IMG/VR virus record: IMGVR_UViG_2698536476_000008
DNA from: a virus
Lineage: Duplodnaviria; Heunggongvirae; Uroviricota; Caudoviricetes
Length of the DNA stretch: 64,000 nucleotides
Strand: one strand, 5' to 3'
Part shown: positions 1 to 64,000 of the stretch, piece after piece
Numbering within the stretch: position 1 is the stretch's first letter
Layout of the letters: every line of letters begins with the position of its first letter
Translations under genes and position numbers: made by a program
Notes under the pieces: model-generated
What the model saw: the letters and a program-made list of their open reading frames with translations, nothing else
The model's database searches: none
What the model was told of the DNA's origin: nothing

Positions 1-1358
1 CCCAAACCAAGGTAATCAAGAACGCTCTGAATACTGGTCTTACCAAGAATGGCGCGTCCAACACTTGTCAATGCAGTTAACGCGGCACGATCAACACCTG
101 TGAAATAAGGGAGTTTATCTGCTGCTGTAGCTAGTGCCGCTAGAGCAGTGAGCGTAGCGTCTGCCGCTTGCTTTCCATTAGCCAAATCATATGCAGCCTT
201 GACAGCTTTCGGTGTGGCGGCCAGCACTTCGGACGTGCTATTAGTAGCACTGCTGAGTTGGACTATCCCTTTTTGAGCCGTGGTTGCATCCTGGGCTGTA
301 TACTTCCCATTAGCCAGGTCATATGCTGCCTTGACTGCTTTCGGTGTGGCGGCCAGCACTTCGGACGTACTGTCAGTAGCACTACTGAGCTGAGTGATGC
401 CTTTCGCTGTCAATGAAGCTGTTGGCACACCAGTGATCTGATTCCAGGGATGTGTATGACTGGATGGTGCCTTTCCGGCAGCTAGATCGTATGCAGCTTT
501 AACCGCTTTTGGAGTTGCAGCTAATGTTTCAGAAGTGCTGTTGGTGTCGCTACTGAGCTGAACTATCCCTTTTTGAGCCGTGGTTGCATCCTGGGCTGTA
601 TACTTCCCGTTAGCCAGGTCATATGCTGCCTTGACTGCTTTCGGTGTGGCGGCCAGCACTTCGGACGTACTGTTAGTAGCACTACTGAGCTGAACTAATC
701 CCTTTTGCGTTGTGCTTGCATCCTGCGCCGTATACTTGCTTTTCGCCAGATCGTAGGCTTTTTTAACTGCCAGCGAACTCGCAGCAACATCACTTCTGGT
801 ACTGGTTACAGAGTCTGAAATATCAATGCCGATCGTGCGGTTGATACGCTCGGATGTATCAATCATCTCTTGAGTAATGGTAGATACGCCAGCAGGGATA
901 TTCACCGTACAAACCAGCAGTTCCCCATCACCTAACTGATATGAATCGGTATAGGTTCTGGCAACAAATTCAGCTGCATGAATATGTGACGCGGTATTCA
1001 CCTGATAGGTATCTTCTCCAAGAAGGTATCTTCCCTTCAGCACAATTGCATATTTCTTGCCTGCGTTAAGTGCAAGAGATATATCCTTACGATGCTGAAT
1101 AGTTACCTGGTAGAATTCACCAATATCCACTGACGCCGCGCCAGCGGTTTTATCTCCATCCACTGAGGTGATTAACAGGTTCATCCCACCGCCAGGCTTA
1201 GGCAAGAAACCAGCATAAAATCCCGGGTCAACAATTCCCCTGAATTTTCGGTTTAGAGCGGCTGACAGATATGGTTCGTGGTATTGCACATCAGCCACCA
1301 GAGCCAACGACTCGGGTGATGGGTAAGTAACCGATGTAACAACTGTAACGTCATTCAT
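1..1358 (-). CDS. Tail fibre protein, partial (N-terminus at 1358, C-terminus beyond window start)
   Basis: ATG at 1356-1358 on minus strand with AAGGA upstream; own translation MNDVTVVTSVTYPSPE... then five 44-aa repeats ending ...TPKAVKAAYDLANGK; open to window edge so absent from ORF track. Confidence 0.8.
   Translation of the reverse strand, partial: MNDVTVVTSVTYPSPESLALVADVQYHEPYLSAALNRKFRGIVDPGFYAGFLPKPGGGMNLLITSVDGDKTAGAASVDIGEFYQVTIQHRKDISLALNAGKKYAIVLKGRYLLGEDTYQVNTASHIHAAEFVARTYTDSYQLGDGELLVCTVNIPAGVSTITQEMIDTSERINRTIGIDISDSVTSTRSDVAASSLAVKKAYDLAKSKYTAQDASTTQKGLVQLSSATNSTSEVLAATPKAVKAAYDLANGKYTAQDATTAQKGIVQLSSDTNSTSETLAATPKAVKAAYDLAAGKAPSSHTHPWNQITGVPTASLTAKGITQLSSATDSTSEVLAATPKAVKAAYDLANGKYTAQDATTAQKGIVQLSSATNSTSEVLAATPKAVKAAYDLANGKQAADATLTALAALATAADKLPYFTGVDRAALTALTSVGRAILGKTSIQSVLDYLGL
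170..800. repeat. Five tandem ~132-bp coding repeats inside the tail fibre gene
   Basis: Repeat units start near 181, 313, 481, 613, 743; unit 3 carries an extra insert encoding SHTHPW. Confidence 0.8.
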
Positions 1359-1369
1359 CAAGCATATCC

Positions 1370-1804
1370 TTATGCTGTAGTCGAGTTTATGGCCATAACT
1401 GCGGTATATGTTTTGCCCACATACAGCGAGTCTTCTTGGACACAAATAATGGCGATTGGCTTATTCTCGTTATCCAGAACAACCAGAGTGTTGAATGGGT
1501 AGTTTTTCCCTTCCTGCAACTGACTTTGATCAAGGTCCATTCGGACAGTAATTATCCCGCCTGAGTAGGTTGGGACGAGGTTGATGGTGCAAAATTGACT
1601 GGTCAGTTCTGCCAGATCGAAAGCCTTTGGCAGTTCTCCAATCTCATAAGTGCCATCTCCTTTCTTAGTAACCAGTGAACTGGTACCGAAAACGGCCTTG
1701 CTGATTAAAAATCGAGAGCCTTTGTTAATGGACGATTCAGCGCGCCGCTGATAGTAATAGTCCAACAACTGACTCTTATAGAGGTTTGTTGAGACGTCAG
1801 ACAT
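1370..1804 (-). CDS. Small tail-fibre-associated protein (144 aa), immediately upstream of the fibre gene
   Basis: ORF track; position in operon directly before tail fibre. Confidence 0.5.
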   Translation of the reverse strand: MSDVSTNLYKSQLLDYYYQRRAESSINKGSRFLISKAVFGTSSLVTKKGDGTYEIGELPKAFDLAELTSQFCTINLVPTYSGGIITVRMDLDQSQLQEGKNYPFNTLVVLDNENKPIAIICVQEDSLYVGKTYTAVMAINSTTA

Positions 1805-1882
1805 GATTTTCCCTAATCAATGTTGTGAAGCCTCATTGTAAGATAAGTAACTTGTCACCCCGCCCTGCGGACGGGGTGATTG

Positions 1883-2722
1883 TCACGCATCGCTATCCAA
1901 CAGCAAATCATCTGCGCGGGTGCGATCAAACGTAGGCGTTGCTTTCACAATAGTGCCGCCCGGCGTTGCAGTGATCGGGGCGTTAATCGACGTAACTTCA
2001 GTAAGCGAAGTTGTATCCGAAGTTTCAAACCAGCAGAATGCTTTTTCGGTATCAGAAATCTCATTCAAAGTGATCATGTCGGCCTGTTCATTTACAACAA
2101 CCGACAAATAGAGCGTAAGCCCATCAAACACTATATGCAGTGGCAGTAGAGGCTTTACGAACTGATTAAACTTTCTGAGAATTTCTTCTGTAATTGCGGA
2201 CTGATCTATCGTTCCTGTAATACCCATTGTCCGGGCCAGGTCGTTTATGGGAATACTGATCATTCCTCTGGAAGTCAGAAACATCTCGCCGAATGTGCCG
2301 CCGGTGGTTTCCAGTGTGCTTTCTGGAATCAGGACCGTGCCATAGGGATGACGTTCAAAGTCCACCGGAGCATATATGGGATCCCATAAAACCGATATAC
2401 CGTTAAATTCGCGATAAATTGTCTGGTTTATAGGGCGTTCAGTACCCTTAAAATGGATCTCATCAAACCGCTGTTGTAACAACATCGGAACGGAAGATGA
2501 ATTCGACGTTCTGATAGTAAAAAACTGGCCAAGTTCATTTGTCCTAGTCTCCAGATCCTCCTTGCTCATGGAGAAAATAGACTTCCGGTTGGTAATTCGC
2601 TCCAACCATGGGTCAACAAAGGTGTCCATCATTGACTGAACCAAATCAGCCAATGATTTATAAAGTAATGACTTTTGCTTAGCTGATGTAAGCCGGTTAT
2701 TAAACCAGGAACGCTGCATCAC
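1883..2722 (-). CDS. Baseplate/tail protein (279 aa)
   Basis: ORF track; 4-bp overlap with upstream gene; position in wedge-J-I-fibre type module. Confidence 0.45.
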   Translation of the reverse strand: MMQRSWFNNRLTSAKQKSLLYKSLADLVQSMMDTFVDPWLERITNRKSIFSMSKEDLETRTNELGQFFTIRTSNSSSVPMLLQQRFDEIHFKGTERPINQTIYREFNGISVLWDPIYAPVDFERHPYGTVLIPESTLETTGGTFGEMFLTSRGMISIPINDLARTMGITGTIDQSAITEEILRKFNQFVKPLLPLHIVFDGLTLYLSVVVNEQADMITLNEISDTEKAFCWFETSDTTSLTEVTSINAPITATPGGTIVKATPTFDRTRADDLLLDSDA

Positions 2723-4152
2723 TCCTCCTCATACGAAATATTAAAGGTGGAGTTTTCTGTATCCAGATAAACGAAATCGTAAAAGCCGTTGGACTCATTC
2801 CACTCGACAAATTCCAGATAAAAGTCGCGGAAATAACCCAGCGTTTCGATAAATGCCCAAACGTCTTTTTTCTTGATTAGGATGTACTTGCCGACACGGT
2901 TCGGATCAAAGAAAGTTGAGTCACGCCCAAATTTTGTTTCCAGTGCCGACTTCAGCTCATCAGTCACGTTCTCAATGGTCAGGCTTGCCGATATCCGCCC
3001 AGTGATGGTGATCTTAAAGGGGAGTTTTCTGACCTCTTTATACGAGAATTTCTTGTTCAACTCATTCGGCACCTTCTTAAAGGCAGCCAGGATCATTTCT
3101 TCAAGCTCTGACTGGCTTTTGTTTGGATGCCATCCTGAAATAAATATCTTATTGATATTCCGAACATTATAAGCACCATCTAATTTCTCTTGCTGGCCTT
3201 CGCCCCATGCCTTTACCCAGGACAGTCCCGGGATGTTACGCACCAGAAAATACGTATAGTCCCCGCCCCATACGACCTGATCATCATAGGCAAGGTAATA
3301 TTGTGCACGATTACGTGTGATCTCCGTTGTTTCGGCATCGGTACCTGCGGTTATGGGTGTCGTTGTCTTAACTGAAATCAAATTAGCTAAATTAGCCGCA
3401 GAATCGACAGGAGTCAGGTTTTGGCCAGCAACCAGGGTTATATCTCCGTTGGTGCACCATACCTTAAGTGTAATGGTCGAGCCTTCTGGCGGTATTTGCC
3501 CAATTAGCCCATCACCGAATCGAACCCCCAACTGCTCGGATGGCTTATAAAACTCAACGTAGACCTGGCTTTTACTACCGGCTAACCGGAACATAGTGCT
3601 GGAAGACCACTGCGTGGTCTTACCATCGGTCGTCACGAATACTTCCAGCTTATAGCAGACAGCAGTGAGAGCCTTTGATAACACGACTTCCAGAAATTCT
3701 TTGGCTGCCGTAACGGTATATGTCACCTCCTGGATTTCCAACTGTGCCACTTCTACCGTACCGGTGCCGTCAACCAACCTGCATACATCCATAGTCATGT
3801 AAGGGTACTGGTCGTCAGATATTAAAGGCATATTTTTGGGGATTACCGCTGGGGCATCTTCACTTGTGGCGGTGATCTCAATCATCCCCGATGACGGTGT
3901 TGGCTTGGTACCAACGTAACTATTCGTTTCTGCCGCTGCCAGGATAGAGGAACGCCGCGTCGCGGTCGATATAAAGCCTTCAGCCAGCGCCGCATCGGCA
4001 TACTGAAAGCACCTGTAGACAATCTGGGTAATAAACAATGTCAGCATCGAGACAAATTGAGAGCCGACAAACTTCGACCAGAATGAATCTTTCTCGACAA
4101 GCTCTTCAAACTCTGCACGAATACTGTCTTTAGTCGGTGTTGTTTTACTCAT
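2719..4152 (-). CDS. Baseplate J-like protein (477 aa)
   Basis: ORF track; size and position between wedge-like and fibre genes; overlaps neighbours by 4 bp. Confidence 0.45.
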   Translation of the reverse strand: MSKTTPTKDSIRAEFEELVEKDSFWSKFVGSQFVSMLTLFITQIVYRCFQYADAALAEGFISTATRRSSILAAAETNSYVGTKPTPSSGMIEITATSEDAPAVIPKNMPLISDDQYPYMTMDVCRLVDGTGTVEVAQLEIQEVTYTVTAAKEFLEVVLSKALTAVCYKLEVFVTTDGKTTQWSSSTMFRLAGSKSQVYVEFYKPSEQLGVRFGDGLIGQIPPEGSTITLKVWCTNGDITLVAGQNLTPVDSAANLANLISVKTTTPITAGTDAETTEITRNRAQYYLAYDDQVVWGGDYTYFLVRNIPGLSWVKAWGEGQQEKLDGAYNVRNINKIFISGWHPNKSQSELEEMILAAFKKVPNELNKKFSYKEVRKLPFKITITGRISASLTIENVTDELKSALETKFGRDSTFFDPNRVGKYILIKKKDVWAFIETLGYFRDFYLEFVEWNESNGFYDFVYLDTENSTFNISYEEE

Positions 4153-4508
4153 AGCACCACGTCCTGTGTGATAGTTATATCCCTGATACGAATGGATATT
4201 TTCAACTTATCAAAAGCATCTCCCTCGGCTACTGACAAGCCAGAAATCGGTATGTCAGGTAAATCTACCGTCAGTTTTTGCAACAGCATTGCCTCAACCG
4301 CAATTTGAACATGCGACAAGTTGGTCGGTTCGTGTTTAAACTGCGGTAAAACATTGCCCCATGACGGATCTCCGTATACCTCACCCTGATAAGTGTTTAG
4401 CCACTCATATAAACGAGCGCCCCAGGCCTCCTCCTGGGACTCATACGTTTTTACGCCGGATAACTCCAGCGTCAGTAAAGGATCAATTTCATTATTGTTG
4501 GCCATCAA
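4149..4508 (-). CDS. Baseplate wedge protein, gp25/W-like (119 aa)
   Basis: ORF track; size and position immediately downstream of Sit-like gene. Confidence 0.4.
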   Translation of the reverse strand: MMANNNEIDPLLTLELSGVKTYESQEEAWGARLYEWLNTYQGEVYGDPSWGNVLPQFKHEPTNLSHVQIAVEAMLLQKLTVDLPDIPISGLSVAEGDAFDKLKISIRIRDITITQDVVL

Positions 4509-7500
4509 TCAACTCTCGCGTAGTCATTCATCAACGGATCATCAATTGACAGTGGCACCGTGCGCATAACGCCCGGTTGAGGCGTGCTGACCTTTACGAC
4601 AGTTCCCTGGCCTTTCGCCGAGTCTTTAGTGTGCTCTTCAATCCTGGCAAGCAATGAGGTCATCTGCGCAAACAGCCGCTTCGTTTCACCATCAAGTGAA
4701 ACGGTATTATCAGCCAACTGCATTGTCGGCTTGGCACCGGAGCCGCCAAGGTCACTAATAACCTGTCCGTCTATCTGCATACGACCGGTTGGTTGCTGCA
4801 AATCGTTGGCGGCAGTCGTCACCTGGGACGTGGAGGCTGGTTCAGGCGCATTATTTTTCCGCATCCCCGGCGAGTTGCGGAGTTTATCAAATAGTCCATC
4901 AATCCCCATTTGTGCGCCGAGTTGGTCAAAGTAACTTGAGTTGCTGGCCACCGGACGCGCCTCTTCAACTGGCATCGGAGTATCAACATACACATTGCCA
5001 GCTGCTGTTGCGGTCCCCTTCCCTCGTGCACGTTCTTCGAGCGTTCCCTGAACGACTTCCCGACGCATACCCCGGCCATTCATGAATTTGTTGACCAGAT
5101 CGTTAACGCCAACAGCATTGCCAATTTTGTCTACCAGACCGCCTTTCTCAAACGGGCTATCACCAGGGGTAAACGCCAGGCCAGTAGACTGATCGATAAC
5201 AGCGTTATCAGGCAGTGGTCCCCTCACTCCATATTGCGCCCCACCCTGTGCTCCTGCTCCAGGTGTATAGATTTCACCACCTAAATAGCGAGCACGATGA
5301 GTATTGACCTTGATCGCGTACTCACGGTTTTCTTTCGATAAGTCACCTGTGCCTTTTTTCCACTTATTGATAGTGCCAAACCCAGCATTATATGCAGTGA
5401 TGGCCTCGTTTAAGTCTCCATTGGCTTGCTTCAGATATTTGCTCATGAGAAGAGCCGCAGCTTCTGCCGATTTCACAGGATCAAACGATTCACCTTCAGC
5501 TAAGCCAGTCTCTTCACGAGCAATCCCCGTGAACTGAAACATCCCCAGAGCACCGGTTTGGGATTTTGCATACGGATTACCACCAGATTCAGTTGCAGCA
5601 ATCGCGTAAAGAGTGCCTTCTGGAAGACCGTATTTATTCTCTAGTTCGGCAAAATACGGAGCCAACTTATCGAGATTTGCCTTACCTTCAGCGCCAAGAC
5701 TTCCGACTTTTACATCCAAGTTGCCATTGTTGTAGGTATCCGCAGCTTTCTGAATGTCATTCCTGGTGCCAGTGGTATTAAGCGACGATGATGACGAGCT
5801 ATTTTGACCAATAGCTTTATCAATTTTCTGCAACGCGCTATTGCCCGTTTCTACGGCATTTGCATTGATAATCTGATTGGCAGTTTGTTTAACTGTTTTA
5901 TTGCTATCTTTCGCTGTGTCCAGTGCCGCATTTATCACGCGGGTGGCAATATTACTCTGTTTGGCATCGGATTCAGTTTTAGAATCAGACGTCTCCTGGT
6001 GGCTATTAACCGGAGCTTTTAACTCTGGAGTGATTTCTTTCGCATTAGCCTCGCCGATCGGATTGGGTATTTTTGATACAATCATTGCCGCAGGGGTATT
6101 TTTAACGGCATCAACCGCTGCATCTAATGCTTTACCTGGTAAATTTTTAACCCCATCCCAAATATTACCAGCCGCCTCTTTAATGTGTTTCCCTGGGTTC
6201 TTAATGAAATCAATTGCACTATCAATTGCATCACTGAAAACCTGTTTCAGGTTATCGACAGTAAAGAAGTCTTTGATGGCATCCAGCTTTTCAAGCAGCT
6301 TATTAGATGTATCGCTAAACCATGCTGAAACAGCATCACCAATCTTTGCTGTGTAATCATCGAACTTGGTAGAAATGGTGTCGCCAAGGTTAGAAATATA
6401 TGTTTCTAAGTTGGTAATCCCACTATCAATGGCCTGGGCAATACTTTCCGTCGAAAATGATTGCAACATATTGCCGATATCCTCAAATCCAAGTGATTTG
6501 AGAACCTCACCAATGGCGCTGCTAATACCAGATACCAGTCCCCCCATATCAAGAACATTAGCTAACGTATAAGCGGCTTTTTGCTGGAATGATGGATCTT
6601 GTCCTGATTTAAGCCCAAACGCTCGACGTTGCGCTTCTGTATCATTCCAACCGGTTACCGCATCATAAATACCTCCAGCCACTGTGCCGACTAGGGGAAT
6701 TGCGCGTAACGCCCCTTTACCAACTGCCTTTAATCCAAGTTTACCTGCTGCCCGGGCAGCCAAATCTCCGCCTTCATGGGCGAGAGTCTTCTTGCCACCA
6801 CCGCGTAGCACTCCTACAAGTTTCTTTGCCCCCAGAGCGCCAAAAGCGAGTGCTCCAGCTTTTTTCAGCATGCCACGCCCCATTAACAACGACGCGACGC
6901 CACCGGCCCCCTTCCCTAACAGGCTAAATAGTTTGGACAGCAAGCCGCCCTTCTTTTTCCCGGTGTTTTTGGCTATCTGATCAAGGGCGCGGAGAATCTT
7001 GTCATTGCCCTCTTTAATTTCGCTGGTCTGCTCCTGAAGTTCCTGAACCGTCCGTTTTTGGGTGTTAACCTGAACGACATCGGCACTATTTTGCGATTTA
7101 CGCCTAAAAAAACCTTTTCTACGGCTGTTATCGTCATTGCCACGAATCACATCGGCAATAGACTTTCTGGCACCATTAAGCGATCCACCAACTTCTTTTG
7201 ATATCCCGCCAAGCTCCTTCCCTGCTGCCCACAATGGACCAGCAACGGCATAACCTAACGCATCGACGGCACGAGTCTCTGAAGGGTTACCTATGCCTTC
7301 AGCTACTTTTGACAGTTTTTTTAATAAACCTGATTCAGCATTTAGACGCTCATCATCCTCTTTGCGCCTGGCCTTTTCAGCACGTTCAGCACGGGCATCT
7401 TCCGCTGCGGCCTTACTCCCTGACTTTCCAATAAAACGACCACGCGCATCGCGTTGGTTTTGGCTTTTTTGCGCACCGCCTTTTTGACCGAACATTTCGC

Positions 7501-7897
7501 GAGCGTGTTCGGCTGCTTCGGTCCGTTGCGCCTTTACATCTTCTGTTATAGCCTTCTTGCGTCGTTTTTTACCCTTTCGCGTAGTTGATTTGGCCTGCGG
7601 TTCCTGTAGAGCAACATCCTCCTGAACTACACGAGAAACGTCCCCTAAATTAAGCCGTTTCATTGCCTCAACAATAGGGTCCACTGATGGCGCATTGGCC
7701 ACAAAGTCTGGCCGGGAATTTTCGATTGTGCGATTTAATGCCGACACACTGCGAGAGACAGGATCAACTGTAGCAACTCGCCCACCTTTCAAATCTTCAA
7801 CGGCTTCCCGAATACCTGCAAGCTCTTCCAGCTCTTTTGCGCTGGCGGTTTCAACCGTCCTTATCACATCGTCAATGTTGGCGTTTTTTCTTTCCAT
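4505..7897 (-). CDS. sit: Sit-like 1130-aa virion protein with soluble lytic transglycosylase domain (tape-measure-like position)
   Basis: SLT motif ...AIAATESGGNPYAKSQTGALGMFQF...AYNAGFG in translation; size matches P1 Sit as recalled. Confidence 0.8.
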   Translation of the reverse strand: MERKNANIDDVIRTVETASAKELEELAGIREAVEDLKGGRVATVDPVSRSVSALNRTIENSRPDFVANAPSVDPIVEAMKRLNLGDVSRVVQEDVALQEPQAKSTTRKGKKRRKKAITEDVKAQRTEAAEHAREMFGQKGGAQKSQNQRDARGRFIGKSGSKAAAEDARAERAEKARRKEDDERLNAESGLLKKLSKVAEGIGNPSETRAVDALGYAVAGPLWAAGKELGGISKEVGGSLNGARKSIADVIRGNDDNSRRKGFFRRKSQNSADVVQVNTQKRTVQELQEQTSEIKEGNDKILRALDQIAKNTGKKKGGLLSKLFSLLGKGAGGVASLLMGRGMLKKAGALAFGALGAKKLVGVLRGGGKKTLAHEGGDLAARAAGKLGLKAVGKGALRAIPLVGTVAGGIYDAVTGWNDTEAQRRAFGLKSGQDPSFQQKAAYTLANVLDMGGLVSGISSAIGEVLKSLGFEDIGNMLQSFSTESIAQAIDSGITNLETYISNLGDTISTKFDDYTAKIGDAVSAWFSDTSNKLLEKLDAIKDFFTVDNLKQVFSDAIDSAIDFIKNPGKHIKEAAGNIWDGVKNLPGKALDAAVDAVKNTPAAMIVSKIPNPIGEANAKEITPELKAPVNSHQETSDSKTESDAKQSNIATRVINAALDTAKDSNKTVKQTANQIINANAVETGNSALQKIDKAIGQNSSSSSSLNTTGTRNDIQKAADTYNNGNLDVKVGSLGAEGKANLDKLAPYFAELENKYGLPEGTLYAIAATESGGNPYAKSQTGALGMFQFTGIAREETGLAEGESFDPVKSAEAAALLMSKYLKQANGDLNEAITAYNAGFGTINKWKKGTGDLSKENREYAIKVNTHRARYLGGEIYTPGAGAQGGAQYGVRGPLPDNAVIDQSTGLAFTPGDSPFEKGGLVDKIGNAVGVNDLVNKFMNGRGMRREVVQGTLEERARGKGTATAAGNVYVDTPMPVEEARPVASNSSYFDQLGAQMGIDGLFDKLRNSPGMRKNNAPEPASTSQVTTAANDLQQPTGRMQIDGQVISDLGGSGAKPTMQLADNTVSLDGETKRLFAQMTSLLARIEEHTKDSAKGQGTVVKVSTPQPGVMRTVPLSIDDPLMNDYARVD

Positions 7898-7978
7898 GAT
7901 CTTATCGCCTACCGCTTCGGTTTAAGTTTTTCTTCCAGTTTCTCCAACAGGAAAAACGCATAGGATTCAGTGAGCCTT

Positions 7979-8860
7979 TCAGCGTCCTGAATCGGTATAC
8001 CCCCATACAAAACCAGGTTGGACACTAAGGTCTGATAGCTTTTCAATCCCCACCTGTGGAATGAAGTCGGTAGCCCGAAAGGGCACCCACAGACGGGTAT
8101 ACGCACCCTCTGTGGACTCCTTTGTATCCTGGTTTGGGCATTTGTGCGGCGGGAGACGAAGACGCATTTCGCCTTTATCGATGTAGCACGGTAAACCATG
8201 TTCGAGCTTTTCATGAGCCAGCCGGATGTGTGCCGCCAGCTTCATAAATTCAGTATCAATGGCCATCCGTTTGATCGTTTCATAACGACGCTCAGCCTGC
8301 TCTTCACGAGTACCGCTAACATCGTTATAAAGTTCACACTGATAAGCGAATTCCCAAAAACGCAAATCAACGATCGCTTCTTTGAATTCCGCGTCGTCTT
8401 CAGGTGGCAATGCTGCACGGCGCATCTCCAGCATTTCCATTGCCCAACCATCAAGCGGCACGATACGCCATTGATAAGGCACGCCCTCTACAGACACCTC
8501 AATATCGTCAATGAACGGTTCCACTTCCAGGACCTGGATATCTTCAGCCAGAGCATTCATATCGCAATCGTAATAATGCTCTTTACCGCAATGTTTACAG
8601 GTGTAGGTGAATGTCTCGACCGGTGTTTCACGGGAGCCGGTAAATATCCACCATAACGCGGTAATCCGGTCCTGCGCCGTCCATGTCAGGGGATCATGTT
8701 TCGCGGGTTCAGCCAGCAAGGCTTTTAAATACGCCGTTGTCTGTTGTTCTTGTTCCTCCGGTGTTATCGAGTTGAAACGCATCGCATCAGCAATATTTGG
8801 CTGACGGAACTGGATCAATTCAGTTGGCCGCGATGGTAGCGGGAAAAGGGGTAAAAGCAT
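7979..8860 (-). CDS. Hypothetical tail assembly protein with Cys cluster (293 aa)
   Basis: ORF track; CKHCGKEHYYDCD motif; directly upstream of sit. Confidence 0.5.
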   Translation of the reverse strand: MLLPLFPLPSRPTELIQFRQPNIADAMRFNSITPEEQEQQTTAYLKALLAEPAKHDPLTWTAQDRITALWWIFTGSRETPVETFTYTCKHCGKEHYYDCDMNALAEDIQVLEVEPFIDDIEVSVEGVPYQWRIVPLDGWAMEMLEMRRAALPPEDDAEFKEAIVDLRFWEFAYQCELYNDVSGTREEQAERRYETIKRMAIDTEFMKLAAHIRLAHEKLEHGLPCYIDKGEMRLRLPPHKCPNQDTKESTEGAYTRLWVPFRATDFIPQVGIEKLSDLSVQPGFVWGYTDSGR

Positions 8861-8874
8861 CCTTGCTCCTTAAT

Positions 8875-9486
8875 TCAAAGAGAAAAACTAAAGCCCAGAA
8901 GGGAAGCCAAAGAACTTGAGGATTGGTTAAACGTGCTGTGCAATGCGAAGGTCATTGGGAATGACTTAAATTCCGTAACCTGATCCCGCGCATAGGTGAC
9001 ATCGCCGGTAGTGACAGGGAATACAGTCATCTCATTTTCCAGTTTGGTTAAGCCGGAAGACAGCAACCGATAAATACGCACATTGAGCAAATATTTAGAC
9101 GGTATATTCCCGGTACCGTCTGGATTAATCACCCGACTTTTTGCCGTCTTAAACCAGTCCAAAACGAGGCCATCAACGGTATCCCTGACCATCATTGTTA
9201 TCTGCCCAGGCGAACGCTCCGTTGGTTGAAGGATATTCCCTCCGCCGATTTTAATCGTTTCATATTCGATGCTGTAATCGTGGTAGGTAATGTCTTTGGC
9301 AAAGAAGTCTGCCCCCTCCAGTCCATCAACTTCGACAGAGAACTGCCATCCTTGCGCGAACAACATTTTGTTCATGATGATTGACGTCAGCTTACCAACT
9401 TCCCGCTCACCAACGCCGGAGCCAAATAATGTCGTCGTTAATGCCGAAGATACATAAGACTTTACTGAAGCAACATTAAGCCCCAT
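8875..9486 (-). CDS. Virion protein (203 aa), possibly tail tube
   Basis: ORF track; size about 22 kDa and position only. Confidence 0.35.
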   Translation of the reverse strand: MGLNVASVKSYVSSALTTTLFGSGVGEREVGKLTSIIMNKMLFAQGWQFSVEVDGLEGADFFAKDITYHDYSIEYETIKIGGGNILQPTERSPGQITMMVRDTVDGLVLDWFKTAKSRVINPDGTGNIPSKYLLNVRIYRLLSSGLTKLENEMTVFPVTTGDVTYARDQVTEFKSFPMTFALHSTFNQSSSSLASLLGFSFSL

Positions 9487-9496
9487 ATCAGCTCCC

Positions 9497-10087
<591 letters not shown>

Positions 10088-10121
10088 TTAACCGATTCTA
10101 CGAGTAGTCATTTGTGACAGG

Positions 10122-10598
10122 TCATTTTGCGCGCTTCAGGCAGCCATCTTCAGGTGCCGCGTTGAAAAGCTCTGCGGCCTTACGTAGCGTAAATGTTGCG
10201 ATTTTTTTTCCGTCTACGTATGCATCGAATGTTTTAACTTCCATATCAGGGGTATCTGACCAAAAACCATACCAGTAACTATCACCCACAGAGGAACCGA
10301 TAGAACTGATAGGATATTCATCATCACCAACTTTCAGCGTTATTTGTTCTTTTTTAGCATCAAATGACTCACCGCCAGGTTCTGTTTTCATGAGAGTGAG
10401 TAGTCGTGTTCCTACTTGATTGGGATCCGTATTATTAAATCCAACATCGCACTCAAATGTAAGCGTATAATTATCTTTGCTGGAAACAGCATAAGAACGA
10501 ACACCATGAGTCTCGCCGGTTGACCATTTGCTTACATTTGCCATTGATGAAAATGGAGTAAGCAAAGCAAGAATTAGAAAAAATCGTTTGATGCGCAT
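10122..10598 (-). CDS. Secreted/periplasmic protein (158 aa)
   Basis: N-terminal signal peptide MRIKRFFLILALLTPFSSMA; AT-rich flanks. Confidence 0.55.
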   Translation of the reverse strand: MRIKRFFLILALLTPFSSMANVSKWSTGETHGVRSYAVSSKDNYTLTFECDVGFNNTDPNQVGTRLLTLMKTEPGGESFDAKKEQITLKVGDDEYPISSIGSSVGDSYWYGFWSDTPDMEVKTFDAYVDGKKIATFTLRKAAELFNAAPEDGCLKRAK

Positions 10599-10659
10599 TA
10601 ATTTATCTCCTTTGGATATTAACGATTATCAATATTTTAATTGGTTATCCATAATATAT

Positions 10660-11307
10660 TTACCATTCATAGGGTAAATTAAGCGCTTTTAAACCTTGCT
10701 GGAAGGTATTAAGTGAACCGTTCTTTTGTTGTTCCATTTGTTCGCGTGCCGCTTTCTCATACTGCTCCATCCGTTGGTTATACTCTTGCAATTCCTCTGG
10801 TGAGAGGTTTCCCATTGGGGAGTTTGTACCCGGCCCCCTGGCCCGCTCTTCAAGCGTACCCTGCACGTTTTGATGGCGCATTCCTGGGGCATTTCTGATT
10901 GAGTCAATGCCATTTCTTCCAACGTCTTCTTTATTAACGGCATTGCTCGCCACCAGCACACCCCAGCTAGGAATAGCAAAATCAGGAGCGGTTTCGCATG
11001 CCTTTACCATATAATCGAAAGAGCTTCGATTGATCTCGTTTGCGTCGGGATTTAACAGGCGAGAATATTGATATTTAGCATTTTCGTTGGTTGCGACTTT
11101 ATACAGTTCTTGCTGCACCATCGCTTCAGAAAGTTTAAGGCGTTTCATATCTGACAGTAACTTCTTGCGCATGGATTCGTCTTGACTGACAGCAAAGCCG
11201 TAAACGTGCCCAAGGTATTTCGTATAATCGGTACAAATCTCCTTTACGCTTGATGCTGCATTAACAGTCCCAGCCATAAATAATAACGGTAGTAATAGTT
11301 TTCTCAT
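10660..11307 (-). CDS. Secreted protein carrying a Sit-like motif
   Basis: Probable start at internal Met (MRKLLLPLLFMAGTVNA signal peptide) preceded by AGGTGAGG; C-terminal IRNAPGMRHQNVQGTLEERARGPGT resembles Sit NGRGMRREVVQGTLEERARGKGT. Confidence 0.55.
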   Translation of the reverse strand: MRKLLLPLLFMAGTVNAASSVKEICTDYTKYLGHVYGFAVSQDESMRKKLLSDMKRLKLSEAMVQQELYKVATNENAKYQYSRLLNPDANEINRSSFDYMVKACETAPDFAIPSWGVLVASNAVNKEDVGRNGIDSIRNAPGMRHQNVQGTLEERARGPGTNSPMGNLSPEELQEYNQRMEQYEKAAREQMEQQKNGSLNTFQQGLKALNLPYEW

Positions 11308-11404
11308 TATAACCTCACCTGCCTTATAACTCATTTAGGGTACATATTTTCGCCTTTAAAAAAAAGAGGTTATTAGATCCAATTGTGTATTTATTAAGCA
11401 TGCA

Positions 11405-11420
11405 ATGCTCTAATAAATTT
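11405..11420 (+). promoter_or_regulatory. C1-operator-like site (ATGCTCTAATAAATTT)
   Basis: Match to recalled P1 C1 operator consensus ATTGCTCTAATAAATTT; lies upstream of icd-ant locus. Confidence 0.55.
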
Positions 11421-11589
11421 GTATTTTTAAGTCACGAATGCTATCTTTTCACATCATATTGACCTTTTAATCGTTCAGGCTTATAGTTCCGCCGTCGTAG
11501 CAAATTCTGCGACCGGGTTTAGCAGCCTGAATACTTACGCGGACAACCGCAGATTTCCGATATTGCGGTATTTTTGTGTCCGTAAACCA

Positions 11590-11670
11590 CGTTACGCCCG
11601 AATTATGGTGGGGCGTGATGGGGAGGCTTCGGCCTGCTGGTTTCGTAAGTGCCAGTCTGCTAACCCCGTC
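11590..11670 (+). ncRNA. Candidate c4-like immunity RNA (coordinates approximate)
   Basis: Block TATGGTGGGGCGTGATGGGGAGGCTTCGGCCTGCTGG conserved with 62083-62125, with compensatory changes around a TTCG-loop hairpin; sits between operator and icd as in P1 immI. Confidence 0.35.
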
Positions 11671-11732
11671 ACGTCCTGCCACCTGTTTAGCAGCGGGTCG
11701 CAGGTTGTTTATCAACTTACGAGGCCGTAACT

Positions 11733-11954
11733 ATGGTTAATGCCAATCCTTGCGCACGCCAAGAATTCATCTGGCGGTTCTATTCCTGTAAAAAACACCA
11801 CTATCACTTCGTTATCGCAGCAACAGAAGACGAAGCACGCTCTCAATTGCCTGATGGCCCCTGCATTTTTACTGCCCGTTTTTCAACTAACTCGCGCAAT
11901 TCACTTAGTTACTGGAGCCTCCCCTTCTCTGCCGACGTTCAGGGGGGTTTATGA
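11733..11954 (+). CDS. icd: Icd-like small protein (73 aa), overlaps ant start
   Basis: 73-aa ORF ending in ATGA overlap with ant; paralog at 62222-62443. Confidence 0.55.
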   Translation: MVNANPCARQEFIWRFYSCKKHHYHFVIAATEDEARSQLPDGPCIFTARFSTNSRNSLSYWSLPFSADVQGGL

Positions 11955-12994
11955 AAAAACCTCTCGTCACCCGTAATGACATAGCCGAAGCGATCGCCCT
12001 GCATACTGCCTGTATGCCGACACGGGAGATCCCCGGCGCAATTGCCAACTATTTCATGATAACCAGACGTTTTTATACCCGAACAGATAAGGCTGTGATC
12101 AACAAGCTACTGATAGCCGAGATCAGGGATTATTTGATTGAACAAGGACGTCTACGTTACGCAACAGTGGCAGCAGAAATGAGAAAGGAGGCACATAGAA
12201 TGACCGGTAATAATTTGAATGTTGAAAAAACAGCACCTGTTACGTCAGCTACGCCAGCACCAGCCGTGAATATCATCCCCAACACCGGAGACACAATCGA
12301 CAGCCTGACACTGTTAAAGATGGTCAATGAAGCGCGTAAGTTATGTGGGGAACCAGAGGTTCGGAACAACAAATTCATCGAAAAAATACTCGACGAATTA
12401 GAAGGTGAGGACGGTTACACAAAAAGTGCAACCGTGCCGCCAGGTGGCGGTACGCCTATGGTTGTCATAACCATGACCTACAAACAAGCCCTGCGAGTCG
12501 CCGCACGCGAATCAAAAGCCGTCCGCCGTTCGCTGATCGACAAACTGGAAGAATTGCAGCAGGCAAACTCCCCTGCCCCATCGATCCCCCAAACATTACC
12601 AGAAGCTCTACGCCTGGCTGCCGAGTTGGCAGAACAGAAAATGCAGCTGGAACAACAGCTGGTGGCCGCAGCCCCTAAAGTCGATTTTGCCGACCGGGTA
12701 TCAGTGGCCAATGGAATCCTGATCGGGAACTTTGCAAAGGTCGTTGGACTTAAGCAAAACGCCCTTTTCTCATGGTTGCGCCAGAACGGCATTCTCATGG
12801 CTTTTGGTGCGCGCAAAAACGTACCGCGCCAACAGTACATCAACGCCGGGTATTTCACGGTGAAAGAAGTGGTGCTGGATGATGAAAATGGCTACCAGAT
12901 ACGGCTGACGCCCCAATTAACGGGTAAAGGCCAGCAGTGGTTAACTCGCAAGCTACTTGATGCTGGTTTGTTAAAACCAGTAGCAATAGGTTAA
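11951..12994 (+). CDS. ant: Antirepressor Ant (347 aa) with C-terminal KilAC-type domain
   Basis: C-terminal PKVDFADRVSVANGILIGNFAKVVGLKQNALF...GYFTVKEVVLDDENGYQIRLTPQLTGKGQQWLTRKLLDAG. Confidence 0.75.
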   Translation: MKKPLVTRNDIAEAIALHTACMPTREIPGAIANYFMITRRFYTRTDKAVINKLLIAEIRDYLIEQGRLRYATVAAEMRKEAHRMTGNNLNVEKTAPVTSATPAPAVNIIPNTGDTIDSLTLLKMVNEARKLCGEPEVRNNKFIEKILDELEGEDGYTKSATVPPGGGTPMVVITMTYKQALRVAARESKAVRRSLIDKLEELQQANSPAPSIPQTLPEALRLAAELAEQKMQLEQQLVAAAPKVDFADRVSVANGILIGNFAKVVGLKQNALFSWLRQNGILMAFGARKNVPRQQYINAGYFTVKEVVLDDENGYQIRLTPQLTGKGQQWLTRKLLDAGLLKPVAIG

Positions 12995-13007
12995 CAAAAG
13001 AAAAAAA

Positions 13008-13033
13008 CCTGCCAGCAAACTGGCAGGTTTCTG
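13008..13033 (+). terminator. Rho-independent terminator after ant
   Basis: Stem CCTGCCAG/CTGGCAGG with CAAAC loop followed by TTTCTG. Confidence 0.5.
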
Positions 13034-13071
13034 AGCAGATCGTCCAACCCGATCTGGATCGAATCAGAAAA

Positions 13072-13089
13072 ATTTGCTCTAATAAATTT
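13072..13089 (+). promoter_or_regulatory. C1-operator-like site upstream of kilA-repL
   Basis: TTTGCTCTAATAAATTT. Confidence 0.6.
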
Positions 13090-13158
13090 CGTTTTCTAAG
13101 TGCAAAGAATCACCATTTCGAGCTGGTGATTGAAGGTTGATGCAAATTTGGAGAAAAA

Positions 13159-13959
13159 ATGCAACAAACATTCAATGCGGATATGAATATATCAAACCTT
13201 CATCAAAATGTCGATCCTTCAACCACTCTGCCCGTTATTTGTGGTGTTGAAATTACGACCGACCGCGCTGGCCGTTACAACCTTAATGCTCTACACAGAG
13301 CGAGCGGACTCGGTGCCCATAAAGCGCCAGCTCAATGGCTAAGAACGCTGTCAGCCAAACAGCTCATCGAAGAGCTTGAAAAAGAAACTATGCAGAATTG
13401 CATAGTTTCGTTCGAAGGCCGTGGCGGCGGCACTTTTGCCCATGAATTGCTCGCAGTGGAGTACGCAGGCTGGATTTCTCCCGCGTTTCGGCTGAAGGTA
13501 AACCAGACATTTATCGACTATCGAGCCGGAAGATTACAACCTGCTATTCCGAAGAGCCTCCCAGAAGCTCTCCGTTTGGCTGCTGACCTGGCAGAGCAAA
13601 AGCAACGGCTGGAGCAAAAAATGCTGATGGATGCACCTAAAGTCGAATTCGCCGAACGCGTTGCTACCGCCAGCGGGGTTCTAATCGGCAACTATGCCAA
13701 AGTGCTCGGCCTGGGCCAAAACTATCTCTTCACCTGGTTGCGTGATAACGGAATTCTGATCGCAACCGGTGAACGCAGGAACGTCCCCAAACAAGAATAC
13801 ATATCCCGTGGGTATTTCACCCTTAAAGAAACCGTGATCGATACAAGCAATGGAAGCAGGATTTCTTTCACGACTCGTATAACCGGCAAAGGTCAGCAGT
13901 GGCTGATGAAGCGATTGCTTGATGCTGGTGTGCTGGTACCTGTCGCGGCAACGCGCTAA
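13159..13959 (+). CDS. kilA: KilA (266 aa): KilA-N domain plus KilAC antirepressor-type C-terminus
   Basis: N-terminal ...ITTDRAGRYNLNALHRASGLGAHKAPAQWL...; C-terminal domain shared with Ant; size as recalled for P1 KilA. Confidence 0.7.
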   Translation: MQQTFNADMNISNLHQNVDPSTTLPVICGVEITTDRAGRYNLNALHRASGLGAHKAPAQWLRTLSAKQLIEELEKETMQNCIVSFEGRGGGTFAHELLAVEYAGWISPAFRLKVNQTFIDYRAGRLQPAIPKSLPEALRLAADLAEQKQRLEQKMLMDAPKVEFAERVATASGVLIGNYAKVLGLGQNYLFTWLRDNGILIATGERRNVPKQEYISRGYFTLKETVIDTSNGSRISFTTRITGKGQQWLMKRLLDAGVLVPVAATR

Positions 13960-13988
13960 CAGACGTAGTAAGAACCACCAGCATTGTA

Positions 13989-14834
13989 ATGCTGGCTAAA
14001 GTCACTTTCCTGAGCTGTATAACGATGAGCGATTTTACTTTTTCTGGCTATGAATTGGCCTGCTTTGTAACACACTCCGGTCTATCCCGTAGCGCCGGGC
14101 ATATCCTGTCGCAATGTGCAAATCTAGCGGCAACAACCAGTGAATACTTCATTCACAAGCCTCACCGCCTGATCGCGGCAGAAACTGGTTATAGCCAATC
14201 AACCGTCGTTCGTGCATTCCGTGAAGCTGTAAACAAAGGAATTCTGTCTGTAGAGATTGTTATCGGCGATCACCGTGAACGTCGCGCTAACCTGTACCGG
14301 TTTACACCATCCTTTTTGGCCTTCGCACAACAAGCCAAAAATGCGCTGATTGAAAGCAAATTAAAGATCTCTTCAGCGGCAACCAAGGTTAAAGCTGTTC
14401 TCGCTAAGACATTGGCTTTATTTAATTTTTTATCCACACCCCCATGTCAAAATGATACCCCCTCCCCCTGTCAGGATGACGTGGCAATAAAGAATAAGAA
14501 GTCACAAGTTAAAAAAACAAAAAGATCAGTTTCCGGCGGTGCCGGAACGACCAGACTCAAAAAATTGACTTCATGGATCGCTGAGGCAAAAACAAAGGCT
14601 GACAATCTGCGGTTATCCAAAAAACGCGCTCAAAAACATGAGTTCAAGCAGAAAGTAGAGGCGGCAGCGCGGAAATATGCTTACCTGAAGAACAAGCGTT
14701 CTCCTGATATTGGCGGGGTATCAAACTTCGATAATCTGCCGCATTGCATGACGGTAAACGAAGCTCTTAATGCGGTTTTAGCCAAAAATAAAGATAACGA
14801 ACAATGGGGTATACCGGCAGGATTCAGAGGGTGA
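13989..14834 (+). CDS. repL: RepL lytic replication protein (281 aa)
   Basis: HTH ETGYSQSTVVRAFREAVNKGIL; size and position after kilA as in P1. Confidence 0.7.
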   Translation: MLAKVTFLSCITMSDFTFSGYELACFVTHSGLSRSAGHILSQCANLAATTSEYFIHKPHRLIAAETGYSQSTVVRAFREAVNKGILSVEIVIGDHRERRANLYRFTPSFLAFAQQAKNALIESKLKISSAATKVKAVLAKTLALFNFLSTPPCQNDTPSPCQDDVAIKNKKSQVKKTKRSVSGGAGTTRLKKLTSWIAEAKTKADNLRLSKKRAQKHEFKQKVEAAARKYAYLKNKRSPDIGGVSNFDNLPHCMTVNEALNAVLAKNKDNEQWGIPAGFRG

Positions 14835-15130
14835 TAGATTGCTCTAATCTGGAGTCACCTGGCGTTTTCAGTTTGAGGTCGGAGATGCAATCTGATTTTT
14901 TACAGTTAGCGATCGCTTTTGCAGGATATGTTTGTATTGGCTTCTGTGTATACATGATCAGCCGAAAAATGCTTGTCGATATCGACCGCAAAGAACAAGC
15001 AGAGGAGATCTTAGTATGGATTTTCTTTGGCGCGGTCTGGCCATTAGGGATCATGTTTGCTGCAACATTTCTTCTGATGTGGATATTCACCCTTCCTGGT
15101 GATTTCTATAGAAAAAAAGCCAGACATTGA
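14804..15130 (+). CDS. Small membrane protein (start likely at internal Met near 14885)
   Basis: Two hydrophobic segments in translation; overlaps repL end if started at 14804. Confidence 0.4.
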   Translation: MGYTGRIQRVIDCSNLESPGVFSLRSEMQSDFLQLAIAFAGYVCIGFCVYMISRKMLVDIDRKEQAEEILVWIFFGAVWPLGIMFAATFLLMWIFTLPGDFYRKKARH

Positions 15131-15253
15131 TACAATCGTTGCGGGTGCTTGAGGCTATCTGCTTCAGGCATTACCCGAAAAGCAGATAGAAGAAAGCCCC
15201 AGATAACATCACGCGTCCTGCAAGACGCTTAACATTAATCTGAGGCCATATCT

Positions 15254-15460
15254 ATGCTTAGCATACGTAGATTAGCCTCTTACCGACCAAAAGGTCAAGG
15301 AGAAGTAGGCTATGAAGCAGCAAAAAGCGATGTTAATCGCTCTGATCGTCATCTGTTTAACCGTCATTGTGACGGCACTGGTAACGAGGAAAGACCTCTG
15401 CGAGGTACGAATCCGAACCGGCCAGACGGAGGTCACTGTCTTCACAGCCTACGAATCTGA
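15254..15460 (+). CDS. mok-like overlapping reading frame upstream of and overlapping hok
   Basis: 68-aa ORF in a different frame overlapping the hok-like gene, as in hok/mok/sok loci. Confidence 0.35.
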   Translation: MLSIRRLASYRPKGQGEVGYEAAKSDVNRSDRHLFNRHCDGTGNEERPLRGTNPNRPDGGHCLHSLRI

Positions 15461-15467
15461 AAGGTAA
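15312..15467 (+). CDS. hok: Hok/Gef-family type I toxin (51 aa)
   Basis: Verified codon by codon: MKQQKAMLIALIVICLTVIVTALVTRKDLCEVRIRTGQTEVTVFTAYESER; AGGAG 7 nt upstream; Hok family signature TRK.LCE.R....EV..F.AYES. Confidence 0.85.
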   Translation: MKQQKAMLIALIVICLTVIVTALVTRKDLCEVRIRTGQTEVTVFTAYESER

Positions 15468-15540
15468 GAGACCTGGCGGGGAGAGATCTCCGCCACTCTT
15501 CGTGTGTCAGGTATCCTCAATGCACCCTTTCCTCTCCAAA

Positions 15541-15567
15541 TAAAAAAGCTCCCGAAGGAGCTTTAAA
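15541..15567. terminator. Bidirectional Rho-independent terminator
   Basis: AAAAAAGCTCC-CGAA-GGAGCTTTAAAA between convergent hok and the 169-aa gene. Confidence 0.6.
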
Positions 15568-15583
15568 ATACAAGGGATGACTC

Positions 15584-16093
15584 TTAATCCCACTCAATCC
15601 AGTTGTAGACGATACGAAGTGACGGGCGCACAGCGGCAGTCACATCTTCGGTACTAAAGTCGATTGCATCACTGTAGATTTTGCAGTCCAACATTTCAAT
15701 TGTTGTAGCAGCTTTTGTCACAGCGTTAACCCCGGAAGATTTGGATTCAGGGGTCGCAGCCATCGTGATATCAACATAGTCCTTCGCCGCAATGCGATCC
15801 TTGATGAACTGAAGAATATCGCCTTCGATAGTCTCCACGCACTGGACCTGGATTTCCCCAGAGTTTCGAATTGGTCCGTGCTGGTTGAACTTCACACCAT
15901 TCGGACCATAGTCCTCCACATCCTCGCGGGTCATTTCAGGAATTTGCGACGTGCGAACCAGTACGCTGATATCTTCATGGCCTGCAAAAGTGAGCTGGAA
16001 TTCAGAAGATACCAGTCGTTCGCCTTTGGCCGCGTTGGCAGTATAGCGGCCCTTAATAAATTTACGGTTTCCCTTAGTGTTATTGTGCCCCAT
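15584..16093 (-). CDS. Virion/baseplate-associated protein (169 aa)
   Basis: ORF track; late-operon position. Confidence 0.45.
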   Translation of the reverse strand: MGHNNTKGNRKFIKGRYTANAAKGERLVSSEFQLTFAGHEDISVLVRTSQIPEMTREDVEDYGPNGVKFNQHGPIRNSGEIQVQCVETIEGDILQFIKDRIAAKDYVDITMAATPESKSSGVNAVTKAATTIEMLDCKIYSDAIDFSTEDVTAAVRPSLRIVYNWIEWD

Positions 16094-16104
16094 ATAAAAT
16101 CCTT

Positions 16105-16686
16105 TTACTGGAACGCCCGAACAATATCGGAGCTGTTATATATCGAAGAACCGGTCAACTGGAGGTTGACGGTGTTTTTCAGGAAATGCCCATTGCTGTC
16201 CCTGGGCGCATCGAGATCGAAACTTATGTCCTGGATAGCGACATCAATGATGTTGATCCGGCGACCAATGTTTAGCGTCACACGCTCCGGGATTCGACCA
16301 CCAATACTGGCATCTTTAAGTTCCGGGCTAATCATCGCTGACAATGCGGCGATAGCTCCTGAAACCTCCGTGAATGGGTCAAACAAAGCGATGAAAGTTA
16401 CTGGCAGCGTGAAAGTCGGCGGTGTTCCCCCCTCCCAAACCATTAAGCTGTTCCAACGGGCCACCGACGTTGTTTCAGTACCAACCTGCGCAAAACCACT
16501 GAAAGCACCAGCAACAGATCCCATGGACATACCGGTAAACGGCGCTTCCCAATTCTGGGCCATGTTCATTGCCGCCCCCTGGCTGATATATCCGGTAACC
16601 TGGTACTGAGAGTTCGTTAAAGTAACTTTCAGAAATGGCGATACACCGTCAGCCTGGCTGTAAACCCCATAAGGTATAGGTGCCAT
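16105..16686 (-). CDS. Virion-associated protein (193 aa)
   Basis: ORF track. Confidence 0.45.
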   Translation of the reverse strand: MAPIPYGVYSQADGVSPFLKVTLTNSQYQVTGYISQGAAMNMAQNWEAPFTGMSMGSVAGAFSGFAQVGTETTSVARWNSLMVWEGGTPPTFTLPVTFIALFDPFTEVSGAIAALSAMISPELKDASIGGRIPERVTLNIGRRINIIDVAIQDISFDLDAPRDSNGHFLKNTVNLQLTGSSIYNSSDIVRAFQ

Positions 16687-16721
16687 TCAAGTTAAAGGCC
16701 GGAGTTCTCCGGCCTCCTCCT

Positions 16722-17537
16722 TTAGCCAAGGCGCTTACGGCGCAGTTTCATTGACTTTTTGCGGGCAAGTTTTGCCGCGCCGGTCTGGGCTTTTCGACGC
16801 GCTTTTTTCAGCGCCGATTTTTGAGCCGCAGTCAGACGTTTTTTACGCAGGCGTTTACGGATGAGTTTGATCTCACCGTTACGAACAACCTTCTTAAATG
16901 CTTCAGTCAGCATTTCATCAGAAGTGCCAGCAACAACAAACGCTGCTTCCAGTTCGTCACGGTCGTCGCTATCTAAACCAGCGATAGAGGCACCAACATC
17001 AGCAGCTGCGTCGTCGTCTTCATCATCAGCCAGTGCTTCGATCAGGTCATCATCTACACCGCATGCTGCGAGGAAGTCAGCAACATTTGCCCATGCTTCG
17101 TTATAGGCATCGTCCTGTTCTTCTGTAACTTCGGAGTCGTCGTCATCAGAGATACCAGCGATAGCCTGAACGAAACCATCAAGGGAGTCGAAAGTCAGAT
17201 CACCGCTATCAGCCCAGGCGAAAACGGCGTCGGCCGCATCACTCAACGCATTCTGCATAGCACTTCGATTTGCAGCTTCCAGAATCATCTGGTGCGCCTG
17301 TTCGACGGTCCATTCTTTACCGTCTTTCCCTTCCAGGATTTGCTCAGGAGCCGTGGCAGATGGAACGTTATCGTTAGTCTGTGCCGCCGGTTTCGGATTA
17401 TTATTAATAACCGGATCTGTTGTCGGTTCGGCGCTTGCTCGGGCAGACTCCATCAACTGCACAGGATCAGAGTTCAAAGCGAAACGAGACAGTCCATTCC
17501 CCAAAAATGCCCCGGATTGAAAAAAGTTTTTGCTCAT
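16722..17537 (-). CDS. Acidic protein with strongly basic C-terminal tail (271 aa)
   Basis: D/E-rich centre; C-terminus KRLRKKRLTAAQKSALKKARRKAQTGAAKLARKKSMKLRRKRLG. Confidence 0.5.
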   Translation of the reverse strand: MSKNFFQSGAFLGNGLSRFALNSDPVQLMESARASAEPTTDPVINNNPKPAAQTNDNVPSATAPEQILEGKDGKEWTVEQAHQMILEAANRSAMQNALSDAADAVFAWADSGDLTFDSLDGFVQAIAGISDDDDSEVTEEQDDAYNEAWANVADFLAACGVDDDLIEALADDEDDDAAADVGASIAGLDSDDRDELEAAFVVAGTSDEMLTEAFKKVVRNGEIKLIRKRLRKKRLTAAQKSALKKARRKAQTGAAKLARKKSMKLRRKRLG

Positions 17538-17546
17538 TGTATTTCC

Positions 17547-19136
17547 TTACTTAATAAGCAGCGGTACGCCCTGGATACGACGGGCTACGCCAGTCGGGCA
17601 GCAGGCCCAGACTACTTCCCATTTATCGAATTCCGCCTGCGTAACTTTCAGCACATACGGTTCTGTACCGTCAGCATCAGGATCACGAGGAGCCACCAGA
17701 GCGCCGGAGGCGACAAAGCGATCCAAAAGTTTGGTCATCCCTTTAGTCAGGCCAGACTCAGTAATGCCGTCCGGGTTATGCTTCATCTGTCGGGCTAACT
17801 GGACAAAGAAACGGCTGATTGCGTTCATCAGGGATGGGACGTGCTGGAAATGCAGATAGTTGTCCTGCGTGCAGCAAGTTAAAGCATCATCGATGATCAT
17901 CTGGCCCGAAGTACCTACAGATACTTTATTGAGTCGGCCCTTGACCATAGCTTCTTCGTCCGGGGTGTCTTCAGGATACAGCGGCTGAAGTGATGCACGA
18001 GCTATGACGGCACGTTCTTCACCAGCCGGTGAGTAATGCCAACCGCCGACATCGGAGTTTTTCTTGACGCCACGAGCTTTCGCCGCATACGCCGCGCCAG
18101 ACAGACCGAAGACCACGCGGGATTGGGTCCATTTGTCTTTGCAGGAGAACGGGAAATGATAGACAGCACAGCTTACATAATCGGTACCAAGTAAACCGGT
18201 ATCTTCAACAGCAGAGATCGCTTCCGTGTACGTCAATGTCGGTTTGACATCAAAGAAGCCATCAATCAGGCGATCAGAACAGATATTACCTAACGCAGTG
18301 ATCGCCGCATTGTCATAGCACCCCAGGCCGAGAACAGCGGTGTACATGTACGGCGCATTGTTCAGCACTTTCACCGCACGCAGGTACGCAGCGGTTGAGA
18401 TTTTCGACTGATCGCCGTTGGTACCGCCAGTGAACGCCAACGATTTTTTGTTTGTTACTTTCGCTGTCGAAATCAGCTCTTCATTAACAACCGCGCGCAG
18501 ATATTTAGAACGGGCTTCCAGAGCCGTAGGCAGATAACACAAGCGGCCCATGTCATCTTTCGCTTCTTCCGCCAAAGACACAGTGTGTGTCTCCAGGGTC
18601 GTTACCACGCCGAGCGAAGTCGTCTGGGTCAGTTTTAAGAGGAAGCGTTCATTACCCGCGCTGTCCGCTGTTGCCGTTTCGATGGTTAACTCACGGGTAG
18701 GTGAAATACACGGATCACCATCATCAACGTAGATAGCAAAGGCTTCGCCACTATCAAGTTCAATTTCAGAACCGTATGGCAACGCACTGTAAGCCGGTTC
18801 GCCTGATTCATCGAACATAATAATCGGGAACTTCGCATCATCCGGAACAGCGCGAACAACATAACCAGATGTTTGCTGAATAGCTTCGTATACATGGCGA
18901 ATTGGTTCGAACTGTGAGCCGGAAGACGGCTTCAGCGGTTCGCCGAGAACATCTTCGTAATTGGACTCAGTAACCGCAAGAACAGTAAACGGCTTGCCAC
19001 GCGCAAATACGCCAATACCAGCCCACAAGCTGCTATTTAATGCAACACCGGTAGATAACGTCGCATCGGCATTGATCGGGCTAACCGCGACGCCGGATGC
19101 ATTACCTAATGACTGTTGAATTGAATATTGAGACAT
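17547..19136 (-). CDS. Putative tail sheath protein (529 aa)
   Basis: Size about 58 kDa and position next to head gene; no motif-level confirmation. Confidence 0.4.
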   Translation of the reverse strand: MSQYSIQQSLGNASGVAVSPINADATLSTGVALNSSLWAGIGVFARGKPFTVLAVTESNYEDVLGEPLKPSSGSQFEPIRHVYEAIQQTSGYVVRAVPDDAKFPIIMFDESGEPAYSALPYGSEIELDSGEAFAIYVDDGDPCISPTRELTIETATADSAGNERFLLKLTQTTSLGVVTTLETHTVSLAEEAKDDMGRLCYLPTALEARSKYLRAVVNEELISTAKVTNKKSLAFTGGTNGDQSKISTAAYLRAVKVLNNAPYMYTAVLGLGCYDNAAITALGNICSDRLIDGFFDVKPTLTYTEAISAVEDTGLLGTDYVSCAVYHFPFSCKDKWTQSRVVFGLSGAAYAAKARGVKKNSDVGGWHYSPAGEERAVIARASLQPLYPEDTPDEEAMVKGRLNKVSVGTSGQMIIDDALTCCTQDNYLHFQHVPSLMNAISRFFVQLARQMKHNPDGITESGLTKGMTKLLDRFVASGALVAPRDPDADGTEPYVLKVTQAEFDKWEVVWACCPTGVARRIQGVPLLIK

Positions 19137-19196
19137 AACTTTCCCTGTTATGCGCCCCGCACGGGGGCGCTATGTTAAACGGAGAACTTCCCCTGA

Positions 19197-28400: not shown

Positions 28401-29298
28401 GCACTGGAAAAACATTACTATTTATAAACTTTCTCGTGAGGCGGATCTGACCGACTTAGAAGATAAAAAGAAAATGATCCTTTTCACGCCATGCGGTAGT
28501 CAGGATATGGCCAAGTTCGGTTTTGTATCTCCATTTGGTGATAATTCCGAAGTTATCGCTATGCATGGAAATGGTTTTATCCTTGTTGAAGCAAAGCGCG
28601 AAACAAAAATTCTTCCCCCGCCGGTTATCCAGCGAGCTATTCAAGAAAAAATTGAAAAACTTGAGCAAGAACAAGCGCGTAAACTGAAGAAAACAGAGAA
28701 GGACTCCCTGAAAGACGAAGTTCTGCATTCTCTTCTGCCACGGGCTTTTTCAAAGTTTTCTGTTATCCAGGCGATCTACGACGGTTCAACTAAACGTATC
28801 TATATCAATGCCAGCGCGCGGCAGGCAGAGGATATGCTCGCGCTTATGCGTAAGTCTCTGGGTTCTCTTCCTGTTGTTCCCCTGAGTGTTGAAAATCCCA
28901 TTGAATTAACGCTGACCGACTGGGTACGTGATGGTAGTGCTCCACAGGGATTTCAAATGGGGGATGCGGCAGAACTTAAGGCAGTGCTTGAGGATGGCGG
29001 TATTGCCCGAGTGAAAAAGCAGGATTTGGGAAGCGATGAAATTTCCACACACCTGGAAGCTGGCAAGCTCGTTACTAAGTTGGCACTCGACTGGCAGAAC
29101 CGCATTAAATTTACACTGGACCATAACTTCAGCCTTACCAGCGTCAAATTTGCGGATGAATTGCTTGAGCAGAACTCTGATATTGATAGTGAAGATGTTG
29201 CGCAGCGACTGGACGCAGATTTCTTCCTGTTGACCAGTGAAATTTCGTGCCTGGTTGATGCTCTGGTAAATGCCCTTGGTGGAGAGGCTAAGCAGTGA
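28393..29298 (+). CDS. hrdC: RdgC-like recombination-associated protein
   Basis: RdgC-like length and pattern from ATG 28393; directly upstream of dmt as in P1. Confidence 0.7.
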
Positions 29299-31313
29299 AA
29301 GAGCTGTGCTATGGATCTGTTTGCAGTGGAATTGAAGCCGCGAGTATTGCCTGGGAACCGTTGGGTATGCGTCCGGCGTGGTTTGCTGAAATCGAGCCTT
29401 TTCCATCTGCCGTTCTTGCGCACCGCTGGCCCCATGTCGCCAACCTTGGCGACATGACAAAACTTGCCAAAAAAGTCCTGGCTGGGGAAATCGAATCCCC
29501 TGATGTGCTCGTCGGGGGTACGCCTTGTCAGGCATTCAGTATCGCGGGCTTACGTGGTGGGCTTGATGATGAACGCGGCGCGCTAACTTTGAAGTATGTG
29601 GAGCTTGCAAATGCAATTGACGACAAACGGTCTGAGTCCTTCCTCAAACCGACAGTTATCGTCTGGGAAAATGTCCCAGGAGTCCTGTCATCGGCAGATA
29701 ACGCCTTCGGATGTTTCCTTGCCGGATTGGCTGGAGAAGATGCGCCATTTGAACCAGGTGATCGACCTGAATCAGGAAAAAGTAACGCGTTCTGGCGGTG
29801 GGATGGCAAAACCGGTTGCCATGCTCCAAAGTGGCCGCAGTGTGGTTGTATTTATGGACCGCAGCGAAAGGTGGCCTGGAGAATCCTTGATGCCCAATAC
29901 TTCGGAGTGGCACAACGACGCCGACGCGTGTTTGTTGTCGCAAGTGCTCGAACAGACCTCGATCCCGCAACGGTACTTTTTGAGTTCGAAGGCGTGCGCC
30001 GGAATATTGCGCCGAGCAGAGGCGAGGGGAAGGAAACTACCAGATATACTTCAAACATCGCTATCAGATCTTGCGATGATACAAACATAGTTGCCATGGC
30101 ACATGGGCAAGGAGGGGCTGAGATAAAAACCGATAATTCGGCACCAACTTTGACATGTAACCATGAAGCACCAATTGTATTGCTCGTCGACGGTAGAATG
30201 CGCCGTCTTATCCCTGTCGAATGTGAAAGGCTGCAAGGTTTTCCTGATGGACATACATTGATCCCTACGGAAAAGCGTAAAAAAGTTTCTTCAGATGAAC
30301 TGGCATACCTTCGCAAAAACTATCCTGATTTGAGCGAAGAAGAGGCCGCGATGCTTGCAGCTGACGGACCGCGTTACAAAGCGATCGGCAATAGTATGGC
30401 GATACCAGTAATGCGCTGGATTGGCGATCGGATTGCCAAGGCTGCATGTCGGCAGAAGGAAGGGAGTGAAACAAAAGAGCGAAAAGTTAAACCAGCGGCA
30501 GAATTCGAACGGTCCATATTCAAATGGGCTGGTGGAAAATTTGGTGTTCTGGAACAAATCTTTCGCTATTTGCCAGAAGGGAAGCGCCTGATTGAGCCTT
30601 TCGTTGGTGGCGGAGCTGTCTTCATGAATGCCGGATACCAGGAAAATCTGCTAAATGATGTGAATGCTGACCTGATTAACTTTTACAAGACTCTGCAACG
30701 CGAGGCGCATTCACTTATCACTCTGGCACATCGTTTCTTCCAGGACTACAACACGCAGGAAGGATACCTGGCAGTACGGAATGCGTTTAACAAACAAGTC
30801 TATGATGATTTACATCGCGCAGCGGCGTTTTTGTTCCTGAACCGACATTGTTTTAACGGATTGACGCGTTACAACCAAGCCGGTGAGTTCAATGTCGGTT
30901 ATGGGAAGTATAAAACTCCGTATTTCCCATTGCAGGAGATGGAAGCCTTCCTTGGTGCGGAAGGGCGTTCTGAGTTTGTATGTGGTGATTTTGCTGCGGT
31001 GATTGAAGCTGCCGGAGAAGGAGATGTCATCTTTTGTGATCCGCCGTATGAACCGCTCCCAAATACAGAGGGATTCACGAACTATTCCGGTCATGACTTT
31101 AAGTTTGAAGAGCAAAAACGCCTGGCGTCTCTGTTGACGGATGCTCATCGCCGAGGTGCAAAGGTTCTCATTACTAACAGTGGCGCGCCAAACATCAGAG
31201 AACTTTATCAGGACAGTGGCTTCAGAGTGGAACCTCTTTTTGCCAGACGTTCTGTGTCTTGTAAGGGGGACACTCGAGGTGTTGCTCATGACGTTATAGC
31301 AATATTGCTCTAA
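29295..31313 (+). CDS. dmt: Bifunctional DNA methyltransferase (C5-cytosine domain fused to Dam-like N6-adenine domain)
   Basis: GTG start overlapping hrdC stop; [12 protein letters not shown] and ENVPG (C5-MTase) in N-half; FKWAGGK and DPPY (N6-adenine MTase) in C-half. Confidence 0.85.
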
Positions 31314-31331
31314 TAAATTTATTAGTGTAAT
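31304..31331. promoter_or_regulatory. Bipartite (inverted, overlapping) C1-operator-like site
   Basis: ATTGCTCTAATAAATTT followed by inverted half AAATTTATTAGTGTAAT; overlaps dmt stop. Confidence 0.65.
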
Positions 31332-31497
31332 ATCGCATCAATGAATCGTGATTTATAGAGCGATTTAGCTGTTAGCCGCGACAGGCGCGGCGGCAAGTAT
31401 GGCGGGGTAGTGACTCCTTCCCCCTCATGACGCCGAGTTGCCAGGTTGACCATACGCCTAAGTGGCAACACCGAAGTGCGTTACGAGCTTCCAGTTT
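31321..31497 (+). ncRNA. Candidate small RNA between operator and terminator (speculative)
   Basis: About 175-nt non-coding segment bounded by C1-operator-like site and a terminator; contains TATGGCGGGG resembling the c4-like block. Confidence 0.25.
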
Positions 31498-31523
31498 GCC
31501 CATCTTCGGGTGGGCGTTTTTTT
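31498..31523 (+). terminator. Rho-independent terminator
   Basis: GCCCA-TCTTCGGG-TGGGC followed by T7. Confidence 0.6.
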
Positions 31524-31704
31524 CAGGGTTTTCGTCATGGTTAGCGACTTTGCGGCGGTTTAGAAACTGACCATTAAAGTAAATGCAAACGATGATCTGA
31601 TGATGGTAGCGGCATAAGAAGCCAGACGCCACGGGGTATGAGTCGTCCCCCGTCAAAAAATCGACCGCAGAGTGTCCCCGTCTGTGTATTAGGGAACGGG
31701 GAGG

Positions 31705-31785
31705 CACAACAGGTAAGGGCGCTGGTGTGATTAACCAGATGAACGAGAAGGGGCCATCTGTTGGTCAGCGTCCTTTCCTGTTGCG
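31705..31785 (+). repeat. Long-stem hairpin element E
   Basis: Arms CACAACAGGTAAGGGCGCTG / CAGCGTCCTTTCCTGTTGCG with about 41-nt loop, followed by TCTTCTTTTC. Confidence 0.55.
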
Positions 31786-31988
31786 TCTTCTTTTCAGCGT
31801 AACAGCGGTGCTTAACAGCACTTTGGGTACAGTTCCACGAATTTACGGGTATATCCCGTCATGCTGAAAGCGCTAATCACGCTGGAAGCCAGGGTTATGC
31901 ATCCCCTGTTACCGAATTGCAGCCAGGGCGCGGTGCGCCGAAAAGCATACGGAGGTGGAAGCCCTCGCCGGAGACGTACCCGGCAAGT

Positions 31989-32064
31989 GATGGTGTAGCT
32001 CAGCGGTTAGAGCGGTTGACTGTTAATCAACGGGTCGATGGTTCAAATCCATCCACCATCGCCA
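31989..32064 (+). tRNA. tRNA-Asn (anticodon GTT)
   Basis: Cloverleaf by eye: acceptor GATGGTG/CACCATC, anticodon loop CTGTTAA, T-arm GGTTCAAATCC, encoded CCA. Confidence 0.9.
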
Positions 32065-32066
32065 AT

Positions 32067-32142
32067 GCCGGTTTAGCTCAGTTGGTAGAGCGCCTGCCTT
32101 GTAAGCAGGATGTCAGCGGTTCGATTCCGTTAATCGGCACCA
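32067..32142 (+). tRNA. tRNA-Thr (anticodon TGT)
   Basis: Acceptor GCCGGTT/AATCGGC, anticodon loop CTTGTAA, T-arm GGTTCGATTCC, encoded CCA. Confidence 0.9.
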
Positions 32143-32143
32143 G

Positions 32144-32230
32144 CACAACAGGTAAGGGTATTTTGCGACGTCGGAGATCGCCGAGCTTGGCAGAGGGTTC
32201 GAATCCCTACGAAGTACCCTTACCGTTGTG
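32144..32230 (+). repeat. Long-stem hairpin element A enclosing a T-arm-like motif
   Basis: 16-bp stem CACAAC(A)GGTAAGGGTA / TACCCTTACCGTTGTG enclosing 54 nt that include GGGTTCGAATCCC; starts 2 nt after tRNA-Thr. Confidence 0.55.
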
Positions 32231-32350
32231 ATGAATGCGCAGGCTGATGCGCGAAAGACATTGCAGCTATTGCGGAAAAGAGCTGTTCGGCGGGGCAATT
32301 AAACGCCCGTGAGAGTCTGAAATAACCGCAAGCCGGAGATCAGCACCGGT

Positions 32351-32429
32351 CATCACAACACAACAGGTAAGGGCATTCTCCCTTATGGGGCTTGGCTTAA
32401 ATGCATCGAGTGCTCTTACCGTTGTGATG
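32351..32429 (+). repeat. Long-stem hairpin element B
   Basis: Arms CATCACAACACAACAGGTAAGGGC / GCTCTTACCGTTGTGATG. Confidence 0.55.
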
Positions 32430-32567
32430 AAGTGCAGCTCTTTGAAGCAACCAGAAGATAAGCATCTGGCTTCACAACATAAACCGCAGGAACGACCAAT
32501 AAACGGTAGTCCGTATGGAGAACACCCCGTTGAGGAAGAGGCCTGGCCGGAACCGTAACCGGCACTA

Positions 32568-32657
32568 CAACGTTGAGAACACTGGCGTAACGGGGTCATA
32601 TCCCAATCTACGAATAAATGTTGCGTTGCAGCGTGACAACCAGTGTTCTCAACATTG
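32568..32657 (+). repeat. Long-stem hairpin element C
   Basis: Perfect 14-bp stem GTTGAGAACACTGG / CCAGTGTTCTCAAC enclosing about 54 nt with GGGGTCATATCCC; tail ATTGTGGTGAATGCACAGGCTGATG. Confidence 0.55.
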
Positions 32658-32840
32658 TGGTGAATGCACAGGCTGATGTGCCGCAACTACAGTAGTGCGC
32701 GCTTTGCGGGGCTTGCTACAACCCTGTGTCGGAGTTCAGCACCGACCATCACAGTTTGATTCTCTGGCATGAGCATAACGCTGAAATAAGTCCAGCCTGG
32801 TGCGGCCCGATCACCCGCCGTTAGCTCCACGAAACGGAGC

Positions 32841-32923
32841 ACGTAACAGGTAAGAGCATTCTCCTGTAACGGGTTCATATCCCAATCTACAGGTCCACCA
32901 AGAATGCTCTTTCCGTTGCGGTG
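32841..32923 (+). repeat. Long-stem hairpin element D
   Basis: Arms ACGTAACAGGTAAGAGCATTCT / AGAATGCTCTTTCCGTTGCGGTG enclosing GGGTTCATATCCC. Confidence 0.55.
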
Positions 32924-33070
32924 AATGCGGCTAAGCGCACGCGGGGAAATGGTTATATCAGTCCATTCATTTCTCCTTGTTTCCCCGTCCACGGTGGATA
33001 ACCAGCCAAAGGACACCGGGAGGCACCCGGCACCGCAGCTTTTTTATTCGTTAAATAATGGAGTGAGAGG

Positions 33071-33307
33071 ATGCAGAACAATTCGAACAAATGTCGAACG
33101 CTATGGGTGCGGTTATATATTTATGCCGTCCTCTGTTTGATTGTGTCACTGGTTCTGTATGTTTGGCTTTTGCCAAATATGATCTCATCTAACAGCACAA
33201 TACTTGTATTGTTGGGAGTCCTTCTCGCGCTCATTTACCCGGCTTTCGCAGTAGTCTTTTTTCGTGAAAAAACCAGGAAATTAATTAATGAAAAAAACGT
33301 TGATTAG
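33071..33307 (+). CDS. Small two-TM membrane protein (78 aa)
   Basis: Hydrophobic segments; overlaps start of SPFH gene. Confidence 0.5.
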   Translation: MQNNSNKCRTLWVRLYIYAVLCLIVSLVLYVWLLPNMISSNSTILVLLGVLLALIYPAFAVVFFREKTRKLINEKNVD

Positions 33308-34115
33308 TGCAGCGATTATTTTGGGTTCTTTATGTCTGACCGGATGCGATCGGGTAGAGCCAGGTAACGTAGGGATCAAAGTAAATAAGCTGGGGGATGA
33401 TAAAGGTATCGGTGAAGTAGTTGGCGTTGGTCGCTACTGGACAGGCTTGAATACTGAAGTTTATATCTTCCCGACCTTTAAGCAAATGAAGACATACGAT
33501 GAGCCGTTCAGCTTCCAGATGAGCGACGGAACAACCATTGGTTACCACATCGGCGTAGCCTACAAGGTTGATCCAGCAAAAGTCACAACGGTATTTCAGA
33601 CCTATCGCAAAGGTGTAGATGATATTACTGATACCGATCTACGCCAGAAGGTTGCAGATGCTCTGAACCGGTTAGCCAGCAAAATGACCACCGACAAATT
33701 TATCGACGGTGGCAAATCTGAATTGCTTGATGCAGCCCTTAAAGACATTCAGGAAGAAATGACGCCAATCGGCATTCAGGTGATGAGCCTCTCTTATGTA
33801 GGTAAGCCAGAATACCCGCCAACAGTTATTGACAGTATTAACGCCAAAGTCACGGCAAACCAAAAAACCCTGCAACGCGAGCAAGAGGTCAAACAACGTG
33901 AAGCAGAGGCCAACATGCTGCGCGCGGAAGCTGCCGGACAGGCTGATGCTATTCGCACAAAAGCCCAGGCCGAAGCTGATGCCATTCGTTTACGTGGTGA
34001 AGCTCTGCGCCAGAACCCCGGTGTTATGGAGTTGGAAGCGATCAACAAATGGAACGGTACATTACCGCAGTATATGACCAGTAATACCGCTGTTCCGTTT
34101 GTTCCGGTGAAATAA
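33288..34115 (+). CDS. SPFH/band-7-like lipoprotein (275 aa)
   Basis: Signal peptide with lipobox LTGC; C-terminal Ala/Glu/Arg/Gln-rich coiled coil; family assignment by pattern only. Confidence 0.55.
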   Translation: MKKTLISAAIILGSLCLTGCDRVEPGNVGIKVNKLGDDKGIGEVVGVGRYWTGLNTEVYIFPTFKQMKTYDEPFSFQMSDGTTIGYHIGVAYKVDPAKVTTVFQTYRKGVDDITDTDLRQKVADALNRLASKMTTDKFIDGGKSELLDAALKDIQEEMTPIGIQVMSLSYVGKPEYPPTVIDSINAKVTANQKTLQREQEVKQREAEANMLRAEAAGQADAIRTKAQAEADAIRLRGEALRQNPGVMELEAINKWNGTLPQYMTSNTAVPFVPVK

Positions 34116-34142
34116 AAGCGTAAGCAAAATTGGCAGTAATCC

Positions 34143-34218
34143 GGCCCTTTAGCTCAGTGGTTAGAGCTGGCGACTCATAATCGCACGGTCACCGGTTCAA
34201 GTCCGGTAGGGGCCACCA
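34143..34218 (+). tRNA. tRNA-Ile2 type (anticodon CAT, lysidine-type by resemblance to E. coli ileX)
   Basis: GGCCCTTTAGCTCAGTGGTTAGAGC...CTCATAA...GGTTCAAGTCC...GGGGCCACCA. Confidence 0.85.
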
Positions 34219-34498
34219 TATTTGGTTGTAACACGGCGTCTGGCACATGCGTCGTTAGCGGTCTGGTGACGTTAAAAGGGGGGAACCTTGCCCCTAGCTC
34301 AGGCAACGAACCAGGTAGCCGGAATGTGCAAGCCACCGTTTGTTGTTTCTCGGGTAAAGGGATTCACCATCCTGGCGATTCGGTGTGACAGCCGGGAAGA
34401 GTCCGGCGCATTAATCCTGATTTTCTGGTGATGACTCATATCGTTAGGAGTGATTTGAGTATGCCGATTATATCTGACATTCAGCACGCCTGGGTGGA

Positions 34499-35869
34499 GT
34501 GCTAATGTCTGCATCCCCTCTTGAATCCATGCCAAATTCCCTTAGTGCAGAACAAGCTGTACTTGGTGGCTTAATGCTTGATAACTGCCGCTGGGATGAA
34601 GTTGCAGATCGTATAGTTGCTGATGATTTTTATACCAGTGCTCATCGTGAAATTTTCAGTGAGATGGAGAGGTTATTAAGTCATGGCAAACCGATTGATT
34701 TGATAACACTTGCTGAAGCACTTGAACAGAACGGTAAATTAGAACGCGCCGGTGGTTTTGCGTACCTTGCGGAGATGTCAAAGAACACGCCCAGCGCGGC
34801 AAATATTTGTGCTTATGCGGATATCGTTCGTGAACGCGCGGTTGTTCGTGAAATGATTTCCGTCGCAAATGAAATAGCCGAAGCTGGATATGCGCAGGAT
34901 GGCAGGGGCAGCAATGAATTGCTGGATATGGCCGAGCGCCGCGTTTTTGAAATAGCTGAAAAACGACAAAAGAGCGGTAGTGGTCCAAAAGATATCGCCA
35001 GCATTCTCGATGCAACGGTATCTCGCATAGAAGAGTTGTTTCAGCGACCACATGATGGTGTAACGGGGCTTGATACGGGATTTACCGATATCAATAAGAA
35101 GACGGCAGGGCTTCAGCCGTCCGATCTCATCATTGTCGCCGCCCGCCCATCTATGGGGAAGACCACGTTTGCGATGAATCTCGTCGAAAATGCCGCAGTT
35201 CGTAACGATAAGCCCGTATTGGTTTTTAGCCTTGAGATGCCGAGCCACCAGCTGATGATGCGCTCACTGGCTTCTCTTGCACGCGTTGATCAGACTCGTA
35301 TTCGGACAGGGCAACTTAACGACGAGGATTGGGCGCGGGTTTCTGGCGCAATGGGTATTCTGTTGGACAAGCAGAATATTTTTATTGATGACTCAAGCGC
35401 CCTGACACCTACAGAGCTTCGTTCCCGCGCTCGTCGTGTTTATAAAGAAAATGGTGGTTTGAGCATGATTATGATCGACTACCTGCAACTTATGCGCGTC
35501 CCCGAGCTGCAAGATAACCGAACGCTGGAAATTGCCGAGATTTCTCGCTCACTGAAGGCGTTGGCGAAGGAATTACAAGTACCGGTGGTGGCATTGTCAC
35601 AACTTAATCGATCGCTTGAACAGCGTGCGGACAAACGACCGGTAAATTCAGATTTACGTGAATCAGGAGCAATTGAGCAGGACGCAGACCTGATCATGTT
35701 TCTGTATCGCGACGAAGTTTATCACCCGGATAGCGAAATGAAGGGCATTGCCGAGGTAATTATCGGAAAGCAACGAAATGGCCCAATTGGCACGGTGAGA
35801 TTGGCTTTTAACGGCCAATACTCACGGTTTGATAACTATGCTGGTGCTGACTGGCAAGAGGATTATTAA
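34499..35869 (+). CDS. ban: DnaB-family replicative helicase (Ban-like)
   Basis: Walker A AARPSMGKTTFAMN; DnaB C-terminal motifs LIMFLYRDEVY, GKQRNGPIG. Confidence 0.85.
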   Translation: MLMSASPLESMPNSLSAEQAVLGGLMLDNCRWDEVADRIVADDFYTSAHREIFSEMERLLSHGKPIDLITLAEALEQNGKLERAGGFAYLAEMSKNTPSAANICAYADIVRERAVVREMISVANEIAEAGYAQDGRGSNELLDMAERRVFEIAEKRQKSGSGPKDIASILDATVSRIEELFQRPHDGVTGLDTGFTDINKKTAGLQPSDLIIVAARPSMGKTTFAMNLVENAAVRNDKPVLVFSLEMPSHQLMMRSLASLARVDQTRIRTGQLNDEDWARVSGAMGILLDKQNIFIDDSSALTPTELRSRARRVYKENGGLSMIMIDYLQLMRVPELQDNRTLEIAEISRSLKALAKELQVPVVALSQLNRSLEQRADKRPVNSDLRESGAIEQDADLIMFLYRDEVYHPDSEMKGIAEVIIGKQRNGPIGTVRLAFNGQYSRFDNYAGADWQEDY

Positions 35870-36867
35870 TGCAATGGAATGAGGAAAAGCCGATGAACAT
35901 CCTGATCATTGGGCGAAAATTTGAAGCTATCAGTGATGTGAAAACATATACGGAAATGTGGGCTTATAACCTGGCCTGCGCCTTTAGTGAGGCAGGGGTA
36001 ACATTGCAATACCATCGTCCATATTCCCCTGGCGTCGAAAGCCCGGAGGATTATGTTGAAGCTGTGTTGACTGCTGCGACCGCATGTTCTGCGAAGGCCA
36101 TTTTGGCACCAGGATTGAGGTATTTTACTACGGTACCCAGGGAAATAGGCATGCAACTGTGTCGCCGATTCTCTGGATGGGTAGCCCAGGTATATGACGG
36201 TTCTATGCTGGATTCGGCACCAGTCGATATTACTTTTACTGTCCGCGATGATACCTGGCGGTACCTGGATAATCCCGGCAGGTTAGAGCGTCATAATCGT
36301 TTTAACAAACATGTTGGATGGGCAGCGAATCAGGAGCTGTTCCATCTGGAAACCAAAACGGACGATGTTCTGCGTATTTTTGTAGACCACGCTGCATTTG
36401 ATGTTAGTGGTTTTGATCACTCCTTAAGTATCCTTATGAACCTTCAGCGTCTGACCGTTCCGTATGAGGCCAGAACGTTGACTGATGACGGATTGGTTAC
36501 CATTGATCCGGGGAATATTTCGGTAACTCCATACAGGCGGACGCCGGTGCCAGCAACCGAATTTGCAGCTGAATTGCGTAAGAGTGACGTGTTTATCGTT
36601 ACGCATCCCGAAAGCCTTGGATTAACTGTACTTGAGGCGGCAATGTGCGGGGCGTTGGTATTAACGCCTCCCGATTGCCTTCCGCCAGATCGCTTGGCTT
36701 TGGTGAACCATATGGTTATCAAGTCGCGGATTGATTGGGATGAGGTTATTGCTCGCGTTGATCGCGTGAAAAATGCTGAAAAGGTCCAGTGTCACACCTG
36801 GTCGGCAATTGCGGAAAAGATGCTTGAGACGTTTATCACGCAGAAACCGTCGTGCGGTAACGGATAA
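35869..36867 (+). CDS. Hypothetical protein with GT1-like C-terminal motif (start possibly Met at 35893)
   Basis: ESLGLTVLEAAMCGALVL motif; ATGA-type overlap with ban stop. Confidence 0.5.
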   Translation: MQWNEEKPMNILIIGRKFEAISDVKTYTEMWAYNLACAFSEAGVTLQYHRPYSPGVESPEDYVEAVLTAATACSAKAILAPGLRYFTTVPREIGMQLCRRFSGWVAQVYDGSMLDSAPVDITFTVRDDTWRYLDNPGRLERHNRFNKHVGWAANQELFHLETKTDDVLRIFVDHAAFDVSGFDHSLSILMNLQRLTVPYEARTLTDDGLVTIDPGNISVTPYRRTPVPATEFAAELRKSDVFIVTHPESLGLTVLEAAMCGALVLTPPDCLPPDRLALVNHMVIKSRIDWDEVIARVDRVKNAEKVQCHTWSAIAEKMLETFITQKPSCGNG

Positions 36868-36890
36868 AAAATTGAACCCGTCATAACAGA

Positions 36891-36912
36891 AAAGCCCGAA
36901 CGCCGGGCTTTT
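36891..36912. terminator. Bidirectional Rho-independent terminator
   Basis: AAAGCCCG-AACGC-CGGGCTTTT between convergent genes. Confidence 0.55.
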
Positions 36913-36913
36913 C

Positions 36914-40060
<3,147 letters not shown>

Positions 40061-41278
40061 TTATCCTTTCCGTTTACGGGCTTCGTTAATTTGTGTCTCA
40101 AGAATGCTTCGCGCCTGCGCGGTGGCAGCGGCCTTGTCCATTCCCTGACTCATGAAAAACTTTATGAGGTTGTTCGCCTGCGTTTGCAGGGCTTTTTTGA
40201 GAGCGTCGGCTTCAGCGCGAGCCTGGGCTTCCCTCACCCGCGAGGCTTTTAGTTCGGCATTCTTCCTGTTTGCCGTGGTGCGAGCTTTTTTTAACAACCG
40301 GCGAACGTTGTCCGTGGCGCTATCTTTGGCGCGTAGTTTTTTGCCTAATGCATCCTGAGATTTCAGATATAACTCATACTCACGCGCCGCTTTAGCCTGA
40401 TCCGTCGTTGTTGTCCGGTTGCGCGCGAGCGATTTAGCCAGTTCGCCTTTGAAATAGGTTGTTGTCTTCCGCTTGTCATCGCCGAAGGCTACCTGTTCAG
40501 CTGCTTTTTCCAGGGCAATAATGATGGCCTTGTGCCATGTGGGAGACTGAAAACGCGTCATAGCGTGCAAAACATGTTTGCAAGCCACACCAGTCAGATC
40601 AGGGTTGCGGATTTTGGGGAATGCATACTCTTTTGGCGGCGCGACAGCATAGTTACCAGCCGTGGCCATATAACGATACCAGTATTGATGGCGTCCACAA
40701 TCACAGTCGAAAGATACCCGGCCCTTGCAGAGATCGGCAGCGATTCGGGCTTTTTTCGCACCGTCTTCAGCAATTTCCTCAACGGCTTTATCCCATTCCT
40801 CAAATCGAATTCTGACACGGTGATGCTGGTGGACCGACTCATCCGAGGCATTAACAGATATCAATGCAAGGTTGTGTTTTAGCCCGAGGAATGTCGCGGC
40901 TTTGATCCCTGTGCCATCAGAAACCTTGTTGTTAGCGCGTTTTATATCAATGCTGGTGGACTGCGCCACCAGCTGAGCATAGGTAATGCCGGGTACCGTG
41001 CTCTTGAATTTGGTTTTATGAGACTGCCTTGAGGTGTTGAAACTGCGTATATCTTCGGGCGTAAAGTAGGTGCCATCTTTCTTTTTCCCAAGGCTGAGGA
41101 ATGCCTCAAGTTCGCGGTTACGCATCCCCATAATCCTTGGGGTGAGTGTACGTCGCGCGTTTCGCCGATTCTGACGCTGCTGTTTACGGATAAGATCGAA
41201 GACCTTGTTAAAGTCTTTTGCACTTAATCCATCAGTCTGATAGCGACCAAGGTTGTCGCGAGCATATTCAGTTGGCAT
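40061..41278 (-). CDS. SWIM-type zinc-finger protein with basic coiled-coil C-terminus (405 aa)
   Basis: CDCGRHQYWYRYMATAGNYAVAPPKEYAFPKIRNPDLTGVACKHVLH. Confidence 0.5.
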   Translation of the reverse strand: MPTEYARDNLGRYQTDGLSAKDFNKVFDLIRKQQRQNRRNARRTLTPRIMGMRNRELEAFLSLGKKKDGTYFTPEDIRSFNTSRQSHKTKFKSTVPGITYAQLVAQSTSIDIKRANNKVSDGTGIKAATFLGLKHNLALISVNASDESVHQHHRVRIRFEEWDKAVEEIAEDGAKKARIAADLCKGRVSFDCDCGRHQYWYRYMATAGNYAVAPPKEYAFPKIRNPDLTGVACKHVLHAMTRFQSPTWHKAIIIALEKAAEQVAFGDDKRKTTTYFKGELAKSLARNRTTTTDQAKAAREYELYLKSQDALGKKLRAKDSATDNVRRLLKKARTTANRKNAELKASRVREAQARAEADALKKALQTQANNLIKFFMSQGMDKAAATAQARSILETQINEARKRKG

Positions 41279-41287
41279 TCATTTCCC

Positions 41288-51383: not shown

Positions 51384-51899
51384 ATGGCGTTAACACACCG
51401 CGAACTCTGTCAAATTGCGTACAAGTTCCTTAAGCGCAACGGGTTCAAGGTTTGTTTTCATGACCGCTTTATAGCTGTAACCAGTACCGGAGAACAGCCA
51501 GATGCTATGGGGTTCAGAAATTCAGCATCATGCCTGATAGAGGCGAAGTGTTCTCGTGCTGACTTGTTGGCAGATAGAAAAAAGCGTTTCCGTAAAAATC
51601 CCTCACTTGGCATGGGCGACTGGCGATTCTTTATTAGTGAGCCGGGAATTATTTCAATTGAGGATTTACCACCTGGCTGGGGATTACTTCACGTTGTTAA
51701 CGGAAGAGTACGGAAAGTACATGGGTGGCCCAAGGGTAATTGCTGTTGGGGTAATCCTGACGATAAGCCATTTACTGGAAATAAGCAGGTTGAATGCGAT
51801 TACATGTTATCTGCATTAAGGCGCATGGAGTTGAGAGGGCACCTTAATGAAATATATGACGGTGTAATTGTTAATAAGAAAGAAGGAAACGCGGCATGA
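51384..51899 (+). CDS. PD-(D/E)xK-type nuclease-like protein (171 aa)
   Basis: ATG 51384 with AAAGGAGAG upstream; EQPD...IEAKCS motif. Confidence 0.45.
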   Translation: MALTHRELCQIAYKFLKRNGFKVCFHDRFIAVTSTGEQPDAMGFRNSASCLIEAKCSRADLLADRKKRFRKNPSLGMGDWRFFISEPGIISIEDLPPGWGLLHVVNGRVRKVHGWPKGNCCWGNPDDKPFTGNKQVECDYMLSALRRMELRGHLNEIYDGVIVNKKEGNAA

Positions 51900-53200
51900 T
51901 CACTATTACCAAAGAGCGACTGCTGACAATCAAGCAGTGGCGCGAAACATACGGACCTGGTAGCAACGTTGTACTGCCAGCAGAAGAAGCGGAAGAGCTG
52001 GCACGGATTGCTCTGGCATCGCTGGAAGCAGAACCGGTGGCATGGACTGATGAAGAGGAACTGCGCGATGTCAGGAAGTATGGTTTCGGTGAGATATTTC
52101 AGTGTCCGCCAGATAAATATGCGGACCCGCGTCGTGTAATCTCGCTGTATCGCGAGCTGCCAGCACCGGTAGTGCCAGATGATTGGCAACTCGTACCTAA
52201 GAAAATAACACTGGAAATGGAATGTGCTCTATCAAAAGCTGATAGCTATGAAATTGGTTGGCTATGGGCATTGGCAGCCGCACCTAAATACGAAGTACAG
52301 AACGCTAAACGCGTGCAAAACGCGCTTAACGCCTGCCGCGCCGCCATGCTTCAGTCCGGAAACTTTCGGGAAAACAAGAATTCGTCAACCAATAATTTTC
52401 GGGAAATCGCGGAAACGTCAACCAACTATCCGGCAATTCCTAGTGAGGTGTTGTCCGCAATCCTGAAGGTTGCCAGGATTCGTGCCGATTTCGATGATTT
52501 TGACGGTGACAGGCGAGGTATCGGTGATTGTCTGGATGAGGCTGAGCAAGAGCTTATCGTTACCATTAACAAATATGCCAGTCAGTTGGCAGCAGAACCG
52601 ATAGCGACTAATGACGTTCGAGAGCAGCAGACAGCCGTTCCGCCAGTTCCGGAAATACAGGATGATGTCGCGCAAGCAATTGAAAATCTCAAGCAGAAGT
52701 TAGTGGAATGCAATCGCTATAACTACTGCGCAGATGCAGTTAAAGGCGTAGAGGATGCCTGCCACGCTGCCATGCTTCAGGGTAGCCAACCTGTAAGCCA
52801 AACTTACAAGTTGCCAGTTAATACACCTTGCCAAGATGCGCCAGCCCATATCTGGCTGCAAACGGCTGGAGTATGGCCAGAAGATGGCGAGTTAAGCGAA
52901 TTAACGTGGTGCAGCCACAATCAGCACCATGATGACACGCTATATGTTCGAGCTGACCTTGTGAATGGCAACTATCCGGTAACTCCGGATAGTTGGATAA
53001 GCTGTAGTGAGCGAATGCCGGATACCAAAACAGCCGTTCTTGTTGCCGTGGAGTTTGACAGGAAAGGTGACTGGCGAATGAAATGGGCGACTTACATCCC
53101 GGGTCATCCTGACGCTAATGATGGGTGGATAATTCCTGGTGCGTCGTGGAAACCGTCACACTGGATGCCGCTACCAGAACCGCCGCAGGAGGCGAAATGA
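51896..53200 (+). CDS. Protein with DUF551-like C-terminus (434 aa)
   Basis: C-terminal ...DGWIIPGASWKPSHWMPLPEPP. Confidence 0.5.
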   Translation: MITITKERLLTIKQWRETYGPGSNVVLPAEEAEELARIALASLEAEPVAWTDEEELRDVRKYGFGEIFQCPPDKYADPRRVISLYRELPAPVVPDDWQLVPKKITLEMECALSKADSYEIGWLWALAAAPKYEVQNAKRVQNALNACRAAMLQSGNFRENKNSSTNNFREIAETSTNYPAIPSEVLSAILKVARIRADFDDFDGDRRGIGDCLDEAEQELIVTINKYASQLAAEPIATNDVREQQTAVPPVPEIQDDVAQAIENLKQKLVECNRYNYCADAVKGVEDACHAAMLQGSQPVSQTYKLPVNTPCQDAPAHIWLQTAGVWPEDGELSELTWCSHNQHHDDTLYVRADLVNGNYPVTPDSWISCSERMPDTKTAVLVAVEFDRKGDWRMKWATYIPGHPDANDGWIIPGASWKPSHWMPLPEPPQEAK

Positions 53201-53457
53201 TGGATGTAAAAGAGAAGGTTTTGCAGGTGATGCGTTCCCGGGCTGCCCTGCAAGATAAAGCTCTCGGCGGGGAATATCCATTCAGGATGGCAACCTGGAA
53301 TCTGCGGTTGGCAATGGAGAAGGAATTTCCTGATGAAGAATGGCGTTCGGCAGATTTGCGCAAAATTCTTATGGAGCTGGCTAAAGATGGAACAGTATCC
53401 AAAGATACCCATGCCAGCCGGATTGGTCAGGCGGTATGGAGACTGGAGGTGAGGTAA
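53197..53457 (+). CDS. Small hypothetical protein (start at internal Met)
   Basis: ATGA overlap with upstream stop. Confidence 0.4.
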   Translation: MMDVKEKVLQVMRSRAALQDKALGGEYPFRMATWNLRLAMEKEFPDEEWRSADLRKILMELAKDGTVSKDTHASRIGQAVWRLEVR

Positions 53458-53533
53458 TAAGCTGGCCTGAAGCATTTGCGATTGTAGGCGTAGCTATGGC
53501 GATTGCCGCTATTTTTATCTTCTGGGGGTAGCG

Positions 53534-53767
53534 ATGGGAAAATTAACTTTTGTAGTCGAATTTGAGGATGGCAAAGAGCCACCTGTTAGCGCCAATCTTG
53601 ATGTTGCTGGTGGCAGGCTGGTTTCGGTTCTATTTGGTGATTACCGCGACGACTTCTTTCAGCCTGAAGAAGTTGATGTAGTGCGAGAAGCATTAAACGA
53701 GCTAAGTGTTGATAACGATGATGCTCATGCGGAAATCATCAAAAAAATGGAACTGCTAACTCACTAA
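53534..53767 (+). CDS. Small acidic protein (77 aa)
   Basis: ORF track. Confidence 0.4.
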   Translation: MGKLTFVVEFEDGKEPPVSANLDVAGGRLVSVLFGDYRDDFFQPEEVDVVREALNELSVDNDDAHAEIIKKMELLTH

Positions 53768-53815
53768 ATTATCAATTATGGTGCTATCACCTACGACACC
53801 GAGAGAAAATTTATA

Positions 53816-53938
53816 ATGTCAAAAGTAAATGTTTTGATTTTTTCAGCAATTGTTGGCTTTGGTTTTACTGCCGGAGTGCAGATTTATATTACGTGGGAAA
53901 AAATCATCAACTACGCATGGAGTTGTTTTATTAAGTGA
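53816..53938 (+). CDS. Small hydrophobic peptide (40 aa)
   Basis: Verified translation MSKVNVLIFSAIVGFGFTAGVQIYITWEKIINYAWSCFIK. Confidence 0.3.
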   Translation: MSKVNVLIFSAIVGFGFTAGVQIYITWEKIINYAWSCFIK

Positions 53939-53945
53939 GGTAAGT

Positions 53946-54239
53946 ATGTGGAGAGGTAATAATCATGGCAAAAGCCAGATGATACTTACCGAATATAAGC
54001 TAGACCACAAAACCAATAAATCACGCTCAGTATATTTGCTCCGGCACAATAGCCGCGTAAGAAATACCGTGCTGGAACAAAATCTGACAGTTGAAATGGA
54101 TAATTGCGGGGGATTCAAGCCAACAATTTCGCTTGATGATTTTCCTCGTGGTTTAAGCGAAAGAGAAGCAATGCTGAAATTAGCAGAATGGCTACAAAGA
54201 TTAAGCATTGCTATTGAAGATAACTGGTCTGAACCTTAA
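53946..54239 (+). CDS. Hypothetical protein (97 aa from internal Met)
   Basis: ORF track frame; TGAGGT before ATG. Confidence 0.4.
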   Translation: MWRGNNHGKSQMILTEYKLDHKTNKSRSVYLLRHNSRVRNTVLEQNLTVEMDNCGGFKPTISLDDFPRGLSEREAMLKLAEWLQRLSIAIEDNWSEP

Positions 54240-54245
54240 ATTTAT

Positions 54246-54620
54246 ATGATGACACTAAAACATTTTCTTGACCGCCCATTATGGGCGGCAGCCGCAGGCT
54301 ATGACTTTAATTATATGGATTGCATGTCTTATACTGCCAATGCATACGACCATTCGTTCATCCTGCTGTTTAATTCTTTAAGAATATTGCCGGAAACAGA
54401 AGTTGGAGAGCTTCATTTATGGCTATTGGGCTTTATCGCGGCTGTCGTTGGTATTGCTGTATGGCCTTTTATTTTCTGGCTGGTGGCTGTTGTAGTGTGG
54501 TTTAAGTGCAAGACATACCGGAAAAAGTATTTCTTAGGTGATGGAATGACTGATATTGCCAAAATGAACATTGAAGAATGGACTAAGGAATGTGAAAAGA
54601 AATGGCGCAAAAAGAAATGA
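54246..54620 (+). CDS. Membrane protein (124 aa)
   Basis: Hydrophobic segment LWLLGFIAAVVGIAVWPFIFWLVAVVVWF. Confidence 0.45.
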   Translation: MMTLKHFLDRPLWAAAAGYDFNYMDCMSYTANAYDHSFILLFNSLRILPETEVGELHLWLLGFIAAVVGIAVWPFIFWLVAVVVWFKCKTYRKKYFLGDGMTDIAKMNIEEWTKECEKKWRKKK

Positions 54621-55252
54621 CCAGAATCACTGAAGAGCGCATATCAGAGATTATTTCCCGTATCGAAATGTATGGTCACGGTGCTGGATATACGGCAGAT
54701 GAAGTATTGGAAATAGCCCAGCAGATGCTGGCCTTGAGACAAAAAGAGCAACATGAAAGTAATACGTGTAGATTGAATTTTGAGCATTGGCTGGAACAGC
54801 AACGCGGAAAAATCGATGTGGACTGTGGTTGTGTGTCCACTGAAACATTCATGCACTGGCTGCGGGTAGCTTACGAGGCTGGCAACTATCCGGATATTCC
54901 GGATAGTTCGGTGCCAGCGCCAGGAAAGGGCGTCACCGGTGAACGTATCCGCATTAAGCCGCATGTTTATCGCGAACTGGTTAACCGTCTCCACGATACA
55001 GCGATCAAGTGTGCTGGCACCCAGCAATTACGAGAAAGAATTAGCCGTGTTTTGGGCGACGTTATTACACCAGATCATCATAAACAAGCCGAGAAAAGTG
55101 ACCTGGAAAGGTGTCACCTTGAGGCGGCATTAAACATTAAGCCGGGGCATACGCTTGGCATTATTGATGCACTATTGGTTCATAAGATGGCCAGGGCTTT
55201 ATTGCCGCTGGTGGCTGAAAAGCATGAGGTGGACCATGCCAACGAAAGCTGA
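54602..55252 (+). CDS. Hypothetical protein (216 aa)
   Basis: ORF track. Confidence 0.45.
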   Translation: MAQKEMTRITEERISEIISRIEMYGHGAGYTADEVLEIAQQMLALRQKEQHESNTCRLNFEHWLEQQRGKIDVDCGCVSTETFMHWLRVAYEAGNYPDIPDSSVPAPGKGVTGERIRIKPHVYRELVNRLHDTAIKCAGTQQLRERISRVLGDVITPDHHKQAEKSDLERCHLEAALNIKPGHTLGIIDALLVHKMARALLPLVAEKHEVDHANES

Positions 55253-55525
55253 ATTACAGGTGCGCGTAGATGAGCTGAAAAAGAGAACGCGAGCCTCAAA
55301 AAAATGCTGTCGCGGGCGGAAAGGGAATTATCAGGCAAATTATTGCCAGAAGAACTGCCACCAGCAGATATACTAGATCGAGTGTCCCAGTGGATGAAGT
55401 CTTTTGGTTTACCGTGGGAGGCTTTTGGTGCTACGACCATCGCAGATGGTGTGATGAACTTGATAGCAATTTTCCCTACTTTGCGGAAGGGAACACCTGC
55501 CCTCAATGCAGGGGATAGCATTTGA
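55236..55525 (+). pseudogene. Small coiled-coil gene interrupted by a frameshift at an A7 tract
   Basis: ATG 55236 (GAGGTGG upstream) reads MPTKAELQVRVDELKKRTRASKK then A7 at 55298-55304; the +1 frame continues MLSRAERELSGKLLPEEL... to 55525. Confidence 0.35.
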
Positions 55526-55853
55526 CGAAATCGATCACCCTATCCTGAACTTCAGAAAGAAGGTCTTTTTCACGCGCCAGGACGTCAGGATATTGACGTT
55601 CTGGCCTTACCAGATGCCGGAACTTCCCATTAAGCAGAATGGCCTCAGAAAACACTTTTACGCTGTGCTTTATCCCCTCTGTTTCACTTTTCAGCGTCAA
55701 AATAAAGCGCAATTGCTTATTAGCCTGATTCGGATTCAATACACGAATTTGCAGTTCGTCTATGCTGTTTCGCAATGGGATTGATGCCACCACACTGGTG
55801 CAGTCTCTGATTGTCTGAATTGAACGGCTAACATTGAGAACGTTATTGTGCAT
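55503..55853 (-). CDS. Hypothetical protein (116 aa), lone minus-strand gene
   Basis: ORF track. Confidence 0.4.
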   Translation of the reverse strand: MHNNVLNVSRSIQTIRDCTSVVASIPLRNSIDELQIRVLNPNQANKQLRFILTLKSETEGIKHSVKVFSEAILLNGKFRHLVRPERQYPDVLAREKDLLSEVQDRVIDFVKCYPLH

Positions 55854-55885
55854 GTGCCTGATCCACTAACTCCTGGAGGTTTCTT

Positions 55886-56137
55886 GTGTCAGATCGAAAT
55901 ATAGCAGCTAAAAGCCAGGAAGAGCGAGACAAGGTGAACGTAGACCTTGCCGCCAGCGGCGTTGCTTACAAAGAACGGCTGAATATACCTGTGATTGCAG
56001 AGCAGGTGGCCCGTGAGCAACCGGAAAACCTGCGCGCCTATTTCATGGAACGGCTACGGCACTACCGGCAGTTAAGCCTCCAGTTGCCAAAAGGGAGCGA
56101 TCCGGTGTATCAGAACGAGGATGCACCAAAAAAATAA
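55886..56137 (+). CDS. hot: DNA polymerase III theta-subunit homolog
   Basis: [46 protein letters not shown] resembles E. coli HolE as recalled. Confidence 0.7.
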
Positions 56138-56224
56138 CGGCAAGATGGGGGAGAAATGTGATTAGCCCCCAGCGTGGCGCGCCTACAAACCCCGCTTTCA
56201 CAAACTATGCCTTTTCAATGTATA

Positions 56225-56240
56225 CTGTATGAATAAACAG
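56225..56240 (+). promoter_or_regulatory. LexA box upstream of humD
   Basis: CTGTATGAATAAACAG matches CTGT-N8-ACAG. Confidence 0.7.
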
Positions 56241-56260
56241 TATCATTGAGGTAAAACGCT

Positions 56261-56650
56261 ATGGGCTTCCCTTCTCCTGCGGCGGATTATGTTGAAAGCC
56301 GAATTTCTCTTGATCAGCAGATAATTAGACATCCATCAGCAACCTACTTCATGCGGGCAGCTGATAGCCATCACCGTGAGGGAATATTGCAGGGTGCTTT
56401 GCTGGTGGTTGATTCTTCGCTTACTCCAGTTGATGGTTCGCTGCTTGTGTGCGCTATGGAGGGTGAATATCGCATAAAGAGATACAGGAAGTATCCGCGC
56501 CAGCACCTGGAGGATTTAAGCACCGGGAAGAAAGAGGCGTTACCAGTAGATGACGATGGATGCACGGGCAGTAATGCTGTTTTTGGTGTGATCACTCATG
56601 TCATCAATGATGCCCGAAGTGGGGAGTTTGATGATTGTCCGGTTATTTAA
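56261..56650 (+). CDS. humD: UmuD'-like S24 peptidase-fold protein
   Basis: UmuD-like pattern; LexA box upstream; position before phd-doc. Confidence 0.7.
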   Translation: MGFPSPAADYVESRISLDQQIIRHPSATYFMRAADSHHREGILQGALLVVDSSLTPVDGSLLVCAMEGEYRIKRYRKYPRQHLEDLSTGKKEALPVDDDGCTGSNAVFGVITHVINDARSGEFDDCPVI

Positions 56651-56691
56651 GCTGCAAAGGGCTGGTGCTTTATGCCTGTGAGGTTTATAAT

Positions 56692-56713
56692 TGTGTACAC
56701 ATAACGAGTACAC
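56692..56713 (+). promoter_or_regulatory. phd-doc operator palindromes
   Basis: Perfect palindrome TGTGTACACA and adjacent GAGTACAC just downstream of TTTATAAT. Confidence 0.6.
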
Positions 56714-56722
56714 GAGGTGTTT

Positions 56723-56944
56723 ATGCAATCCATTAACTTCCGTACCGCGCGCGGCAACCTTTCTGAAGTGCTCAACAATGTTGAAGCCGGGGAAGAGGTT
56801 GAAATCACCCGCAGAGGCCGTGAGCCAGCAGTAATTGTCAGCAAGGCTACTTTCGAAGCCTACAAAAAAGCGGCGCTGGATGCTGAATTTGCATCCCTGT
56901 TTGACACCCTGGACTCCACCAACAAGGAACTGGTTAACCGATAA
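56723..56944 (+). CDS. phd: Phd antitoxin (73 aa)
   Basis: [73 protein letters not shown]; matches P1 Phd as recalled. Confidence 0.9.
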
Positions 56945-57324
56945 TGAGGCATATATCACCGGAAGAACTTATTGCGCTTCATGATGCGAATATAAGCCGC
57001 TACGGCGGCCTGCCGGGAATGTCTGATCCGGGTAGGGCAGAGGCCATTATCGGGAGAGTTCAGGCCAGAGTTGCCTACGAAGAGATCACCGACCTTTTCG
57101 AAGTCTCCGCCACCTACCTGGTGGCTACAGCGAGAGGGCATATATTCAATGATGCCAATAAGCGTACCGCGCTAAACAGTGCGCTGCTATTTCTACGCCG
57201 TAACGGGGTGCAGGTATTTGATTCACCTGAACTGGCAGACCTTACTGTAGGCGCTGCGACTGGCGAGATATCTGTATCTTCTGTCGCCGACACGTTACGT
57301 AGATTGTATGGTTCTGCGGAGTAG
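56944..57324 (+). CDS. doc: Doc toxin, Fic-fold (126 aa)
   Basis: [11 protein letters not shown] motif; 1-nt overlap with phd stop. Confidence 0.9.
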
Positions 57325-57508
57325 ATTAATGGCACGCAAATACAACAAATTGTCCCGTGAAGCGTTAAAGATGCTTCTTGATGGCGTGAGTCGCCGCAAG
57401 GTAAAGCAATACCTGGTTGGTAAGCAAATTGGAGTCAGGACCGCTATTGCTGTGTTATGCCGTCAGGAAATGGTTGTGCTTAAACAGAGAATGCCGGGCA
57501 GCATATAA
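57308..57508 (+). CDS. Small basic protein (66 aa)
   Basis: ORF track. Confidence 0.35.
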
Positions 57509-57535
57509 AGCCCAATCAGTGATTAAAGGTGTGAT

Positions 57536-58579
57536 GTGAAAGCCGTAATTACTCCCTTTGTACAGAAAGAACTTGGCCTCGCCACGTTCAAAGTGGATCA
57601 GGAGGTCAGAAAGCTGGTGGAGGCTGGCCGTAAATTTATTATGGAGCCGGTGCCGCGTGAGTTAATCGAGCACATGGACGACGGCCTCGTTGCTTCCGAG
57701 CAAACTATAGCAACAAATGAGGCGTTGCAGCCGTTTTTTAACAGCGATGAACTGTTTCGCCGTATTGGTGGAATTGACGCGCTGGTGGCGTGGTTGCGCA
57801 GGAAAGAGGGGCAATGCCAGGCCGCAGATCGTAGCTGGTGTGACAACCATATTGTCCACGCTGAACGAGACAATAGCGCGGTGTTGTTGTGCTGGCATCA
57901 CGATAACCATTACCGGATGCGTGGTTTTAATGAGCTGAAAGAAACGCTGCACAATAATCGCGTTAACTGGATACTGGATGTCGCCCGTCAGGAAATGGGC
58001 CTTTCAGATAGCCATGATTTAAGTATTCAGGAGCTGTGCTGGTGGGCTTTCATGCGTAACATGATGCACCTGATGCCGGAAGAAGTCTGCCGCATATCAA
58101 TAAATAAGATGAAGGCTGCTCCGCAGGATAGCGGACCTCTGAAAGAGGCGGATATTCGCCCGTATGACGATCGCGCTACAGCATATGTTCAGATGATGGA
58201 AGAACGCGCCGCGCCGATGCGTGCAAAAGTATGCCCTGTGGATGTTGACTCCGACCCAGGTATGGCGCATTTCAAAATACCAAAACTTCAATCGCTAAAA
58301 TTGCCCGAGTACATGGACTTTGTGGCTTCCCGTCCATGCTGTGGCTGTGGAGCTGCGGGAGCTGGCGCTCACATTACGCCTTATATCGTTCGTCATAGTC
58401 GATTATGCGCGCATGACATTTACGCAATTCCTCTGTGCCAGTCATGCCAGCGTGATATTGAGCGTGACCGCGATAATTGGGAGAAGACGCACGGTAGGCT
58501 GGCGATGCATCAACGATTGTTCTTTGATTACGCGCTTGGAGTCGGCGCTATCACAAGTTACTCGTCGAGCGTTAGATAA
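57536..58579 (+). CDS. Cys/His-rich protein with possible HNH-like C-terminal motif (347 aa)
   Basis: [38 protein letters not shown]. Confidence 0.45.
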
Positions 58580-58580
58580 A

Positions 58581-58597
58581 ATTGCTCTAATGTATTG
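58581..58597 (+). promoter_or_regulatory. C1-operator-like site upstream of lpa
   Basis: ATTGCTCTAATGTATTG. Confidence 0.55.
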
Positions 58598-58667
58598 CTA
58601 TTTCTTTAATCGATGGTATTATATTCCACGTTGATTAGTTGACATGGGCTAATCAGTAGGTGACAGG

Positions 58668-59120
58668 ATGTTACTTAACTGGCAGGGACGCCACTTCATG
58701 GAAATAAATCACTCACGAATAACATCGTACGAGATTGCGAATTACATGATCCGCACTAAATCTCTTCTATCAGCGAAAGAACTCGCAGCAATTCTTGAAA
58801 AGGAATACCCGCATCTGGATGTCGATAAGCGCGACGTTTATCTGCGCTTAAAGGCTATCGCTGTGTCTAAGTATTCGTCTGTTTTGATTGATGACAGTAC
58901 ACGCCCACGTAGATTTCAGATCCACTCTCTGAATCCTGAATTCTTTCGCCGCAGCCGCGCGCCGCGCCGGTTTGATGAAAAACTCCAGAACGAACTCTAT
59001 ATGACGCAGGACGAAAAGGAACGCCGGGAACACCAGCCTTGGGTAATGGCGCGTCAACTTTTCAATAAGGTAGCCCGTCAGCACCGTCATTACGGTAATG
59101 CCACATCCGCACGTATCTGA
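58668..59120 (+). CDS. lpa: Late promoter activator Lpa-like protein (150 aa)
   Basis: Position immediately upstream of pacA and behind a C1-operator-like site, as recalled for P1. Confidence 0.55.
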   Translation: MLLNWQGRHFMEINHSRITSYEIANYMIRTKSLLSAKELAAILEKEYPHLDVDKRDVYLRLKAIAVSKYSSVLIDDSTRPRRFQIHSLNPEFFRRSRAPRRFDEKLQNELYMTQDEKERREHQPWVMARQLFNKVARQHRHYGNATSARI

Positions 59121-59205
59121 TTGATTGCTTGCCCGTTCCGGGCCTTTTGACATGTGACTTTCGTTACCCTCGCGTCAAAAAGAGTTTTTACGAAAGGAAG
59201 CATAA

Positions 59206-60399
59206 GTGACCTGGGACGATCACAAGAAGAATTTTGCTCGCCTGGCGCGAGATGGTGGTTACACCATCGCACAGTATGCCGCCGAGTTTAATCTTAACCC
59301 TAATACCGCACGTCGTTATCTCCGTGCCTTCAAAGAAGACACCAGGACAGCGGACAGCCGCAAGCCAAATAAGCCAGTCAGGAAGCCACTAAAAAGCATG
59401 ATCATTGATCACTCTAATGATCAACATGCAGGTGATCACATTGCGGCTGAAACAGCGGAAAAACAAAGAGTTAATGCCGTTGTCAGTGCCGCAGTCGAGA
59501 ATGCGAAGCGCCAAAATAAGCGCATAAATGATCGTTCAGATGATCATGACGTGATCACCCGCGCCCACCGGACCTTACGTGATCGCCTGGAACGCGACAC
59601 CCTGGATGATGATGGTGAACGCTTTGAATTCGAAGCTGGCGATTACCTGATAGATAACGTTGAAGCGCGGAAGGCCGCGCGCGCTATGTTGCGTCGGTCC
59701 GGGGCCGATGTTCTGGAAACCACTCTTCTGGAAAAGTCTCTTTCTCATCTCCTTATGCTGGAGAACGCCAGGGATACGTGTATTCGCCTGGTGCAGGAAA
59801 TGCGCGATCAGCAAAAAGACGATGATGAAGGTACTCCGCCTGAATACCGTATCGCGAGCATGCTAAACAGCTGTTCCGCGCAGATAAGCAGTCTGATCAA
59901 CACCATTTACAGCATCCGGAATAACTATCGAAAAGAAAGCCGGGAGGCGGAAAAGCACGCTTTGTCTATGGGGCAAGCTGGCATTGTTAAGCTGGCATAT
60001 GAACGAAAGCGTGAAAATAACTGGTCAGTGCTGGAAGCAGCTGAATTCATCGAGGCGCATGGTGGGAAAGTTCCGCCCCTGATGCTGGAGCAAATCAAAG
60101 CCGATCTGCGTGCTCCTAAGACCAATACCGATGATGAGGAAAGGCAAACAGCCGTCGGTGGCCCTTCTCTTGACGATCTGGACAAAGTTGCGCGAGAACG
60201 GGCCGCCAACCGCCGCGCCGATGCCGCATTGTGGATTGAGCAGCGTAGGGAAGAAATCGCCGATATCGTTGATACAGGCGGTTATGGAGATGTTGATACT
60301 GAAGGTGTATCAAACGACCCATGGCTGGAACAAGACCTGGACGAAGACGAGGAGGAAGACGAAGAAGTTACCCGCAAGCTATACGGGGATGATGATTAA
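59206..60399 (+). CDS. pacA: Terminase small subunit PacA (397 aa), GTG start
   Basis: AAAGGAAG upstream of GTG; contains pac hexamer clusters; acidic C-terminus; size as recalled for P1 PacA. Confidence 0.85.
59399..59585. other. pac: pac packaging site: two clusters of TGATCA/G hexamers
   Basis: TGATCA at 59399, 59406, 59418, 59433; TGATCG/TGATCA at 59529, 59541, 59552, 59580. Confidence 0.8.
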
Positions 60400-61883
60400 T
60401 GGCCAGAAGTTGCGTAACGGATCCTCGTTGGCGCGAGCTGGTGGCGCTATATCGTTATGACTGGATTGCTGCCGCTGATGTTTTGTTCGGCAAAACACCT
60501 ACCTGGCAGCAGGATCTGATTATTGAGTCTGTGCAGGAACAGGGTAGCAAGACATCTGTTTCGTCTGGTCACGGTACCGGGAAATCAGACATGACTTCTA
60601 TCATGATCATGTTGTTCATAATCATGTATCCCGGTGCCCGCGCCATTATCGTTGCGAACAAAATTCAGCAGGTAATGACCGGTATATTCAAGTACATCAA
60701 GATAAACTGGGCTACTGCCACCAGCCGTTTTCCATGGCTTGCTGATTATTTTGTTCTGACAGAAACCGCTTTCTATGAGGTTACTGGTAAAGGTGTATGG
60801 ACTGTAGTACCGAAGGGCTTTCGTCTGGGAAGTGAAGAAGCTCTCGCCGGTGAACACGCAGATCATCTTCTGTATATTATCGATGAAGCCTCCGGTGTCA
60901 GTGATAGAGCTTTCGGTATCATCACCGGTGCTCTTACCGGACAGGATAACCGCATCTTATTACTGTCACAGCCTACACGCCCAAGCGGCTATTTCTACGA
61001 TACTCACCATAAACTGGCCAAGCGTCCTGGTAACCCAGATGGCGTTTATACGGCGATCACGCTTAACAGTGAGGAATCACCGCTGGTAACGCCAGAATTT
61101 ATCAAAATGAAGCTGGCGGAGTACGGCGGGCGTGATAACCCTATGTACATGATTAAGGTGCGCGGCCTATTCCCTAAATCACAGGACGGCTTCCTTCTTG
61201 GACGTGATGAGGTTGAACGTGCAACGCGGCGGAAAGTTAAGATTGCCAAAGGATGGGGCTGGCTTGCATGTGTGGACGTTGCTGGTGGTACGGGACGGGA
61301 TAAGTCAGTTATCAATATCATGATGGTGTCCGGCCAGCGAAATAAACGCCGTGTAATCAACTATCGAATGCTGGAATACACAGACGTTACAGAAACGCAG
61401 CTTGCCGCCAAAATTTTCGCAGAATGTAATCCTGAGCGATTCCCCAATATCACCATAGCGATAGATGGCGATGGCCTGGGTAAAGCAACAGCGGATCTGA
61501 TGTACGAGTATTATGGTATTACCGTACAGCGTATACGCTGGGGTAAAAAGATGCATAGCCGTGAAGATAAGAGCCTGTACTTTGATAAACGTGCTTATGC
61601 CAACGTTCAAGCCGCAGAGGCCGTAAAATCTGGTCGTATGAGACTGGATAAGGGTAATGAAACTATTGAGGAAGCGTCGAAAATCCCTGTAGGGATTAAC
61701 TCCGCAGGTCAATGGAAGGTGATGAGTAAGGAGGATATGAAGAAAAAACTCAACCTGCACTCACCAGACCATTGGGATACATATTGTTTCGCTATGCTGG
61801 CGGATTATGTTCCCCAGGATGAAGTGCTTAGCGTCGAAGACGAAGCGCAGGTTGATGAAGCTCTGGCATGGCTTAATGAATGA
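60399..61883 (+). CDS. pacB: Terminase large subunit PacB (494 aa)
   Basis: Walker [10 protein letters not shown]; size as recalled for P1 PacB. Confidence 0.85.
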
Positions 61884-61886
61884 ATA

Positions 61887-61903
61887 TTTGCTCTAATAAA
61901 TTG
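61887..61903 (+). promoter_or_regulatory. C1-operator-like site upstream of second icd-ant locus
   Basis: TTTGCTCTAATAAATTG. Confidence 0.6.
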
Positions 61904-62069
61904 TGTTTTTTAGCTACCGATGTTACATTGAACCTGACCTCTTGCGCCTTGAGGCATTTTCGGTTTATGCTTATCAGGCACCTCATTAAAACGGGTGCCG
62001 GGATTGGCCTCCCGCTTAAGTCTAAGGCGATACAGACGCCGCTCGCGTCTTTTTTTGTATCGGCGTACA

Positions 62070-62150
62070 CGCACACCTCTACAATGGTGGGCTGTATGGG
62101 GCTACCTTCGGGTAGGCTGGTTACCTTGGACGCCAGTAAGGCCAACTCCG
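62070..62150 (+). ncRNA. Candidate c4-like immunity RNA, second copy (coordinates approximate)
   Basis: AATGGTGGGCTGTATGGGGCTACCTTCGGGTAGGCTGG conserved with 11604-11645. Confidence 0.35.
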
Positions 62151-62221
62151 TACAGTCCACCGCCAGCAAGATTGGTCTCTTCTGCGGTGGTTACATACCA
62201 ACGTCTAAGGAGGCTGCCAAT

Positions 62222-62443
62222 ATGGCTACTATCCCTACCCCAACTCATCCTGAATTTATCTGGCGCTTTTACTCCTGCCAAAAACGTCACTATCACTTCG
62301 TTATTGCACCAACAGAAGATGAGGCCCGCTCTCAGCTGCCTGACGCCCCATGTATTTTCTCTGCCCGTTTTTCCACTGATTCACGCAATTCTCTCAGTTA
62401 CTGGTACCTCCCTGTTAACGCTTCTGTTCAGGAGGGGCTATGA
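62222..62443 (+). CDS. icd: Icd-like small protein (73 aa), second copy
   Basis: AAGGAGG before ATG 62222; MATIPTPTHPEFIWRFYSCQKRHYHFVIAPTEDEARSQLPD... Confidence 0.55.
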   Translation: MATIPTPTHPEFIWRFYSCQKRHYHFVIAPTEDEARSQLPDAPCIFSARFSTDSRNSLSYWYLPVNASVQEGL

Positions 62444-63558
62444 GAACGTCATTAGTCACCCGTGAAGAGATGATCGAGGCAATTGAACAGCACACTGCCT
62501 GTATCAGCACCAGGGATATTCCCAGTGTTATAGCCAACTACTTCATGATCACTAAACAACTTTACCGGAGAAAGGACAAGAACGCGGTTCACCGTATCCT
62601 GCTGTCTGATATTCGCGAATACCTGCTCGAACAGGGTCATCTGAATTACGCAACCGTCGCAGCCGAAGCACGCAAGGAGGCACACAGAATGAAAGCAACT
62701 AACGTTAAATCAGAAAAAATTCATGCACCTTCAGTTCAGGAATCGGAGCTGGTGGTTGTTCAGAATCAGTCTGATGAAATTCCCGTTCTGGAATGGCAGG
62801 GAGTGCGTGTAGTGACAACCGAGACTCTTGCTAGAGGGTATGGGACAGAAACAATCCGTATTCGCCAAAATCATCATGAGAACAAAGTACGCTTTGTTGA
62901 AGGGAAGCACTTTTTCAAAGTTGAAGGAGAATCATTGCGCGAGTTGAAGCACAGAGTAGCTTTAAACTACTCTGTAAAAATTGCTCGCAATGTTCGCTCA
63001 CTCACCCTCTGGACAGAACGCGGCGCAGCCCGCCACGCTAAAATGCTCGAAACCGATCAGGCATGGGCATTCTTTGAAAAACTGGAAGACAGCTACTTCC
63101 GACAAAAAGAACAGCAACCGATCGCAATCCCCCAGACGCTTCCTGAAGCCCTACGCCTGGCTGCCGAACTGGCTGAACAAAAGCAACTTCTGGAACAGAA
63201 AGCCCACCAGCTAAATCAGCAGCTGGTGGCCGCCGCTCCTAAAGTCGATTTTGCCGACCGGGTATCAGTAGCTAAAGGGATCCTGATTGGGAATTTTGCA
63301 AAGGTTGTTGGACTTAAGCAAAACGCGCTGTTTGTCTGGTTACGGGAGAACGGCATCCTGATAGCGTCCGGTGGACGTAAAAATGTGCCGTTCCAGCAGT
63401 ACATCAACGCGGGGTATTTCACGGTGAAAGAAGTGGTGCTGGATGATGAAGATGGCTACCAGATACGGTTGACGCCTCAATTAACGGGTAAAGGCCAGCA
63501 GTGGTTGACGCGTAAACTGCTCGATGCTGGCTTGTTAAAACCGGTGGCAGCTGAATAA
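62440..63558 (+). CDS. ant: Antirepressor paralog (372 aa) with extra middle domain
   Basis: N- and C-terminal thirds paralogous to Ant at 11951-12994. Confidence 0.75.
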   Translation: MRTSLVTREEMIEAIEQHTACISTRDIPSVIANYFMITKQLYRRKDKNAVHRILLSDIREYLLEQGHLNYATVAAEARKEAHRMKATNVKSEKIHAPSVQESELVVVQNQSDEIPVLEWQGVRVVTTETLARGYGTETIRIRQNHHENKVRFVEGKHFFKVEGESLRELKHRVALNYSVKIARNVRSLTLWTERGAARHAKMLETDQAWAFFEKLEDSYFRQKEQQPIAIPQTLPEALRLAAELAEQKQLLEQKAHQLNQQLVAAAPKVDFADRVSVAKGILIGNFAKVVGLKQNALFVWLRENGILIASGGRKNVPFQQYINAGYFTVKEVVLDDEDGYQIRLTPQLTGKGQQWLTRKLLDAGLLKPVAAE

Positions 63559-63590
63559 TGGAAGAATGCCCGGTTGATGCCGGGCATAAT

Positions 63591-64000
63591 TTATTGCGCG
63601 CTTTCGGGGTTGTCGTTTACTGGCTGCCCCTTCTTGGTTTTACGACTGCGCGTAACTGATGCGGCTGACTTAACCTTTTTCTCTTCGCGAGTGATGGCAA
63701 TTTGTTTTTTTACATTTTCAATATCTGCCAGGCGATATATTTTTGCTTGCGGCCAGCGGTCGCAGATGATCGGTTCTATGGAGTCATAAAGGCTAAATTT
63801 TGCTTTTTCGAATTCACCGTTGATGATAATTCCATCACGGAGAGTTTCATCGCAGATAAACACGCCACACAGTGGCACATGGTAACTAACTGATTTACCA
63901 TCATTGTAGTTAGGGCTACTGGAAATGTAGTGGACGCGCAGCATTGTTTCGCTAAAGCCGTGTACGCGCATACGGAATTTTTCATCCTCCGGGTACTGCC
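63591..64000 (-). CDS. Hypothetical protein, probably truncated at window end
   Basis: Reading frame stays open upstream of the first Met to the window edge; basic C-terminus. Confidence 0.35.
   Translation of the reverse strand, partial: QYPEDEKFRMRVHGFSETMLRVHYISSSPNYNDGKSVSYHVPLCGVFICDETLRDGIIINGEFEKAKFSLYDSIEPIICDRWPQAKIYRLADIENVKKQIAITREEKKVKSAASVTRSRKTKKGQPVNDNPESAQ

Follow-up and report, generated by a model that had tools for sequence, protein, structure and literature searches.

What is a near-canonical tRNA T-arm doing directly after a genuine tRNA gene, in a structure that is itself not a tRNA? This question is raised by a short element (Element A, 32144-32230) in the window, the 64,000-nt stretch of DNA analysed here, which derives from a P1-like phage-plasmid. 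In the untranslated leader of the ban operon, which C1 controls, Element A is set amid a DicF-like sRNA, the genes for tRNA-Asn and tRNA-Thr, and STnc100-like modules (Table 1); in P1, the corresponding region is flanked by Pban, under C1 control, and by ban (annotation of NC_005856). On balance, we favour the reading that Element A is an RNase III punctuation hairpin of the ban leader, with a tip that is an anticodon-less tRNA mimic. This reading builds on the structure, its covariation and its conservation, on a hairpin family with a strong strand bias, and on the place of the element in its transcription unit, all of which are shown here.

Table 1. Element A and neighbouring features of the ban leader in the window. 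The coordinates of Pban/Op72 are approximate, within ~3 nt.
Feature	Coordinates	Strand	Evidence
Pban promoters and C1 operator Op72 (ATTGCTCTAATAAATTT)	31290-31340	+	P1 annotation transferred from NC_005856; operator sequence read directly
DicF-like sRNA region, with intrinsic terminator (31497-31525) at its end	31431-31525	+	'dicF-like region' annotated in P1; terminator scan
Hairpin E, family stem, upstream of the tRNA pair	31702-31788	+	inverted repeat I2; fold z = -5.1; weak R1 match, 17.4 bits
tRNA-Asn(GTT)	31989-32064	+	ARAGORN; Rfam tRNA, 74.5 bits
tRNA-Thr(TGT)	32067-32142	+	ARAGORN; Rfam tRNA, 73.4 bits
Element A, 5' arm of long stem, bulged A at 32150	32144-32165	+	fold; variants
Element A, D-arm-like hairpin (G)CGA-CGUCGGAGA-UCG(C), GG at loop positions 5-6	32165-32181	+	invariant in 25 variants
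Element A, 13-nt variable linker CCGAGCUUGGCAG, CC...GG ends	32181-32193	+	sole variable part of core
Element A, T-arm, AGGG/CCCU stem and UUCGAAU loop	32194-32209	+	sequence; invariant in variants; RNAalifold; motif count
Element A, 3' arm of long stem	32210-32230	+	variants; alignment to Qin hairpin
Module 1, STnc100/PasD-like structured module, closing stem GTTGTGATGA/TCATCACAAC	32225-32359	+	sequence matches; inverted repeat I22
Hairpin B, A-like stem, unrelated tip	32358-32428	+	R1 match, 32.5 bits; fold; cargo cluster 0
Hairpin C, 23-bp stem of different sequence, tip with ACGGGGUCAUAUCCCAAUC motif	32563-32662	+	inverted repeat I1; fold z = -5.4
Hairpin D, family stem, tip with ACGGGUUCAUAUCCCAAUC motif	32841-32922	+	R1 match, 30 bits; fold; cargo cluster 1
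STnc100-like module	32917-33037	+	Rfam RF02076, 37.8 bits, under the gathering score of 47

An earlier note on this DNA described a near-canonical T-arm and a D-arm-like GCGA..TCGC hairpin, enclosed by a 16-bp stem just after tRNA-Thr. Both arms and the enclosing stem are present, and the stem is longer than described: it spans exactly 32144-32230 and consists of 6 bp, the bulged A32150 and 15 bp including three G.U pairs (21-22 bp), with G32143 as the lone unpaired base between it and the end of tRNA-Thr at 32142. The string GGGTTCGAATCCC (32195-32207) has a canonical UUCGAAU loop and forms part of the paired T-arm AGGG-TTCGAAT-CCCT (32194-32208; 4-bp stem), whose G32193.A32209 mismatch stacks directly on the long-stem pair G32165-C32210. 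The D-arm-like hairpin at 32165-32181 has a 9-nt loop (CGTCGGAGA). Element A folds more stably than its shuffles (z = -5.1), and RNAalifold independently recovers the long stem and the T-arm, suggesting in addition a 3-bp GCC/GGY mini-stem in the linker. The tRNA motif GGTTCRANTCC occurs four times in the window, in three real tRNAs and in Element A, all on the plus strand, with 0.23 occurrences expected. Two further pairings were considered and dropped. A local CUU/AAG helix around the T-arm fits the P1/BUCT554 pair, but only the extension of the long stem holds over 25 variants; pairing of the linker with the 3' strand as a minihelix fits only L009 and BUCT554.

That Element A cannot be folded as a tRNA, as the earlier note had it, was borne out. 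The 13 nt between the two hairpins (32181-32193) allow at most a 2-3 bp mini-stem where a tRNA has an anticodon arm with a 5-bp stem and a 7-nt loop, and this linker replaces both the anticodon arm and the variable loop. There is no 7-bp acceptor with free ends, no nucleotides 8 and 9, and no discriminator or CCA; the D-like hairpin abuts the stem. ARAGORN called tRNAs in the window only at 31989, 32067 and 34143, with no tRNA or tmRNA at Element A, and the Rfam models, including those for tRNA and tmRNA, gave no match at 32144-32230 either at the gathering score or at E ≤ 10. The tmRNA models had only weak matches elsewhere (31487-31655), far under their gathering scores. The YrlA model (RF02553) did not match Element A, its 27-bit match (gathering score 69) at 32009-32126 being the real tRNAs, and the STnc100 model (RF02076) likewise gave no match on Element A. 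We found no description of Element A in Rfam or in the searchable literature; a full-text search with strings from its sequence returned nothing relevant, and a 2026 PLoS Pathog paper on phage sRNAs proved unrelated. An integron attC-like site was considered for the CAAC...GTTG ends and the bulged base; GCACAAC/GTTGTGA does not fit R'' = RYYYAAC and R' = GTTRRRY, and the strand bias of the hairpins (see below), which points to RNA, further disfavours it.

The features that Element A does share with tRNAs are concentrated in the 'top half' of the molecule. The T-arm has the closing pair that corresponds to G53-C61 and a loop that conforms to UUCRANN, the D-like loop contains GG, and the T-stem stacks on the long stem. 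Read together in the sequence, these traits suggest that the tip folds into a tRNA-like elbow; the stem and the D-like hairpin are directly joined, without counterparts of nucleotides 8-9, and the tip need not adopt a true tRNA L-shape.

The earlier note also placed comparable strings in hairpins C and D at the same relative position. The strings do occur (GGGGTCATATCCC at 32592-32604 in C and GGGTTCATATCCC at 32871-32883 in D) and belong to a common 25-nt motif (repeat family D5). Their position, however, differs: the motif adjoins the 5' arm in C and D, whereas the T-arm abuts the 3' arm in A. Moreover, at the position of A58, which a T-loop requires, both loops (GUCAUAU and UUCAUAU) have U and thus are not canonical T-loops. 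C and D are related to A by their stem, not by a T-arm.

Comparison of 25 distinct A-type variants, from P1-like phages and unrelated enterobacterial prophages, showed which parts of the structure are maintained. Thirteen of the 21 stem pairs have changed on both sides, and 91% of stem cells are paired, vs. 33-55% when partners are slid by 1-3 columns. The innermost variable pair occurs as U.G, A-U, G-C and C-G. Because the variants stay paired through double changes, pairing itself is under selection, not only sequence identity. The D-like hairpin and the T-arm are invariant in the 25 variants, part of which were collected with a pattern fixing 21 core bases, and the linker is the variable part of the core. 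Variants found by BLAST, independently of this pattern, also have an unchanged core, with substitutions mostly in the linker and some in the 5' arm or flanks. One exception, the Salmonella plasmid pSa1423-90k, has indels at both linker/hairpin junctions and a disrupted 5' arm, which could reflect decay or an assembly error.

A second class of hairpins (L204-type) follows the same plan with different sequences. Its D-stem has changed from GCGA/UCGC to GCAU/AUGC, so that two of the four D-like hairpin pairs are changed on both sides, and its T-stem from AGGG/CCCU to GCGG/CCGC. The joint MAFFT alignment of A-type and L204-type sequences shifted the T-arm by one column; counts were therefore restricted to the D-like hairpin and inner stem, and the T-stem compensation was read directly from the sequences. 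Since the tip hairpins are invariant in the A-type set, there is no covariation within that set, and the compensatory evidence for the tip comes from this single second lineage.

These variants bear on whether Element A is a decayed tRNA gene or fragment trapped in a hairpin, so that the T- and D-arm parts are functionless relics and only the stem matters, if anything does. Element A begins 1-2 nt past a real tRNA within a tRNA cluster, and additional real tRNAs occur in this region of relatives, namely tRNA-Tyr in L004 and, in D6, a tRNA-Ser-like gene. Tips are extremely diverse within one stem, several others also carrying pieces of T-arms, as expected from repeated capture of tRNA fragments. 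Against this, the tip has stayed constant in no fewer than 25 variants of the stem from different types of phage, even though stem and linker changed around it, and the L204-type class keeps the three-part plan through compensatory changes. Nor does the Rfam tRNA model see residual similarity at E ≤ 10, and most copies outside P1 do not adjoin tRNAs. We consider decay an unlikely origin for the tip as it now stands.

The Pban promoters probably drive transcription across the whole hairpin/tRNA region, judging from the annotation and operator sequence, and the intrinsic terminator that ends the DicF-like region means that read-through is needed for downstream expression. As read from its sequence, the DicF-like region is similar to the DicF precursor of the E. 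coli K-12 prophage Qin. Lambdoid phages contain a segment with 98% identity to Module 1, which is missing from reference P1, and a homologue of the STnc100-like module at 32917-33037 sits between dicF and dicB in Qin. This module is followed by a short T-run (~33040-33046), at which our scan called no intrinsic terminator; the first ORF of the operon begins at 33071.

No credible ORF runs across the Element A region, RefSeq PGAP annotation is blank over Element A in the E. coli records listed, and the only annotation it has received is a doubtful antisense ORF in P1. If that ORF were real, the region would encode a minus-strand protein, Plp, and the RNA structure would be incidental. The genes plp and upl are indeed annotated on the minus strand over this region in P1 and RCS47, and the window has a 139-aa minus-strand ORF at 32267-32686. 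Yet this protein has no Pfam match, and the ORFs of P1 and the window agree only over stretches of identical DNA. At the module indel they part, which leaves neither the C-terminus nor the overlap with Element A conserved; the plp-like ORF of the window stops short of Element A, which is overlapped only by a 61-aa minus-strand ORF. Finally, the stem covariation matches RNA pairing, not codons. A coding role is hardly credible, and our reading makes a case for dropping plp and upl from P1 annotations.

The context that the earlier note missed is that Element A belongs to a widespread family of hairpins in phage early leader transcripts. It is one of five hairpins in the window (A, B, C, D and E). 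We define the family here as the dicBF-type RNase III processing hairpins of temperate enterobacterial phages, which have a near-uninterrupted stem of ~20 bp or longer on the transcribed strand, as Element A does. Across enterobacterial prophages, at least 38 unrelated tips occur on one stem. Canonical T-arms are found in five of 38 tip classes, as compared with 0.06 in shuffles and none on the opposite strand. Of 130 distinct hairpins, 121 fold better as plus than as minus strand, and the two strands differ by a mean of 6.1 kcal/mol. Hairpin arms overlap the closing stems of STnc100-like modules, and in one case (L113) a full-length STnc100 match begins ~10 nt past an A-type hairpin. Given at least 38 unrelated tips, the tip could instead be largely unconstrained filler and the stem the only functional part.

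Such an assortment of tips might also arise if the hairpins acted mainly as DNA, their conserved arms serving as short homology blocks for the exchange of phage modules and the RNA structure being a by-product. Exchange has left clear traces. L008 and L109 have chimeric hairpins, with the 5' arm of one type and the 3' arm of another; reference P1 is without precisely the stretch bounded by the repeated 3' arms of A and B; and P1-like and lambdoid phages share Module 1 nearly unchanged. The arms do recombine, yet this is compatible with an RNA function, and the conserved G.U pairs that favour the transcribed strand in nearly all the distinct hairpins are needed neither for a cruciform nor for a homology block. 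One family member, in Qin, contains a mapped RNase III site. A role mainly as DNA strikes us as distinctly unlikely.

The link to RNase III comes through this Qin hairpin. A model built from the A-type hairpins (R1) matched Qin at L166 2173-2259 (20.4 bits, E = 8e-4), and the matched segment also folds as a long stem, so that the stem of Element A is homologous to a hairpin with a mapped RNase III site. The 190-nt DicF precursor needs RNase III, according to bioRxiv 10.1101/2023.04.14.536235, which cites Faubladier 1990. Its 5' end falls at ~L166 2246-2250, inside the 3' arm of the Qin hairpin (2239-2259); this position, known to ~5 nt, follows from the 190-nt size, assuming that 813/814 was counted from the promoter identified here. 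By alignment to the Qin hairpin, RNase III would cut Element A near 32219-32223. We infer cleavage of Element A from homology to this one Qin hairpin, and literature searches for transcript data on the P1 ban/tRNA region returned nothing usable. The RNase III hairpin of the lambda N leader gave no R1 match at E ≤ 10; it is not detectably related and serves as an analogy only.

The Qin hairpin upstream of DicF, in the dicBF operon, resembles Element A both in its stem, a ~20-bp long stem of the same family with an interior mismatch, and in its place, a non-coding stretch within an early operon under repressor control, near DicF- and STnc100-type RNAs. Unlike in Element A, its tip has neither a T-arm nor a D-like hairpin, and its cleavage has been shown (Faubladier et al. 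1990; Ragunathan et al., bioRxiv 10.1101/2023.04.14.536235).

In the mechanism that we propose for an RNase III punctuation hairpin, long hairpins would punctuate a polycistronic non-coding transcript containing a DicF-like sRNA, tRNA-Asn, tRNA-Thr and STnc100-like sRNAs. Host RNase III would most likely cut the stem of Element A on both strands. The cut would free the 3' side of the tRNA-Asn/tRNA-Thr precursor for exonuclease trimming and would make the 5' end of the downstream STnc100-like module, whose remaining arm could then pair with the one left over from the next hairpin. It would also release the tip as an RNA of ~62-70 nt. This RNA would be a miniature tRNA 'top half', with the T-arm stacked on the stem, a 13-nt linker instead of an anticodon arm, and a D-arm-like hairpin whose GG loop could meet the T-loop. 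More speculatively, the released mimic might act as a handle or decoy for a factor that recognises tRNAs.

What RNase P recognises in a tRNA is the canonical T-arm together with the helix on which it stacks. The tRNA-like tip might accordingly recruit RNase P, or another tRNA end-processing enzyme, to form the 3' end of tRNA-Thr, with RNase III being secondary, much as RNase P separates tandem tRNAs or mascRNA defines the 3' end of MALAT1. Element A does present a stacked canonical T-arm and begins 1-2 nt past the tRNA-Thr CCA, and in some P1-like contigs (L169; cluster 4) another T-arm hairpin follows a tRNA 3'-end-like ACCGGCACCA, without a tRNA call. The precursor of the P1 C4 RNA is reportedly a substrate of RNase P (Hartmann et al. 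1995). Such a substrate should also have a single-stranded 5' leader and a 3' RCCA, whereas the 'acceptor' of Element A is a continuous 21-22 bp duplex without a single-stranded leader, cleavage at the expected 12 bp from the T-loop would fall inside this duplex, and no RCCA follows the stem. Furthermore, most A-type copies in other phages come after a terminator or leader sequence, not a tRNA. We regard recruitment of RNase P as improbable.

A broader version of the RNase III model can be drawn from the diversity of the tips. The stem might be a device for presentation and release, by which temperate enterobacterial phages use RNase III hairpins in their earliest transcripts to deliver diverse compact RNA folds of at least 40 tip classes, several of them independently imitating the top half of a tRNA. 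The A-type tip would then be an uncleavable, anticodon-less decoy that titrates a tRNA-recognising host factor (an anticodon-nuclease defence, RNase P or a T-arm-modifying enzyme) and complements the adjoining real tRNAs. We would give this elaboration only a small chance of being correct.

As an RNase III hairpin with a tRNA-like tip, Element A can be compared with several known systems. The tRNA-like domain of tmRNA shares an acceptor-like end pairing stacked on a canonical T-arm, an analogue of the D-loop, and the missing anticodon arm. In tmRNA, however, a long helix, pseudoknots and the tag reading frame take the place of the anticodon arm, and a free CCA 3' end is charged with alanine, whereas Element A has a 13-nt linker, a closed stem of 21-22 bp and no CCA. 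YrlA (RF02553) likewise has a long stem, attached to a module imitating T-arm, D-arm and acceptor. Its open ends are on the anticodon side and its acceptor is closed by a loop; in contrast, the open ends of Element A are on the acceptor side. mascRNA/MALAT1 and mitochondrial 'tRNA punctuation' also place a tRNA-shaped processing mark directly after a functional RNA, but these marks are complete cloverleaves on which RNase P and RNase Z act, whereas Element A is without an anticodon arm and its nuclease is probably RNase III. The STnc100/PasD prophage sRNAs (RF02076; Zhu, Shabalina & Storz, bioRxiv 10.64898/2026.05.13.724894) accompany Element A in the same transcripts, where the modules between hairpins match STnc100; Element A itself lies outside that model and is dissimilar to it in sequence.

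If our reading is true, the 2.6-kb P1 ban leader is a polycistronic array of non-coding RNAs, as are the equivalent early-left leaders in lambdoid, P22-like and epsilon15-like phages, and all have a common punctuation. It would explain the DicF processing site, known since 1990, as well as the 5' ends of STnc100/PasD-type Hfq sRNAs, and an anticodon-less tRNA mimic would join the short list of bacterial tRNA-like RNAs (tmRNA, YrlA). There is likewise a case for a new Rfam RNA family, and Element A is a concrete object for asking why tRNA look-alikes adjoin phage tRNAs.

Element A is present in 464 of 5,426 complete E. coli genomes (~9%), with 466 of 475 copies on plasmids, and also occurs in many other enterobacterial prophages. 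When genome contigs were scanned with the core pattern, most of the matches were real tRNAs of unrelated organisms, and only a single Escherichia locus was among them.

Element A, the hairpin 3′ of tRNA-Thr (3′ end at 32142 by ARAGORN), forms a long stem whose tip bears two small hairpins (−51.3 kcal/mol; z = −5.1 against dinucleotide shuffles). The earlier note had described a T-arm and a D-arm-like hairpin enclosed by a stem, which reading the sequence bore out, but the stem put there at 16 bp is 21–22 bp long (6 bp, a bulged A at 32150 and 15 more pairs). The G32193·A32209 mismatch flanking the T-arm stacks right on the stem pair G32165-C32210. In tRNA numbering, the T-stem is closed by G53-C61, carries a canonical T-loop (U54 U55 C56 G57 A58) and is stacked continuously on the ‘acceptor’, and the D-like loop has GG at the expected place. 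This D-like loop (UCGGA) and the T-loop (UUCGA) are complementary in sequence, so that a G18/G19-type contact would be possible. Element A has no anticodon arm, no nucleotides 8–9 and no free CCA end; the same note held that it cannot be folded as a tRNA. ARAGORN made no call and Rfam gave no tRNA, tmRNA or YrlA match even at E ≤ 10. Matches to the T-arm consensus GGTTCRANTCC number four in the 64 kb (0.23 expected), one in each of the three tRNAs and one in Element A, always on the + strand. T-arm-like strings are indeed present in hairpins C and D, in a common 25-nt motif, but they lie on the 5′ side of the tip and not, as had been claimed, in the same relative position as in Element A; their loops have no equivalent of A58.

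Coordinates of Element A, its sister hairpins and other features (window positions unless a locus is named; L166, E. coli K-12 Qin prophage; L204, a 70-kb viral contig)
Feature	Position	Strand	Basis or remark
Hairpin E	31702-31788		stem-family hairpin
Hairpin A (Element A)	32144-32230		stem-family hairpin
D-arm-like hairpin of Element A, (G)CGA-CGUCGGAGA-UCG(C)	32165-32181	+	sequence and fold
Linker of Element A, 13 nt	32181-32193	+	sequence
T-arm of Element A, AGGG-UUCGAAU-CCCU	32194-32208	+	sequence and fold
Hairpin B	32358-32428		stem-family hairpin
Hairpin C	32563-32662		stem-family hairpin
Hairpin D	32841-32922		stem-family hairpin
STnc100-like module, window	32917-33037		5′ of first ORF
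STnc100-like module, Qin	L166 2455-2590		between dicF and dicB
C4 antisense RNA locus	11481-11686		Rfam
C4 antisense RNA locus	61978-62167		Rfam
sok antitoxin RNA	15143-15317		Rfam
Hairpins 3′ of tRNA arrays	L204 9292-9858		
Hairpins 3′ of tRNA arrays	L204 10380-10732		
Hairpins 3′ of tRNA arrays	L352 2271-3322		

As a structured RNA element, Element A is real and conserved, and it has a family context that the earlier note missed. The five hairpins of the window are separated by tRNAs or by ~100–200-nt modules with pairing ends, and the 3′ arm of one hairpin is complementary to the 5′ arm of the next (inverted repeats I3, I9, I10 and I14). Scanning viral contigs with the stem pattern ACAGGTAAGRG...CTCTTWCCGTTG gave at least 120 loci; among those listed, in enterobacterial prophage contigs, the ~20-nt stem stays the same around tips of 37–64 nt that fall into at least 38 unrelated classes. 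Judged from these sequences (window 32144-32922, loci L167–L269), the stem resembles a holder for cassettes whose content is hypervariable. The + (transcribed) strand folds better than its opposite in 121 of 130 distinct hairpins (mean gain 6.1 kcal/mol), because conserved G·U pairs turn into A/C mismatches on the opposite strand, and this bias argues for RNA. In phage vB_EcoM-Ro157c2YLVW, hairpin D (L004 ~2953) is identical except for the absence of exactly the 13-nt mini-hairpin GGGTTCATATCCC.

BLAST found Element A nearly unchanged in 488 PLSDB plasmids, 17 phage records and 464 of 5,426 complete E. coli genomes, where plasmids carry 466 of the 475 copies. PGAP leaves the element unannotated in those E. 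coli genome records that were listed. Enterobacter phage BUCT554 has an 85% identical copy in a promoter-proximal non-coding leader. A core-pattern scan added ~25 distinct variants with the same tip class (A-type) from other enterobacterial prophage contigs. Aligning 25 variants showed changes on both sides in 13 of the 21 stem pairs, the innermost variable pair being U·G, A-U, G-C or C-G; 91% of stem cells are paired, compared with 33–55% when partners are slid by 1–3 columns, and none of 500 shuffles reached the observed covariation score. An independent RNAalifold prediction returned both the long stem and the T-arm. Both small tip hairpins are invariant in this set, which is partly ascertainment because the retrieval pattern itself fixed 21 bases. 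Four variants found by BLAST independently of the pattern differ mostly in the linker and outer 5′ arm, and one of them, from a Salmonella plasmid, also has indels at the linker edges.

The T-arm of Element A exceeds chance likeness on three points. First, the A-type core is constant while stem and linker vary. Second, another tip class (L204-type, more than 15 contigs) follows the same plan, with a 4-bp hairpin whose 9-nt loop has GG at positions 5–6, a 13-nt linker ending GCAGA and, directly against the 3′ strand, a 4-bp T-arm whose loop is UUCGAUU; between the two classes the stems change in a compensatory manner (GCGA/UCGC to GCAU/AUGC; AGGG/CCCU to GCGG/CCGC). Third, 5 of 38 tip classes (at least 38 among the listed loci) bear a canonical T-arm, where shuffles give 0.06 and the opposite strand gives none, although three of the five are mutually related, leaving about three independent lineages; a scan anchored on a T-arm next to the 3′ strand added further classes (L272, L314, L352). 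Thus, a tRNA ‘top half’ recurs at hairpin tips. A relic tRNA fragment is plausible as the origin of the tip, but as a full account it fits neither the conserved tip nor the second, compensated class.

The arms may also act at the DNA level, as recombination blocks, and as a process this is real. Two chimeric A-type hairpins (L008, L109) join 5′ and 3′ halves from different stem or inner-pair variants, implying recombination inside the tip, and what reference P1 (L001, NC_005856) is missing is precisely the segment from one of the repeated 3′ arms (that of A) to the other (that of B). This segment (window 32235-32430) comprises hairpin B and the preceding module 1, its deletion joins the two 3′ arms, and forms with and without it are both common in P1-like contigs. 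Recombination leaves unexplained, however, the strand bias and the pairing-preserving double changes. Module 1 itself shares 98% identity with a lambdoid-phage segment (e.g. in mEp460, where it lies in a non-coding stretch 3′ of the repressor gene).

By megablast, 31400-33100 is 98.5–99.6% identical to P1-family phages (vB_EcoM-813R1, RCS47, JL22 and P1). In the P1 reference annotation, Element A's region lies 3′ of the C1-controlled promoters P1ban/P2ban with operator Op72 and 5′ of ban, in the order ‘dicF-like region’, trnA (Asn), trnT (Thr), plp and upl (both minus strand), tciABC, trnI, ban; from this position, Element A lies in a long leader transcribed when C1 repression is lifted. The annotated genes plp and upl run antisense across hairpins A–D (window 32113-33016, minus strand), but they have no Pfam match, their ORF ends shift with the module indel, and in the window the plp-like ORF stops short of Element A, whose sole overlap is a 61-aa minus-strand ORF; plp and upl are probably not genes. 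Apart from a different 3′ (seed) part, the initial ~180 nt of the Pban transcript (window 31345-31525) look like the 190-nt DicF precursor in Qin, the dicBF prophage of E. coli K-12. A strong terminator closes this stretch, so that ban, the tRNAs and all hairpins depend on read-through. Both in Qin (dicB) and in the window, an STnc100-like module with a GTGATG...CATCAC closure lies immediately 5′ of the first ORF; the window's last inter-hairpin module scores a sub-threshold 37.8 bits against Rfam STnc100. Rfam also identified C4 antisense RNAs, an isrK-like RNA, sok and three tRNAs in the window. One C4 locus has an a1/b1 target element, and the other has the isrK-like RNA upstream. The tRNA(CAT) at 34143-34218 is Met according to ARAGORN and Rfam, while its P1 homologue is annotated as tRNA-Ile2 (ileX-like).

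The Qin precursor is an RNase III product, is gone in an rnc mutant and had its cleavage site mapped by primer extension (bioRxiv 10.1101/2023.04.14.536235), in confirmation of Faubladier et al., 1990. About 190 nt 5′ of the DicF 3′ end, Qin has a hairpin with a long-stem fold, CCAUAAC-GCGA-AAGCGCAUGG...CCGUGCGCUU-CCG-GUUGUGG (L166 2173-2259), which the A-type covariance model matches at 20.4 bits (E = 8e-4). The precursor 5′ end falls at ~2246 from the 190-nt size and at ~2249-2250 from the published 813/814, if these are counted, as we assume, from the likely dicBp start at ~1437; both estimates agree and lie inside the 3′ arm (2239-2259). If the site is carried over to Element A by way of the model alignment, RNase III would cut there near 32219-32223, and the usual 2-nt stagger would free a ~62–70-nt tip RNA with an 8–12 bp stem. 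In L113, a full-length STnc100 match starts ~10 nt past an A-type hairpin; STnc100/PasD are reported prophage sRNAs, PasD being detected by Hfq RIL-seq (bioRxiv 10.64898/2026.05.13.724894), and both points are consistent with such a cut. Since neighbouring arms are complementary, arm remnants on a cleaved module could base-pair with each other and hold its two ends together, much as the processing stems of rRNA do. RNase P is an attractive alternative enzyme in that Element A comes after the CCA of tRNA-Thr, but the helix lacks RCCA and a single-stranded leader, and outside this phage type the element does not adjoin a tRNA in most of its copies in other phages. A putative role in processing by RNase III is well motivated.

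Element A would thus be a variation on familiar themes, a hairpin for RNase III punctuation with a tRNA mimic as its load. Its stem is homologous to that of the DicF-precursor hairpin, which it may also resemble in its working; in topology the tip is close to the tRNA-like domain of tmRNA, and in idea to YrlA and mascRNA. As a tRNA, tmRNA, YrlA or STnc100 itself, Element A failed the defining test in each case. In Rfam 15 and the searchable literature, which did not take in older P1 papers, there was no description of the hairpin family, its variable tips or an anticodon-less tRNA mimic of this kind. We consider it improbable that the tip serves as an uncleavable tRNA decoy, delivered by the phage as part of a diversified repertoire of hairpin tips. 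Family hairpins, including those with tRNA-like tips, also lie just 3′ of tRNA arrays with four or five genes each, and in phage D6 an 87-nt tRNA-Ser(UGA)-like gene (L005 2607-2693), to which tRNAscan-SE gave no amino acid assignment in the D6 record, lies between a module and the next hairpin.

Follow-up and report, generated by a model that had tools for sequence, protein, structure and literature searches.

In a P1-like phage-plasmid (Punavirus), the slot of the ban operon that holds tciABC in phage P1 is occupied by two overlapping genes, which encode a 78-aa hairpin membrane protein and a 275-aa SPFH lipoprotein. For the stretch of 64,000 nucleotides that was analysed, hereafter referred to as the window, this is in itself an ordinary finding, since the allele is common and the variability of the slot has been published. 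Less widely appreciated is the fact that the hairpin and the SPFH lipoprotein constitute a conserved module, which reaches coliphage N4 and distant bacteria. We propose, with a probability of about 0.5, that this pair is an accessory phage membrane module consisting of a periplasmic SPFH scaffold and an inner-membrane hairpin, which would organise or protect the membrane of the infected cell. The molecular description of the module is very probably correct, and its proposed role at the inner membrane during infection is put forward tentatively.

The tciABC slot and its alternative cassette

The region of the window that corresponds to the ban operon comprises the following features.

29295-31313: dmt, the upstream end of the described ban-operon region
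31304-31331, plus strand: C1 repressor operator (P1 Op72a/b) overlapping the Pban promoters (alignment identity to the P1 core; P1 annotation Obanab, P1ban/P2ban)
31989-32064 and 32067-32142, plus strand: tRNA-Asn and tRNA-Thr, equivalent to P1 trnA and trnT (ARAGORN; Rfam tRNA 73-75 bits; P1 annotation)
32267-33016, minus strand: plp-/upl-like ORFs, P1 backbone outside the swapped cassette (RCS47 annotates Plp and Upl)
33046-34133, plus strand: swapped cassette, 1088 bp without P1 similarity (blastn boundaries)
33071-33307, plus strand: 78-aa hairpin membrane protein, phrog_1130 (ORF; phrog_1130 E 6.3e-16; topology counts)
33113-33172, 33173-33199 and 33200-33259: TM1, loop (P-N-M-I-S-S-N-S-T) and TM2 of the hairpin, followed by its basic C-terminal tail
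33288-33347, plus strand: signal peptide of the SPFH lipoprotein, ending in the lipobox L-T-G-C (Cys20 codon at 33345-33347; Asp at +2)
33288-34115, plus strand: 275-aa SPFH lipoprotein, phrog_200 (Pfam Band_7; phrog_200 E 2.3e-113)
34143-34218, plus strand: CAT-anticodon tRNA, equivalent to P1 trnI (tRNA-Ile2) (ARAGORN; 100% P1 identity across trnI)
34499-35869, plus strand: ban (DnaB-like helicase), downstream in the same operon (ORF; P1 and RCS47 annotation), with dbn next in the gene order

A blastn comparison with P1 (NC_005856) revealed an exact replacement, in which positions 33046-34133 of the window (1088 bp) stand for positions 70208-70923 of P1 (716 bp; tciA-tciB-tciC), the alignment running to 33045 and resuming at 34134. 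The junctions are the same in both genomes, with the left one located 25 nt ahead of the first start codon and the right one 9 nt ahead of trnI, and in the window trnI begins 27 nt past the SPFH stop codon. Upstream of the cassette, the window is 98% identical to P1 over 32409-33045. The GC content of the cassette is 0.456 versus 0.480 for the window.

A sequence-only reading of this DNA had placed the pair between tRNA-Thr and tRNA-Ile, where it expected the tciABC genes of P1. This location was borne out by ARAGORN and by the identity to P1 trnI; the tRNA-Ile of that reading and the tRNA-Met called by ARAGORN are one gene, because the stretch is 100% identical to P1 trnI. As to the gene content of this interval in P1, tciABC had been named correctly, while plp and upl, which lie on the other strand and are retained here, had been omitted. 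The plp/upl region (32267-33016) itself contains imperfect repeats of ~200-280 nt.

The two cassettes share the slot between upl and trnI but have no sequence relationship. In Pfam, TciA of P1 matches TerB and TciB matches DUF3927 (TciC being the third product of the cassette), and neither a TerB nor a DUF3927 match was obtained for the window proteins; homology to the tci proteins was likewise ruled out by BLASTP (E 0.18) and hhalign (0.4%). TciA is thus a TerB-domain protein and not an SPFH protein.

Both alleles are frequent. In PLSDB, the module is present in 189 plasmids versus 191 that carry full-length tciABC, and nearly all carriers of either allele are ~90-100 kb in size and non-mobilizable. 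Among 5426 complete E. coli genomes, 460 (8.5%) contain a relative of the module and 192 the full P1-type cassette. According to the accessible part of a comparative study of P1-like elements (PMC9603915), tciABC constitutes variable region 7 of eight highly variable regions and was "lost" in "nearly one-half" of these elements; a replacement for tciABC is not named in that part of the article. The same cassette occupies the same slot at 99-99.8% identity in RCS47 and vB_EcoM-813R1, it is carried by Ro157c2YLVW at 97.5% identity, and it also occurs in several "P1" isolates, where the SPFH gene is labelled "putative SPFH domain protein". The suspicion of a cargo swap in a variable slot was therefore well founded: the exchange of tciABC for the SPFH cassette is real but common, the two alleles being similarly frequent in PLSDB; the allele is already deposited, and the variability of the slot has been published.

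The annotation of the SPFH gene in these and related records deserves a comment. RCS47 labels it (p0073) "putative serine protease", and the same label is found in phiP27 and Stx2 phage records; phiP27 and RCS47 contain the same two families as the window. This label has no domain support and was ruled out, given that Band_7 alone was significant in Pfam and that no peptidase domain was matched.

The SPFH lipoprotein and its hairpin partner

The 78-aa ORF with two transmembrane segments and the overlapping 275-aa SPFH lipoprotein ORF, both of which had been read from the letters of the window, were confirmed at their coordinates, with an overlap of 20 nt. A plausible Shine-Dalgarno sequence precedes each ORF, namely GGAG, 7 nt upstream of 33071, and AGGA, 9 nt upstream of 33288. 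Between phage lineages the dN/dS ratio amounts to 0.16 in the small ORF and to 0.04-0.10 in the SPFH ORF, and these low values, indicative of purifying selection, identify both as genuine genes rather than chance ORFs.

The larger protein fully deserves the description of an SPFH-like lipoprotein, which is supported by its domain, its lipobox and its fold. Residues 22-208 (33351-33911) match Band_7 (PF01145) with E 9.7e-31 and 107.6 bits against a cut-off of 23.6, and PHROGs files phrog_200 as a "lipoprotein" family. The N-terminus follows the order MKK, hydrophobic stretch, LTGC (MKKTLISAAIILGSLC-LTGC) and fits the lipobox [LVI][ASTVI][GAS]C, the Cys of which (Cys20) does not vary among 20 sequences that range down to 34% identity. 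The SPFH domain leads into a 65-residue helix at residues 178-242 (33819-34013), and the protein ends in a conserved C-terminal tail, K-W-N-G-x-L-P ... P-F (34050-34112). An AF2 monomer model (pLDDT 82.9) displays an anchor helix, an alpha/beta SPFH domain, the 65-residue helix, a short helix and the tail, with residues 255-275 of the latter modelled at low confidence; this segment would require adjacent subunits.

The Lol-avoidance rule holds that the residue at +2 decides the sorting of lipoproteins. Asp21, at this position, is invariant among 11 aligned enterobacterial and phage sequences, and owing to this Asp the SPFH protein would most likely be retained at the inner membrane, on its outer face, in enterobacteria. 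This prediction is not certain, since Asp at +2 is not conserved in distant members of the family and since an HflK/C-like SPFH protein of a Pasteurella prophage was found in outer-membrane vesicles (PMC9872710).

Foldseek returned matches over the whole length of the model to HflK, HflC, erlin1/2, prohibitin and stomatin chains (E 4e-14 to 1e-10), with a probability of 1.00 to HflK/C, erlin, prohibitin, stomatin, flotillin and major vault protein, and the QmcA chain of the QmcA-YbbJ complex (8z5g) was also among the fold matches. The matched chains are subunits of rings, domes or cages, and in the best of them the SPFH domains point away from the cytoplasmic side. Among solved structures, HflK is the closest by sequence (E 1.8e-4). 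HflK/HflC share with the window protein the order of membrane anchor, SPFH domain, long helix and C-terminal tail as well as the predicted periplasmic side. The two systems differ, however, in several respects: sequence identity is ~17-19%, the anchor is a lipobox Cys here and an N-terminal transmembrane helix in HflK/HflC, and a dedicated hairpin partner is present here and absent there.

Given this kinship, the SPFH lipoprotein might mimic or compete with HflK/C in the periplasm and thereby alter the FtsH-dependent proteolysis of membrane or regulatory proteins. HflK and HflC are its closest solved relatives by both sequence and fold, its weak NCBIfam hits are to hflK and hflC, their predicted periplasmic orientation is shared, and the module is located in early operons of temperate phages (see below); moreover, a role of HflK/C and FtsH in phage lambda is established, where they take part in the hfl control of CII. 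We nevertheless regard modulation of FtsH as rather unlikely. The protein reached only 24.7 bits with the NCBIfam equivalog hflC (cut-off 134.4) and 23.3 bits with hflK (cut-off 159.4), far short of either family threshold, and a single SPFH gene is present instead of a K/C pair, with no second SPFH ORF found in 31000-37000. In addition, the family occurs in virulent phages without a lysogeny decision (N4, PVP-SE1 and Erwinia S6) and in non-phage chromosomal contexts, and nothing connects the hairpin to FtsH.

The smaller protein has hydrophobic stretches at residues 15-34 and 44-63. Its positive charges are confined to its two ends, with three K+R at the N end, none in the nine-residue loop and five at the C end, and hence it is predicted to adopt an N-in/C-in hairpin with both ends in the cytoplasm. 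Across 17 diverse aligned hairpins, Pro35, Ser39 and Gly49 are invariant, the first two being those of the loop motif P-x-x-x-S. PHROGs describes phrog_1130 as "membrane protein" within the category "moron, auxiliary metabolic gene and host takeover".

The initial description of the two genes as an NfeD/SPFH-type pairing did not hold. According to this explanation, the 78-aa product would represent a short NfeD whose OB-fold domain binds the SPFH protein, in a canonical SPFH/NfeD operon, and the gene order speaks for it inasmuch as a small membrane-protein gene overlaps the adjacent SPFH gene, as in E. coli qmcA-ybbJ. A coupling of an SPFH gene to a small membrane-protein gene is likewise seen in E. 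coli YqiK-YqiJ and in the archaeal stomatin pair PH1511/PH1510. However, the 78-aa protein has neither a Pfam hit nor an OB-fold domain, and NfeD (PF01957) was absent at E <= 1 in this protein and in five homologs from other clades, while E. coli YbbJ, used as the positive control, was recovered with E 3.5e-12. Merely 15 residues follow TM2, compared with the ~57 residues of an NfeD domain, and there is accordingly no room for the NfeD OB-fold; an hhalign comparison of the 17-sequence hairpin profile with YbbJ yielded a probability of 11.8%. Consequently, the small protein is not a YbbJ homolog and its identity as NfeD is ruled out. The orientation differs too: the SPFH domains of the QmcA/YbbJ type face the cytoplasm, whereas the one described here is predicted to be periplasmic and lipid-anchored. 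A canonical NfeD pair is hence refuted as a matter of family membership, and as an explanation of the locus we consider it most improbable, although the analogy to operons that couple an SPFH protein to a partner holds.

Distribution of the module and its expression context

The conservation of the pair was assessed at 86 SPFH loci, comprising the window, annotated phages and IMG/VR contigs, at which the upstream partner ORF was picked by requiring hydrophobic segments. At 84 of these loci, the hairpin ORF extends across the SPFH start, with an overlap of 1, 4 or 20 nt; of the two exceptions, one lies at a contig end and the other has an insertion in its hairpin gene. Membership of phrog_1130 (E 6e-16 to 2e-26) is common to the hairpins of P1-type, P2-type (P88), lambdoid Stx2, N4, Erwinia S6 and PVP-SE1 phages, including those of P88 and the Stx2 lambdoid phages, in which the gene precedes the SPFH gene but is unannotated. 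In Erwinia phage S6 and in coliphage N4, phrog_1130 likewise precedes phrog_200; the N4 products, gp19 (membrane protein) and gp20 (lipoprotein), belong to the same two families at ~62% protein identity, even though N4 is virulent. In PVP-SE1, an rV5-like phage, one extra small gene separates the hairpin and SPFH genes, and in Pseudomonas TL, phiEa104 and phiCbK an SPFH homolog was found without a phrog_1130-type hairpin. Overall, SPFH homologs were detected in 392 of 50,697 phage records, many of them of virulent phages, with strictly virulent ones included.

The pair extends beyond phages. A genome scan with a 6-sequence alignment identified 14 distant bacterial loci (42-56% relatives from Dyella and other Lysobacterales, Leptospirales, Saprospirales, an Eubacteriaceae MAG and others), and 11 of these have a hairpin with the same loop motif directly upstream. 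The module is also found in ordinary chromosomal neighbourhoods (loci L092 and L093). Furthermore, in 14 of the inspected cluster representatives, of 34-48% identity and 330-390 aa, the hairpin is in-frame with the SPFH protein, ahead of the conserved Cys, though some of these forms may have internal starts. Judged from their hydrophobic segments, the in-frame forms fit a topology with one helix in, one helix out and a third segment leading out, which would place the SPFH domain outside the cytoplasm. Between phage types, the hairpins are 25-46% identical versus 91-93% for the SPFH proteins, and this faster divergence of the hairpin is unusual for a tight structural partner.

With respect to expression, the core of the P1 C1 operator and Pban is conserved at 31304-31331 in the alignment with P1, and the cassette, which begins so close to its first start codon, brings little upstream DNA of its own. 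A terminator scan found no terminator between the SPFH gene and trnI/ban. For these reasons, the module should be part of the C1-repressed ban transcript. A promoter scan called no promoter in 31200-34600, yet it also missed the documented Pban, so an internal promoter remains conceivable. In other phages, the module is placed as follows: in P88 it forms part of the early operon, flanked by cox and the replication gene; in Stx2 phages it is found on the same strand as, and between, cI and xis/int; and in N4 it directly follows gp15 and gp16, the early RNA polymerase genes. These early-operon contexts, together with the presence of the module in virulent phages, argue for a role during lytic growth rather than in classical lysogenic conversion.

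Lysogenic conversion would imply production of the lipoprotein by the lysogen, where it would alter the envelope or its recognition by the host immune system. A precedent is Pasteurella PM0222, an HflK/C-like SPFH protein of a prophage, which is described as influencing the capsule, adhesion, sensitivity to serum and virulence and as signalling via TLR1/2 (PMC9872710). The two proteins are likened by description, not by sequence. The PHROGs category of the hairpin family, which includes morons, would suit such a factor as well. Conversely, the operon is repressed by C1 in P1 and the cassette brings no detectable promoter, the family is widespread in virulent phages, and the Asp at +2 predicts retention at the inner membrane and not surface exposure. 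A surface factor of the lysogen is consequently a very unlikely interpretation.

We also considered that the hairpin could be a holin-like, permeabilising effector, which the SPFH ring would sequester or time, so that the module would act in lysis timing or as a switch in abortive infection or exclusion. The size of the hairpin, its two-helix N-in/C-in topology and its charged C-terminal tail are typical of class II holins, the two genes are tightly coupled, and the N4 module adjoins gp18, which is annotated "superinfection exclusion, similar to P22 gp17". A faint Pfam similarity of the hairpin to holin families (E 0.05-0.2) is not significant and lies at noise level. Against a caged effector, the module is found outside the lysis cassettes of P1, N4 and lambdoid phages and, as mentioned above, in ordinary chromosomal neighbourhoods too, and the in-frame hairpin-SPFH forms favour a structural partner over a toxin. 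PADLOC provided no hit either: no defence-system model of PADLOC-DB 2.0 was matched by the SPFH protein, and the small protein gave one noise-level match (E 0.022). A toxic hairpin under the control of its neighbour is thus quite improbable. Ranked by probability, the rival explanations are, in descending order, the FtsH modulator, the caged holin-like effector, the lysogenic-conversion lipoprotein and the canonical NfeD pair.

A proposed membrane scaffold in the infected cell

Our preferred reading, an accessory phage membrane module, would work as follows. The SPFH product would be exported and lipid-anchored through a putative lipidation of Cys20, and its predicted sorting would keep it on the periplasmic face of the inner membrane. 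There, the SPFH domains and long helices may assemble into a ring or dome that fences off a membrane patch, as do HflK/C, prohibitin and erlin. The hairpin would reside in the same membrane, where its short periplasmic P-x-x-x-S turn would point towards the SPFH domains and might contact them. Being translationally coupled to the SPFH gene, it could act as a membrane-embedded partner or client. In a P1-like element, the module would be made upon derepression of the phage and not in the quiet lysogen, on account of its place in the C1-repressed ban operon.

Possible jobs of such a scaffold are that the membrane is kept intact and energised or that incoming phage DNA or colicins are excluded, which would correspond to the same general niche as that of the TerB-type tciABC cassette it replaced. 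The lack of a PADLOC defence match gives no support to the exclusion role. A related arrangement might be B. subtilis YdjI (ydjG-ydjH-ydjI-pspA), in which, according to the accessible part of PMC8581546, an SPFH protein is likewise encoded with small membrane partners and is tied to protection against membrane stress. The likeness is one of description only, however, as YdjI belongs to another SPFH subfamily and has other partners, and no PspA gene is present near the module here.

A more far-reaching version, which we judge unlikely, would see in the module a previously undescribed type of phage device, in which a periplasmic cage of SPFH subunits surrounds a pore-forming or membrane-remodelling hairpin and keeps it under control. 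Shared by virulent (N4, rV5-like) and temperate (P1, P2-like, Stx) phages, such a device might set the timing of lysis, block superinfecting DNA or colicins, or counter membrane-targeting abortive infection, and it would be interchangeable with TerB-type cassettes.

An SPFH scaffold with a small membrane partner is a known kind of system, whose role is unclear in bacteria and especially so in phages; why phages carry SPFH genes has been described as unclear in the literature as well (PMC13239085). We found no functional study of the phrog_1130/phrog_200 family in the literature on phage SPFH proteins, P1-like and N4-like phages, and N4 gp19/gp20, and neither phages nor a signal peptide or lipobox come up in a survey of the SPFH proteins of P. 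aeruginosa. The accessory membrane module proposed here represents a distinct version of this kind, with a lipid-anchored, predicted periplasmic scaffold and a partner hairpin that is not NfeD. It is also abundant, as judged by the relatives found in 392 phage records and in 8.5% of the complete genomes of E. coli and by a PLSDB count near that of full tciABC. Tractable model phages carry the module, namely P1 and, as gp19/gp20, N4. Finally, natural P1-like elements that differ at this slot, with the SPFH cassette in some and tciABC in others, offer a near-isogenic comparison for the role of either cassette.

The hairpin-SPFH module in N4 and its locus variants

The same combination of a small two-helix membrane protein (the hairpin) and an SPFH lipoprotein was also encountered in coliphage N4, where it is formed by gp19, a 68-aa membrane protein, and gp20, a lipoprotein:

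NC_008720 7668-9092 (locus L110, 3669-5093): N4 gp19/gp20 module

These two genes lie shortly after the RNA polymerase genes gp15/gp16 and adjoin gp18, which is annotated as 'superinfection exclusion, similar to P22 gp17'.

The composition of the pair varied between loci. In the P1-like IMG/VR contig L046, foreign, IS-like DNA has displaced most of the small hairpin ORF (at ~3700-3960), while the SPFH gene is intact despite this loss; L046 is a natural variant without the hairpin partner. In Salmonella phage PVP-SE1 (locus L104, 2145-3379), gp117, a 54-aa soluble protein (phrog_13358), sits between the hairpin gene gp116 and the SPFH gene gp118, and two further small membrane proteins, gp119 and gp120, follow the latter.

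Uneven similarity and database annotation of the module

When compared with the P2-like and lambdoid copies carried by P88 and the Stx2 phages, window positions 33342-34115 showed ~86% nucleotide similarity. This similarity starts ~55 nt inside the SPFH gene, where the signal peptide is nearly complete; in the P88 copy it extends up to the SPFH stop codon. The hairpin and signal-peptide portion is far more diverged from these phages than the rest of the SPFH gene, which suggests either that a mosaic joint lies here or that the parts embedded in the membrane evolve faster.

Among the listed records from PLSDB and of RefSeq E. coli plasmids, the SPFH gene was the only annotated gene under the match to window 33071-34115; the conserved 78-aa ORF was absent from their annotation (the PLSDB gene table is incomplete), and the records of Stx2 phages likewise lack an annotation for the 62-aa hairpin homolog. 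'Serine protease' is a widespread label for the SPFH lipoprotein (used for RCS47, phiP27, P88, Erwinia S6 and the Stx2 phages), and in Pseudomonas phage records it is even named 'transposase'. Because the protein carries no peptidase domain, a serine protease identity was rejected, and the name seems to be an error passed on from record to record.

Repeats and candidate RNA-level signals upstream of the cassette

The plp/upl region (window 32143-33045) is made up of 3-4 imperfect direct repeats with a unit of ~200-280 nt, exemplified by a 34-nt core at 32219, 32415, 32648 and 32909, and carries ~173 bp (32236-32408) that are extra relative to P1. Judging from the motifs common to both minus-strand ORFs, these may be paralogous repeats; alternatively, the region may be non-protein-coding altogether.

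Immediately 5' of the cassette and antisense to the upl-like ORF, Rfam returned a sub-threshold match to the gammaproteobacterial sRNA STnc100 (window 32917-33037, plus strand; 37.8 bits, below the gathering score of 47; E 6e-6). A strong terminator-like hairpin with a T-run (31494-31516, plus strand) lies downstream of Pban and ahead of the tRNA genes, in the counterpart of the P1 'dicF-like region'; if functional, it would limit how much transcription continues into the tRNA genes, the module and ban.

Follow-up and report, generated by a model that had tools for sequence, protein, structure and literature searches.

The basic picture of the C4 antisense RNA has been known since 1990. The P1/P7 paradigm reportedly goes back to Citron and Schuster (1990), Biere et al. 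(1992) and Hartmann et al. (1995), and P1 c4, at first entered as a coding sequence, was later shown to be RNA. In the annotation of P1 (NC_005856), the C4 loops b' and a' pair with sites b2 and a2 at the icd ribosome-binding site and with sites b1 and a1 in the leader. For the interval from pacB to c1, Venturini et al. (2019) listed 'two short hypothetical orfs and ant', as in RCS47, with no mention of an RNA (PMC6906374), and a further stretch with homology to the antisense RNA and icd has been noted in D6-like pYU39_89 (PMC6799933). IsrK belongs to the Hfq-binding RNAs, and its role as a short Hfq-bound sRNA that activates antirepressor translation in trans is known only from Gifsy-1, where the increase is ~140-fold; the read-through transcript of that locus also yields a processed RNA of ~80 nt, STnc1160 (PMC4825925). 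Hershko-Shalev et al. (2016) likened IsrK and STnc1160 to seqA and the CI RNA of P4 and did not mention P1 (PMC4825925); in a 2025 review, IsrK and c4 appear as items with no relation to each other (PMC12197685). With limited literature access, we found no paper that treats the C4 at the second site of P1-like elements or the specificity of this RNA.

We analysed a stretch of 64,000 nucleotides (the window), which is part of a P1-like (Punavirus) plasmid prophage. It contains two complete modules, each composed of operator, leader, C4, icd and ant. The initial annotation had flagged positions 62070-62150 as a conserved C4-like RNA block present in two copies. This designation holds, as the block belongs to a full-length match to the Rfam C4 family (RF01695) with 75.9 bits against a threshold of 45. 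The flagged coordinates stop short of the 3' strand of copy 2 and take in its 5' four-fifths (the Rfam match runs from 62080 to 62167). Both copies cover the complete model (positions 1-87 of 87) and score well over the gathering threshold, with E-values of 4.7e-13 for copy 2 and 8.7e-12 for copy 1 when all of Rfam is searched over the whole window. We are highly confident that block 62080-62167 is the C4-type antisense RNA gene of a second complete immI-like operon, which is situated between pacB and c1, ~50 kb from copy 1. The order of this module (module 2) is C1 operator, leader with a1/b1, C4, a2/b2, icd and ant, and its features are as follows.

61887-61903, + strand: C1-operator-like site heading module 2, putative in function; core TGCTCTAATAAATT exact at 61889-61902
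61978-62055, + strand: IsrK-type leader; full-length match to Rfam isrK (RF01394), 60.8 bits, threshold 50
62004-62010, + strand: a1, in the loop of leader hairpin 2, TTGGCCT
62020-62027, + strand: b1, GTCTAAGG
62080-62167, + strand: C4 antisense RNA copy 2; Rfam C4 75.9 bits, E 4.7e-13
62102-62106 with 62111-62115: hairpin 1 of copy 2, UUCG loop at 62107-62110
62124-62132: b' loop of copy 2, CCUUGGACG
62139-62145: a' stretch of copy 2, AGGCCAA
62172-62178, + strand: a2, TTGGTCT, one G.U pair
62172-62212, + strand: C4-2 target region in icd2 translation initiation, predicted by complementarity scans
62202-62210, + strand: b2, CGTCTAAGG, overlapping the Shine-Dalgarno sequence AAGGAGG
62222-62443, + strand: icd2, encoding a 73-aa Icd-like protein; stop overlaps the ant2 start (ATGA)
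62440-63558, + strand: ant2, encoding a 372-aa antirepressor with ORF6N and KilAC/ANT domains (Pfam ANT E 4.2e-31, ORF6N E 2e-19)
63591-64000, - strand: 3' part of c1 (primary repressor), cut by the window end; right border of the inserted module

The pacB stop codon at 61883 lies just ahead of the operator-like site. The icd2 product is 73-75% identical to the Icd of copy 1 and to P1 Icd and 96% identical to the second-site Icd of RCS47, and the c1 fragment (135 aa) is 100% identical to residues 149-283 of RCS47 C1. A sigma-70 consensus scan of 61860-62260 returned no promoter upstream of copy 2; a weak candidate, TTGCGC-18-TATGCT, was picked out by eye only and aligns with the position of P51b.

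The two antirepressors (62440-63558 and 11951-12994) share 55% identity overall, and their KilAC C-terminal thirds are near-identical. In Ant1, the place of the ORF6N domain of Ant2 is taken by an unrelated middle segment, a pattern that points to domain shuffling between the two modules.

Copy 1 is the canonical immI c4 (c4-icd-ant-kilA-repL) and aligns with the annotated c4 of both P1 and P7. Module 1 comprises the following features.

11404-11420, + strand: C1 operator of the immI operon, core exact at 11406-11419; aligns with P1 Oc4/Op51
11481-11575, + strand: leader followed by a terminator-like hairpin with a U-run; Rfam c4-a1b1 56.2 bits, threshold 46.7
11519-11525, + strand: a1, TTAGCAG
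11532-11539, + strand: b1, TACTTACG
11601-11686, + strand: C4 antisense RNA copy 1; Rfam C4 70.8 bits, E 8.7e-12
11624-11627 with 11632-11635: hairpin 1 of copy 1, UUCG loop at 11628-11631
11643-11651: b' loop of copy 1
11657-11663: a' of copy 1, CUGCUAA
11687-11693, + strand: a2, TTAGCAG
11715-11724, + strand: b2, ACTTACGAGG, overlapping the icd1 Shine-Dalgarno sequence, over GAGG
11733-11954, + strand: icd1 (ORF list, translation)
11951-12994, + strand: ant1 (translation, Pfam ANT match)
13159-13959, + strand: ORF at the P1 kilA position (synteny with the P1 annotation)
13989-14834, + strand: ORF at the P1 repL position (ORF list)

The ORF at 13989-14834 is presumably repL, judging from the P1 gene order. 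Over leader plus c4, copy 1 shows 99.4% identity with SJ46 and P1-like records; the identity is 93% with P7 and 92% with P1. A promoter-like site at 11459-11487 corresponds to P51b of P1. Alignment with the ends of the P1 c4 misc_RNA annotation places the predicted mature copy 2 RNA at ~62086-62164; the mature copy 1 RNA would extend over ~11607-11683.

The C1-operator core TGCTCTAATAAATT has 12 matches in the window (at most two mismatches), compared with 0.76 expected. They are found at 11406, 13075 (the kilA/repL operator), 28030, 31306, 47505 and 61889 and at six weaker positions. The twelve matches are predicted to map the C1 regulon of the prophage, with one of them heading the second c4 module.

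Shortly after the ORF at the repL position, we observed a full-length Rfam match to the sok antitoxin RNA (112.3 bits) at 15143-15317 (+) and a 68-aa ORF at 15254-15460; the region 15143-15460 looks like a hok/sok-type toxin-antitoxin locus. The window also carries three tRNA genes on the + strand (31989-32061, 32067-32139 and 34143-34215; Rfam tRNA 65-75 bits), as expected in a P1-like genome.

The strings originally quoted for the two copies are GGGGAGGCTTCGGCCTGCTGG, which we located at 11620-11640 (+), and GGGGCTACCTTCGGGTAGGCTGG at 62098-62120 (+). Each occurs once in the window, and 0 of 100 shuffles contain either. Both copies have the C4 shape, in which a long closing stem surrounds the tetraloop hairpin and a second hairpin. 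As the initial annotation had pointed out, the arms of the tetraloop hairpin are unlike in the two copies yet complementary around UUCG, with AGGC/GCCU in copy 1 and CUACC/GGUAG in copy 2. Across aligned relatives, 612 of 612 cells are paired, and two-sided changes occur in 15 of the 27 pairs, including all five of the tetraloop hairpin. In single-sequence folding, copy 2 has a minimum free energy of -41.6 kcal/mol (z -4.2) and copy 1 one of -46.1 kcal/mol (z -5.9); for each copy, 0 of 200 shuffles fold as well.

The relatives were collected with a covariance model (R2) built from copy 2 and its second-site homologue in RCS47, which was searched against the window, P1, P7, RCS47 and 87 loci found via Icd relatives. 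This search gave 90 matches, corresponding to 14 distinct sequences and three scaffolds. Among these 14 P1-like C4s, 100% of cells are paired and 12 of the 27 pairs show two-sided changes. A wider set of 23 distinct C4s adds Stx-converting, other lambdoid and P22-like phages. A search of genome contigs with Icd gave seven loci, and the Morganella locus among the collected loci has no C4 match with R2. Hairpin 1 occurs as AGGC/GCCU, CUACC/GGUAG, CUGCC/GGCAG, CCGAC/GUCGG, GCACC/GGUGC and other variants, with UUCG or GAAA loops.

It should be noted that the pair counts derive from model-guided alignments (A6 and A8), which are biased to the model structure; slid controls and RNAalifold were therefore added. 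When the structure is slid by 1-3 columns, just 29-49% of cells pair (23-sequence set), and RNAalifold recovers the same three-helix fold from the same alignment, with a covariation term of -7.3 kcal/mol. Plain MAFFT alignment of five c4 sequences left two scaffolds one base out of register and was excluded from the pair counts. Even allowing for this bias, the gap between the structure and its slid versions is wide, and the family is separately curated in Rfam.

The recognition loops of the two copies are unrelated. Copy 1 has a' CUGCUAA and b' (UUU)CGUAAGUG, and copy 2 has a' AGGCCAA and b' CCUUGGAC(G). The complementary sites looked for upstream of each icd are present, with b2 overlapping the icd Shine-Dalgarno sequence in both modules, and a2 and b2 of module 1 agree in position with those annotated in P1. 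Contiguous cognate pairing amounts to 7-10 nt at all eight sites of the window, the a2 and b1/b2 pairings of copy 2 including one G.U wobble each, whereas non-cognate pairing in the window reaches at most 5-7 nt, is G.U-rich and lies off the sites. With RNAduplex, cognate b' duplexes have energies of -17 to -19 kcal/mol (-17.1 kcal/mol for b':b2 of copy 2) versus -7 to -12 kcal/mol for non-cognate ones; for a', RNAduplex is less clean (long bulged duplexes are allowed) and contiguous complementarity was used instead. In single-loop shuffle tests, matches as long as those observed arise in 0.3-1.4% of shuffled loops, and the argument for the targets therefore rests mainly on co-variation across genomes.

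This co-variation is consistent throughout. In 44 of 44 C4-plus-flank haplotypes of P1-like elements, as well as in nine further phages and Gifsy-1, a' is complementary to a1 and a2 and b' to b1 and b2. In these haplotypes, one complement of a' lies ~60-100 nt upstream and the other 1-5 nt downstream, and b' has an upstream site and a second one that overlaps the Shine-Dalgarno sequence ahead of the following ORF. About 20 a'/b' combinations occur, eight on the canonical scaffold (five b' by two a'), five at the second site, and lambdoid phages account for the others; the P1-like sample holds at least 13. In all related haplotypes that were compared, loops and target sites change in concert. 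Such joint change of a', b' and the four targets indirectly supports the view that C4 would repress icd/ant and set immI specificity. As a' and b' are unrelated in the two C4s, each should control only its own operon, and C4-1 and C4-2 are expected to be orthogonal ('heteroimmune').

On the model of P1/P7, and given the strong co-variation of its targets, copy 2 would act in the following way. The operon transcript would be processed to a stable RNA of ~77-78 nt, with RNase P generating the 5' end. The b' loop and the a' single strand would then pair with b2 and a2 on the mRNA of the same operon and cover the icd ribosome-binding site, so that icd translation is blocked and, through translational coupling and polarity, Ant synthesis with it. 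With no Ant made, C1 repression, and hence lysogeny, would be kept. The UUCG hairpin would be a structural part of the C4 scaffold, a role in which its arms should change only in compensating pairs. Copy 1 would do the equivalent job for the canonical immI operon, and expression, processing, repression and freedom from cross-talk are predicted for both copies by this analogy.

The leader of module 2 adds a further element. It consists of two hairpins, the a1/b1 sites and an intrinsic terminator (terminator scan; stem 62034-62050 and T-run), and apart from its full-length isrK match it has a weak, sub-threshold match to c4-a1b1 (20.5 bits, E 0.005). Conversely, the module 1 leader matches the full isrK model with 47.9 bits (E 1.9e-9), slightly below the threshold of 50. 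Gifsy-1 isrK itself (79.3 bits) also passes the c4-a1b1 threshold with 48.1 bits and has a C4 match of 69 bits immediately behind it. This cassette, at 34131-34329 of the Gifsy-1 locus, has the same a/b complementarity as module 2. Since Gifsy-1 isrK is followed by a C4 match, isrK and the P1 a1b1 leader appear to be the same element. By these matches, Rfam isrK and c4-a1b1 would describe one element, and the Gifsy-1 'orf45'/STnc1160 region is predicted to be a C4 RNA. Some Stx-phage records, LC710660 for instance, annotate both ncRNAs side by side.

In Rfam, isrK (RF01394) and c4-a1b1 (RF03163) give reciprocal matches on one leader element (61978-62055 and 11494-11575), and isrK stands outside the C4 clan CL00128.

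By analogy to IsrK activation, it is plausible that the leader acts as an a1/b1 decoy for C4, as an added layer of control in module 2. An alternative reading takes this further and regards copy 2 chiefly as part of an IsrK-type activating switch, in which the terminated leader RNA pairs with C4 and turns icd/ant on, and C4, free or in the read-through transcript, is the sequestering element that the leader counters. The isrK score and intrinsic terminator of the module 2 leader agree with this, as do the position of Gifsy-1 isrK directly before a C4 match and its ~140-fold activation in trans (PMC4825925). Furthermore, a1/b1 co-vary with a'/b' in every haplotype, which argues that leader:C4 pairing is under selection. 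Nevertheless, such a switch would be an extra layer that does not contradict the C4 repressor model, the sequence equally fits a leader serving as decoy, activator or processing guide, and a1/b1 of P1 are annotated as 'putative'. We consider this reading quite possible, if somewhat short of probable.

More tentatively, and with some doubt on our part, each module may be a two-RNA toggle in which the terminated leader (IsrK/a1b1 RNA) is a decoy that titrates C4, the prophage then carrying two orthogonal, C1-gated toggles. If so, the threshold for antirepressor release would depend on how much of the transcript terminates relative to how much reads through, and the prophage would have immunity to two heteroimmune superinfecting classes and two independent induction inputs. 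As a corollary, isrK would equal c4-a1b1, orf45/STnc1160 would be a C4 RNA and the Ash family would be mostly a translated RNA locus.

Returning to copy 2 as the antisense repressor of its own operon, one may ask whether it could instead be a decaying, nonfunctional remnant of recombination or duplication, given that it lies outside the canonical immI position and that the sigma-70 scan found no promoter at module 2. However, the parts of the module are all intact (operator core, leader, terminator, 27 base pairs, four target sites, icd and ant), and it is found at 99% identity or more in 81 plasmids. In addition, sister variants at the pacB-c1 locus have a', b' and all four targets changed together, which indicates selection on function. 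We regard decay as very unlikely.

Finally, the stretch might be protein-coding. The icd2 frame is open from 61880, and the resulting 187-aa product of an extended Icd or 'Ash family' ORF (61880-62443), which includes the leader and C4, matches Pfam PF10554 (Phage_ASH) with 44.5 bits (cut-off 26), the sole protein-family match to this stretch. On the opposite strand, a 98-aa ORF (61873-62169) is open in RCS47 too, with 65% identity, and Gifsy-1 'orf45', which overlaps the homologous RNA, has been reported as translated (PMC4825925). Against this, Phage_ASH matches the RCS47 homologue with 66.7 bits across two in-frame stop codons (positions 3080-3400 of that locus) and has no match on copy 1 and 14.8 bits on P1, in both of which the frames are interrupted. 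Because it reads through stops and fails where frames are broken, the similarity appears to be at the nucleic acid level. Variants differ from one another by paired changes in the helices and by indels of a single base rather than by synonymous drift, and the antisense ORF keeps its identity only in the leader, where the DNA is near-identical, and loses it over C4. P1 c4 itself was initially annotated as a CDS (record X15639). The paired helix changes and the Phage_ASH match through the stops in RCS47 thus bear out the original assignment as conserved RNA structure rather than coding sequence, and we regard a coding function as very unlikely. The matches also suggest that the Pfam Ash family PF10554 may largely capture translated RNA-coding DNA. 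The TTCG hairpin was also considered as a transcription terminator or DNA palindrome and rejected in both roles, as no U-run follows it and it lies inside a larger conserved fold.

In several lambdoid phage records, a CDS annotated as 'Rha', 'Ant' or 'transcriptional regulator' (L094 851-1993, L095 845-1993 and L096 977-1999) spans the isrK-C4 cassette (C4 at 1306-1393). These CDSs probably have over-extended start codons.

In PLSDB, 276 plasmids carry the second-site leader and 571 the canonical leader with c4, so that about half of the P1-like PLSDB plasmids carry a second c4-icd-ant module. The copy 2 type itself, over at least 80% of the query, is found in 103 of the 276, with 81 at 99% identity or more. 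Of the sequenced phages, vB_EcoM-673R5 carries both copies; the sister variant occurs in RCS47 and JL22.

One contig of 42 kb with three icd matches (L018, L085 and L091) shows a further arrangement. In IMGVR_UViG_2698536372_000019 (L018), a perfect 300-nt direct repeat (1119-1418 and 2685-2984, 1566 nt apart) duplicates the pacB end, the leader and a C4 of the copy 2 type. Either the module has been duplicated in tandem here, or the repeat is an assembly artefact.

The C4 family is long known and curated, and the second-module architecture is common and partly described. What we add is useful tidying, namely two orthogonal modules, an a'/b' code, IsrK as the a1b1 leader and a doubtful Ash family. 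Its value lies in the annotation of P1-like phage-plasmids, which spread resistance genes, and in understanding immunity among them. In P1-like records, C4 usually goes unannotated or is masked by 'hypothetical protein' entries and by CDSs extended too far. Together, the a'/b' loops and the four targets of each C4 make up a small combinatorial code that should predict mutual immunity of elements, and three separate literatures are joined, those on P1 c4, on Gifsy-1 IsrK and on the Rha/Ant cassettes of Stx phages.

Compared with the P1/P7 C4 system (RF01695; immI c4-icd-ant1/2), copy 1 has the same locus and scaffold. Its b' CGUAAGUG differs from CACUAACG of P1 and CACAAUCG of P7, and its a' CUGCUAA is of the P7 type. 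Copy 2 agrees with P1/P7 in its three-helix fold, in where a' and b' lie, in the arrangement of a1/b1 and a2/b2, in the position of b2 over the icd Shine-Dalgarno sequence, in the icd-ant coupling and in the C1-operator core. Its scaffold differs in a 5-bp rather than 4-bp hairpin 1 and in many paired changes in the closing stem, and its a' and b' are unrelated to the P1/P7 loops. Module 2 also departs from P1/P7 in its IsrK-type leader, its position between pacB and c1 and the ORF6N N-terminal half of its Ant.

A known counterpart of module 2 is the second-site insert of RCS47 (FO818745), which has the same insertion point and gene order, with 'ant' annotated between pacB and c1. At the equivalent place, we found C4 (75.4 bits) and isrK (60.2 bits), and the leader is 94% identical to that of module 2. 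The RCS47-type C4 differs from copy 2 in its hairpin, CUGCC-GAAA-GGCAG, in b', which is CCUUUGAC or CCUUUUGC, and in a', which is GUCUCAA or GUUCCAA.

The IsrK-orf45(STnc1160)-anrP region of Gifsy-1 resembles module 2 in having an isrK-family leader followed by a C4 match, and the isrK and C4 cassette before Rha/Ant of Stx phages is ~79% identical to it from the leader to the first codons, MATIP. In contrast to module 2, the RNA of the Gifsy-1 and Stx-phage cassettes lies directly before the antirepressor/Rha gene or orf45, without icd, and unlike this prophage these phages are lambdoid, with CI-type repressors and without the C1 operator. An analogy to the logic of P4 CI has been drawn for Gifsy-1 (PMC4825925). 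Compared by description, P4 CI differs from C4 in causing premature termination of replication-gene transcription rather than occlusion of an antirepressor ribosome-binding site; like C4, however, P4 immunity (CI RNA; seqA and seqB-seqC) uses an RNase P-dependent RNA that pairs with repeats on both sides of it in its own transcript.
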